Assembly: GCF_006345805.1 (NCBI RefSeq)
Contig: NC_042999.1
Coordinates: 8,680,001 to 8,744,000 of the forward strand
Direction: 5' to 3'
Length of the DNA: 64,000 bases
Source: Octopus sinensis
Taxonomy: Eukaryota
The position numbers and the translations under genes were made by a program. Every line of letters starts with the position of its first letter. Position 1 is the first letter of the stretch. Shown piece by piece: positions 1-64,000 of this stretch. The notes below the pieces were generated by a model. It was not told where the DNA came from and did not search any database. It worked only from the letters and a program-made list of their open reading frames with translations.

Positions 1-28
1 CATATGTGTGTGTGTGTACGTGTGTATG

Positions 29-77
<49 letters not shown>

Positions 78-96
78 GTATGTGCATACGTGCGTG

Positions 97-152
<56 letters not shown>

Positions 153-270
153 TCTCTATGTTATATGTATATAAATATATGTATGTATATATATATATGT
201 ATACACACACATGCATGTATATGTGTATGGATATATATTTCATACACAGACACACACACACAAAGGTTAG
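1..270. repeat. Compound (TG)n/(TA)n/(CA)n microsatellite
   Basis: Direct reading of dinucleotide runs. Confidence 0.95.
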
Positions 271-1121
271 TCTTGATCTGTTGCTGTCAGACAACTCTCA
301 CTTAAACTCGCCACACTTATAATAACACACAATTTGATAATGTCCACCGACCAGATGCTAAAGACATTTCCAATTGCTCTTAATCGAACGAAATTGTTGT
401 ATCAGATATCATTACAATAATTTTTATTATCACCTCCAATAATCTACTCATATCTACAACGTCAATTAGATTCTTGATGGAATTCTCAAATATTACCATT
501 ATATTAGATTAAATTTGTCAGTTTGCGCGTTTCCATATTTTGCTCGCAGATTCTGTCCACCTCATATTTCTCAGTGTTTCTGCCTGGTGTTTTACGACGT
601 ATGCGTGTGTGTGTATGTGTGTGTGTGTGTTATACTATGTCCCGAAAGATTTTTGTATTTCATTATTTAAATGCGACAGTCATTAACATTCGGAACGGCT
701 ATTATTTTATAACTATTATTTGAATTATACTCTAAATCTTGCAGACTTGGTCCTACTACGAAACATTTCCTCATAATATCTGTAGTTTACTGCCTCTCTC
801 CCTCTCTCTCTCTCTCTCTCACTCTTTACCTCTCTCTCTCTCTCACTCTTTCCCCCCCTCTCTCTCTCTCACTCTTTGCCTCTCTCTCTCACTCTTTTCC
901 CATCTCTCTCTCACTCTTTGCCTCTCTCTCTCTCTAACTACCCCAGTTTGTCTTACGCGTATAAATGTATGCATGTATGTATGGATAACATATGTATCAG
1001 ACTTCTATTATGGTCTCCACTTTCTAAAAAGGTTCTTTTCTCAATTTTAACTCTTTGAGAATGCAACACAGAAAGAAACAAGGAGAGAAAATAAAGAATA
1101 TGTAATGGCTAGCGATCTATC

Positions 1122-1234
1122 ATGGCGAATAATATTGGAACACTAGGTTTTGTTAGTAAATGCTTAAAGGAGAATCTGGATAAACTGGGATTTTCAGAAA
1201 GTGAAACTGAGCGGCTAATTCGTACATTACAAGT
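1122..1234 (+). pseudogene. C-terminal remnant of an RLE-type (R4/Dong-like) non-LTR retrotransposon ORF, cut by the assembly gap
   Basis: IGTLGFVSKCLKENLDKLGFSESETERLIRTLQ resembles the IGALG-x-V..L..LG...LI..LQ C-terminus of restriction-like-endonuclease LINE ORFs (recalled pattern, not searched). Confidence 0.5.
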
Positions 1235-1334
1235 NNNNNNNNNNNNNNNNNNNNNNNNNNNNNNNNNNNNNNNNNNNNNNNNNNNNNNNNNNNNNNNNNN
1301 NNNNNNNNNNNNNNNNNNNNNNNNNNNNNNNNNN
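1235..1334. other. Scaffold gap (100 N)
   Basis: Run of N. Confidence 1.
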
Positions 1335-1675
1335 CCTTTTAATTAAGATTATAAAAATCTGTTTTTATTTGTAACATCGGTAAACACGGTTTCACAGCTT
1401 TTGTCGCAGCCGACATTTCCTCCCTCACCCAAAATGAGAACTATCCTGTGCTGCGATGCCTCGTCTAGATATGAAGCACATCGATAAACCACACGCAGTG
1501 CTTTATCGTTTGAGTTGTAGTAGGGCAGTTTAAAGTTTGTTTCCTTCATAGTTCAAGCCATTCCACTTTGGCTGGAGTTTGTAGCGGTAATGACCACAAG
1601 GGAAGTGAGAAAGATGTAAACATGCAGTGACTTCTCTTTCCTGCCTTCAACTGTAACAACAGTTTCGTTTCCAAA

Positions 1676-2091
1676 GGCGGCGAGCTGGCCGAAAGGTTAG
1701 CGCGCCGGGCGAAATGCTTAGCGCTATTTCGTCTGTCGTTACGTTCTGAGTTCAAATTTCGCCGAGGTCGACTTTGCCTTTCATCCTTTCGGGATCGATA
1801 AATTTAGTACCAGTTACGCACTGGGGTCGATGTGATCGACTTAATGTCTATGCCTGTCCTTGTTTGTCCCCTCTATGTTTAGCCCCTTGTGGCTAATAAA
1901 GGAATAGATCTTTCGTCTGTCGTTACGGTTTTGAGTTCAATTCCGCCGAGGTCGACTTTGCCTTTCCATCCTTTCGGGGTCGATAAATTAAGTACCAGTT
2001 ACGCACTGGGGTCGATGTAATCGACTTAATCCGTTTGTCTGCCCTTGTTTGTCCCCTCGGTGTTTAGCCCCTTGTGGGTAGTAAAGAAATA
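1676..2091 (+). mobile_element. tRNA-derived SINE family A, dimer
   Basis: Head GGCGGCGAGCTGGC with B box GTTCAAATT. Central GGTCGACTTTGCCTTTCATCCTTTCGGGGTCGATAAATTAAGTACCAG resembles the Meta/Sauria-SINE-type domain (inference). Tail GCCCCTTGTGGGTAGTAAAGAAATA. Two units. Confidence 0.9.
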
Positions 2092-2540
2092 TATCGCTAC
2101 AACAGATTCGTTTCCAATTCTTCTAGACCACGCGAGGAGATTTCCTTTCAACACCGACCTTCATCTTTCTATAATCTTCACTTCGTCTCATTCCATAAAC
2201 CTAACTCGAAACACAAAGATCTGAAACCTTTTATTGTTTCTCCTGAGTATCAGGAATTATTTTAGAAGCCATTGCTTGTCATTGGCCAATTTTAAATAAT
2301 ATGTTTTCGAAAAGGATTTAGCTTCATGTTTCTGGATTTGTATAAAACAAAAATTCATTCTTGATTCAGAGAATTGTGGAATTCGGAGAAACTGGTGATG
2401 ATCTAAACCACAAATAAGGAATCCATGAAGAATTTGGTAAGTTAATATTTCTATGAGGAGTGAAGAATGTAAAGTTTCAAATACGTGCTCCTCGTCTGGG
2501 TTGGAAAAATGATATGGAATACAGAGTTGTGACTGCTGTT

Positions 2541-2909
2541 ACTGTTGAGCGAAGCGGTCTTCGTCCCCAGAGTGGGAGAGAAGTCCGAAACGTGGTCCTT
2601 TGCTATTCGTAAGACCCACAGAAGAGAAAGCAGGTCAACCCCCGACATTGAGAGCATCGACGGACGGATGAATGCGCATCCAGGCTCAGCGGTTGCGTAG
2701 GAAGTCGGGGATAAGAAACAGGAAGAAAGAGTGAGAGAAAGTTGGGGCGAAAGAGTACAACAGGGGTCGCCACCATCCTCTGCCGGAGCCTCGTGGAGCT
2801 TTAGGTGTTTTCGCTCAATAAACACACACAACGCCCGGTCTGGGAATCCAAACCGCGATCCTCCGACCGCGAGTCCGCTGCCGTAACCACTGGGCCATTG
2901 CGCCTCCAC
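2541..2909 (-). mobile_element. tRNA-derived SINE family B (OR-like head), alternative 3' half
   Basis: Head GGAGGCGCAATGGCCCAGTGGTTA.GGCAGCGGACTCGCGG shared with 18171 and 59491. 13-bp TSD TGTGACTGCTGTT at 2528-2540 and 2910-2922. Confidence 0.9.
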
Positions 2910-3014
2910 TGTGACTGCTGTTGCAAGTTATGATACAATCAAACTAATACATTGCTTAGCTTCGTTCCTTTAATAATAGCACTTTCTCTATCTTCCCCAT
3001 TTCTATTAAACAAA

Positions 3015-3660
3015 CATATGACTATGCAAAAAAGGGGGTGGGGAACAATGAAATAAAACAAACACAACGAATATGCAATAAAACAGACTCGACTATGCAA
3101 TAAAAGAGGTATGCGAATAAGCAATAAAACAGATGCGGTTATGCAGTTATACGAAGACGAGTGTGCAATAAAACCGACATACTTCTATGCAGCAAAATAG
3201 GTTTAGGAGCACTCGGCCGATTACGACGACGAGGGTCCCAGCTGATACGATCAACGGAAATTAACGTGCTCGTGAAATTAACGTGCAAGCGACTGAGTAA
3301 TCCACAGACACACGTGCCCCTAACGTTGTTCTTAGGGAGATTCAGTGTGACACAGAGTGTGACAAGGCCGGCCCTTTGAAATACAGGTCCTACTCATTTT
3401 TGTCAGCTGAGTGGACTGGAGAAACGTGAAATAAAGTGTCTTGCTCAAGGACACAACGCGTCGCCGGGAATTGAACTCACGACTGTAAGGTCGTGAGCCG
3501 TATGCCCTAACCACTAAGCCACGCGCCTTCACATGCAGCAAAATAGACAGACGACTATAAAATATAAGAAATACACCACAGGGCAATTGAACACGTGACT
3601 ATGCAATAAAACGAGCACATGACTATGCAATAAAGCGAACACAGTTCAATAACTGCATAG
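3015..3660. repeat. Degenerate minisatellite built on GACTATGCAATAAAA, interrupted by a SINE
   Basis: About 8 spaced copies of TATGCAATAAAA-like motifs on both sides of the SINE at 3201-3532. Confidence 0.65.
3201..3532 (-). mobile_element. CORE-type tRNA SINE (family D)
   Basis: tRNA-like head, CORE-like GTGTCCTTGAGCAAGACACTTTATTTCAC, 3' half shared with family B. 14-bp TSD ATGCAGCAAAATAG at 3187-3200 and 3533-3546. Confidence 0.9.
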
Positions 3661-4297
3661 AAATACAATAGTAGCCAAGAGTCGTGTAGAACTTTTCTCT
3701 AAGCTTTCTTCTCTCGCAGTAAAAACGACGCATATTAAACCGCTTCATAATCATACGCATACACAATGGCTTGGTGTGAGTGTGTACGTAGTTGTGTGTG
3801 TGTGTGTGCGTGTGTGCGTGTGTGTCCACGCTGTCATCCGTGTGTGTACACACGATAAATCTACCACCAACTCGTGCAACTGTCTCCATTTTTCCTCCCG
3901 GTGACATTCAATCATTCGAGTTGTGACATTCTCTCTTTTGAGGTTTTCTCTTCTCTTCTGTTTTGAAGAAAAAACATTTTTTTCTCCTCTCTGTTGTTTA
4001 TTATTTCTGCATATTGTTTTCCCGATGTCAAAATGGAAGCAACATATCGTATATCTTGCTTTTAATGGCCGCTACGGCTTGTCATCTTGACACTAATTTA
4101 TCGGCCCGAAGAGATTGCAAATGAAGTTACTGTTAACTCACAGTCTTCATTATCAAAGGTTGAATTTCCAATAAAGGAGAGCAAAGAGGAGAAGTGCCCC
4201 CATCACATAAACCTCGATATCGGGGTTCGCCTACGCTCGTTTCATGGGGGGGCGGTTTAGTGAAGGTAGTTTTACAAAGAATATTTGGTAAGAAGAT

Positions 4298-6180
4298 GGC
4301 GGCGAGCTGGCAGAAACGTTAGTACGCTGGGCGAAATGCTTATCGGTATTTCGTCCGCCACTGCGTTCTGAGTTCAAATTCTGCCGAGGTCGACTTTGCC
4401 TTTCATCCTTTCGTAGTCGATTAAAAAAGTACCAGTTACGCCCTGGGGTCGATATAATCGACCTAATCCCTTTGTCTGTCCTTGTTTGTCCTCTCTGTGT
4501 TTAGCCCCTTGTGGGTAGTACAGAAATAAGAAACGATAGCACGCTGGGCGAAATGCTTATCGGTATTTCGTCCGCCACTGCGTTCTGAGTTCAAATTCTG
4601 CCGAGGTTGACTTTGCCTTTCATCCTTTCAGGGTCGATTAAAAAAGTACCAGTTACGCACTGGGGTCGATATAATCGACCTAATCCCTTTGTCTGTCCTT
4701 GTTTGTCCTCTCTGTGTTTAGCCCCTTGTGGGTAGTACAGAAATAAGAAACGATAGCACGCTGGGCGAAATGCTTATCGGTATTTCGCCCGCCACTGCGT
4801 TCTGAGTTCAAATTCTGCCGAGGTCGACTTTGCCTTTCATCCTTTCAGGGTCGATTAAAAAAGTACCAGTTACGCACTGGGGTCGATATAATCGACCTAA
4901 TCCCTTGTCTGTCCTTGTTTGTCCTCTCTCTTGTTTAGCCCCTTGTGGGTAGTACAGAAATAAAACGATAGCACGCTGGGCGAAATGCTTATCGGTATTT
5001 CGTCCGCCACTGCGTTCTGAGTTCAAATTCTGCCGAGGTCGACTTTGCCTTTCATCCTTTCAGGGTCGATTAAAAAAGTACCAATTACGCACTGGGGTCG
5101 ATATAATCGACCTAATCCCTTTGTCTGTCCTTGTTTGTCCTCTCTGGGTTTAGCCCCTTGTGGTAGTACAGAAATAAGAACGATAGCATGCTGGGCGAAA
5201 TGCTTATCGGTATTTCGTCCGCCACTGCGTTCTGAGTTCAAATTCTGCCGAGGTTCGACTTTGCCTTTCATCCTTTCAGGGTCGATTAAAAAGTACCAGT
5301 TACGCACTGGGTCGATATAATCGACCTAATCCCTTTGTCTGTCCTTGTTGTTCCTCTCTGTGTTTAGCCCCTTGTGGGTAGTACAGAAATAAGAAACGAT
5401 AGCACCCGCGAAATGCGCGGCGTCGAAATGCTTAGCGGTTCGTCCGCCACTGCTTTCTGAGTTCAAATTCTGCCGAGGTCGACTTTGCCTTTCATCCTTT
5501 CAGGGTCGATTAAAAAAAGTACCAGTTACGCACTGGGGTCGATATATCGACTTAATCCCTTTGTCTGTCCTTGTTTGTCCTCTCTGTGTTTAGCCCCTTG
5601 TGAGCAGTACAGAAATAAGAAACGATAGCACGCCGGGCGAAATGCTTAGCGGTATTTCGTCCGCCACTGCGTTCTGAGTTCAAATTCTGCCGAGGTCGAC
5701 TTTGCCTTTCATCCTTTCAGGGTCGATTAAAAAAGTACCAGTTACGCACTGGGGTCGATATAATCGACTTAATCCCTTTGTCTGTCCTTGTTTGTCCTCT
5801 CTGTGTTTAGCCCCTTGTAGGTAGTAAAGAAATATGTATTTCGTCCGCCACTGCGTTCCGAGTTCAAATTCTGCCGAGGTCGACTTTGCCTTTCATCCTT
5901 TCAGGGTCGATTAAAAAAGTACCAGTTACGCACTGGGGTCGATATAATCGACTTAATCCATGTGTCTATCCTTGTTTGTCCTCTCTGTGTTTAGCTCCTT
6001 CTGGGTAGTACAGAAATAGGTATTTCGTCCATCCTTACGTTCTGAGTTCAAATTCCGCCGAGGCTGACTTTGTCTTTCATTCTTTTGGGGTCGATGAAAT
6101 AAGTACCAGTTGATCACTAAGATCGATGTAGTTGACTAACTCCGAAATTAATAGCTTTCTACCAAAATCTGAAACCGATA
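4298..6180 (+). mobile_element. Head-to-tail concatemer of SINE family A (~9 units, ~215-225 bp then ~180 bp)
   Basis: Unit starts (AAACGATAGCAC) near 4531, 4748, 4963, 5178, 5394, 5620, then shorter units. Only the first unit has a full head. Confidence 0.92.
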
Positions 6181-6232
6181 TTTGGCAAAATAGAAACTTC
6201 CATCACTGTTCATGATTATTAGTCCAACACAG

Positions 6233-6430
6233 AAGGCGAGCTGGCAGAAACGTTAACACGCCTGGAGAAATGCTTATCAGTATTTTGTCTGTCGCTATGT
6301 TCTGAGTTTAAATTCCGCCGAGGTCGACTTTGCCTTTCATCGTTTCGGGGTCGATAAATTAAGTACCAGTTACGCAATGGAGTCGATGTAATCGACTTAA
6401 TCCGTCTGTCTGCCCTTGTTTGTCTCTGTC
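6233..6430 (+). mobile_element. SINE family A, single copy
   Basis: Same head and central domain. Confidence 0.85.
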
Positions 6431-6779
6431 ACTGTTGCGTGTGTATGTACGTGTATACAAAACGTGTTTTTATGGCTTAATCGAAGAGGCAAAGGCACCA
6501 CTCACGACCTTGTTTCAATTCCTCTGAGAGTTGAAGGACAAGAGGATAATTGTCCCAGAGTCGGATACTTACAGTAGAGGTAACTTCGCCAAAGCCACCT
6601 TGGGCCAGATAGGGTGTTAGATCAAGCGAGGGATTACAGAATATAAAATGGTATCTCCAAGAAGCTTCCACAGGTTTTCCACTCATAATGTTTGGGTTGA
6701 TTCAAAGATTTGGTAGAAAACACTCGTCAAATATTCCATGTGGGGAATCCATCCGAAACGCAGTAGACGCCAAACAAAC

Positions 6780-7131
6780 TTCTTTACGCACGGCATAGGG
6801 CTATAGAGATCCTAACATCGCCACCAAGATGCAGGACCAGGTACTGCAACAACTTGGGTGTCAAGGACCCACAATTCTACAGTATCCTCCCACAAAGCCT
6901 AAGGGATCTGCATGGGTGGGTGTAGGTGTCTTCAAACCAAAACTGGATCTCCTTCTGTCAAGAGTTCCGGATGAGCCTACCTCGCGACATCAAACGCAGG
7001 TGAGGGCAGCAAAATCAAGCGCCTCATTCACCAAATGTCACACACCGGAAGAAGTTCCATGTAGTCAAAGTGTAGCAAAACTAATAGCAATGCCCCAGCA
7101 TGGCCGAGACTCTCGAGCTGAAACAACTTAA
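6780..7131 (+). pseudogene. Degenerate 3' end of a CR1-group LINE
   Basis: Frameshifted GCQGP/QFYSILPQSLRDLHGVGVGVFKPKLDLLLSRVPDEP aligns with GFRGPQLFNILPKCLRNLHKVDISVFKSRLDLFL*RVPDEP at 54.4-54.6 kb. Ends in the CCAGCATGGCC...GCTGAAAC tail. Confidence 0.8.
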
Positions 7132-7429
7132 TATGCAGTTAATAATATACAGCCACGTTGTGTGTAGAGGCTGTGTAATACTGTAGTATATGGTTCCGAG
7201 TTCGTATCTTGCCGTGGGTTTCGTACTAAAAGCAGTTTGTAGTAAGGGAATTTCTAGCGCAGCAAGTGACCATCAGACACTGGTGAGTTTACAAATGGAT
7301 TACAGCGTTAACACCATCGACCTGTAATCTTCACAACTTGCCAAAACCTGTTCAATACACCTAGGCTCGATTATCTAATTACGAAGCATGTCCAGTTTAT
7401 CTCTCTATCTATTTATCTGTCTATCAACC

Positions 7430-7450
7430 TGTCCATACCTGCAACTGTCA

Positions 7451-7483
<33 letters not shown>

Positions 7484-7535
7484 TCCCTCTCTCTCTCATT
7501 CTTTCTCTATCCACCCATCCATTCATCCGTCTATC

Positions 7536-7608
<73 letters not shown>

Positions 7609-7613
7609 CCTAC

Positions 7614-7663
<50 letters not shown>

Positions 7664-8119
7664 GTCTGTCTGTCTGTCTGTCCGTCTACCTATCAGTTTC
7701 ATTTTCTCATTATCACCTGACCCCCCCTCTTCGTCATCTCACCTTACAACTGTATACATCTGTGTGCGTTGGTATACTCTCAAACTTGTACACATTTGCA
7801 TACACATGTATTGTTGCGCGCGCGCATCTGTGTGTGTGTGTGTGGGGGGGCTACGTATGTATGTATGTGTGTATGTATGTATGTATGTATGTATGTGTGT
7901 ATGTATGTATATGCGACTAGTTGCATATTTATCTATCAATTTCTGAATGTCAGAGAAAGAATTCAAGTCGTGTAACGAAAGCGAGATAGAAATAGAGATA
8001 GAGATAGAGAAAAAGAGAAAGAAAGAGAGAAAGAGAAAAAGAGAGAGAGAGAGAGGAGAAAGAAAGTTGGAAAAAAGAAAGAAAAGAAAGAAAAAGAAAG
8101 AAAGAAAGAAGGAAAGAAA

Positions 8120-8150
<31 letters not shown>

Positions 8151-8174
8151 AGAAAGAAAGTGTGAGAGAGAGAG

Positions 8175-8209
<35 letters not shown>

Positions 8210-8320
8210 AGAGAGAGAGAGAGAAAGAAAGAAAGAATGAGAGGGAAAGAAAGAAAAAAGGAAAGAAAAAATGAGAAAGAAAGAAAAGGAAAAAAGGAAA
8301 GAAAGGAAGAAAGAAAGATA
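7430..8320. repeat. Microsatellite cluster (CT)n, (TCTA)n, (TATG)n, (GAAA)n
   Basis: Direct reading. Confidence 0.95.
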
Positions 8321-8679
8321 GTGAAGGTGGAGGTGACAATAGGAATAGAGTCCTCAGATGGTTGCTGTGACAACATTCGACTGGTTGTCCAGTTTGAAGG
8401 CGGACATGTTTTGACAGCTCCCCCAAGACCCTGTGACGTCACACCAGTTAGTGCCTATCTTCCCAGATTATAATCCAACAAATAATGAAGATTTAATCGA
8501 CATGGGAGATCTATACAAATATTATCCTTGAACAATTATTTGGCAAGTCTTCAAAGACATGTTAGAGCCTAGCCAGCAGACGGTCGCTTCGCCGCCAGTT
8601 TCTTCTGTCTGTTTATCAACTTAAAACGAAACTACTGTCACCTGTCGACCTGTAACTTTGGAAGCTTCCTTGTCCTTTT

Positions 8680-10349
8680 TATTATAGGTACAAAGCCGGA
8701 GGTTTTTTTGGTGAGGGAGAGAACTAGTCGATTACATCGACTCCAGAATTTCACTGGTACTTAATTTATCGATCCCGAAAGGATAGAAAGCAAAGCCGAC
8801 CTCGGCGGAATTTGAACTCAGAACGTAGCAAGGGACGAAATACCTATTTCTTTACAACCCACAAGGGGCTAAACATAGAGGGGACAGACAAACGGATTAA
8901 GTCGATTACATCGACCCCAGTGTGTAACTGGTACTTATTTAATCGACCCCGAAACGATGAAAAGCAAAGCCGACCTCGGCGGAATTTGAACTCAGAACGT
9001 AGCGGCAGACAAAATACCTATTTCTTTACTACCCACAAGGGGCTAAACACAGAGGGGACAAACAAGGACAGAAAAACGGATTAAGTCGATTATATCGACC
9101 CCAGTGCGTAACTGGTACTTATTTAATCGACCCCGAAAGGAGGAAAGGCGAAGTCGACCTCTGCGGAATTTGAACTCGGAACGTAGCGGCAGACGAAATA
9201 CCTATTTCTTTACTACCCACAAGGGGCTAAACCCAGAGAAGACAAACAAGGACATACAAATGGATTAATTTGATTATATCGACCCGGTGCGTAACTGGTA
9301 CTTAATTTATCGACCCCGAAAGGATGAAAGGCAAAGTCGACCTCGGCGGAATTTGAACTCAGAACGTAGCGGCAGACGAAATACCTATTTCTTTACTACC
9401 CACAAGGGGCTAAACACAGAGAAGACAAACAAGGACAGAAAAACGGATTAAGTCGATTATATCGACCCCAGTGCGTAACTGGTACTTATTTAATCGACCC
9501 CGAAAGGAGGAAAGGCGAAGTCGACCTCTGCGGAATTTGAACTCGGAACGTAGCGGCAGACGAAATACCTATTTCTTTACTACCCACAAAGGGCTAAACA
9601 CAGAGAAGACAAACAGGGACATACAAATGGATTAATTTGATTATATCGACCTGGTGCGTAACTGGTACTTATTTAATCGACCCCGAAAGGATGAAAGGCA
9701 AATCGACCTCGGCGGAATTTGAACTCAGAACGTAGCAACAGGCGAAATACCTATTTCTTTACTACCCACAAGGGGCTAAACACAGAGAAGACAAACAAGG
9801 ACATACAAATGGATTAATTTGATTATATCGACCCGGTGCGTAACTGGTACTTATTTAATCGACCCCGAAAGGATGAAAGGCAAAGTCGACCTCGGCGGAA
9901 TTTGAACTCAGAACGTAGCGGCAGACGAAATACCTATTTCTTTACTACCCACAAGGGGCTAAACACAGAGAAGACAAACAAGGACAGACAAACGGATTAA
10001 GTCGATTATATCGACCCCAGTGCGTAACTGGTAGTTATTTAATCGACCCCAAAATGATGAAAGGCAAAGTCGACCTCGGCGAAATTTGAACTCGGAACGT
10101 AGCGGCAGACAAAATACCTATTTCTTTACTACCCACAAGGGGCTAAACACAGAGAGGACAAACAAGGACAGACAAACGGATTAAGTCGATTATATCGACC
10201 TCAGTGTGTAACTGGTGCTTATTTAATCGACCCCGAAAGGATGAAAGGCAAAGTCGACCTCGGCGGAATTTGAACCCAGAACGTAACGGCAGACGAAATA
10301 CCACTAAGCATTTCGCCCGGCCTGCTAACGATTCTGCCACCTCGCCGCC
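8680..10349 (-). mobile_element. Head-to-tail concatemer of SINE family A (~9 units, ~180 bp)
   Basis: Repeated GACGAAATACCTATTTCTTTACTACCCACAAGGGGCTAAAC junctions. Full head at the 10349 end. Confidence 0.92.
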
Positions 10350-10555
10350 TCCATTAGTGATAAATATACAAGAGGAACAACATGTTATTGATTGCATCAA
10401 CCGCAGTGTTAAAAAAGAAACAAAAGGCTATAAATATGTATGAGATAAGCTGTTCAGTGTCTGAAGTTGAGTATCAACTGAATGAATGGTAGTTGGCCAA
10501 TATTGACTATGTTTGGCCTATGTTTGGGCTGCATGTGTTGGATGTATATATATAA

Positions 10556-10951
10556 ACTAGCAGTATCGCCCGGCGTTGCTCGGGTTTGTAAGGGAAATAA
10601 CTATATAAGCATTTTTAAAGATGTAAGTAGTAATAGCCATCTCAATATGGCTAACCACAAAGGGGGGGGATGTTACTGTAGCTTTTTACGTTCTGAGATT
10701 TAATAATAAATTTTTAGAGATTTACTTCCCTTATATGCCAAAAATGCATTAAAAATGGGAAAATTGATGGTAATTTTTTTTTTAATCGTAGATTCATCGT
10801 AGACGCGCGCTAATACCCAGAAGGGCTCGATATGAATCACGACTATAAGGTACCCGGTTTTGGTTAAACTGCACCGCAAAATGTGGGAGTAGTTAGGAAT
10901 CTAAATCGTAGGAGACAGACAGCACACAACCTCACTTTTATATATAAAGAT
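10556..10951 (+). mobile_element. Non-autonomous Helentron-type (DINE-1/HINE-like) element
   Basis: 5' ACTAGCAGTATCGCCCGGCGTTGCTCGGG subterminal hairpin and 3' TTTTATATATAAAGAT end. Near-identical inverted copy at 35135-35524. Confidence 0.75.
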
Positions 10952-11130
10952 GTAGTTCTATATTTAAGAGATGAGGAATTATGTACATTATTTACATTAT
11001 TCACATTTGACAGATATTTGTCCTCATCTTGTTTGTTGTTAACACAACGTTTCGGCTGATATACCCTCCAGCCTTCATCAGGTGTCTTGGGGAAATTTCG
11101 AACCTGGGTTCTCATTCCTAAGGTATTTTT
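10952..11130 (-). mobile_element. Penelope-like pLTR remnant, left arm of an inverted pair
   Basis: Reverse complement of 11532-11670. Carries a hammerhead. Confidence 0.8.
11041..11086 (-). ncRNA. Minimal type I hammerhead ribozyme, canonical core
   Basis: GACAC-CUGAUGA-A-GGCUG(gagggtatat)CAGCC-GAAA-CGU-U/GUGUU. Stem I GACAC:GUGUU, palindromic ACGU stem III, GUU cleavage triplet. Confidence 0.85.
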
Positions 11131-11168
11131 CGATGTTATTGTTATTAATGATGATGATGATGATGACG

Positions 11169-11211
<43 letters not shown>

Positions 11212-11251
11212 TAATAATAATAATAATATGATAATGATAATAATAATAATG

Positions 11252-11283
<32 letters not shown>

Positions 11284-11332
11284 CATAATAATGATAATAA
11301 TAATTTTTTAAAATAATAATATAATGATAAAG

Positions 11333-11365
<33 letters not shown>

Positions 11366-11389
11366 TAATAATGATAATATATAATGATA

Positions 11390-11420
<31 letters not shown>

Positions 11421-11423
11421 ATG

Positions 11424-11457
<34 letters not shown>

Positions 11458-11531
11458 TAACAATAATAACAATAATGATAATGATAATAATAATGATAAT
11501 AATAATAATAATAACAACAACAAGAATATTT
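11131..11531. repeat. (ATA)n/(GAT)n trinucleotide array between inverted pLTR arms
   Basis: Direct reading. Confidence 0.95.
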
Positions 11532-11670
11532 AAAAAATACCTTAGGAATGAGAACCCAGGTTCGAAATTTCCCCAAGACACCTGATGAAGGCTGGAGAGT
11601 ATATCAGCCAAAACGCTGTGTCAACAACAAACAAGATGAGGACAAATATCCGTCAAATGTAAATAATGTA
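11532..11670 (+). mobile_element. Penelope-like pLTR remnant, right arm, with mutated hammerhead (GAAA to AAAA)
   Basis: CCTGATGAAGGCTGGAGAGTATATCAGCCAAAACGCTGTGTC at 11576-11622. Confidence 0.8.
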
Positions 11671-11736
11671 TATATATATAAATGTGATTGTTTTGTATGG
11701 ATTGTATATGTTGTTGTGTGTATATATATATATATA

Positions 11737-11822
<86 letters not shown>

Positions 11823-12019
11823 TGTAAAATGACGTAGGCAGCTATACGCAATAGAAGACCAAAAAGGAAGTAGTTATCATTGATGGGCTTTAAATTTAAG
11901 CGAAACGAGAGTATTACAGTGATTCTCGCTCCCCCGTCAGAGCATAGACATATGCTTTTTTGTGGCTCTAAGGGATTTTAACTCTTATTTCTAGCAATGC
12001 AGGTACTACCCTGCACCGT

Positions 12020-12560
12020 CAGTCACAGTTACGGACAATCGAAGCTAGTTCACTTGTTACAAGATCAGTGACTGTACGGTAGGTTAGTCTGTCGGCTAAA
12101 ATAGTAAAGAGTTTCTCCCTGCTTGCAATATATACTGAGTGTAGAGCGCACTGCATAATCCAGCTGGAGAGAGTACCTTCGTGGGTATCAAAATGAGAGT
12201 ATTCTCTGTTCCAAGGAAACAGCCGTGTTTCGGTGGCGTTAAACATTACTTGTCAGTATGAACACTGCTTTCATCTCTTACAAAGAGTTTCTTGACTGGC
12301 CAGTGTACTCGTTCTTAACTGCTAAATCCAAATAGGTTTGCAGACGTTCTGCATATAATGTAAGTAATAGATACATGTGAGTACTCCATCTTGATATACA
12401 ATGTCTTCTCGGCGCAGCATTGAATGGGAAAACATGCGAATAACACGTTTTTGCCTCCCGAGATATCGCTTATAACGGCAGGGTACTTAGAGGTGTCTCT
12501 TGTATAGGATTGGCTAGAATCCTTTTGCATCACCTTCAGCAGGCGTTTATAATGTACTTG
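12020..12560 (-). pseudogene. Possible highly decayed pogo/Tigger-like transposase fragment
   Basis: Only QVMFNATETRLF, similar to QVFNxDETGLF. The rest is unalignable by eye. Confidence 0.25.
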
Positions 12561-13099
12561 GCTGCAGCTCTACAACGGTCCTTCAGAAAGAATTTAAACA
12601 TTTAATAACCAGTAGCAGCCATATATCTAACAACTGCACACACAGGAAATACTATATAATTTAGAGGACTGACCACTAAAAGTGGACAGCCTGTATGCTA
12701 GATATAGACGTCAAGTCGCCATTTTCCACGAAGAATGTGTTCTCAAGGAAAAAAAAATCAGCAAATAAGCAAGACGAATTAAAATATACGAAATAAAAAA
12801 CCGATTACCTCTGTACTAATTAGTTTCACTTGTTAATATTTACGTATATGGACACGTAAACATCTGCTAGATCATCCAGTTCACTCAGCTGTAGAAATGA
12901 GTTGCGACGTCACTGGTGCCAAGCTGTATCGACCTTTGTTTTTCCCTTGGATAACACTGGTGGCGTGGAGAGGGGAGGCTGGTATGCATGGGCGACTGCT
13001 GGTCTTCCATAAACAACCTCGCCCGGACTTGTGTCTAGCAGGGTAACTTTCTAGGTGCAATCCCATGGTCATTCATGACCGAAGGGGGTCTCCGAATAT

Positions 13100-13146
<47 letters not shown>

Positions 13147-13148
<2 letters not shown>

Positions 13149-13505
13149 TCTTTAATTCTTTTACTTGTTTCAGTCATTTGATTGTGGCCCTACTGGAGCA
13201 CCGCCTTTAATCGAACAAATCGACCCCAGGACTTATTCTTCGTAAGCCTAGTACTTATCCTCTTGGTCTCTTTTGCCGAACTGCTAAGTTACGGGAACGT
13301 AAACACAATATGATTTGTCAAGTGATGATGGGGGAAAAAACACGCACACTCACACGCACACACGCACACGTGCTTCTTTCAGTTTCCGCCTACCATATCC
13401 ACCCACCCACAAGGCTTTGATCAACCATAGCTACAGTAGAAAACACTTGCCCAATGTGCCACGCAGTGGGAATGAACACGGAAGCATGTGGTTGATAAGC
13501 GAGCT
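13147..13505 (-). mobile_element. SINE family C (OK-like, CORE + CR1-like tail), degenerate
   Basis: Matches 27855, 37401, 45910 and 58165 copies. Confidence 0.8.
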
Positions 13506-13844
13506 ACTTTATTTCATTAAATTTGTCATATAGACAGTACAAAGATTGGGTAACTTTGGGGGCTGGACAAACACATTAATGAATGAAAATGAAATAAAAT
13601 GAATAAATGAGAGACGATTGGATTTTCTCGAAAACATATTTTCTCTTTTTCAAAAATCAGTATGAGGTTTCAAACCTCTTACAAGAAGGAGGCACTAAAA
13701 CCTCTTACTTAACATGTTTTTTAAACACACAATTGAGGTTATAAACAACTACAAATAATGCAATAAGATGAGGTTTCAAAAACCTCTAACGAGGGTTTTT
13801 CACGTCCTACTCATCGATATATCCATCATTATCTTCAATGCCGC

Positions 13845-14173
13845 TTGAGTTCCTGTATCCCGCCATTTCCCATGCCTCACTCATGTAGGACATGTAAGTC
13901 ATTCCAGTGTAAGAGCCACCCGGCCATATACGACACTCCTTCCCAAATCCTTCGCGAGTCCTGCCGACTCATAAGAGCCGGTTTTCCAGTTTCCATGACA
14001 TACGTATTGCCCATCAGGAATACATACTTTGAGTTTTGCCAACTGAATTAACTGGAGCAGCGTAAAATGAAGTGTTTTGCGCAAGAACTCAACGCATCAC
14101 CCGCTCCAAGAATCGAAACCACAATCTTACGATCATGAGTCCAACAGTCTAACCACTAAGCCACTCGCCTCCA
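13845..14173 (-). mobile_element. CORE-type tRNA SINE with a different tail
   Basis: GTGGAGGCGAGTGGCTTAGTGGTTAG head and GTTCTTGCGCAAAACACTTCATTTTACG CORE-like block. Confidence 0.75.
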
Positions 14174-14214
14174 CTACAATAACCATAATAATAATAATGG
14201 TTTCAAATTTTTAA

Positions 14215-14813
14215 GGTGGCGAGCTGGCTGAACCGTTAGCACGCCGGGCGAAATGCTTAGCGGTATTTCGTCTGCGTTACGTTGTGAGTTCAAATTCCGC
14301 CGAGGTCGACTTTGCCTTTCATACTTTCGGGGTCTATAAATTAAGTACCAGTTACGCACTGGGGTCGATGTAATCGACTTAATACCTATGTCTGTCCTTG
14401 TTTGTCCCCTCTGTGTTTAGCCCCTTGTGGGTAATAAAGAAATAGGTATTTCGTCTGCTGCTACGTTCTGAGGTCAAATTCCGCTGAGGTCGACTTTGCC
14501 TTTCATCCTTTCGAGGTCGATTAAATAAGTACCAGTTACGCACTGGGGTCGATGTAATCGGCTTAATCCATTTGCTTGTCCTTGTTTGTCCCCTCTGTGT
14601 TTACCACCCCCTTGTGGGTAGTAAAGAAATAGGCATTTCGTCTGCCGCTACGTTGTGTTCCGCCGAGGTTGCCTTTGCCTTTCATCATTTTCGGGGTCGA
14701 TTAAATAAGTACCAGTTGCACACTGGAGTTGATGTAATCGACTTAATCCGTTTGTCTGTACTTGTTTGTCCCTTCTATGTTTAGCACCACCCCCCATGAA
14801 CAATAAAGAAATA
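14215..14813 (+). mobile_element. SINE family A trimer nested in an opposite-strand family A tail
   Basis: Three units. Flanks AATAATGGTTTCAAA and AATAATGATTTAAAA form an imperfect TSD. Confidence 0.85.
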
Positions 14814-15460
14814 AATAATGATTTAAAAGTTTAGCACAAGGCCAGCAATTTCAGGGGAGGGGTACTTGTTTCGTCGACCCCTAAAGGATAAAAGGGCAAA
14901 GTCAACCTCGGCGGAATAATAACCATAATAACAGTAACTTCTGCGTAGTTATGTATAAGGATATCTAACATAGATACTCGGCCATACATTTTGGGGTCCA
15001 CTACTTTATTAGTATTTGTTTTAATGGAACAGAGAGAATGGAAAGTTAATTCCCCTTTGACAGGATCTGAATTCACACAACGTAGAGGAGCATATTTAAA
15101 TCCGGTAAACCGTCGTTTCATATGTCCCCCTATCTGTCACCCTTGTTATTATATATAATATATGATGTGTACATATAGAAAATTATATAGATTTTCTATA
15201 CGTATTGACGTGGTTACGATCCAACGAAATAAGATAATAAACTACGATGGAGGCCTCCATAGATTAAGCTTTTCTCTCTGCCCCTACTCGTTCAAATACT
15301 TGGCTTTGTTTTTGCGAGGCACAAAGACTTTCTAATTTGCTGAAAGTAATGAGATTCCATTTCGATATATCCCCACAATTCAATATAAACCAATATCAGA
15401 TGAGATTATTTCTATGGCGAATCAAAACTGCGCTGTAGCTTATACGCGATATATAACCAA

Positions 15461-15522
<62 letters not shown>

Positions 15523-15959
15523 ACATACACTCCCTTCCCACCTCTCTCTCTCTCTCTCTCTCTGTGCTTCTTCCATGATTATGCTAATATCATGCTTTGC
15601 GATCCTTGATCTTCATTTCATATTTCTTAGCAATTATTTTTATGGGTTTCCCTCAGTAGAACGCGGTCATGACTTTGGTAGGGAGAGAACCAGTTGAATG
15701 CCCTAATTAGGAGATAGGTAATCAACATTTCTCCGACCCTCAATAATTGGGAAGTAAAACAGCAACCGGTAAGAATTTTTAAAATTCTGGAAAACTGTTG
15801 ACGACAACTCCAGAATGATCAAACCTTTAATCAAAGAAGTTCCACCCAGGACCATCCTTAAGAGTATTTTGATCTACGTTTCTAGAATCATTTTTAAGAC
15901 GTTAGAATATGAATCAAAAGACATTTCGCAGTTATTTCTAGCTGTTGAATAGAGGCTAC

Positions 15960-16220
15960 TCAATGGCTGAGAATGGCTAACCTACACAACAGTAAGGGGC
16001 ACAGGGCCGGCTTTCTGGTTTCTCTGGTGTATAGATATTCCTCCCGGACAGGACGGTGGTCCGTCACAGCGTTACTCCTTTTTGCCAGCTGAGTGGACTG
16101 GAGCAACATGAAATGAAGTGTTTTGCTCAAGAACACAACCGCGTCGCCCGGTCCAGGAATCGAAACCACAATCTAACGATCATCACTCTAACACCTTAAC
16201 CTCTAAGCCATGTGCCTCTT
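15960..16220 (-). mobile_element. CORE-type tRNA SINE
   Basis: GTTCTTGAGCAAAACACTTCATTTCATGTTGCTCCAGTCCACTCAGCTGGC block. Confidence 0.75.
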
Positions 16221-17114
16221 CATTCATTAATTGGGAATGCTGAAACCTATTCCATCTTCGGAGCATTGATGGTTCGAGCACAACAACAACTGGTTTGTTT
16301 CTGTTTTTTCCTTTTTAGTTCTGCGATCTTCACATTTGCAATGTCTTACTATGGCTGCAGTGACAGGAATGAGTTTGGAAACTAGATACATGGCAAAAAC
16401 TGTATCAAGGGTTTATGGTCGGGAATGACAAGCGAATCAATTAGAAATGAGAAAAGAGAACTCGTATAACTGAGAGTTCCGGAGTAAGTCATTGCTCCTC
16501 CGGGGAATATTTTTTATATGGCCTTAGTTGTGCCATTTAGTACCAAGTCCACCACCACCACCAACACTACCAACACTACCAACACCACCAACACCACCAA
16601 TTCTTGTGAGACAAACGAATCCGTTGTGTTAGGTCCAGCCCAAGCTTATCATATTTACTACTGACACTACAAACCTAATTTCGTAATTTTTACCGGAAAG
16701 ACAGTAATATTGGTCTCAAATTTTGGTCTCAAATTTCGGGGGAGGTGGGAGTTAAGTCCATTACATCAACCCCAGTACTCGACTGGTACTTATTTTATCG
16801 GCCCTGAAAGGATGAAAGGCAAAATCGGATGAGATGCCGCTGAGCATTTTGTCCGGCGCGATAAAGATTCTGCCAGCTCGCTGCCTCATAAGACCGGATT
16901 ATTGTTTGTTTGTTTTTGGTTCGAATACATCTTCGGTGCCCAGCGTTTTAGGAAATTTAATTTCTGAAATTTATTCCGATGCTGTTTCTCGTCCATGCAA
17001 AACAATCTTTCGGAGAAAGTAGGCGATACGTGATAGTATTTGCTGATAGTATTTGTTCGGCAATTTCCGTAAAATATTTTTCATTAAAAAAAAATTTTTT
17101 CAGCTGAATCGCTT

Positions 17115-17690
17115 ATGTATGTATGTATGTATGTATGTATGTATGTATGTATGTGTGTGTATGTATGTATGTGTGTGTATGTATGTATGTGTGTGTATGT
17201 AAGTATGTGTGTGTATGTATGTCATTATTCAGTTTATTTCAAGATTTCTTGCCAATAAAGAGAGAACTGATTTCTAACCTAGACCCAAGGTTCCTTCATT
17301 GGAATTTCAACATCAACAACAGGATATGTCTATATGTAAGTATGTGTGTATGTCTATATGTATGTATGTACGTATGTATGTATGCATGTATACATACATG
17401 CATGTATGTATGTACGTATGCATGTATGCATGTATACATACATGTATGTATGTACGTATGTATGCATGTATACATACATGTATGTGTGTATGTATGTATG
17501 TATGCATGTATACGTACATGTATGTATGTATGCATGTATGCATGCATGCATGTATATATGCATGTATGCATGCATGCATGTATGTATGCATGTATGCATG
17601 TATGCATGTATGTATGTATGTATGTATGTATGTATGTATGTATGCATGTATGTATGTGTCTATGTGCATGCATGTATATTTATGTGTGTA
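17115..17690. repeat. (TATG)n/(CATG)n tetranucleotide array with an internal repeat fragment
   Basis: Direct reading. Confidence 0.9.
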
Positions 17691-17729
17691 CGTGTAGTAA
17701 AACAACGACTGTATGAGTGAGACAATCCT

Positions 17730-18010
17730 TTGCCAGTCCTTTAGTGGCCTTCACCAACGAGTCTTTACCTTGTTTTCCTTGGCCATGAACCAGACCTGAT
17801 AGTCATTGCGTTCATCTTCTCTGAGATCTACCCATATGATCCACCCCTCGGTCCAGTCCTTGTTGCAGTGCGGTGGCTTGCATGTCTCAATGACCCTGAG
17901 AGCTATGGCAGCAGAGTGCAAGCTTCTGGTAGGGCTTCCCATACAGGACAAAGGATTCGGGGCAGACAAATGTGGGTTACCTTTTTCCCAGAGTTAAACA
18001 TAGGCTTGTG
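17730..18010 (-). mobile_element. Probable RTE-type LINE 5' UTR fragment
   Basis: GCCATAGCTCTCAGGGTCATTGAGACATGCAAGCCACCGCAC resembles RTE 5' leader motifs (recalled). Confidence 0.4.
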
Positions 18011-18170
18011 TAGGGCAAACACTTTTACCTAGAAAAAGGAAAAAAAAAAGAAAACCAAAGTAGAGCAGCATGGAGGAATATCCAAAACCGACAAGCTTTG
18101 GAAGAATTTACGAAAAAAACTAAGACGAAGATCGGTGGTGTACAAAACAAACAGATGTATTAGTATAATT

Positions 18171-18554
18171 GGAGGCGCAATGGCCCAGTGGTTAGGGCAG
18201 CGGACTCGCGGTCATAGGATCGCGGTTTCGATTCCCAGACCGGGTGTTGTGAGTGTTTATTGAGCGAAAACACCTAAAAGCTCCACGAGGCTCCGGCAGG
18301 CGGTGGTGGTGAACCCTGCTGTACTCTTTCGCCACAACCTTCTCTCACTCTTACTTCCTGTTTCTGTTGTACCTGTATTTCAAAGGGCCGGCTTTGTAAC
18401 TCTCTGTGTCACGCTGAATATCCCCGAGAACTACGTTAAGGGTACACGTGTCTGTGGAGTGCTCAGCCACTTACACGTTAATTTCACGAGCAGGCTCTTC
18501 CGTTGATTCGGATCAACCGGAACCCTCGTCGTCGTAACCGACGGAGTGCTTCCA
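18171..18554 (+). mobile_element. SINE family B (OR-like), full length, inserted into a pLTR remnant
   Basis: tRNA head with A/B boxes. Near-identical to 59491-59873. Imperfect TSD ATTAGT(A/T)TAA. Confidence 0.92.
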
Positions 18555-18587
18555 TCCATTAGTTTAACGCTCAGGAATAGAAGAAGT

Positions 18588-18623
18588 ATTTTACGTTTCG
18601 AGCCTACGCTCTTCTACAGAAAG
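18588..18623 (-). ncRNA. Hammerhead motif, A6U core variant, in a solo pLTR remnant
   Basis: CUUU-CUGUAGA-A-GAGC(GUAG)GCUC-GAAA-CGU-A/AAA. Confidence 0.6.
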
Positions 18624-20309
18624 GGACACAGAAAAAAACAAAGAGAGAAAAAAAATGTAAGTTACAGACCAGAGTAAAAAAAGAAATGGAGGTAAGTTGT
18701 CGACGGCCAATGGCAGCGAAAGGTTTAAATAAGTATACCGACCTGAAATAGAGATATTTAACACGGAGTTAATTAATATAGAACTCCTTTGGCACACCTG
18801 ATGACCTCTGGTGGAATACCATCGATTCCGGTGCCTTCCGGCTCTGTGCAGTTCTCCAGCAGCTGGCAATGCATCCGGCTCCTCCTTCGTGATGCAGTAG
18901 CATCGATGGAGAGCATCTTCAGATGCAGCCACAGCATGCAACACTGCCAGTCCCGTGTGGGATTGTGCAGCCACAACAGACTCAGCACAACCATCAGCAG
19001 CTGACACAAAATTCTCCAGGCGCAGGCCCAGGGTCTTTCGAGACCGACTGGTGCCATAGATACATAATCAATATGATAAAATGTATAGAATATTATTATT
19101 TCCCCTGCATTATTACCAAATAAAACCACCCGGAATACAAAAAGTCAACACTAATAATTTAAGATGGAAACATTAATTCTACCCATTCCGTTTTTCTTTC
19201 TCTCCATTCTAATCTAACCCATACACTTAATCTAAAAATACAATTTCCTAAAGCAAGGAACAACAAAAGAGCGCTGAGTAATATATTATCCAGAGCAATT
19301 CAAGTCTTCCATAGCAAATTTTAATTAAGAAGTTAATTTAAAAACTAATTTAAATTTTAAGCTACACTAGATTAAATTTTCTAATGGACACAGGCTGTTT
19401 CATACGAAAAGTCAAGTTAACCATGCCACTCACGTTACAAAAGTTATTTTCGTCTACAGTGTCATCTTCACATAGAACATAGTTGTTGAAATTATTCAAA
19501 ATATTGTTCATGTGGTATTATTGGAGGTCGACTTTGTCTTTCATACTTTCGGGGTCGATAAATAAAGTACCAGTTTCGCACTGGGGTCGATGTAATCGAC
19601 TTAATCCCTTTGTCTGTCCCCACTATGTTTAGCCCCCTGTGGGTAGTAAAGAAATATAATGTGATATTGTCCAGATACAAAGAAAACTGCTTTGAGAAAA
19701 TACCTGCTTAGGTAAACTTATGCATGATATACGTAATATGGCTATCCACGTGGTTTAAACTCGTTTTGAGTATTTTAAATTGCAAACGATTGCCACAATA
19801 AAATATGCAACACATCTTTAGGTATGCATGGAAAACGATTTGAGCGACATATTTATCTGTGAATGCAGTTTTAAATATGCACGGTCATCTAGCGGAATCC
19901 CGTAATATCCATGTTTGTATGTAAGATCTTCTACATGTCCATGGACCTCACGTTAATTTAATATTCATAACATCTCTTCGCTTTGAAGAAGATCTGAGGG
20001 AGAAACCTCCACAAATTACTTGTTAGCGACCATACGTGCATAGTCAAAGCTTCACAACCCATAAAGCTGCCAATGGTTAAACAACTACTTCTACTACCAT
20101 GATACGACGATCGAGTATTACCAACATGGAGATTAATTCGTTGTGAGAGAGAGACATGGTTCATTGGTGTCGCTATGATGTTGGAGGAAATGAATAATAA
20201 TAATATTTCATAGGTTTGGAGTTTGATGGTTGAGGATTTAGAGAAGATGCAAGCGTTGCGTTTTAGAAGGGTTAAGGATCGGCAGCCGATCATTGGCTCA
20301 CACATGTCA

Positions 20310-20783
20310 GCACATACATACATACATACACACACACACATACATACACGCATATATTCACGCATATACACACACATACATACATACATATATATACGCA
20401 CACAAATATGTCTGCAATATGGTAGCAGTCAAATATTTATACACACACACAGACACACACACATTCATACATCCATACATACATATATACATTCATACAT
20501 GCATTCATACATACATAATAATACATACATACATACGTACATACATACACATATATATATAAATACACACGCATTCACACACACACACACATACATACAT
20601 ACACACACATACATACATACACACATATACATACATGCATATACACACACATGCATACATATATACATACATACATATGTATACGCTCACACATACACAC
20701 ACACAGACACACACACATACATACATACACACACATACATACATACATACATGCATACATACATACATACATACATACATACA

Positions 20784-20856
<73 letters not shown>

Positions 20857-20860
20857 ATAT
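20310..20860. repeat. (CATA)n/(CA)n/(TA)n compound microsatellite
   Basis: Direct reading. Confidence 0.95.
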
Positions 20861-21284
20861 ATATTTCGGTTTTGTATTTGGTTTGCAAGATTCTTTATTT
20901 GAATTCGTGTGTTGAAGCATATTTTATTGTGTCTGGGGAGAGCCATTCTCTTTTAGTGCCTTAATTTAACACATTCACCGGTCTGATTTATTATTTATTT
21001 TTACCAAAATTTTCGTTACGTATTGCAAACTTCCCAATAGCCGTTGAGTCTGTTCGTTATCGGACTGTGTTCTCTTTTCTTTATTGTGCGCGGGTGTGTG
21101 TGCGCATACACTTAAGTATGTATGTATGTGCATGCATATATTTGTGTGCGTGTATGCATATATATATATATGTATGCATGTGTGCATGTTTGTGTATATG
21201 TATATGCTCTGCATGTTTATGTGTAGGAAACTAAAACGATCCTCAGCAGAACAATCCACAACTGTTTTGCTTTAATGTAGGTGT

Positions 21285-21715
21285 GTGAATGTCATTAATT
21301 TTCCAGTCAGGACAAACTCTAGTAACTGCAGGGTAGAAACCGAGAGGAGCATAATGGAGAGCATCCAGCACATAGTGAACTCCATCCACCAAAGTATCAA
21401 GGTAACTATAGATTACCCCACTAGGCACTCCAACAATAGATTCCCTGTACTTGATACTGAACTTTGGTTAGAGACTGTGATCAACAGAGTGCAGCTCCTC
21501 TACACCTAATACATGAAACCCATAGCTTCAACATATGTTGTTCACAAGAACTCAGCTTCGTCACACAACATGAAAATCAACACACTGATAGCAGACCTAG
21601 TTAGGATACTAAACAAGGTGTCCCCACTGTGTGAACCCTATGAAACAAGGAAACATGTACGGAACCTCATGCACCGCATGCAATTCTCTGGATATGATCA
21701 GAAAGATCCTCTCAA
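21285..21715 (+). pseudogene. Penelope-like reverse transcriptase C-terminal/thumb fragment (second PLE family)
   Basis: IVNSIHQSIKVTIDYPTRHSNNRFPVLD...*YMKPIAS...HKNSA...KINTLIADLVRIL...MQFSGY follows the PLE pattern LN..H..IKFT.E...LPFLD...Y.KP...S.H...K...L..SGY. Confidence 0.75.
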
Positions 21716-23593
21716 CATCTGAACATATAACTCCAAGTACTGAAGGTTCGTTACCAAATGTAAAACCAACTTCATCACAGAAATAGCAGACTTCCCATAT
21801 TCCTCTTTCTAGTCAGACACACAAACTTGGACCCCCAATTTTAGACTAGGCCTGAATTTCTTAGAGCGTTTCACAGATTCTAAATTTCTACTCTTAAACT
21901 TCCTCAGACATACCAGCAGCTATAGATATGTCATCTGTAAACCCCTACAACTCGAACCTGAGGTACTCAAGTACAACAGATGTACCTTCAACTTCGATTT
22001 TGGCTCTCTATATCACACTACTCGCTCTTCCTGCTATCGATCTTTATAACCACTGATTGCAGCATCTCTGATCTCTACTGCTTTTCCACACACACACACT
22101 TCGACATCCTACAAATTCTGACTGTCAGAATAGACAACAATTTCTTCAGCCAAACTTCTTCCAAACAGGTATCAGGTCTAACTCTAAGGTGCAGGCCGCC
22201 GAGCCTACCGTTATGTTTGTTGCAAGAATGTGAAGAACTAAAAGGATAGGGAAATGAATTATTGGAAATGAATTTAAAAATAACATGAATATATTAAGTT
22301 TGTGGAGGGTTAACAGAGGAAAGAGAAAGAGGAGAGAGGGAGAGGAAGAGGAAAGAGGGAGATGGAAATGAATTTAAGTTTAAGAAGAGTTGAATAATAA
22401 ATAAGAAATGAAGGAAAATAAAGAGACACAATAATATAAAGAATATGCATATATATTCATATATACATACACATTTATACATACGTGTATGGATGTATAT
22501 GTGTCTGTTTGTCTCGTTGTCTGTTTGTCTATATATGTGTATGTATAGATTGCCAGCGAAGGGAAAACATTTGATAGTTGCTTTAAAACAAACAAAATAG
22601 AATAAATAAATAAATAAATAAATAAATAAATGAAAAACATATAAATATAAATTAAACATGAAGTTAAAATAAAATGTATAAGATTCCATCGGTAAATTCA
22701 AGTTCATTTTCCAATTTCATTCCCTTCAGCATTAAAACAAGTTTATCCAAAGAGTCTTTTTACTACTTGCAGGATGAATACTCTGTAATATTATAGGAGA
22801 AATATCTTGGAATATTTTTTGATCTTTTATGGAAATTCTTCAAAATTCTATAAATATTCTACTCCGAAAATAGTTAGAGGTAGCTTTTTTTAGCTGACAT
22901 TTTGTATTAAAGTGTCCTCAACAAGCTAATTGTTGTTCAAGCTATTTTGAACCCTAAAAACTATTATTGAATTAGTAAAACGGTTTGTTTTCTCTTTTCG
23001 TTTCCTAGAATTTGGTTATAAATTTCACGCACGTCTACATCCTTTTATATCTTGTTGCATTTATAAGTCTTTGTATTCTGAGCTCAAACCTCACCGAAGT
23101 TGAATTTGCCTTTCATCTTTTCGGGCTCAATAAAATGAAGTACCAGTCATGTACTGGGGTTGATGTAACCCCCACCCTTCATTCTTGTTGGCTTTGTGCT
23201 TGCCTGGATAAAAAAAACCCAATTATTTTTAGCATGGATCAATTGTCTTCTATGTAATGTCAACATACATACTGACACACATATACGTACACATATACAT
23301 GACAGGCCCCGGATATTAAATAAAGTGTTAACTGTTATGATATGCAAATTAGCTGCGCTAGTTCTCAGTATCTAATGAAATTGTTGAATATACGAATGAA
23401 CTGGCAACTTATATCTCCGCCATTGCTCAAATTAATACAGACGTCGCTGATGAAACCTCAATAATGTCTGAAAATCTATTAAGGCTGTTCATCATTTTTT
23501 TCAATTTACAGAGAAATAGCTACATTTTATATATCTACTATATAGGTTATATACACACATACCTATATACATACACACGCGCATATATATCAA

Positions 23594-24878
23594 TATTGGG
23601 CTGTCAGATAAATTTGGTAATTGCTTTATGTGAATTAACGAGAAAAAATATTTTTATCACTGTATATCAAGGTCTTTTGTGGTTCTGTTGTTCCTCAACA
23701 ACTTTGGTTTATTGTCTTTGAAATTTGAATAAATTTTGCAACTTTTAAGTTTTATGACGTTGGTATTTGCAAACAGAAAAAACTAGCATTTTCGATACTT
23801 GATTCCCCTCACTTTCAGTCAAGATTCCAAAGCTGTCAGAACCGTTCGATACATTTGTGCGGTGAATTAAGAAGTCACTGTTACTGACAGAACTGCACAG
23901 AAATGATTTCCACGTTTGAAGGAGAAATTTGACCGCGCAGTCTCTCTGTATTCTGGCTGACCTGTTCAGTTCAATGACGATTGATTGAAGGAGCTCATCC
24001 ACGGGTATCCGTACAATTCCACTCGAGAATTGGTCCAGTAGATGGTCTGCTCTGTCACCTTCACTCGGTGGGTCCAAAAAACCCGACACGGCGACACAGT
24101 CAGCTCGTTCTACATAACAACGCTCACTCCCAAATCGCTATTGAAGTGTTCGGTTGGGGAATTCTTCTGCATCCGTGGTATTCTCCTGCTATAGCGCCTG
24201 TAAATAAATTATGACCTTTTTTCGGTCGCTCTCCTGCAGTTTACGGAGCGCTTCGTTCAACAACGGTATGGAATTGAAACATGGATCGATGCATTCTTCG
24301 AGTCGAGACCCCGTGATTTCTACCATCAAGGCATAAACAGGCTTGTGGAACGTTGGCAAGAAGACGTCAACAACGAAGGAGAATATATTCTTTTCTACTC
24401 TATGCACAAGGCCCGAAATTTTGGGGGAGGGGACCAGTCGATTAGATCGGTTCCCGTACGCTACTGGTACTTAATTTATCGACCCCGAAAGAATGAAAGG
24501 CAAAGTCGACCTAGGTGGAATTTGAACTCAGAACGTAAAGACAGACGAAATACCTAATTCTTTACTGCCCACAAAGGGCTAAACACAGAGAAGACAAACA
24601 AGGACAGACAAACGGATTAAGTCGATTATATCGACCCCAGTGCGTAACTGGTACTTATTTAATCGACCCCGAAAGGATGAAAGGCAAAGTCGACCTCGGC
24701 GGAATTTGAACTCAGAACGTAACTACAGATAAGCATTTCGCCCGGCGTGCTAACGGTTCTGCCAGCTCGCCGCCTTATTGAAGGAGAATATATTATTGCC
24801 AGATTCGTTAGAATTGTCGTTGAAGAATAAGGATTAAAATATACGAAAACTCCAACGAATTTATGCGACAATTCAGTA
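23594..24878 (+). mobile_element. Degenerate mariner DNA transposon with a nested SINE dimer
   Basis: LHNNAHS...GWGILLHPWYSPAIAP (cf. LHDNARPH, GWEVLPHPPYSPDLAP) and IETWIDAFFESRPRDFYHQGINRLVERWQEDVNNEGEYI. Imperfect TIRs TATTGGGCTGTCAGATAAATT and TACTGAATTGTCGCATAAATT with TA ends. Confidence 0.88.
24390..24779 (-). mobile_element. SINE family A heterodimer with 15-bp TSD
   Basis: TSD GAAGGAGAATATATT at 24375-24389 and 24780-24794. Confidence 0.92.
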
Positions 24879-25369
24879 GATTTCTTTCATCTTTCTTTTT
24901 CTTTTCCCTTTCTTTCCGTTCTTTATCGTGTTGTGACTTCCTTTCTATTCCTACGTTCCATAAATCCGAATACTCCTCCCCACCATCACTAGCTCTTCTT
25001 TCTCTCTTTCTGTCCCCATTCAAGACTAAATGTTATCTAAATGTGTTTCGAGGCAGAATGGGAATTATTAGAAAATAGACTTTTTCATTCCTCATAATTT
25101 CAAAATAAATTTCAATGTCTCTATAGAATCTTGTTTACCTTCAAACATTATTCGTATTATTTTCCATTCAATTACGATCACCTGTTTCCACTCTACTCTC
25201 AATATATATCCTTTCTCCGCCGCACTATTCTTTTTCTTTTCCTTTCCCCCTTTTTATAAAACTGTGGCTCTCTTTCTCGTTCTATTCCTCCCTCCGTTTA
25301 CTTAACATTCTGGAAAGTTAGATGCATTCATCTCTTACAAATTCCATCAATCTGTTTTATCTACGTTTA

Positions 25370-25455
<86 letters not shown>

Positions 25456-25464
25456 ACTAACTAA

Positions 25465-25527
<63 letters not shown>

Positions 25528-25536
25528 ACTAACTAA

Positions 25537-25626
<90 letters not shown>

Positions 25627-25647
25627 ACTAACTAACTAACTAACTAA

Positions 25648-25686
<39 letters not shown>

Positions 25687-25700
25687 TCTATCTATCCCTC
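25370..25700. repeat. (TCTA)n/(ACTA)n/(TCTG)n microsatellite
   Basis: Direct reading. Confidence 0.95.
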
Positions 25701-26689
25701 TGCTAGTTTGTCTGACTGCCTATGTATCTCTCGACGTATCTATATCTATCTATGTGTCTGTCTGATTGTCTGTCTGGCTGTCTGTCTATCTGTCTGTTTG
25801 TCTATCTGTCGGAGTCTCCCTCTCTTTCTCCCGATAAAACTTAATCTTTACAATAAAGTAACAGGCAGTTGCTTATCATAAACTTTACATTTCTTTTTCG
25901 CTTTGGGACTTCTTAATACGATAACCTTTCTAGTGCTTCATGCTATTTTCCAATAATCACATTTCCCCAATAAACACACCTTCTTTCTACTCATTATGGA
26001 TTCTACAATGCAACATACTGTAAATTAAAATTTATGAGCTGCACCCACTTTCCTGACTCTTTCTACTTAAAATTCTTATTCGCTAACACACTCCCCAACA
26101 ATAAACACAACATTTTTCCCAAAAAGTAAAATTTTTCGTCTGTTATCGTAGTTCAAAGCTGAACAGAAGCATGTTTGTTAATTCGTTTGTTTCTTTAGAA
26201 TTCTCTAGGTTTATATGTTCTTTACTTTCTCACTTTTTCTTACGTTACTACTTCATCTTTCTTTTTGCCATATTTGGCAAATGTCTCATTGATTTTTCAC
26301 ATTACCTCTTTTATATCTTAATAACTTGTCAAACGTTTAACATTTTGAATGATAACTTTTAATATAAACTTAAAAATATCTTCCATCCATTTGAAAAAGG
26401 GTAACTCAAAACTCAGAGCAACGAAATTGATATTGATATTGTTGTTGTTTGGTTAATATGCATAAGTATATCATGTTATAGCGATCGTCCCCATACATAT
26501 CTGAGTATATGTGGTGACATAAATACCATAAATAGTCACACATATTCTTATAACTATCGGGAAAGTTTTGTGGAATTTATGTCTGTATGTCTTTCAAAAG
26601 ACTAACACATCACCACATTGTCACCTGCTCTAAATCTTTGTTATTCCAATCTAAGTTTAGCTCTGAATATTTAGCAACATTCTCATTCG

Positions 26690-27565
26690 CCTGATATCAT
26701 GTATGATGTATAACAAATATATAACAGGATATCATGTATGATATATAATAAATATATAAGAGGATATCATGTATGATATATAATAAATATATAAGAGGAT
26801 ATCATGTATGATATATAATAAATATATAACAGGATATCATGTATAATATATAATAAATATATAATAGGATAATATGTATGGTATATAATAAATATATAAT
26901 AGGATAATATGTATGGTATATAATAAATATATAACAGGATATCATGTATGGTATATAATAAATATATAACAGGATATCATGTATAATATATAATAAATAT
27001 ATAATAGGATAATATGTATGGTATATAATAAATATATAAGAGGATATCATGTATGTATATAATAAATATATAACAGGATATCATGTATGATATATAACAA
27101 ATATATAACAGGATATCATGTATATATATAATAAATATATATAGGATAATATGTATGGTATATAATAAATTATAACAGGATATCATGTATGGTATATAAT
27201 AAATATATAACAGGATATCATGTATAATATATAATAAATATATAATAGGATAATATGTATGGTATATAATAAATATATAAGAGGATATCATGTATGGTAT
27301 ATAATAAATATATAACAGGATATCATGTATGATATATAACAAATATATAACAGGATATCATGTATAATATATAATAAATATATAATAGGATAATATGTAT
27401 GATATAATAAATATATAACAGGATATCATGTATGATATAATAAATATATAACAGGATATCATGTATGGTATATATCATGTATGGTATATAATAAATATAT
27501 AACAGGATATCATGTATGATATATAACAAATATATAACAGGATATCATGTATGATATATAATAAA
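26690..27565. repeat. 35-bp AT-rich minisatellite (~25 units)
   Basis: AGGATATCATGTATGATATATAATAAATATATAA(C/G). AGGAT recurs at 26761 and 26796. Confidence 0.95.
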
Positions 27566-27854
27566 TTCACCAGACCACATACTGTGTCTACTTAGCTAAT
27601 TCTTAGCTAATGTTAGCATCACCAACCAAGTGAGACAGATCACAGAGCAACCTGATCGTTGGGTTGGCTTTTAGCAGAAACTACTTGGATCGCAAGCAAT
27701 GACCTAATTTTGCTGTTTCTTCTTTACTTGGAACGGAAACCCGTCAGCTGCTGTAAAAAGACACCAAATTCCTTCATTTAACGAAGACATAACAACGTAA
27801 GTATTGATTCTTATAACAGTTTAGGTTGCCTTTCTTTTTGGCCAGTGAAGGTAA

Positions 27855-28258
27855 CTCTCTTTTACTCTTTTACTTGTTTCAGTCATTTGACTGCGGCCAT
27901 ACTGGAGCACCGCCTTTAATCGAGCAACTCGACCCCGGGACTTATTCTGTGGTAAGCCCAGTACTTATTCTATCGGTCTCTTTTGCTGAACCGCTAAGTA
28001 ACGGGGACATAAACACACCAGCATCGGTTGTCAATCAATGCTAAGGGGATACACAGACACACAAACACACACACGCATATATATATACATATATACGACG
28101 GGCTTCTTTCAGTTTCCATCAACCAAATCCACTCACAAGGCTTTGGTCGGCCCGAGGCTATAGTAGAAGACACTTGCCCAAGGTGCAACGCAGTGGGACT
28201 GAACCCGGAACCATGTGGCTGGTAAGCAAGCTACTTACCACACAGCCACTCCTGCGCC
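27855..28258 (-). mobile_element. SINE family C, full length
   Basis: Head GGCGCAGGAGTGGCTGTGTGGTAAG, CORE-like block, internal microsatellite, (GAGTAAAA)n tail. Confidence 0.9.
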
Positions 28259-28359
28259 TACGTCAATAACTATTTCACATCGTGGTTTATTAAAGTGTGA
28301 GAACGTATTTAAATGATTTTCGTAATCTACTTCTGCATATCAGTTGGTTAACAATAAGG

Positions 28360-28730
28360 GAAATGCTTTGCGCCGTTTCGTCTGCTGTTACGTTTGTCTG
28401 AGTTCAAATTCCGCCGAGGTCGACTTTGCCTTTCATCCTTTCGGGGTCGATAAATTAAGTACCAGTTACGCACAGGAGTCGATATAATCGACTTAATCCG
28501 TTTGTCTGTCCTTGTTTGTCTCCTCTGTGTTTAGCCCTTGTGGTTAGTAAAGAAATAGGTATTTCGTCTGCCGTTACGTTCTGAGTTCAAATTCCGCCGA
28601 GGTCGACTTTGCCTTTCATCCTTTCGGGATCGATAAATTAAGCACCAGTTGCGTATTGGGATCGATCTATTTGACTCCCCCCCCCCACCAGAAAAAATTT
28701 CGAGCCTTGTGCCTAGAGTAGAAAAGAATA
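28360..28730 (+). mobile_element. SINE family A heterodimer (tail 1 then tail 2)
   Basis: First unit ends GTAAAGAAATA|GGTATTTC. Second ends CCTTGTGCCTAGAGTAGAAAAGAAT. Confidence 0.85.
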
Positions 28731-28884
28731 ATAGGAGAGTGCAATGTAAAGATTAACTCATAGTAATTCCACAAACAGAGAAGAAACAATATTACAAAAG
28801 GTCAAATATCGGTTCTTATATCCTCATTCTTCTTCATAATATCTTCCAGTCATATATTTATGTATTTATTGCCCACACGGAGGT

Positions 28885-29092
28885 TAAGCATAGAGGGAAC
28901 AAACAAGGACAGACAAAGGGATTAAGTCGATTACATCGACTCCAGTGCATAACTGGTACTTATTTAATCGACTCCGAAAGGATGAAAGGCAAAGTCGACC
29001 TCGGCGGAATTTGAACTCAGAACGTACCGGCAGACGAAATGCCGCTATGCATTTCGCCCGATGTGCCAACTACTCTGCCATTTCACCGCCTT
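28885..29092 (-). mobile_element. SINE family A
   Basis: Same head and central domain, followed by (AAT)n at 29093-29377. Confidence 0.88.
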
Positions 29093-29210
29093 AATAATAA
29101 TAATAATAATAATAATAATGATGATGATGATGCTAATAATAATAATGATAATAATAGTAATAATAATATTAATAATAATAATGATAATGATAATAATGAT
29201 GATGATGATG

Positions 29211-29246
<36 letters not shown>

Positions 29247-29282
29247 TAATAATAATAATATAATAATAATGATAACAACAGC

Positions 29283-29358
<76 letters not shown>

Positions 29359-29874
29359 TAATAATAATAATAATAATGGCTTCCCTTACTGGCTGACGAT
29401 ATGTGCATCTCTGACCATGAGCAGAAGTTGTGGGGGAGCATCATAGTCTGGTGTTGAAAGGGAAATTTGGTGGTTTGGATAATTCACCTCTGGAAACATG
29501 GCTGGTTCGTTCAACATCCTTAAACAACCCTTATTCAGGGACCTTTTGAGCGGGATGGGTTATTCGACCAGAAGAAAATTCTAACCCGGCCCCACATGCA
29601 AGGTCATGTGCTGTTTATCTTGATATGAGATCACCATGTCGCGCACATATAAATGTTCTAATATCTATACGGCCTTGGTTTTTTATCTCATTACGCAAAA
29701 TATTCTTATATACACATGCTGACGTAGTGCCAACGTTGAACCCCTTATTCGCAAAATTACCGAATCTGGAACTTAACTATGGTCTGTCTATAGCACTTAT
29801 TCTGCATTACCTGACGCCTTTGGGTCTCAATGACACCATTATCTCTTATATATATTTATATATATATATATAAA

Positions 29875-30068
29875 GTTAATCCAAACAAGAAAGCACAAAA
29901 AAAACACAACAACGCGAGGACGTGGAACAAATATAGTATTATTGGACGCTCAGGAAAGAAGGAGGATTTAACGTTTCGAGCGGAGCTCTTCGTCGGAAAC
30001 ATAGGAGAAGGAAAGATCCAGAGAAAGGAAGACAGAGGAAAAAAAATCGCCAACGGTACACACGCGGT

Positions 30069-30085
<17 letters not shown>
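29875..30085 (-). mobile_element. Solo Penelope-like pLTR with hammerhead (U4C core variant)
   Basis: GUUU-CCGACGA-A-GAGC(UCC)GCUC-GAAA-CGU-U/AAAU at ~29966-30000. Flanked by (TA)n. Confidence 0.7.
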
Positions 30086-30109
<24 letters not shown>

Positions 30110-30117
<8 letters not shown>

Positions 30118-30429
30118 CGGTAAGCTTTATGAAAATAGACAAAAGACGAAGGCAGGTTTACGGAAATAAACAAAAGACGAAGGCAGGTGGAATACAAACA
30201 AACAATTGTATTAGTATGGCGCTCAGGAAATATAAATGAAACAAGTCTTTAACGTTCCGAGCCTACGCTCTTCAACAGAAAGATACACAGAGAAAAAAAA
30301 CACAGAAAGAAGGAGAGAAAAAATATATGCCTGCAAAAGCTAGCGAATCAACATGGCGATCTGATTTCGGCCAGAAGTCAAAGATCAAACATGAGACGCA
30401 AGAGCGAAATTAGGGGAGATAATAGGGTT
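30110..30429 (-). repeat. pLTR, 3' copy (hammerhead GAAA mutated to GGAA)
   Basis: Nearly identical to 34384-34704. Plus strand reads AACGTTCCGAGCC instead of AACGTTTCGAGCC. Confidence 0.92.
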
Positions 30430-30934
30430 GAATGACCCCCGCTCAAACATAAGAGTGTGTGTGTGTGTGTGTGTGTGTGTATGAGAAGAGTGTGTGTGTG
30501 TGTATGAGAGAGTATTAGTGCGTATGAGAGGTCTAGACGTGTGTATGTATATATGATGTGATGTGTAAAGTCGTATGGTGTAGTGTAGAGAGAGGAGAAG
30601 AGGGGGGAGGTAAGGGGAGATGGGGTGAGGGGGAGATGGGAGGGGTGAGGGGGAGAAAAAAGGGGAGAAGAAGAGGGGGAAGGGGAGGGGAGAGAAGGAA
30701 GGAGAGGAGAAAAGGAGGGGAGGGGAGGAGGGAGGATAGAGGGAGAGGGGAGAGAGAGAGAAGGGGAGTGAGGGAGCAGAGGGAGCAGAGGGAAGGGGAA
30801 GAGGGAAGAAGGAGGGAGGGAGAAAGAGGGAAGAAGGGAAGAGGAGTAGGGGTGAAAGGATAAAGGGCTGAAGAGAAGTAGGGGTCGGGGGGAGGTTAGA
30901 TGAGGAGGGGGGAGAGGGGGTTAGATGAGGAGGG

Positions 30935-31420
30935 GGGAGAGTTGAGACCAAATGACATATAACAGCGAAGAGAGAAGATTAATTCCTGTTCACGGCGCAA
31001 ACGGGAATCCGGATAGCCTCTGTGTAAGGACAAACCGAACACAGACAGGTGTTGCTAGGAGTGACCGGTGGAGCGGAAATGGCGTGAAACCGGTGTGTCG
31101 TTCGCAAGGTGGATGTCACGAAGGTGTTCCGCGAACCGGTCAGCCAAGCGGCGTCCCGTTTGTCCGATGTACAGGGAATGGCAGAGAGAGCAAGAGACGC
31201 AATAGATAATATTGCTGGAGGTGCAGGTGATGATGCGAAAGGGTCGATGATGGGTGCCAGTGAGGAGGGTGGTGTTGGAGAGGTAAGGGCAAGTGCGGCA
31301 ACGTGGGCGGGAGCAGGGGAACGAGCCAGGTTGGGAGGTAGGGTCAGGGAAGGAGCTATGGACCAAAAGGTCTCGAAGGTAATGGGCTCGTTTGAAAGAG
31401 GGGAGGGGTCGGTTAGGGAA
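30935..31420 (-). pseudogene. GIY-YIG endonuclease domain of the PLE
   Basis: CRTCPY...CTSSNIIYCVSCSLCHSLYIGQTGRRLADRFAEHLRDI...VSRHFRSTGHS, then frameshifted RLRREQELIFSL...GLN. Confidence 0.93.
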
Positions 31421-33720
31421 GAGGTGTGAAGTGGACGGGTCGGACTGGAGATGACGGAAAGCTCGAAGAATGGTGCGTTGGAGAGGTAGGGTCGTGGGTT
31501 GGTAAGTGAGGGGAAAATGGAGGCGGGAGACTACAGGGCGGGTTCGGGGAGAGAGAGCAGATACACGGTCCACGGAAGTGCTCTGGCAAGGGCGGTGTGG
31601 ATAGTGGTGAGGGGGTATCCACGTAGGATGAAGTGGTGAGCCATACGTTGAGACTGAGTCCTAAAGTCATGGTCGTCACTACAGAGCCTACGTAGACGGA
31701 GGAATTGGGAATAGGGGATGGAAAGCTTGGTGTGTTCTGGGTGGGAGGAAGAGAAGTTGAGGTAAGAGTGTGAGTCTGTGTGTTTGTAGTGAATGGAGGT
31801 GGTAAGAGTGGAGTGAAGAATGCTAACCGAAATGTCGAGGAAGGAGACAGAGGTGTAGGAGATAGTGGAAGTGAAGTGGAGGGCTGGATGGAAAGATTGA
31901 ACAAAAGAGAGGAGGGAATCTAGATGTTCACGGGAGAGTGAGGTGGCACCGATAATGTCGTCAATGTAACGACCATATAGTTCAGGAGTGGGACCAGTGA
32001 AATTAGAGAATATTTGGGCCTCAACATAGCCAACGAACAGGTTCGCATAGTTGGGGCCCATTCACGTTCCCATGGCCACTCCTGAGACCTAATGGTAGAA
32101 CTCGCCCGTGAACGAGAAGCAGTTAAGAGTAAGGACAAGTTCGGCCAGACGAATGAGTGTGGAGGTGTCAGGTTCAGGGTTGGAGCGGAGGTCAAGAAAG
32201 TGTTGAAGTGCCTGCAGTCCTTCGTGGTGAGGGATAACGGTATAGAGGCTCTGAATGTCCATATTAAAAAGGATTTTGGAGGAGCCGTGAGGAAAGGAGA
32301 AAGAGTTGAAAAGCCGGAGAGCATGGTTGGTATCGTGGATGTGGGAGGGAAGAGATGCCACTAGGGGGCAAGGACACGGTCGAGGTATTTAGAGATGAGC
32401 TCCGTGGGGCAGTTACAGGCGGAGACGATGGGGCGGCCAGGGTTGTTGGGCTTGTGGATTTTGGGGAGGAAGTAAATGGTGGGGGTACGTGGGGTTCGCA
32501 CAATTAGATTGGATGCGGTGTGGGGGAGACGGGAGGACGAGATAAGGTCGCGGACAGTAGAGAATACCGTCTGTTGGTAGCTACGTGTAGGGTTAGAGGA
32601 CAGAGGGGAGTAGAAGGAGGTGTCATTGAGTTGGCGGAAAGCCTCGGCCCTGTAGAGGTCCGCGCCCCACACCACTACAGCTCCACCTTTGTCAGCCGGT
32701 TTGATGATAATGTCAGCGCGCCGTTGGAGGGAACGAAGAGCCGAGAGCTCAGCCGGGGAGATGTTGAGGTGGCGTTGGCGCCTGGAGAACTTGAACCGCT
32801 CCAATGCACGCTGACAAGCGCCCGCGAAAAGATCCACTGCTAGGAACTGGCCGGGGGCAGGCGTCCACGGGGATGGTCGGCGGCCCAGGTCAGTGAAGCA
32901 GTCCTCTTCGTTGGATGTGGGTGGTGAGTCGTGGTAATGCGCACCCAACCGGACGCGGCGCACAAAGCTGTGGACATCAACTCGCGTCTGGAATTCCTTA
33001 CAGGATGGAGTGAGGGGAATGAAACGCAGACCCCTACTAAGGACGGAGCGTTCCGCCGCAGAGAGGGGAAGATCGGGGGGAATGGTAACAACAGACGGAA
33101 GTGGAGAAGGGGTGGGTGGAATAGAAGTAGGACGGGTGGTAGGGCTCGTGGAGGTCTGAGGGGGAGGGATTGGGGAGGTGTGTGGGGGTGGTTGGGAAGG
33201 GCAGTAGGGTTAGGTGTAGGTGGAGGGAGCCTATCAGGAGGGGAGAAGGGGTTGTTGGGTGGGGCAGTGGGGTTAGGTGTGGGTGGATGGAGCCTATCGG
33301 GAGGGGAGAAGGGTAGTGGAGGAGTTGGGGTGGTGGCGTCGGGTGTGGTGGAATGGAGGAGTGATTGGAGTTTACGAAGTTTGGTATCGGAAAGAAATTG
33401 ATGGAAGAGGTGGTTCAAATGGATAATGAAGCGTAGCGTGTTTGGAGCATAGAAAGGCGGCAGAGAGGAGAAAAACGTGAGGAAAGCAGGAGGAAGAAGG
33501 CGGTTGATGGTATGTAGTTTAGAGAGATTGGAGCGAATGGTGGCCCGCATAAGGCGGTAAGATGTGGTGCGGAGTATGGATAAGATGGAAGAATCCGAGT
33601 GGAGAGCAGGGTGGAAGTGGAGGCGGAAACCTTTAGGGATGAGTCGGTGATGTAGGCAGCGGCTTAGGAAAGAGACATGGCTAGAGAAACGGGTTTTTTT
33701 TAAAGAAGTAGAGAGAGATT
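31421..33720 (-). pseudogene. PLE N-terminal and reverse transcriptase domains, several frameshifts
   Basis: HVSFLSRCLHHRLIPKGF, IIIKPADKGGAVVVW, IYFLPKIHKPNNPGRPIVS, MDIQSLYTVIPH, MGPNYANLFVG, YGRYIDDI, SFLDI, IHYKHTDSHSYL. Confidence 0.95.
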
Positions 33721-34383
33721 AATGGACGGCGGAACACAGTTTAAGGGGAGACGGCGGAGGTAATCCTTCAAACGATGATGGATAGTGAGGAGGTAGGACC
33801 ATGATGGATAGTGAGGAGGTAGGCATGATGGAATAGCGAAAAAAAGGGGAAAAAACAAACGTTCGAAAAAAAACAACAAAAAAATAATCGTATGAAAAAA
33901 CTAGATAAAAGAAGCGGTAGGGGCAGAAAATAAAGAGGGAGAAGATGGGGCAAACGGAAAAAGGAAAGAAAGAAGGGAAGCAGAGAGAGGGGGAGGCAAA
34001 AAAAGGGGGTGCAGGCAGAGGAAACAGAGTATGGACATCCAGAGAAGGAAGAAACGACGGAAAGGAGGACAAAACTGCAGGAAAATGTGGAAAGCATGAA
34101 ATGAATGTAAAAAAAGGGGGTAATATATGAGAAAATAAAAATAAAACGAACGGGACAGTTTATGCGAACAAGTTGAAGGTTGAGAGTTCAAGGTTAGAAA
34201 TGTATAGACGTCGTGGTATATTTTTTAAGGATTTCACATCAATAACAAAGTCACTTTGATCCGTGAAAGAGAGGTGCAGCCAATGGTAAGTATCCAAGGG
34301 GTAAAGAAAATCCAATGTAGAGGTAAGAGTTGATAGTGGTGTTGGTAGAATATAGGATGAAAGTGAGACCACGTGAGCGCGTA

Positions 34384-34704
34384 ATATATAACGGTAAGCT
34401 TTATGAAAATAGACAAAAGACGAAGGCAGGTTTACGGAAATAAACAAAAGACGAAGGCAGGTGGAATACAAACAAACAATTGTATTAGTATGGCGCTCAG
34501 GAAATATAAATGAAACAAGTCTTTAACGTTTCGAGCCTACGCTCTTCAACAGAAAGATACACAGAGAAAAAAAACACAGAAAGAAGGAGAGAAAAAAATA
34601 TATGCCTGCAAAAGCTAGCGAATCAACATGGCGATCTGATTTCGGCCAGAAGTCAAAGATCAAACATGAGACGCAAGAGCGAAATTAGGGGAGATAATAG
34701 GGTT
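34384..34704 (-). repeat. pLTR, 5' copy
   Basis: Direct repeat of 30110-30429. Confidence 0.92.
34520..34557 (-). ncRNA. Minimal hammerhead, A6U variant
   Basis: UCUUU-CUGUUGA-A-GAGC(GUAG)GCUC-GAAA-CGU-U/AAAGA. Perfect 5-bp stem I and 4-bp stem II. Confidence 0.75.
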
Positions 34705-35134
34705 AAATATATATATACGTGTGTGTGTGTGGTTGTGTGTATGTGTGCGTGTGTGTATTGGCGTGTGATGAACCTAGAAAGGAAAGAAGCCAATGGAGAT
34801 AGATAGAGAGAGAGAGAGAAAGAAAGAAAGAAAGAAAGAAAGAAAAGAGGAAAGAAAGAAAGAAAGTAAAAGGAAAAAGAGAAACAGATAGACAAGCAGA
34901 ACAGACAGACAGACAGACAGACAGACAAGGTGACAGAGACAAGGCGATAGAGAGAGAATTAAATTCGAAGAGATGTAAGTCTTTCTATCAATTATTAAAC
35001 TCTAAAATTATGTGGGTTCGATTTATTAGAAAATATGTTAATTATATGTCAAATAAAATAAACAAAGCAAATTGGATTTTTTTTATTAAAAAAAAATGCC
35101 GTGGATTCTTCTTCTAAAATCTAACAAATGAAAT

Positions 35135-35524
35135 ATCTTTATATATAAAAGTGAGGTTGTGTGCTGTCTGTCTCCTACGATTTAGATTCCTAACTACTCC
35201 CACATTTTGCGGTGCAGTGTAACCAAAACCGGGTATCTTATAGTCGTGATTCATATCGAGCCCTTCTGGGTATTAGCGCGTGTCTACGGTGAGTCTACGA
35301 TTTTAAAAATTATTTACCATCAATTTTTCCCATTTTTAATGCATTTTTGGCATATATAAGGGAAGTAACTCTCTAAAAGTTTATTATTAAATCTCAGAAC
35401 GTAAAAAGCTACAGTAACACCCCCTCCCTTTGTGGTTAGCCATATTGAGATGGCTATTATACTTTACATCTCTAAAAATGCTTATATAGTTATATATAAG
35501 TTATATATAAGCGATACTACTAGT
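35135..35524 (-). mobile_element. Helentron-type non-autonomous element, second copy
   Basis: Reverse complement of 10556-10951. Confidence 0.75.
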
Positions 35525-36358
35525 TGAGAATAGAATTGAACACAATTAAGAAACTTGCTGGTTCTTTACTTGGCAGACATTGACTGTACAACAAGGGAGG
35601 CAACTCTGAGAATCTTATGTCGTCCACTTTCTCTCTCTCTCCCTATATCCATGTATAGATTCTTTTACTTGTTTCACTCATTTGACTCCGCCTATCCGTC
35701 TACATAATCCACTCACAAGGCTTTGCTTACTCGAAGCTATCCTAGTACATATTTTCCCAAGATGCCACGCAGTGAGATTGAACAAGCAACCATGTGGTTG
35801 GGAAGCAAGCTTCTGATATCCCCAAATTTTTTTACTCTCTCTTCGTCATCGACTATTAATAAATTCAACAACAAATTGAGGAATTTATTAATTGTCTATG
35901 ACTATTTCCTTTTTCTCACTAGACCGCTGGTGGCAAAACAATTTCTGCTGAATTTTTTTGCTACCCTAATATTGATAATTGATAATTTTCTGATTAATTC
36001 CGAAATGGAATCGGCAGCTTATATTTGCTGCCGATAAATTGGCGCGAGTACGATGATTTTGAAAATTTTAGGTCAGATATTGCCGAAGCATTAAGATAGC
36101 TGCCTCGTGTAATTTCTCTCCCTCTTGGCCTCTTTACTGATGAATTGCGTTGGCCTTTGGAAGATTGACTTGATTTAATTTAATCAGGCTGATTTACCAT
36201 TAAAAAACGCTGAAACAATGCATTGTTTAAAGATGAACAGGGTAAATGTTTTTTTAATTTTCCTCTGTTTACGGAATTACTACTATTTGCGGTTGAAGCC
36301 CTGGCTGCTTTCTCTAGTGGGTCGAACGGCCTATTATGGCCGTTCCTCAATTTGTTGT

Positions 36359-36396
<38 letters not shown>

Positions 36397-37083
36397 GTGT
36401 GTGTGTGTGGTGTGTGTGTGTGCGTGTGCGCGTGTGTGACTATTTTTTCACCTCACCTCCATCACTTGACAACCGATGCTCGTGTGTTTACGTCCCTGTG
36501 ACTGAGCGGTTCGGCAAAAGAGACCGATTGAATAAGTACTTGGCTTGCAAAGAATAAGTCCTGGTGGTCGATTTGTTTGACTAAAGGCGGTGCTCCAGCA
36601 TGGCCGCAGTCAAATGACTGATACAAGTAAAAGAATAAAAGCGTAAAAGAGTATATATTACTCTTTTACACGTTTCAGTCATTTGACTGAGGCTATGCTG
36701 GAGCACCACCTTTAATCGAACAATTCGACCACCAGGACTTATTCTTTGTAAGCCTAGTACTTATTCTGTCGATCTCTTTTGCTAAACCGCTAATTTATAG
36801 AGACGTCGTCACACCAACACCGTTTGTGGGTTGGGACAGACAGACACCCAGAATATGTGGGGTTTAGTTCAGAGGTAATCTAAGCGAATAGGTACGCTGC
36901 TGAGTAAGTGCTATAGTTGGTCGTCAGCTAGGTTCCATGATCACAACTGAAGCTGGATTGAAGGATCCGTATTAGGGTTCCCTTATAGCAGGTAGATATT
37001 ATATTAGAGGAAAACTCCAAACCAAGGCAAACGAATATCTCAAGTCATTTAGAATAGTTTAATTAGGGTAAGGTGAATTTGAA

Positions 37084-37161
37084 GTCTTAACAGCTGTTTC
37101 TGGTATAACCCAACTGAATGGTTAGCCTATCCACGTACTGGACATTCTGTCATCAGAGACG
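37084..37161 (-). ncRNA. Degenerate hammerhead-like motif
   Basis: GUCU-CUGAUGA...GAAA-CAGCUG-UU-AAGAC. Stem II base is not paired. Confidence 0.4.
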
Positions 37162-37400
37162 TGGAATGAAAACTTGAGACGGGGAAAATTTACAGTTTAC
37201 AAGGAATAAAATTCACAGCTTATAAGGAATAAAATAAAAGAATAAAGAGTAAAAGTAGTTAGAAGAATATAGACAGGAGTATCAGGAGTATAATGTTCAT
37301 AACTCATTCCAGAGAATATGGATGTTGATCGGTACTTACATTCGCGCTCTATATATACATTTAAAATATGAATAAATCAGTTTAAAATGCTGCCAAAATA

Positions 37401-37823
37401 CTCTCTTACTCTTTTACTCTTTTACTTGTTTCAGTCATTTGACTGCGGCCATGCTGGAGCACCGCCTTTAGTCGAGCAAATCGGCCCCGGGACTTATTCT
37501 TTGTAAGCCCGGTACTTATTCTATCGGTCTCTTTTGCCGAACCGCTAAGTGACGGGGGACGTAAACACACCAGCATCGGTTGTCAAGCAATGCTAGGGGG
37601 ACAAACACAGACACACAGACACAAACACATACACACATACATATATATATACATATATACGACAGGCTTCTTTCAGTTTCCGTTGTACCAAATCCACTCA
37701 CAAGGCATTGGTTGGCCCGGGGCTATAGCAGAAGACACTTGCCCAAGATGCCACGCAGTTGGACTGAACCCGGGAACATGTGGTTGGTTAGCAAGCTACC
37801 TACCACACAGACACTCCTGCGCC
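37401..37823 (-). mobile_element. SINE family C, full length
   Basis: Matches 45910-46290. Confidence 0.9.
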
Positions 37824-37929
37824 TAGATTTACCTGGGATTTGAACTCTGGATCTCTACCCTCATGGAAGTACCGGACAACATCCATATCCTGAGTTGTGA
37901 ACGTTATTCTCTTGCCTATATTATTCTAA

Positions 37930-38532
37930 CTATAGCAGTGAGCTGGCAGACATGTTAGCACGCCGGGCGAAATGCTTATCCGTATTTCGTCTGCCGCTAC
38001 GTTTTGAGTTCAAATTCCGCCGAGGTCGACTTTGCCTTTCATCCTTTCGGGGTCGATAAATTAAGTACCAGTTACGCACTGGGGTCGATATAATCGACTT
38101 AATCCGTCTGTCTGTCCTTGTTTGTCCTCTCTGTGTTTAGCCCCTTGTGGGTAGTAAAGAAATAGGTATTTCGTCTGCCGCTACGTTTTGAGTTCAAATT
38201 CCGCCGAGGTTGACTGTGCCTTTCATCCTTTCGGGGTCGATTAAATAAGTACCAGTTACGCACTGAGGTCGATATAATCGACTTAATCCGTTTGTCTGTC
38301 GTTGTTTGTCCTCTCTGTGTTTAGCCCCTTGTGGGTAGTAAAGAAATAGGTATTTTGTCTGCCGCTACGTTCTGAGTTCAAATTCCGCCGAGCTCGAATT
38401 TGCCTTTCATCCTTTCGGGGTCGATTAAATAACTTCCAGTTATGCACTGGTGTCTATTTAATCGACTTAATCCATTTATCTCTCCTTGTTTGCCCCCTCT
38501 GTGTTTAGCCCCCTGTGGACAATAAAGAAATA
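37930..38532 (+). mobile_element. SINE family A trimer with 13-bp TSD
   Basis: TSD TATATTATTCTAA at 37917-37929 and 38533-38545. Confidence 0.9.
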
Positions 38533-38774
38533 TATATTATTCTAAATACCTTTACTCTTTATTCTTCTATCTTGTCCCTTATAAACTGTGTATTTCTCTT
38601 CCCCCACCCCACCTCTCTCTTAAATCGACTCCGTTTACCTGTTACACCTGTCTCTGCGAAACTTTCACATTACCTTGCTTTACATCGACTACCAATACGT
38701 AACATATTCGTAAAATATATTGTCGGATATGTTTTAACCATTTTGTTCCTTGCATAAACCTAAACATGCATTTG

Positions 38775-38950
38775 TGAAGTCCAGTGCCTCACTGGTTAGA
38801 GGCATTCCACTCACGATCCTAAGGTCGGGGGTTCGATTCCTGGCGGCGAGTTGTGTCCTTGAGCAAGACACTTTATTTCACGTTACTCCATTCCATTCAG
38901 CTGGCAAGACTGAGTTGTACCAGTAATACAATGAGGGCCAGTCTTGTCGC
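38775..38950 (+). mobile_element. CORE-type tRNA SINE, 3'-truncated
   Basis: GGGGTTCGATTCC B box and GTGTCCTTGAGCAAGACACTTTATTTCACG. Confidence 0.75.
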
Positions 38951-39443
38951 CCACTTTGGTTGATCGGGTCAAATGGCACAGACGGCGCAACCCTCGAAGA
39001 GCGAGTTTTTTATAAAGATTACGTTTGTTTATATCATATATATTTTTTTATAATTTTGTTTTTAAGAAGCTTCAAGAAATATGAAATACATCGTTTTTTA
39101 AGGAAGAACTCAAAGCAGTTCAATCTATAAATTGTAGCATTGTAATTAATGGATTAAAAATTCCGTTGGTTGGTGGGGAAAAGAACGAAGGCTGTTCATA
39201 GGACTCGAAACCACATGTCTTATGTAGCCAGGAAAGATGTGCAGCCAATAGAAGAAAATGTGTGTTCGAGTCCCACGGTGAATATTCGACTTTTATTTCT
39301 ATGCAAATGTTTCCTCCCACCCCCAATATTATCCAACCTATTAATTATAGCTTTATCAAGTTCGAGTGACACTATTTATAACTATTTATAAATATAACTA
39401 TTTATGGAGATAGAGAGAAAGTAAGGGAATCGAAAGAGAATAA

Positions 39444-39478
<35 letters not shown>

Positions 39479-39760
39479 AAAGAAAGAAAGAAGGAAAGAA
39501 AGAAAGAAGGAAAGAAAGAAAGAAAGAAAAAAAGGAGAGTATTATTAAGTAGATTCTTTAAGATTAAAAGATTCGCATTATTTTTATTAATAATACCGAG
39601 TTTATTGCCTTAGCATCTTAGTTGTCCTGGAAAGCAGGCATCGGAGGGATTTGAACTCGGAGGATTGGAGTAAATGACTGCATTATGTTCTACCTTATGC
39701 TCAAATACTCAACCAATTCCATTTGGGATCTATGATGAGTATATGATTTCAACATTGCAC

Positions 39761-40003
39761 GAATAAAGATTGTTTCCCAACATAACATGGCAGTCCTGGT
39801 TTAGGACGAATGTTGCTGTAATTTAGCCCCAGAAGACATCATCAACAGCTGGCTGTATGACACGATCTGTGCCCTTGTTCGAAAATATAAGGACACAGAT
39901 CGTGACGCATAGCCAGCTGGAGACGATGTCTCCTAGGGCTAAATTACAGCAACATTCGTCCTAAACGAGGACTGCCATGTTATGCTGGCAACAGTCTTTA
40001 CTC
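39761..40003. mobile_element. Foldback/MITE-like palindrome (~115-bp arms)
   Basis: CATAACATGGCAGTCCT.GTTTAGGACGAATGTTGCTGTAATTTAGCCC... is mirrored on the opposite side with a loop of about 10 nt. Confidence 0.85.
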
Positions 40004-40994
40004 CAAAGTACTGTTGCTGAATATATCTCGTTATGAGATTTACAAATAGTAATTTTCTAATTGCACGAATAATTTCAGGCTGAAATTAGCGTTGGAAGTA
40101 AGAGAATCTTAGTGCTTCGAGACGGTTCTCCATGCCATTTCGCTATTTTGTTGTAATCTGATCTACCAGACTTTTCACAATAAAATATTTTGAACTGGGA
40201 GACGACAAAACAACAGAAAGTAAGAATTCTCCAGGTGACACCATATGACAGTAAAAGAATAAGATGATAAAATCTCCATTTCCGTGTCAGAAATTTCTGA
40301 GTAAACTAAAGCTCATCATACGAACCCTATAGAGTTTATTGTTGGTGTGCCCCCCCCCCACCAGCACCCATGTCAATGCCATCTCAGCCGAGATCGCTGT
40401 TGATTAAGCACTCAGGGACTTTGGCACTATTTCAATGCCTATTTGTTTCGCCATGACATTCCTCGGTTTTACATAAATATATTCTTAGAAAGATATCGAA
40501 AACGAAGACGGATATAGTTTTCGAAATGTGATGACAGGGATGATTCATGGTGCCACAGTTCTAAACCTTGGGGAGGGGGCGATTTCGCTAGGTTTTATTT
40601 ATTTATTTATTTAAAAAATTTTCTTAGAAATATATAACAAAAGATCTCTTGAAAATGTTATTTTCAGTTGAGAATTGAAAATTTTATACACTGCATCAAT
40701 AGAAAAAAGAAATTTATAAACAAGGAAGGGAGAAGAACATATGGTCGATGTAGAGTTGACCTCGGTGGGAACTGAAATCAGAAAATAAAGCGCAGGAAAA
40801 AAAATCACTATAACAATTTTACCGAACGCTTTAACAATTCTGCTCGTTTCGCCACTTTCCATTATAAATTCATCTGAAATAGACTAACCGCAATGCTTGT
40901 AAGATTTATCTCCCCTATATCTGCACACAGGAGTTATTTCCCTTACAAACTGCCATCTGATTCCTTTTTCATTTTTCTGTTATGCAAGTTCACG

Positions 40995-41385
40995 AATACA
41001 CAACACACACACACATACACACACGCACAAACACACACACAAACACACACACACACAGACACAGACACAGACAGACACATACACACACAAACACACACAC
41101 ACAAACAAACATACACACACACATACACACACACAAACACACACACAACACACACACACAACACACACACAAACAAACATACACACACAAGCACACCCCC
41201 ACACACACAAACACACACACAAACACACACACAAACACACACACAAACACACGCACACAAACACATACACACATACACACACATACACACACATACACAC
41301 ACAAACACACACACAAACACATACACACACAATCAAACACACGCAAACATACATACACAACACACACATAAACACACAAACGCAA

Positions 41386-41416
<31 letters not shown>

Positions 41417-41420
41417 TACA
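40995..41420. repeat. Degenerate (CA)n array
   Basis: Direct reading. Confidence 0.95.
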
Positions 41421-41886
41421 TAGACAATAACACGGACTTTCTGTGATTCTTCATGCGAGCGCGTGGTCCAATATATATTACCAAGGCAAGTTTCATAAGG
41501 GAAATAACTCCTAGTTTATGCGTAAGGGAGAGAACTCTTTTTGATCTAGTCTTACGGGAAAATATGTTGGCGAATTTCCTCTATTTTCCTCGCATCCGAC
41601 TCTTTTCCCTGCCTCTTTTGCACCATCACATCCTTCTTTCTCTATCTGTCTGTCTCCGTCTGTCCCCATTCTCACTTTTACTCCTCTTAACATCATTCTT
41701 TGATTCTAACTATTTGTTTAGTTTTGTGAACAACTTCGTTGTTGGTGCCTGGTTTCCAGCAAACTAATGCTTGGCTTCGTTACTTTCCCTCCAGTGACTC
41801 GATACAGACATCAGAGAAAGAGACCCACAAAGATGAGAAACGGTTACATAGACAGACATAGACAGACAAACAAATAGATTTGACAC

Positions 41887-41963
<77 letters not shown>

Positions 41964-42898
41964 TATAGATGGTGAGTGAAAAGTAACTCCCCATTTTAAA
42001 ATACTTATAAATTATTTATTAAGTGTAATTCTTTTCCAAAGTTTTGTGTGTTCGTTTTTCGAAGTATGAGAATCGAATCTGTAATCGTATTACTGTTGTC
42101 GTTCGCTAATGGCCGAATGTCCACTTTTCCAGGAGACCGATGGGTCGTCGTGGTCCGCATGAATGGTCAGCCAGTAGTTCCAACTTAACAAACTGTGATT
42201 CCATTCTTTGAGGTTGGTGAAAGGAACGAGTCTACTCTACCAGACCAAAAACTCTGGACGAACTTGAAGGGCGAATACGAGAAGTTATGTGTTCAATTCC
42301 ACAAAAGTTTCTAGTAAAATCAGTTGACGCACTTTCTGGGTGACTGAAAAAGCTGTTGGCAATGGCTGGAGCCCTTACTGGATATTATATAAAACCTCAT
42401 GTTAAAAGCGTTTCTCTCGTATCCATATTGTAAGAATAACATTTAATAAACAATTCACAAATCTATATATATGAAGCTGAAGTTGTCTGTGTGTGGCAGG
42501 TTTGGCAGCCTTCAACTAACACTATCTCCCCACGAGACTCTGCGGCGAAAGTTGACCAAAATTGAGAGTATGATAGAAGAAGGCTTGCTCTTCCTTCCGT
42601 AGAAGAAAAAATTCAAATCGGACCATGTTAGCACCAAAAATTATTTACATCAAAACGGTGTTTTTTTTTTCAATGAAAATCCCTATTTTTTAACAATTTT
42701 TTGACTGCTGTGTTGCCATTTTTTGGTGTATTTCAACCAGAAAAATGTTCACTTAAAGAGAATAACAAGCTACATAATGCAAAATTTTTACTTTTCAAAA
42801 ATTCCAATTCTAAGGGGTCGAAAAGAAAACAAACCCGAGCAACGTTGGGCTATACTGCTAGTATTTAAATATAGGGTGTTACTTTCTAAGCACCCTGT
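41964..42898 (+). mobile_element. Decayed Tc1/mariner-family (maT/DD41D-like) element with nested Helentron
   Basis: FPGDRWVVRGPHEWSASSSNLTNCDSIL*GW*KERVYSTRPKTLDELEGRIREV (cf. FPGRWIGRRGPIEWPPRSPDLTPLDFFLWGYLK..VY...P.TLDEL..RI). Imperfect TIRs ...GGTG..T.AAAGTAAC.CCC.AT. Confidence 0.75.
42461..42862 (-). mobile_element. Helentron-type non-autonomous element, second family
   Basis: Same 5' ACTAGCAGTATAGCCCAACGTTGCTCGGG and 3' ATATATAGAT termini but a different interior. Confidence 0.72.
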
Positions 42899-43308
42899 TT
42901 ACCAGTGGTTCGCCACCTTTTCACTACCAAGGACCCCTTTTATTTAAATGGGTTTTCCCACGGATCCCTTTTAATATGCTTATCATCATGTGTGTGTGTA
43001 TATATATAAATACACACACACACACAGACACACACACACACACACATATATATATTTTTATTTATTGAGTTAGAAAATGGAGAAATCTAATGGATACTAA
43101 TTGATTCATTAATTAATCAACATATCAACATATTGGTTAATATATTGATTAATTAATATATTAATTTGTATACATTAGATCTCTCTGTTCTCTAATTCAA
43201 TAAAAATGTTTGATATTTTGCGACATTCTATAATATAATTATTGGAGAATTATCTCTTCAAAAATTTAATATATTAAACCAGTGTATCTTTGATAAATAC
43301 TCTTGTGA

Positions 43309-43363
<55 letters not shown>

Positions 43364-43366
<3 letters not shown>

Positions 43367-43557
43367 GCAGCGTGGAAGGTGTTTGTAAGCCATTTAAGAA
43401 AACACACAGAAGCCGTTCGATTCACTTCAACATTTAAGTTTATTTGTCAAAATATTTTCGTCGCTAAAATCCGCGACCTGTTCACTGACAAAAATCCGTG
43501 CAGCACGGTTTTTGTCAGTGAACAGGTCGCGGTCTTATAGCGAAGAAAATATTTTGA
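43364..43557. mobile_element. Head-to-head inverted pLTR-like pair (right arm resumes at 45271-45355)
   Basis: 43364-43500 is the reverse complement of 43504-43557 joined to 45271-45355. Centre ATCCGTG-CAG-CACGGTT. Confidence 0.85.
43443..43493 (-). ncRNA. Candidate minimal hammerhead with G3:C8 compensatory core
   Basis: UUUGUCA-GUGAACA-G-GUCGC(ggatttta)GCGAC-GAAA-AUAUU-U/UGACAAA. 7-bp stem I, 5-bp stem II, palindromic AAUAUU stem III. Confidence 0.65.
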
Positions 43558-45256
43558 GGACGTCGGTTGTTATTTTTGAACATAAAGAAATAGGTTGTTA
43601 TTTTTGAACGCTCGTGAAATTGTGTAAAAAAGAAGAAAAAGTAAGTTGGAAAATTGTTGTTGAATTTTGTTGTACGTTTGTTGATACGGTTTCGTGTTAT
43701 ACTGTTTCTGTTTTGGCGGCCGTTGTCTGTCTGTGTGAGACAGACAAGAGGATATGGATGACCCCTCTCTGATGGAAGAGTCGGAGGAGGAATGGTTGTT
43801 CGAGACCTTGTCGGAGGCATCGACCTCTGAGGACAAGCTGACCGGCGCTGTGAATAATATTAAAACCGGGAAGACGTACGCGGGAGCTGCAAAAAAGAAG
43901 ACGACGGAGGAAAAGGAGATAAACCTAGAAAAATTACCAGGTTTTCAAGCTTACATAACTAAAGCAGGTGGTGAGGTAAAACTACTTCCACCAGAGAAAC
44001 GAGAAGAATGGTTTATGAAGAGGATTATAAAATACCGGACATATGGAAAGGATAACAGGAAAGTAGAAATAATAAAAATGGAAGATATTGAGGGGGCGCT
44101 GAGAAGAGAGAAGGAAGAAATCACATTCATGACGAGAGGAAACGAGTTCGGAACTATAAGAGTGCAGTTCGAAAGCAAAAATATAGCAAGGAAAATGGCA
44201 ACGAAGACAATAAAAACTGAAAAAGTAATATTGTTACCATCCTCCATGAACCAAAGAATAAATAGAATAAGAGTTGAAGGGATGCCCCCCACATAGAGGG
44301 TGAATGGGTTGTCGCGGCGATTATAAAAGATGTGGAAGAAGAGACGGACATTTTACAAGCGACCGTAAAAAATGAAGGTTTACGCTAGAAATGAGCGTTC
44401 AAGCAGAGGAGGGTGCACTGGAGAAGATGGCGGACAGCATAATTTTAGGGAATTTAGTAATGAGAGTGTGGGTGGAGGGCAGAGCACCAAGGTGCTATAA
44501 GTGTGGCCTGAGGGGCCACATAGGAGCCTACTGCTCTCCCCCACAAAAAGAAACAGTGATCCATGAAGATGAGGAGACGGAGCGGGAAAAATTTGAGGAG
44601 GAAGAATCTGAGGAGGAGAAGGAGGCCCAAACTGAGTGGGAAGACGTAAGGAAAAAAAGAAAAAGAAGAAGGAAAGTGAACTTTATCGAACCCCAATCCA
44701 CCCAAATACCACCCGCACCCTCTGAGCCCCATCCTTCCCCTGCAAACAAAGATCCCACCCACTCCCCGCCTACAAGAAAACCTAAAAACGCAGACATACA
44801 GAGTAAACAAGAGCCCAAGTCCCATTTTTTATGTTTTGTAAAAAAAAAAGGAAGACAATGAGAACACAACAAGACGCTTTGGTAAAGAAGCATGGCATGA
44901 GGAAGAAGATGGGAGTTACTTGGTGGTGGAAGGGGAAGTAATGGACATAAGGAAGATGTGTGTAAATGAGGGCGTAAAAGCGATTGAGGTGGAATTTTCG
45001 AATGAGAAGATAAAAGAGTATGAAAGGATATTTGAGAAAGTGATAAGAAAAGAGGGACTTTTGATTGAAGATGATAGGTGACGAAGGGTTGTGAAGGACA
45101 GGTAAGTGGTGCTGGCAGATGGGGCCCTCAGCATCGCTTTCATATTATCACTATCATTCTAAAAATTCATTCTCCATACTATTAATTATAATGTTCTATG
45201 TTCCCAATGTCTTGTGGTGTCCCCTCTGTGTCGCCCCTAGTGGGTAATAAAGAAAG
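43558..45256 (+). mobile_element. ORF1-only Tx1/L1-like non-autonomous retroelement with 14-bp TSD
   Basis: TSD AGAAAATATTTTGA at 43544-43557 and 45257-45270. 5' leader, ORF1, short 3' UTR ending GTGGGTAATAAAGAAAG. No ORF2. Confidence 0.8.
43754..45113 (+). pseudogene. Gag-like ORF1 (putative RRM region + CCHC zinc knuckle), disrupted
   Basis: TYAGAAKK motif, GTIRVQFES...IRVEGMPP, and VWVEGRAPRCYKCGLRGHIGAYC (Cx2Cx4Hx4C). Stop at ~44296 and frameshift at ~44850. Confidence 0.85.
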
Positions 45257-45426
45257 AGAAAATATTTTGACAAATTAAACTTAAATTTTGAAGTGAATCG
45301 AACGGTTTTTGTGTGTTTCTTAAATGGCTTATAAACACCTTCCACGCTGCAATTGTTTTCGTTCCAGCACACGATCTCAGATCATCAATCACTTGCTATG
45401 CGAGTACATCTCCGTAATATATATGA

Positions 45427-45461
<35 letters not shown>

Positions 45462-45561
45462 ATTATATGAATATAGAGTAGTACAAGCACCAATGCTTAC
45501 TGGAAATAGCAGTCAATACATTTACGACGCTATAGTAAAGCTTTGCTGTATATATATATAT

Positions 45562-45593
<32 letters not shown>

Positions 45594-45909
45594 ATATATA
45601 CTTGTAAAGATGTGTGAGGGCAGGGAACATGAAAAAATTTGTCTTAACTCTAGGAAGAACATTCGATAAATGGACAACCCAGAATCGGATAATCCAGTAC
45701 CTAGGTTTCGGACTCTTCAAATACGTTTGTCAACGTAAATTTGATTGGTCTTCTTCCGTTAGATTTACCTGGATAATATTTCAAATGTTGCTACATCAAT
45801 GCCAGTATACTCGCCCGAACGCCTAGCCATTAACAGAACCGAGAACAGTGAAAATGTTTTCAATGAAAAATTAAATATAGCTATATTTGATTAGTCTTCT
45901 TCTTTCATA

Positions 45910-46290
45910 GGCGCAGGAGTGGCTGTGTGGTAAGTAGCTTGTTTACCAACCACATGGTTCCGGGTTCAGTCCCACTGCGTGGCACCTTGGGCAAGTGTCT
46001 TATACTATAGCCTCGGGCCGACCAAAACTGAAAGAATCCCGTCGTATATATGTATATATATATGTGTGTGTGTGTGTGTGTTTGTGTTTCTGTGTTTGTC
46101 CCCCTAGCATTGCTTGACAACCGATGCTGGTGTGTTTATGTCCCCGTTACTTAGCGGTTCGGCAAAAGAGACTGATAGATAAGTACAAGGCTTACAAAAG
46201 AATAAGTCCCGGGGTCGAGTTGCTCGATTAAAGGTGGTGCTCCAGCATGGCCGCAGTCAAATTACTGAAACAAGTAAAAGAGTAAAAGAG
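45910..46290 (+). mobile_element. SINE family C
   Basis: tRNA-like head, CORE-like GGCACCTTGGGCAAGTGTCTT, tail GGTGGTGCTCCAGCATGGCCGCAGTC...CTGAAACAAGTAAAAGAG. Confidence 0.9.
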
Positions 46291-46305
46291 TATATATATA
46301 TGTGC

Positions 46306-46348
<43 letters not shown>

Positions 46349-46352
46349 CGTG

Positions 46353-46506
46353 TGTGAAGTATATTTGCCATCTAAATGTGGCTAACCGATGGGGCACAGA
46401 AAGGGTGTCAATAGCCAGCTGGAGAAGATGTTCTCCTGGGGCTATAAGCTACAGTAACATCCACCTTTAGTGGTTAGCCTCATTTAGATGGCAAATATAC
46501 TTCACA
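46353..46506. mobile_element. Short MITE with ~35-bp TIRs
   Basis: TGTGAAGTATATTTGCCATCTAAATG.GGCTAACC ... GGTTAGCCTCATTTAGATGGCAAATATACTTCACA. Confidence 0.85.
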
Positions 46507-47899
46507 TTGTCGTTCAGTTACTGTTCATACCTCGTCCAGATATTCATTATTGTTATATATATATATGAAATTTTGAATCTCGTTGACGGACCCCCCAGTA
46601 CTGCCTTTGCGGACCATCAGGGTCTGCAGACCACAGGTTGGGAGCTACTGTTATGTACTGTGTTTATTACTGTATAATCTCCGACCTATATTTTGCAGGA
46701 AAAACTCGGTAGAAACCTTTTATAAAACCAAATTTGTCAGTCTCGAATCCCAGAAGTAAACGCCTGGCTTTTGCCATGGAAGTTATTCACCCGTTTATTT
46801 TGAACTCCGACATACGCAAATGAGGTGATATCAAATAAAAGTAATCATTTAACTTATATTTTACGTATTCACGCTTTTGACTGGCTAGTTATCTTTTATC
46901 TTTTACTGGTTTCAGTCATTAGACTACAGCCATGATGGCGCACCGCCGTGAAGAATTTCGCTCGAACGATTCGATCCCAGTACGTTCTTTGAAGGACGGT
47001 ACATATTCTATCGGTCGTTTTTGCCGGACTGCTTAGTCTGGGGTAAACACACCACTAGCGGTTGTCAAGCAGTGGTTGAAAACAAACACAGACAAAAGGA
47101 CGCACACACACACACAGAATACCGAACTGTCTTACAAAGGATCTTGTTTTCAGGAATTCCCAATAAGTTATGAATACCCAAATTGTGAAATCAGTTATGT
47201 AATAACATGAAATTAATTACCCGATATTAAGAATTAAAAAAGTAGCCCCGAAAAGGAGTTTAATACGTTCCCAGAGTATATAGAACTTAGGAGGAAATAC
47301 TAAAAAGGTATGTATGTTAAAATCGTGAAGGGTGTTACGTAATAACAGGTTTAATCAGATATGAGATAATAACAATTCAAAGTGAATAACTCTGAAAAGG
47401 GCTTTTGTGCGTTCGCAGAGAAAATTACCCTCAGCGGCGCTAGTATTGGAATATTCGTGAATAAGTCACTAACCGTAATAAGTGGATTTATTGTTTAGGA
47501 AAATACTATTTACTTATTTAAGTAACGGATAAATTGCGAAAATAACTCAAATAGTTCAAATACAAAGAAAGAAGCAAATTCAATTTCATTTATACGAAAT
47601 AATTTACGAACATGAATGGGTTATTTCCTTTGGCTATATATAAGGATCCCTTTCAGGAGCGAATGGGTTATTTTATTTGGGTACTTAAAAATAATATATT
47701 AGTTATATGTAGTAGTTATAAGAACCCCTTCCTGGGGCCCTATTATCGATTTTATTTCAACAATCTAAGTATGTCACTAGTTTTCCAGACATGAGTTCTA
47801 CTCACGTGTCAAGTTACATCGAAATCGATTAAACGATGCAGGAGGAGTTAGATAACAACGCTACAAACAAACAAACACATACACAGATTTCCACACTCA

Positions 47900-47933
<34 letters not shown>

Positions 47934-49820
47934 TATATATTATATATAAAACCACTATTAGGCAAATCAAACAGTGAAAATCATAAGCCAATACATAGAA
48001 AAAAATAATTAACAAAATATAAAATATAAAAATATAAAATATAAAAAAAAATTCCAAATTAAAATATTTAAATTAAAGTTGAAATTTTTAAAATCATTTA
48101 AATAATTTAAGCTTATAAATTTTAACATATATATATATGTATTATTACTTTATTTTATTTATTTATTTATTTATTTTTTAAAATTATATAACTATCATAA
48201 AGTATTAAAAGTTTAATATAAGATAAAGAGTAAAAACACTACGATCGTTTCATGCCCGTAACCAATTCTAATAACAATAATTCAAATTCAATTAATAATT
48301 CGAATTATGGTTACAGTCAATCTTCAGGTTAATTGTAATATTTTAATAAATAATCAGAAATATTTAAACAATATTTTTAAGAAATAAATAATATAATAAT
48401 TTTACTTATAAAAAACTCTATTATCAAACTAGAAACTTGACGATTATGATTATATCAAAACATCGATTATAATGTTAAATATTAATTTTAATTTTTAAGT
48501 ATTAATTTTTAAGGTAAGAAACCCACCAATAATCTAATATCAGTAATAGTCAATTACATAAATATTTTACAAAAAAATATTATATTATTAAAAATATAAT
48601 ATTTAAATAATATATAAATTATCAATGAAAATATATAACTGTATATAAATATTATAATTAAGATCTAAAATAATCTCTATAAATAAATATATATGCACAT
48701 ATAATAAAGACCTAATAAATTAATTTTTCATATATAAAGATGAAATAGCTAATTTCAAAAATACAAACAAACAATCTTAAACGAACGCTATAGCAAATTA
48801 ACTATCTTAATCTCTTTGGCTAAATAATAACTTTCAGAAATCTTATATTTAAATAACTTAAAGAAATAATCAATTCGTAGTTATATAGCATCAATAGATA
48901 CTATAAATATATTTATCAATGGGAATAATATATATATAATAATATATATATATATATATAATATATATATATATACATATATATTACATATACATACACA
49001 CATATATTATATACATATATATATATATAACAAAGTGAAGTTGTAAGGTACCGCACGAGTGGAAATATATATGAAAGAAGGTTTGAAAATGCAATTTTAA
49101 AAGATGTTTATTTACTTGACCGGTTTCACTTTTTTAGAAAAAGATTGTCAAAAGTGAAATGTAAAGCTTTGTAAAAACTTTGTTGTGTTAGGTACTGGTT
49201 GTCACAAAATATTACAATACATATATGCATTCTTTGATAATAGTAAGAAAATATTAAAAACAGTTTACAGGAAAAATCTTGAGAAAATATCAAAAAGTTC
49301 GCTAAAAATAATAGGATTTCATTAAAAATCATGTTTATTTGGAAGTATCTATATATATGTATATATATACACAGAAAATTATAAGTTCATAAAGGTCATA
49401 TTTTCCTGGTATATATATATATATTATACACAGAAGGAGATATATTTAGGAGTTTACAAAGTATTTGAGATGAACTGATCTGTTTCACCATTTGATCGTA
49501 AAAGGCTATTTACTATTTTAAGGCACAGTATGAGAGGTTGGTTTGGGTGGGGGGAAAAAAGAACAATGTGGAATTGAAAGGATGTTTTTGTTTCTCTTTC
49601 ATGGTTCAGTGGTTTTTGAGATTGGTCTTTGAGGTCAAAATGGTGTGAGTGTGTGGTGAAGTCTGGCGTAGCATGGTAAATTCCATTGTCTCGACCACTT
49701 TGTGTTAACAAGAAAGATGACAAATATCCGTCAAATGTAGATAATGTAAATAATGTGAATAATAAAAATCAAGTGCTGTTCTGGGCATTACATATATGTA
49801 AATGTATGTCTCTCTCTCTT

Positions 49821-49880
<60 letters not shown>

Positions 49881-49955
49881 ATATAAATATATGTATATAT
49901 ATATGTACATATATACACATATGTGCGTGAGTATGGATGCATGAATGTATATGTC

Positions 49956-49988
<33 letters not shown>

Positions 49989-50182
49989 ATGTGTGTATTT
50001 GAGAGTCTGAGAATTACTTAATAGAGTTTTGAAGTGTAAAAGTGATTCGCTTTAAAAAATCATTTTTCAAAAGAATGTTATGAAATTATTCATCAGGATT
50101 TTACTATCTCTTTTTGGAAAGAAGTTTTTTCTAGTGTATGAGCGATTTCATGTGTGTATATATACCATATATATATATATAT

Positions 50183-50213
<31 letters not shown>

Positions 50214-50345
50214 GATATATATATATATATAATATATATATATATATATCTGTATGTATGTATATATTTACTTATTACTTATATTATATATTTATCATTC
50301 ATTTTATACCTATTGAGATCTAGTTATAAGTTATATTTAAAAAAA

Positions 50346-50395
<50 letters not shown>

Positions 50396-50856
50396 TACAG
50401 ACATACATGCATGCATATATACATATATGTTTTTGTGCGCGGGTGTGTGCCTGCGTAAATGCATGTGTGTTGTGTGTGTGCATGTGCGTGTATCTGAAAT
50501 AATAAGAACGAACGCGGTCTCAGTTCAGAGCACCAAAAGCTTCAGAAGCTAAAACTCCGTCGCATTATATATTCATTACATTATCTTTATATTATAATGA
50601 AATGCATATATAATTAGACCAAGTTTACTTCAAAACATTAATAGTCCTCCACTGCGACTTTTTATTCCTCTCAATTTGGATGCTTATTTATCGTATAATG
50701 TGTGAAAGAATTTGCTGTTGAATCTGAGGTTGTGTATCACTTGTGATGTTGTTAAAATTATTCTGATAGTTTTTGAAATGGGACGAAGTAAATCTTATAT
50801 ATTCATAAATAAATTACAATGATCGACTATTTTCTCTTCGAATATTGTACAGTAGA

Positions 50857-51070
50857 AGGCGGGGAACGTTAGTACACCGGGCGAAATCCTTAGCGATATT
50901 TCGTCACTTTGTACGTTCTGAGTTCAAATTCCGCCGAGGTCGACTTTGCCTTTCATCCTTCCCAGGTCGATAAATTAAGTATCAGTTGCGTACTAGGGTT
51001 GATCCAATCGACTGCCACCACCAGCCTCTCCAAAAGTTTCGGGCCTTGTGCCTAGAGTAGAAAAGAATAG
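50857..51070 (+). mobile_element. SINE family A with tail 2
   Basis: Ends CGGGCCTTGTGCCTAGAGTAGAAAAGAAT. Confidence 0.85.
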
Positions 51071-51346
51071 TGTGTTTGCATCCACGTACTTTAGCGGTTC
51101 GGTAAATGAAACCGATAAAATAAGTACTTGGTTTAAAATTAAAATAAGTACTGGAGTCGATACGTTCGACTAAATTTCTTCTTGGCGGTGCCCCACCATG
51201 GCCGCAATCTAAAAACTGAAGCAAGTAAAAAATAAAGAAGCCGAGCATTGGTTTATTTGATAATAAGTGTCTTTAAATTAGGAACAAAAATATCAGTTTT
51301 GACGAGATGGAGTAAATCAACATCATCCGTAGTTCTTGACTGGCAG

Positions 51347-51390
<44 letters not shown>

Positions 51391-51399
51391 ATATATATA

Positions 51400-51600
51400 T
51401 ATAGGGAGAGTTGCGAGAAAAAAAACAAAAGACGAAGACAGGTGGTGTACAAAACAGACAGATGTATTAGTATAACGCTCAGGAATTGAAAAAGTCTTTT
51501 ACGTTTCGAGCCTACGCTCTTCTACAGAAAGGGACACAGAAAAAACAAGGAGAGAAAAAAATGTGTGTAGTGGCTATCGATCTATCATGGCGATACAGAG
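51400..51600 (-). mobile_element. Solo pLTR remnant with A6U hammerhead (51495-51533)
   Basis: CUUU-CUGUAGA-A-GAGC(GUAG)GCUC-GAAA-CGU-A/AAAG. Same family as 18100-18720. Flanked by (TA)n. Confidence 0.75.
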
Positions 51601-51631
51601 AAGAGAGAGAAAGAGAGAGAGAGAGATAAAG

Positions 51632-51687
<56 letters not shown>

Positions 51688-51833
51688 ATAAAATATTGGG
51701 AATAAATCCAAACTTACAGGGAAAAATCAGATTTAGGATTAAATCCAATTTTATAGTATAAATATATTATATTATATTATATTAAATTAGAGATTAAACC
51801 ACTATTAGGCAATTTTATCTCTAATTTAATATA

Positions 51834-51884
<51 letters not shown>

Positions 51885-51916
51885 ATATATATATATTTAT
51901 CTATATATATATATAT

Positions 51917-51956
<40 letters not shown>

Positions 51957-51958
51957 AT

Positions 51959-51997
<39 letters not shown>

Positions 51998-52549
51998 GTA
52001 TGTGTGTGTATGTAAATATATGTGCATACAGCGGGAACAGTCAACGGTTTAGCAGTCTAATATAGAGTTATTTGAAATGTAAATTAATCGAACCTAAACT
52101 ATTTAGAAAGAAAGATCACGAGTGAAGAATTGTGCCAAATAGAGAAAATGGAGTAAAATAGAGGAAGAGGAAATCTTTGATTTAAGAATCTTTCATTCGA
52201 AATTTCGATCATTTTCATGAAACTGGGTGTTGGGAAAATGTCCATCCATCAGTGGATGAGTAACCCCAAGACGGTCTAGCGCCTCCTTCTGAGGAGATGT
52301 AGGAAGTGCGTCGTATGTGTGTGCGCGCGCGTGTGTCTGTCTGTCTCTCTGTCTATCTTGGTGTCGATTTGTCTGACTAAAAGCCTTCAAGGCAGTGCTC
52401 CAGCATGACCGCAAGCTAAAAGAATCTATCTTTCTCGTATATAATATACAAGGAAGCGAATTGTGTAATAATTGTTATAATAGCCGACAGTTTCATTTAT
52501 GCAGTGAGACACTAATAAGTATGTATGTATGAATATTCATGCGTATTGT

Positions 52550-52562
52550 GTATGTATGTGTA

Positions 52563-52630
<68 letters not shown>

Positions 52631-52744
52631 GTCTATCTATCTATCTATATGTCTGTCTGTCTATCTATCTATCTATCTCTCTATCTATCTATCTATTTCT
52701 ATATTATATATACATGTATATATATTATATATAATATATATATA

Positions 52745-52790
<46 letters not shown>

Positions 52791-53040
52791 TATATTATAT
52801 AATACATATATATATATATATATTATATATAATATATGTGTGGTGTGTGTATGTATATACAAATATATGTATGTATTTATATGTGTATAATATATATATA
52901 TATATTTATATGTGTATATATATATATATATATTTATATGTATATATATATATATATATATTACATATGTATATATATATATGTATATATATGTATATAT
53001 ACATACATACATACATACATACATACATACACACACAGAT
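52550..53040. repeat. (TCTA)n/(TA)n/(CATA)n microsatellite
   Basis: Direct reading. Confidence 0.95.
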
Positions 53041-53627
53041 ACTTGCATGCATACGTACATGGATTCATACGTATATATGTATATGCTGAAGTCTTTGATA
53101 GGTGTAATCAAAACAAAAAACAAAGCAATAGATTTCCCCCTGGGAGCCGAACTAAAAGTCTCCCACTTCACTCCGCCCCAGATCACACCACACGTTACAT
53201 CAATATGATTCTGAACGAAACTGACATTCACTCAAGAAATATGCAGTTTCTTTTCCTCTCCTGGCTAAGCTGAACAACCTACTTTCCTCTCAAGTTGCAT
53301 GAGAACCGCAGTAACTTTAGCAGCTATTTAACAAGTAGCAGCAAATATTTTTGGATATTTCAAAAGATTTTGTAAGTGAGTAACCTCACTGGATTTACAT
53401 ATTGTAGTTTACCGATATCGATTTATTTCGAATTGTATGTGGTGAAGTTTGTAATCTTGAGTGCATTAGTATTGTAAAGAAGTTAGAAAACATCTTCAAA
53501 GTAAAGAGAAAACAATTCTGACTTGCATATTTGTTCTTAAAACGTACAGACGAGTTTTAATGTAAAATATGCTGTTTGCTGTAGTGTATGTCTTAGAAAA
53601 AACAACTATACTCATTCACGCACAGGT

Positions 53628-53672
53628 TGTTGGGATACTGGTGTTTCGACATGAGTCTCGTCAGCCAGAAAC
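53628..53672 (-). ncRNA. Hammerhead motif, canonical core, weak stem I
   Basis: CUGACGA-GAC(UCAU)GUC-GAAA-CACCA-GUA/UCCCAAC. Confidence 0.6.
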
Positions 53673-53956
53673 AGTCAGAAAAACAGTTTAGGAATTTTAA
53701 ACGCCGTGGGAATATTTTTTTATTTTGCAGTTTTTCTGATAGTGGCTTCTTTTGACGAGACCCAAATGTCTTATACTGTAAAGGAATTGAAACCGTTTCC
53801 ACGACACTGACACCCATCTTGCGACCCTTGAATTCATACGGTCCAGTAGAAATAGCATCTATGTTTCCTCAACTCATATTATACCGTCTTTAAGATGCGA
53901 GAGCTTTTAGGACAATGTAACATACCACCCGTGTATACAGATACCTACGTGATATA

Positions 53957-54024
<68 letters not shown>

Positions 54025-54083
54025 TATCTCACCTGTATCACTAATACATATGTATGATATGTATGTAGGTATATAACATCCCC

Positions 54084-54120
<37 letters not shown>

Positions 54121-54124
<4 letters not shown>

Positions 54125-54715
54125 CTCCCAGGTATGGTTACCCAACAGTGTAGGATTAACTGCGGACCTTGAAGCAATTCAGCGAAGCTTCACAAAGAAG
54201 ATCGTCTCTTTGCAACAGCTCAGCTACTGGGAAAGGCTGAAACAGCTAAGACTCTATTCCCTGGAGCGAAAGCAGGAGAGGTATGCAGTGATATACATCT
54301 GGAAGATCCTGGAAGGAATTGTGTCAAATTTTGTCATTAAAAGCTACACCAATGCCAGAACGGGTCGACGCTGCACAGCACCAAAGATTCCAGCCAAGCC
54401 ATTGCGCTTCAGGGCCAGTAACTGCAACACTCTGGGCTTCAGGGGCCCACAGCTTTTTAATATTCTCCCAAAATGTCTGAGAAACCTGCACAAAGTAGAT
54501 ATAAGCGTTTTTAAATCAAGGCTGGATCTCTTCCTGTAGAGAGTTCCAGATGAACCTACCTCACGGCAAGAGGTGAAAATGAGGGTAGCTACATCAAACT
54601 CCATTCTTCACCAAGTGACACATATTAGAGGAGGCTCTCAGTAATATCAGTGTAGCAAAACGGCGGTGCTCCAGCATGGCCACAGCTCTGAGCTGAAACC
54701 ACAGGAAAAAAAATA
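54121..54715 (+). mobile_element. 5'-truncated CR1-group LINE (RT C-terminus + 3' UTR)
   Basis: SSQVWLP...DLEAIQRSFTKKI..LQQLSYWERLKQLRLYSLERKQERYAVIYIWKIL. Tail GGCGGTGCTCCAGCATGGCCACAGCTCTGAGCTGAAAC. Confidence 0.9.
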
Positions 54716-55799
54716 AATTTTTTAAATACCATTGATCATAAGTCTACTGATTCTGTGCTGACCTGGTGTGAAGCAACAACAAAACATATAATTTCTTCTT
54801 AAGTCAAACGGTTTTCAAATCTGGTTTTCGTTTGATTCTGGCTGTTTGTTTTCTTATCGGATATTTCCCTTTGTACTTCTAAACATTTACAGATTATATT
54901 AGTTATCGAATATATAATGTTGCAAGTAGTTTTATTTGGCTTATATACCACTGTCCGTTTCATGAGTTATTTAGAATTATTTATGTGACGACATTTGTAT
55001 ACGCTTAGTCTTGCATTGCTAAATTCAAGGATAATAATTTAGAGATGTTATACTCTATTTAATATCACCTCTATAGTTTGAATTTGTAAGGCATTAAGTT
55101 GCTTTTTAGCTTTGGTATTTATTGTGTTTTAATTATGAGTTTGTGACTTTTATAAAATATGAGTATCTAACTTTCATTAAATATGACTTTCTTACTTTCA
55201 TCGTAGTGTTTGGCGATTCTAGAATATTCTTTAGTTTCGTTACATCCAGTCCATTGTTATTGTTTCTCAAATATGAATTAAATTTTATGCTATGAAGTGG
55301 TTTCGTGTAAACTTCTACCGTTTATGTCGTTTCCCCACTCCACCTTTTGAAGATTATTTTTATAACTAAATTTTATGATTCTGTCAGCCTATTGCTCTCA
55401 CGACATTTTTTTTATCAAAGCGTAGTCAACCATATTTAGAGATATTCTAGACAATAACATTCGATTTATAAATCTCCATAATCTAAACGTCTGTTCTCTA
55501 TTGTATTATTTGATTTGTGTAAAACATACACGAAATTTTTATCCATTGAAGTATTATGTACTATGGCTTGTTATGCTTTTTTTTTACTATGTAATATTTT
55601 TGTCCATAAATAATAAGCATTAAAATGTCACCTGCACTTCTATTTCTTCTATTCACACACACACATACAAATTATCTTAAGATCTAAAGTTCTGGTGGTT
55701 TATAGTGAGCAGATTTATTCCAATCAGTACGGTGATTGATAAAGTAAAACTTCATTGTTCATAGCGCGATCCGAAACGAGAATCAATATTAACATAAAA

Positions 55800-56034
55800 C
55801 CTATTTCTTTACTACCCACAAGGGGCTAAACACAGAGAGGACAAACAAGGACAGACAAATGGATTAAGTCGATTACATCGACCCCAGTGCGTAACTGGTT
55901 CTTAATTTATCGACCCAGAAAGGATGAAAGGCAAAGTCGACCTCGGCGGAATTTGAACTCAGAACGTAACGGCAGACGAAATATGGCTACGCATTTCGCC
56001 CGACGTGCTAACGTTTCTGCCAGCTCGCCGCCTT
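55800..56034 (-). mobile_element. SINE family A monomer with TSD
   Basis: TATTAACATAAAA on both flanks. Confidence 0.9.
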
Positions 56035-56366
56035 ATCATTATTAACATAAAATCGCAATCTTTGTACCCGTTCAAAGAAAGATGGTTGCATGTTGCGAGG
56101 GTGCTGGAAATGAAAGATTCCTCGTGAACATGTCAGAAGTCTGCATACAAAGGTTCCATTAGGAGAATGGGGCTCGTGGGGTCGGAGCGCAAGCAATCTC
56201 TCTGCTTCATTTCATGTTTGTATTTCGTCCTTGTTGTATCTCATTCGATTTCATTACATTTAAAAAAATTTTTAAAGTCATATAATCATTGTGTGTCTGA
56301 CCCCAATCAGGCTGTATTGTCCCTCTCTATGTTTGGGCCCTTGTGGCTAACAAAGGAATTGGATGT

Positions 56367-56870
56367 CTTGTTAGAACACCGAATACTGCGTTATTAGCCT
56401 TGAATGATCCTTTCACAGAGGTGCTTGGTGCATAAAAGCACACACATACATCGTAGCAGACGGGAACCGAACTATCATGGGCGCTGAAACTCCCATACCT
56501 CGTAATTTTATTCTAATGGAAACCTACAGTGGGAAGCGTCCGGTCAAATCTCGCTGCTCTCATGTATAGAATATCATCATTTTTTATTCCGAAACTGTTA
56601 TCGAAAATAATCTGCAGGCTTGTTAAAAAATGATTATTAGCGACGGAAGTAGTGTTAATACCGAAAGATAATCTTTGGCTTAACGTGGGTGTTACGCTAG
56701 AAAACCGAATAATGCGTTATTAGCCTGGAGAGATTCTCTCATACAGACGCTTAGTGCATAAAAACACACATACAGATCGTGGCAGACGAGAATCGTCTGT
56801 CATGGGCAACAGAACGCGTAATTTCATTCTACTGGGAATCATCAGTGACAGGCATCCAAATATGTTCCAG
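56367..56870 (+). repeat. Diverged direct duplication (~170 bp, period ~327 bp)
   Basis: TAGAA.ACCGAATA.TGCGTTATTAGCCT...GTGCATAAAA.CACACATAC...GCAGACG.GAA.CG at ~56370 and ~56697. Confidence 0.75.
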
Positions 56871-57258
56871 CCGAGTCGAACGCAAAACATGTTACTTGCC
56901 GTTGTGTACGTCTCAGAACAACTCTCTTTTACGACTTCAGTGTGTTCATAATATACTCGGCTAGTTGATGCAAGGGATTCTGGGACACTGTTGTTTCGAA
57001 ATATTGTGTCTTGTGAGCCAGAAGTACCCGATGCAGCATTTCTTTAAATATGTCTTGACTAGCAAGCTCTAATTGTTTTGTTACAGTTGTGCTGCAATGC
57101 GGGGTATAAAGTAATCACCTGACAGGCCCTAAACAACCATATATATATATATATATATATATAAGTTCAGCAAAATTTAGATTCAGATGAATATGGTACT
57201 CAAGTTAAAGGCACCAGAATTTGGTATGGTATTATCCATATAAATCAAATGGGGTGAT

Positions 57259-57434
57259 TATAATCAAAATGAGCAACAAGGATGTCCAAGGTAGAGTAGT
57301 ACAATTGTTTCATGCTACTTCATTTTATTAAACACTGTAAGTATTAAAACTGATGCAATACTTAATAAAATGAAGTAGCATGAAACAATTGTACTACACT
57401 ACCTTGGACATCCTTGTTGCTCATTTTGATTATA
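57259..57434. repeat. Near-perfect inverted repeat (73-bp arms, 30-bp spacer)
   Basis: 57259-57331 versus 57362-57434, one mismatch. Confidence 0.92.
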
Positions 57435-57446
57435 TATGTATATATA

Positions 57447-57491
<45 letters not shown>

Positions 57492-57650
57492 ATATATATA
57501 TATTATATATTATAATTAAGGGTTAAATGCAACAAGTTGCTCAAAACCACAATTATTATAACCCTTACCAAATATGGTCTTTTCCATACCGACAAATCTA
57601 CTAGGTGAAATTGATTAATTTTATTAAATTAATTACATTCCACCCTTTAT

Positions 57651-57689
<39 letters not shown>

Positions 57690-58035
57690 GCATGAGTTTA
57701 GGGAAACCAGTGGCCTTATGTGAGTGCATCGGGTGATTTGTAAATGGTAAAAGGGGTACAGAAACATTTATATTTAAAAATAAATCCTTCATTGAGTACT
57801 TCCTTACGCAAAATTATCATTTAAGGGTTTATAAAATAATAACAACAAAAAAAACATTTGCAGAGTATTAACGAATAAATGATGGAAGATATCCATAGTG
57901 ATCGTGGGGCAATGATTGCTATGATAAATGAAAATATTGAAAATGACTCACAATTAACCCTTTACTGCAATATAGGTAATATATGAATACACGCAGACAA
58001 AAACATACACACACACAGGCACACACACGCACACA

Positions 58036-58084
<49 letters not shown>

Positions 58085-58164
58085 CACACACGCACACACA
58101 TGATCAGACGCCAAAGAGATTGCTGTTCGTCTGCGTCGGCGAGATTTGCATTATTTACTAAAGT

Positions 58165-58575
58165 TACTCTTTTACTCCTTTACTGCGGCCATGCTGGAGC
58201 ATCGCCTTTAGTCGAGCAAATCAACCCCAGGACTTATTCTAGGTAAGCCTAGCACTTATTCTATCGGTCTTTTTCGCCGAACCGCTAAGTTACGGGGACG
58301 TAAACACACCAGCATCGGTTATCAAGCGATGCTGGGGGTGGGTGGGTGGATGGACTAACACAGACACACAAACACATACACACACATCCATATATATATA
58401 TATACATGTATACGACGGGCTTCTTTCAGTTTCCGTCTACCAAATCCACTCACAAGTCTTTGGTCGACCCGAGGCTATAGTAGAAAACATTTGCCCAAGG
58501 TGCCACACAGTGAGACTGAACGAAGAACCATGTGGTTGGTAAGCAAGCTATTTACCGCACAACCGCTCTTACGCC
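58165..58575 (-). mobile_element. SINE family C
   Basis: Matches other family C copies. Confidence 0.88.
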
Positions 58576-58849
58576 TCCTAGTTGATAAAAAAAAAGCAAA
58601 GTGGACAGCGAACTTTCCATGACGAATGGAAGATTCCACGTTTCTAGTAGGTTTTTTCTTTCAGAGAAAAGATGACAGAAGAAACCGCAGACATTTTTAA
58701 AGTCAGGGGATGAAAAATCTGCTTTCGCACATTAATTTCTCTTTTGTCAAGTTTTCCATGAAGAAGGACTCGGCTCGAAATGATGGATTTCCCACTACCC
58801 AATGCAACTGCACTGTACTCTTCACATACATATATAGATATGTGTAAAG

Positions 58850-59080
58850 GCTGCGAGCTGGCGGAAACGGTAGCACGCCGGGCGAAATGCTTAGCCGTAT
58901 CTCGTCTGCCGTTACGTTCTGAGTTCAAATTCCGCCGAGGTCGACTTTGCCTTTCATCCTCTCGGGGTCGATAAATTAAGTACCAGTTACGCACTGGGGT
59001 CGATGTAATCGACTTCATCCGTGTGTCTGTCCTTGTTTGTCCCCTCTGTGTTTAGCCCCTTGTGGGTAGTAAAGAAATAT
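58850..59080 (+). mobile_element. SINE family A monomer
   Basis: Full head to tail 1. Confidence 0.9.
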
Positions 59081-59490
59081 ACATAGATGTCTGTGTGATG
59101 TGTGTGTGTGTGTAATTTTGTGAAGGTTTGCAGTGGGATTAGAAGCAGATTCACTGCGAGTGAAGTTAGCCCTTCCTTGGTTTCGATTCCCACCTGTATC
59201 TCCTTCACTTCTTTTAAATTTTTAATGCCTCTAAGAAAGGCTTCAGTACGTGATCAAACTCATTCATTACATCCTGCAATCTTCATCAGTCTGTGATCGA
59301 TAGATGAGCAACAGTTAATAAACGCTGTCGCTTTAAGCAATTATGTTCCTCTCGTTCATATTTTATGACTTTTGTGCTACGATGGAAATCGATAAGATAA
59401 TTATTTTAAAGTGCGAGAATCACAAAAACAAATGCTTGTTGACTGAAATTCATGCATTGTCAACGTTACATCTGATTAAGTTTTGAGAGT

Positions 59491-59873
59491 GGAGGCGCAA
59501 TGGCCCAGTGGTTAGGGCAGCGGACTCGCGGTCGTAGGATCGCGGTTTCGATTCCCAGACCGGGCGTTGTGAGTGTTTATTGAGCGAAAACACCTAAAGC
59601 TCCACGCGTCTCCGGCAGGGGATGGTGGTGATCCCTGCTGTACTCTTTCACCACAACTTTCTCTCACTCTTACTTCCTGTTTCTGTTGTACCTGTATTTC
59701 AAAGGGCCGGCTTTGTCACTCCCTGTGTCACGCTGAATATCCCCGAGAACTACGTTAAGGGTGCACCTCTCTGTGGAGTGCTCAGCCACTTGCACGTTAA
59801 TTTCACGAGCAGGCTGTTCCGTTGATTCGGATCAACCGGAACCCTCGTCGTCATGACCGACGGAGTGCTTCCA
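59491..59873 (+). mobile_element. SINE family B, full length
   Basis: Near-identical to 18171-18554. Imperfect TSD TAAG(T/C)TTTGA. Confidence 0.92.
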
Positions 59874-60034
59874 TAAGCTTTGAATTCAAACTCGGCGAGT
59901 GTCGGCTGCTGTTTTCTTTCTCCTGTTGTAACATATTAATGTATTAATGTTGCATGTTTAATTCAAAATGCAAAAAAAAAAATTGCTTCCTTTAAATATT
60001 TGTAGACGTGTGTCAAAGTACACGCTCAATATTG

Positions 60035-60715
60035 ATTCCAAACTTTGGCACAAGGCCAAAAATTTCAAGGAAAGGAGCTAAGTTGATTACATCGATCCCA
60101 ATACTCTATCGGTACTTATTTTATCGAGGGCAAGGCGGCGTGCCGGCAGAAACGTTAGCATGTCGGGCGAAATGCTTAGCGGTACTTAGCCCGTCGTTAC
60201 GTTCTGAGTTCCATTTCCGCCGAGGTCGACTTTGCCTTTCATCCTTTCGGGGTCGATAAATTAAGTACCAGTTTCGCACTGGGGTCGATGAAATCGACTT
60301 AATACCTACGTCTGTCCTTGTTTGTCCCATCTATGTTTAGCCCCTTGAGGGTAGTAAAGAAATAGGTACTTATTTTATTGATTCCGAAAGGATGAATAGC
60401 AAAGCTGACCACGGCGGAATTGGAACTCAGAGCATAAAGTCGGACAAAACGCTGTTAAACAGTTTTGCCCGGGTGCTAACACTATTTATTTCTTTACTAC
60501 CCACAAGGGGCTAAACACAGAGAAAACAAACAAGGACAGACAGACGGATTAAGTCGATTATATCGACCTCAGTGCGTAACTGGTACTTTATTTATCGACC
60601 CCGAAAGGATGAAAGGCAAAGTCTACCTCGGCGGAATTTGAACTCAGAACGTAACGGCAGACGAAATACTGTTGAGCATTTCGCCCGGCGTGCTAACGAT
60701 TCTGCCAGCTCACCG
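60035..60715. mobile_element. Nested cluster of family A SINEs on both strands
   Basis: Plus copy ~60130-60365 and minus copy ~60487-60715 inside an older minus copy. Confidence 0.8.
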
Positions 60716-61359
60716 ACTGAAAAATGCGTGCAATCAATATTAAGACCCTGTTAGATATACACCTCAAGGTGAGAGATAATATCCAACTTAATCATGTTTG
60801 CAACAAGGTTTCGATTTCTACTTAAAGCTAATGTAATGAACTAACGTTTCTAATACAACTCAGAAAAAAAACACAACAAATAAACAAAACAAAATTGCAA
60901 AATCACATTAATGTCACACGATTTCATTCTCTTCCCCTTTACACTTGTGGCCTTGGGCCCAGAAAAGAAATCAATATTATACCTAGTTTAAGCAAACCAC
61001 TACTTTGGCAATGTTCCAAATAGATGCCAAATATAATCATTTTCTAAGCTTTGAAATTTCTGTAAACCAAATTGTAGTCTTAATTCTCACAGGAATTATT
61101 TCCCATGTATTAAAGAATATATACACATAAAAAATGATGAGTTTGTTGTAAATTTTCCTCTTTCAGTTCAGTGTAGATTTTTTTTTTCGATGCATCCTTC
61201 GCCATACTGTTCCCATCTGCTGTGATTTGAGTGAGTCTCGCTAAAACCAAACTCATCTATTATTTTCTTTCTTTCGTCCACAATAATGTTAGCTCAAGAA
61301 CAACATCATTAATTTCACCTTTGAAGTCACGTGACATCTTCGAATTGTATGCATGTATA

Positions 61360-61404
<45 letters not shown>

Positions 61405-61407
<3 letters not shown>

Positions 61408-61777
61408 TAAGTAACTGGAGTTTAACGCAGGTGTAAATCAAATATTTTTACTTTCGACACATGTTTCGAAAATTCCACTGATACTATTCAAAAGAATAAA
61501 TGGTATAAACAATGCAATCTTCTCCTCAGCTACTTATGACGTTATATCATATAACGTTTTTTTAAACAATATTATAGCGTTCTGTCTATCGCTATACAAA
61601 TTCATCATTTTTTGCTAAATTTGACTTATTGACGCGTTTCGCTTTTTTCACTTTCCTGAGAAGATTGCATTGTTTATACCATTTATACTTTTGAATAGTA
61701 TCAGTGGAATTTTCGAAACATGTGTCGAAAGTAAAAATATTTGATTTACACCTGCGTTAAACTCCATTTATTTATTC
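61405..61777. mobile_element. Head-to-head inverted pLTR-like pair (120-bp arms) with extended-stem-II hammerhead
   Basis: 61405-61524 mirrors 61658-61777. Minus arm: CUGAGGA-GAAGAUU...AAUUUUC-GAAA-CAUGU-GUC/GAAAGU. Confidence 0.75.
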
Positions 61778-61834
61778 ATATATATTTATGTTATGGTTAA
61801 AATTGATTTTGGGAGGCTGCTGCTGCTGCTTTCT

Positions 61835-61848
61835 GTGTATATATAGCG
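61835..61848 (+). promoter_or_regulatory. TATA-like box ~30-40 bp upstream of the Rep-like ATG
   Basis: GTGTATATATAGCG preceded by GGGAGGCTGCTGCTGCTG. ATG at 61877. Confidence 0.4.
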
Positions 61849-61876
61849 TGAATTCTGGTTTACTACTACAGTCAAG

Positions 61877-61984
61877 ATGCCTCACCATCCACGATACACC
61901 AGATTCTGCTTTACACTTAACAACTACGACGATGTCGACGTTTATAGACTTCAGCATATGGAGCATATTCGTTATATAATTTTC
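61877..61984 (+). pseudogene. rep: Endogenous CRESS-DNA (circo/nanovirus-like) Rep N-terminal fragment
   Basis: MPHHPRYTRFCFTLNNYDDVDVYRLQHMEHIRYIIF. RCR motif I (F/W)CFTLNN(Y/P) within 20 aa of the start, then YIIF 15 aa later, where Reps have the Y(I/L)(I/V)(F/V)G.E strand before motif II. Truncated there. Confidence 0.72.
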
Positions 61985-62084
61985 GAAAATTTTCACCAAA
62001 CAATTTTTAGAAAATTTTTGCCGAAAATTTTACCCAAAAATTTTTCAAACATTTTCATTGAAAATTGTCGCCAAAAATTTTTTG
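61978..62084. repeat. AT-rich ~11-13-bp repeats with palindromic GAAAATTTTC (block 1)
   Basis: GAAAATTTTCACC, GAAAATTTTTGCC, GAAAATTTTACCC, AAAAATTTTTC. Confidence 0.85.
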
Positions 62085-62290
62085 AGATCAAAGAGGGTGC
62101 CGACAGAGATCAAAGAGGGCGCCGACAGAGATCAAAGAGGGTGCCGACAGAGATCAAAGAGGAGTTTTGGCAGAGATCAATGAGGGTGCCGACAGAGATC
62201 AAAGAGGAGTTTTGACAGAGTTCAAAGAGGAGTTTTGACGGAGATCAAAGAGGGTGCAGACAGTGATCAAAGAGGGCGCCGATAGAGATC
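62085..62290 (+). repeat. 22-bp repeat array, short arm (plus orientation)
   Basis: GAGATCAAAGAGGG(T/C)GCCGACA, about 9 units including 23-bp GAGGAGTTTTGACA variants. Confidence 0.92.
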
Positions 62291-62295
62291 TCTCC

Positions 62296-62412
62296 CAGAA
62301 AATTTTCAGTAATTGTCACCTAAGATTTTACCTGAAAATTATTCGAAAATTTTCACCGAAAATTTTACCCAAAAATTTTCACCGATATTTTTCGAAAATT
62401 TTCACAATCTTT
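62296..62412. repeat. AT-rich GAAAATTTTC repeats (block 2), spacer between inverted arrays
   Basis: Shares CCGAAAATTTTACCCAAAAATTTT with block 1 in direct orientation. Confidence 0.85.
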
Positions 62413-62417
62413 GATAC

Positions 62418-64000
62418 TAGTCGGCACCATCTTTGATTTCTGTCAGCACCCGCTTTGACCTCTTTCGGCGCCCTCTTTGATCTCTGTCGGCGCCCTCTTT
62501 GATCTCTGTCGGCACCCTCTTTGATCTCTGTCGGCGCCCTCTTTGATCTCTGTCGGCACCCTCTTTGATCTCTGTCGGCGCCCTCTTTGATCTCTGTCGG
62601 CACCCTCTTTGATCTCTGTCGGCAGGCTCTTTGATCTCTGTCGACACCCTCTTTGATCTCTGTCGACACCCTCCTTGATCTCTGTCGGCACCCTCTTTGA
62701 TCTCTGTCGGCGCCCTCTTTGATCTCTGTCGGCACCCTCTTTGATCTCTCTCGGCGCCCTCTTTGATCTCTGTAGGCACCCTCTTTGATCTCTGTCGGCG
62801 CCCTCTTTGATCTCGGTCGGCACCCTCTTTGATCTCTGTCGGCGCCCTCTTTGATCTCTGTCGGCACGCCTTTTGATCTCTGTCGGCGCCCTCTTTGATC
62901 TCTGTCGGCACCCTCTTTGATCTCTGTCGGCGCCCTCTTTGATCTCTGTCGGCACCCTCTTTGATCACTGTCGGCACCCTCTTTGATCTCTGTCGGCACC
63001 CTCTTTGATCTCTGTCGACACCCCCTTGATCTCTGTCGGCGCCCTCTTTGATCTCTGTCGGCACCCTCTTTGATCTCTGTCGACACCCTCTTTGATCTAT
63101 GTCGGCGCCTCTTTGATCTCTGTCGGCACCCTCTTTGATCTATGTCGGCGCCCTCTTTGATCTCTGTCGGCACCCTCTTTGATCTCTGTCGGCGCCCTCT
63201 TTGATCTCTGTCGGCGCCCTCTTTGATCTCTGTCGGCACCCTCTTTGATCTCTCTCGGCGCCCTCTTTCATCTCTGTCGGCGCACTCTTTGATCTCTGTC
63301 GGCACCCTCTTTGATCTCTGTCGGCGCCCTCTTTGATCTCTGTCGACACCCTCCTTGATCTCTGTCGGCACCCTCTTTGATCTCTGTCAAAACTCCTCTT
63401 TGATCTCTGTCGGCGCCCTCTTTGATCTCTGTCGACACCCTCTTTGATCTCTGTCGGCGCCCTCTTTGATCTCTGTCGGCACCCTCTTTGATCTCTGTCG
63501 GCGCCCTCTTTGATCTCTGTCGGCGCACTCTTTGATCTCTGTCGGCACCCTCTTTGATCTCTGTCGGCGCCCTCTTTGATCTCTGTCGGCACCCTCTTTG
63601 ATCTCTGTCGGCGCCCTCTTTGATCTCTGTCGGCACCCTCTTTGATCTCTGTCGGCGCCCTCTTTGATCTCTGTCGGCACCCTCTTTGATCTCTGTCGGC
63701 AGGCTCTTTGATCTCTGTCGGCACCCTCTTTGATCTCTGTCGACACCCTCCTTGATCTCTGTCGGCACCCACTTTGATCTCTGTCGGCGCCCTCTTTGAT
63801 CTCTGTCGGCACCCTCTTTGATCTCTGTCGGCGCCCTCTTTGATCTCTGTCGGCACCCTCTTTGATCTATGTCGGCGCCCTCTTTGATCTCTGTCGGCAC
63901 CCTCTTTGATCTATGTCGGCGCCCTCTTTGATCTCTGTCGGCACCCTCTTGATCTATGTCGGCGCCCTCTTTGATCTCTGTCGGCACCCTCTTTGATCTA
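62418..64000 (-). repeat. 22-bp GC-rich tandem array, long arm (opposite orientation), ~70 units, runs off the window
   Basis: TTGATCTCTGTCGGC(A/G)CCCTCT with A/G alternation (44-bp dimer). The 66-bp cycle explains the PTEIKEGADRDQRGRRQRSKRV ORFs. Confidence 0.97.

What the first reader, a model, noticed from the sequence alone, without database searches (positions are those of the whole stretch)
61810..61984. Endogenous CRESS-DNA virus Rep start with its putative promoter
Sequence: TATA-like box, ATG, then RFCFTLNNY and YIIF at canonical spacing. Established: (F/W)xFTxNN is RCR motif I of circo-, nano- and related CRESS Reps. The ORF breaks just before motif II (HLQG) and continues in frame into the repeat blocks as a 112-aa chimera. 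A CRESS endogenous element in a cephalopod genome would be notable. Only 36 codons support the call, and no NANTATTAC origin is visible.
Basis: partly seen in the sequence, partly recalled or inferred. Interest (0 to 1): 0.85.

Follow-up and report, generated by a model that had tools for sequence, protein, structure and literature searches.

The report
Dead fragment of circovirus-like Rep gene
About 170 bases of this window are the fossil start of the replication gene of a small circular DNA virus that entered an animal genome; it can no longer do anything, and its value is as a record of an old infection.

Summary
At 61877-61984 (+) an ATG opens 36 codons that are the N-terminus, with rolling-circle motif I, of a CRESS-DNA virus Rep. 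The fragment alone is below Pfam's cut-off (Viral_Rep 15.1 bits, cut-off 26). A search of 1.84 billion proteins found two close relatives (74% and 64% identity, E 5e-11 and 2e-8).

Their contigs carry the rest of a circovirus-like element:
- an Arg-rich capsid-like ORF on the other strand;
- a stem-loop with the Circoviridae nonanucleotide on the capsid strand, as in cycloviruses;
- a CTG repeat and a TATA-like box;
- a Rep with motifs II and III that passes Pfam's cut-off and matches the solved porcine circovirus 2 Rep nuclease domain.

The window keeps only the CTG repeat, the TATA-like box, the leader and 36 codons (61816-61984). It has no origin, no capsid gene, no catalytic motifs and no helicase. 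The gene ends at AT-rich repeats and a 22-nt satellite, and the 112-aa ORF is a chance read-through.

The three copies differ mostly at synonymous sites (dN/dS about 0.1), which suggests separate integrations.

CRESS fossils are already reported in bivalves and gastropods, so this is a new member of a known kind. The cephalopod host could not be tested.

The parts
61816..61846 (+). Remnant of the viral intergenic region. It holds a short CTG repeat (61816-61829), which in the relatives lies next to the origin stem-loop, and a TATA-like box (61838-61846). This is the left edge of detectable homology.
   Evidence: Local alignment with the regions upstream of Rep in L001 and L004. The observed score was reached by 6 of 500 and 0 of 500 shuffles. 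Distances to the ATG are collinear in the three copies. The stem-loop and nonanucleotide of the relatives are absent here.
61877..61984 (+). Truncated Rep gene: the first 36 codons only, holding the N-terminal strand of the HUH endonuclease domain with motif I at 61904-61927. The retained part has no stop and no frameshift. Motifs II and III and the helicase are missing.
   Evidence: Pfam Viral_Rep, profile positions 2-29, E 0.028. P0002 is 74% identical (E 5e-11) and P0003 64% identical (E 1.8e-8). DNA identity to L001 is 78%. hhalign against bona fide Reps gave E 1.3e-5. It is the only Rep-like place in the window.
61877..62215 (+). The 112-aa chimeric ORF: 36 Rep codons followed by a translation of repeat DNA. 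It is probably not a gene.
   Evidence: ORF list. The tail overlaps the tandem repeats. The product is not on record in the gene-position index of public assemblies.
61984..62082 (.). AT-rich 13/37-nt repeats that replace Rep from codon 37 on. This is the right edge of the viral remnant.
   Evidence: Tandem Repeats Finder. A related block at 62311-62405 lies in inverted orientation (pairs I2 and I3). The Rep alignments end at 61975-61984.
62084..63999 (.). A 22-nt satellite in two opposed blocks: 62084-62290 in one orientation and 62408-63999 in the other. It runs to the end of the window and is a neighbour, not viral.
   Evidence: Tandem Repeats Finder: 9.3 and 72.5 copies, 83% and 91% matches. 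No match to the relatives' contigs.
61393..61789 (.). A 397-bp foldback with 132-nt arms (97% complementary) and a 133-nt spacer, ending 27 nt upstream of the viral remnant. It is a neighbour, not viral.
   Evidence: Inverted repeat I1. It is single-copy in the window and shows no similarity to L001 or L004.

Best explanation
This is a short, dead remnant of an endogenous circovirus-like (CRESS-DNA) element.

A small circular ssDNA virus had capsid and Rep genes diverging from a stem-loop origin. Presumably as its double-stranded replicative form, it was inserted into the germline of the host lineage. That integration route is inferred.

The copy in this window has since lost the origin, the capsid gene and everything in Rep after codon 36. 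What remains is part of the intergenic region (CTG repeat and TATA-like box), the leader and the first 36 codons with motif I.

The catalytic metal-binding motif II, the nicking tyrosine of motif III and the SF3 helicase are all absent. The piece therefore cannot nick, join or replicate DNA. The 112-aa ORF is a chance read-through into satellite DNA.

The window copy and the two related loci found elsewhere diverged mainly at synonymous sites. They most likely stem from separate integrations of related viruses rather than from duplication of one dead copy.
For: Shown:
- The fragment is homologous to Rep N-termini.
- The relatives are bona fide Viral_Rep members. One reading-frame piece of L001 scores 47.4 bits (E 2.4e-12) over profile positions 29-82, which complements the window's 2-29. 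P0003 scores 38.3 bits against a cut-off of 26.
- That L001 piece matches the solved porcine circovirus 2 Rep nuclease domain (2hw0, E 3e-9).
- The relatives have a stem-loop whose loop carries the Circoviridae nonanucleotide. [quoted passage not shown] The motif and the genus rule are given in PMC5656780.
- 60 IMG/VR viral contigs, 56 of them 1.9-2.4 kb long, encode the same N-terminus at up to 51% identity over residues 1-36.
- The window has no other Rep, capsid or origin sequence.
- The relatives are themselves degraded. L001-L003 are 99.8-100% identical across three sequencing runs and share the same broken frames.
- The left ends of the relatives' contigs are fragments of a host repeat family that occurs at least four times in this window.
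- Over the first 25 codons, pS is 0.66-0.84 and pN is 0.12-0.16 (Fisher p 8e-5 for window versus L001).

Inferred: the integration route, the order of the losses, and separate integrations.
Against: - The fragment alone is below Pfam's cut-off, and it has no significant match to a solved structure.
- Only 36 codons and about 30 nt of upstream similarity carry the call.
- Contiguity with host DNA rests on the assembly alone.
- The organism behind the relatives' runs (SRR11869385, SRR11869390, SRR11869391) and the organism behind the window could not be named.
- The capsid-like ORF of the relatives has no Pfam or PDB match.
- The dN/dS estimate rests on 25 codons with near-saturated synonymous sites.
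Confidence: 0.88

Rival explanations
1. Assembly artefact: reads of an exogenous circular virus, or of a contaminant, were joined by mistake to host repeats, so nothing is integrated here.
For: No reads could be inspected. Both flanks of the fragment are repeats, where assemblers do err.
Against: Only about 170 nt are viral, and they lack the origin that lies between the two conserved upstream motifs and the capsid side in the relatives. A misjoined viral read would normally bring intact, longer viral sequence. The closest relatives are themselves degraded and end in host-type repeats.
Confidence: 0.05
2. The fragment is the first exon, or a small expressed ORF, of a host gene co-opted from Rep. 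One form of this would be a Rep N-terminus fused to a repeat-encoded tail.
For: The 36 codons are free of stops. The ORF stays open for 112 aa. The upstream TATA-like box is conserved in position.
Against: - No splice-donor-like site lies at the end of homology.
- The tail is satellite DNA that is open in every frame.
- The catalytic motifs are missing.
- The product is not on record in the gene-position index of public assemblies.
- 36 open codons are unremarkable.
Confidence: 0.04
3. Chance resemblance of a short host sequence to motif I.
For: The Pfam score is below the cut-off. Motif I is short.
Against: E 5e-11 and 1.8e-8 against 1.84 billion proteins. 78% DNA identity over 101 nt, starting exactly at the ATG of a Rep gene. 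The upstream motifs are collinear.
Confidence: 0.01
4. The window copy is not a separate integration. It is a piece of one old insertion that was copied or moved within the genome, for example along with neighbouring repeats.
For: It is flanked by a foldback and a satellite, which can mobilise or rearrange neighbouring DNA. Only 25 codons support the selection argument.
Against: Synonymous sites are near saturation while amino acids are conserved (dN/dS about 0.1). This is not expected if the copies diverged as dead DNA. There is no similarity outside the viral part.
Confidence: 0.12

Closest known systems
Endogenous circoviral elements (CVe) and 'CRESS-DNA group' endogenous elements in animal genomes (Dennis et al. 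2018, PMC6069186; Liu et al. 2011, cited there)
   Same: Rep-derived, fragmentary and non-functional DNA embedded in host repeats. Multiple copies occur per host. Elements of this kind are already recorded in molluscs: two bivalves and two gastropods are listed in the table read.
   Different: No cephalopod is in that list, and no paper on cephalopod CRESS elements was found. The window copy is far shorter than most reported elements. The host of this window is unverified.
Genus Cyclovirus, family Circoviridae (ICTV profile, PMC5656780)
   Same: In the relatives L001 and L004, capsid-like and Rep ORFs diverge from a stem-loop whose loop carries the family's nonanucleotide. That motif lies on the capsid-coding strand, which is the feature that separates Cyclovirus from Circovirus. 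The contig L001 is 1.77 kb long, inside the 1.7-2.1 kb genome range.
   Different: - Membership was not tested by phylogeny.
- Rep identity to the nearest database proteins is only 41-45%.
- The capsid-like ORF has no match to any capsid family.
- The window copy retains none of these genome features.
Porcine circovirus 2 Rep, nuclease domain (PDB 2hw0, 5xor, 6wdz, 7lar)
   Same: It is the best solved-structure match of the relatives' Rep piece, which covers motifs II and III (E 3e-9 to 9e-8). The profile of the N-termini hits the motif-I strand of the same chains, weakly (E 0.19-2.1).
   Different: The window fragment alone gives no significant PDB match. It covers roughly the first third of that domain and has no catalytic residue.

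Membership tests
CRESS-DNA virus Rep (Pfam Viral_Rep PF02407, HUH endonuclease) | Motif I near the N-terminus | tested here: met
   Pfam alignment to profile positions 2-29. hhalign to motif I of bona fide Reps, E 1.3e-5.
CRESS-DNA virus Rep (Pfam Viral_Rep PF02407, HUH endonuclease) | Score at or above Pfam's gathering cut-off (26 bits) | tested here: not met
   The window fragment scores 15.1 bits. Its relatives score 38.3 and 47.4 bits. The fragment is therefore homologous to family members but is too short to qualify alone.
CRESS-DNA virus Rep (Pfam Viral_Rep PF02407, HUH endonuclease) | Motif II (metal-binding histidines) and motif III (nicking tyrosine) | tested here: not met
   Absent from the window. 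Rep similarity ends at 61984, and no other Rep-like stretch exists in any frame. Both motifs are present in the relatives.
CRESS-DNA virus Rep (Pfam Viral_Rep PF02407, HUH endonuclease) | C-terminal SF3 helicase domain | tested here: not met
   Nothing in the window. In L001 only a helicase-looking piece was seen by eye, without a Pfam hit.
Circoviridae-type genome (ICTV profile PMC5656780) | [quoted passage not shown] | tested here: not met
   Window: no motif within one mismatch near the start, and no stem. Relatives: present. L004 has a 9-bp stem and a 12-nt loop, and the L001 stem is imperfect.
Circoviridae-type genome (ICTV profile PMC5656780) | Capsid gene on the complementary strand | tested here: not met
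   Window: tblastx with L001 and L004 finds nothing upstream. Relatives: an Arg-rich ORF in the right place and orientation, but with no Pfam or PDB match, so its identity as a capsid gene is inferred.
Circoviridae-type genome (ICTV profile PMC5656780) | Phylogenetic placement of Rep inside the family | not tested
   Only broken pieces are available, and they were not joined. The nearest database proteins are 41-45% identical.
Endogenous viral element | Physical continuity with host DNA | tested here: inconclusive
   The fragment is continuous with host-type repeats in the assembled 64-kb window. Reads were not available.
Endogenous viral element | Loss of coding integrity | tested here: met
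   Window: Rep is truncated once, and the capsid gene and origin are missing. Relatives: Rep is broken by frameshifts and stops, at least three breaks in L001 and at least three in L004.
Endogenous viral element | Same locus in several individuals or species | not testable with these tools
   The source genome is not in the indexed collections. For the relative L001 the same broken locus appears in three runs.

The most novel reading that the evidence does not exclude
If the window is indeed from a cephalopod, this fragment and the two related loci found in public reads would be the first trace of a distinct, cyclovirus-like lineage of circular ssDNA viruses in cephalopods. That lineage would have entered the germline of this host group several times. 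This would make cephalopods, or a close associate of theirs, a real past host of such viruses.
Probability: 0.4. Interest if true: 0.5.

Novelty: new member of a known kind. Interest (0 to 1): 0.35.

Why it matters
Hosts of most cyclovirus-like and other CRESS-DNA viruses are unknown, because nearly all of them come from metagenomes. Germline fossils are among the few direct host records. A family of such fossils with origin, capsid-like and Rep parts still recognisable in some copies gives several things: a host anchor, a minimum age once orthologous loci are compared, and a marker for annotating the repeat-rich genome it lies in. The fragment in this window has no likely function.

Tried and rejected
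- The word-indexed protein search with the 41-aa fragment and with P0003 found nothing new. With the second Rep piece of L001 it found only three distant Reps.
- PDB phmmer with the fragment found nothing. The profile of the N-termini gave only weak Rep hits mixed with unrelated ones.
- P0001, the top hit, is a 2,848-aa tandem-repeat ORF whose score is the sum of 40 weak matches, about 3 bits each. I rejected it as evidence. P0004 looked to me like translated sequencing adaptor (recognised by eye, not tested with a tool), and I rejected it too.
- I looked for a degraded origin in the window. MAFFT placed 61796-61808 under the relatives' loop, but the local alignment with shuffles supports only 61818-61846, and the stretch does not fold. 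I rejected this.
- I looked for capsid or further Rep pieces anywhere in the window and found none.
- I tried to name the host. Thirteen window ORFs are absent from the protein collection, Rfam gave no hit, and the run accessions do not appear in the paper library.
- Pfam on eight other window ORFs gave nothing.

Disclosure: one search printed contig L001 (1.77 kb) in full before I knew that it was a degraded virus-derived element. After that I worked on pieces only, and I fetched IMG/VR matches with zero flank.

Full report
**1. The observation**

The sequence at 61810-61984 reads as the first-stage reader said.
- A CTG repeat lies at 61816-61829.
- A TATA-like string lies at 61838-61846.
- The ATG is at 61877.
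- 36 codons follow, with a motif-I-like block at residues 10-17 (61904-61927) and a hydrophobic strand ending at 61984.
- The frame then stays open to 62215, giving 112 aa. From 61984 on it translates AT-rich 13/37-nt repeats and a 22-nt tandem array.

**2. Is it more than chance?**

- Pfam gives a single family for the fragment, Viral_Rep (PF02407). The hit covers profile positions 2-29 of 82, at E 0.028 and 15.1 bits, below the cut-off of 26.
- The Protein Data Bank gives nothing for the fragment alone.
- The word-indexed protein search found no candidate.
- The exhaustive phmmer search of 1.84 billion representatives settled the question. P0002 (78 aa) is 74% identical at E 5e-11, and P0003 (104 aa) is 64% identical at E 1.8e-8. 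P0005 is a clear Rep nuclease domain at E 3.6e-4.
- The nominal top hit, P0001, is a tandem-repeat ORF whose score sums 40 weak matches. P0004 looked to me like translated adaptor (recognised by eye, not tested). I discount both.
- A profile of the three close N-termini aligns to the N-terminal motif I of a profile built from four proteins that each carry a Pfam Viral_Rep hit (hhalign E 1.3e-5, probability 81%).

**3. What the relatives are**

P0002 and P0003 are encoded on short assemblies of public sequencing runs. L001-L003 are about 1.77 kb and come from three runs. L004 is 913 bp.

The window at 61877-61977 is 78% identical in DNA to the start of the Rep ORF of L001, and the match begins exactly at the ATG.

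These contigs hold what the window lacks:
- On the opposite strand, starting near the Rep start, lies an ORF with an arginine-rich N-terminus. It is conserved between L001 and L004. It has no Pfam or PDB match, so calling it a capsid gene is an inference from its place, orientation and composition.
- Between the two gene starts lies a stem-loop whose loop carries the nonanucleotide that the ICTV profile gives for Circoviridae. It reads on the strand of the capsid-like ORF (PMC5656780). That placement is the stated hallmark of the genus Cyclovirus as against Circovirus.
- Next come a CTG repeat, a TATA-like box and the Rep ATG.
- Rep itself is broken in both contigs by frameshifts and stops, at least three breaks in each.
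- One reading-frame piece of L001 scores 47.4 bits on Viral_Rep over profile positions 29-82 (E 2.4e-12). This is the exact complement of the window's positions 2-29. P0003 scores 38.3 bits.
- The same L001 piece matches the solved nuclease domain of porcine circovirus 2 Rep (2hw0, E 3e-9).
- In IMG/VR, 60 viral contigs encode the same N-terminus at up to 51% identity over residues 1-36, and 56 of them are 1.9-2.4 kb long. Only the matched pieces were fetched.

**4. Are the relatives integrated?**

- L001-L003 are 99.8-100% identical over their whole length in three runs, broken frames included.
- The left ends of L001 and L004 are fragments of a repeat family that occurs in this window at about 13188, 37446, 46197 and 58186. 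They are 86-90% identical over 30-36 nt and lie in opposite orientations in the two contigs.

This points to degraded copies sitting in a genome with the same repeat family as the window, that is, the same host or a related one. I could not name the organism of those runs.

**5. What is left in the window**

- Upstream of the ATG, only 61818-61846 aligns with the relatives: the CTG repeat through the TATA-like box. The observed score was reached by 6 of 500 and 0 of 500 shuffles.
- The two motifs stand 57-60 and 37 nt before the ATG in the window, against 62-63 and 41 nt in both relatives. TATA-like strings are common here (130 in the window), so the collinearity is the evidence, not the box itself.
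- The stem-loop and nonanucleotide are gone.
- No capsid-like and no further Rep-like sequence exists anywhere in the 64 kb.
- On the right, Rep similarity ends at 61975-61984, where the AT-rich repeats begin.
- On the left, a 397-bp foldback (61393-61789, 132-nt arms, 97% complementary) ends 27 nt before the remnant.
- The viral remnant is therefore 61816-61984, about 170 nt.
- The satellite runs to the end of the window. Whether more of Rep lies beyond it cannot be seen.

**6. How it works**

It does not work. The piece lacks motif II, motif III and the helicase, so it can neither nick nor replicate DNA. It also has no origin to act on. The 112-aa ORF owes its length to satellite DNA that is open in all frames, where spurious ORFs reach 330 aa. 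Its product is not on record in the gene-position index of public assemblies. No splice-donor-like site marks the end of homology.

The history I infer has two stages. First, a circovirus-like genome was integrated into the germline. Then it decayed, losing its left part (origin and capsid gene) and having its right part cut off by, or replaced with, repeat DNA.

**7. One insertion or several?**

Over the first 25 codons, which are gap-free in all three copies, the proportion of synonymous differences is 0.66-0.84 and that of non-synonymous differences is 0.12-0.16. For the window against L001, Fisher's p is 8e-5. Most of the divergence between the copies therefore arose while the protein was under selection, which means in viruses and before each copy died. 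This favours separate integrations of related viruses. The sample is small, so I hold the inference loosely.

**8. Comparison with what is known**

Rep-derived fossils of circoviruses, cycloviruses and the wider CRESS-DNA group are well known in animal genomes. A screen of 675 animal genomes listed CRESS-group elements in two bivalves and two gastropods, and no cephalopod (PMC6069186). I found no paper on such elements in cephalopods.

The window fragment is homologous to Rep but is not a member by Pfam's own test. It fails every other defining feature of a Rep or of a circovirus-type genome. The element family it belongs to, as seen in L001 and L004, works like a cyclovirus-type genome. Membership in that genus was not tested by phylogeny.

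**9. Host**

The window is repeat-rich eukaryotic DNA.
- It has SINE-like 184-nt units in tandem arrays and many microsatellites.
- By eye only, it has retroelement-looking ORFs, without Pfam support.
That is memory, not a test.

**10. Verdict**

In itself the feature is an ordinary dead fragment. Its interest lies in the host record and in the better-preserved relatives it led to. I rate it a new member of a known kind, with interest 0.35.

Noticed in passing
window 61393-61789: A 397-bp foldback with two 132-nt arms (97% complementary) and a 133-nt spacer. It is TA-rich on both sides and single-copy in the window. It may be a miniature inverted-repeat element.
   Followed up: partly
window 61984-63999: A 22-nt satellite in two opposed blocks (62084-62290 and 62408-63999), separated and preceded by AT-rich 13/37-nt repeats, in a foldback-like layout. 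It is open in all frames and so yields spurious ORFs of up to 330 aa.
   Followed up: partly
window 1727-2095, 4312-6111, 8726-10302, 14262-14785, 37982-38532: A SINE-like unit of about 184 nt arranged in tandem arrays of 2 to 8 copies, in both orientations.
   Followed up: no
window about 13188, 37446, 46197 (minus strand), 58186; L001 1-30; L004 1-36: A second dispersed repeat family. Fragments of it form the left ends of the two relatives' contigs, which links those contigs to a genome with the same repeats.
   Followed up: partly
window 30385-33550 (minus strand) and 43754-44861 (plus strand): A GC-rich block with strong GC skew, carrying retroelement-looking ORFs. Further on lies a gag-like ORF with a CCHC knuckle. 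None had a Pfam hit at E up to 0.01.
   Followed up: partly
window 26693-27566: An AT-rich satellite of 35-nt period with about 23 copies.
   Followed up: no
P0001 (ENA contig of 10.5 kb): A 2,848-aa ORF made of about 40 tandem units of some 71 aa. Each unit weakly resembles the Rep N-terminus, and the high score is an effect of repetition. Whether the satellite derives from a Rep fragment is open.
   Followed up: no
L001 (two places inside the Rep region): A 31-nt direct repeat, 97% identical, inside the degraded Rep of the relative. It hints at an internal duplication or insertion.
   Followed up: no
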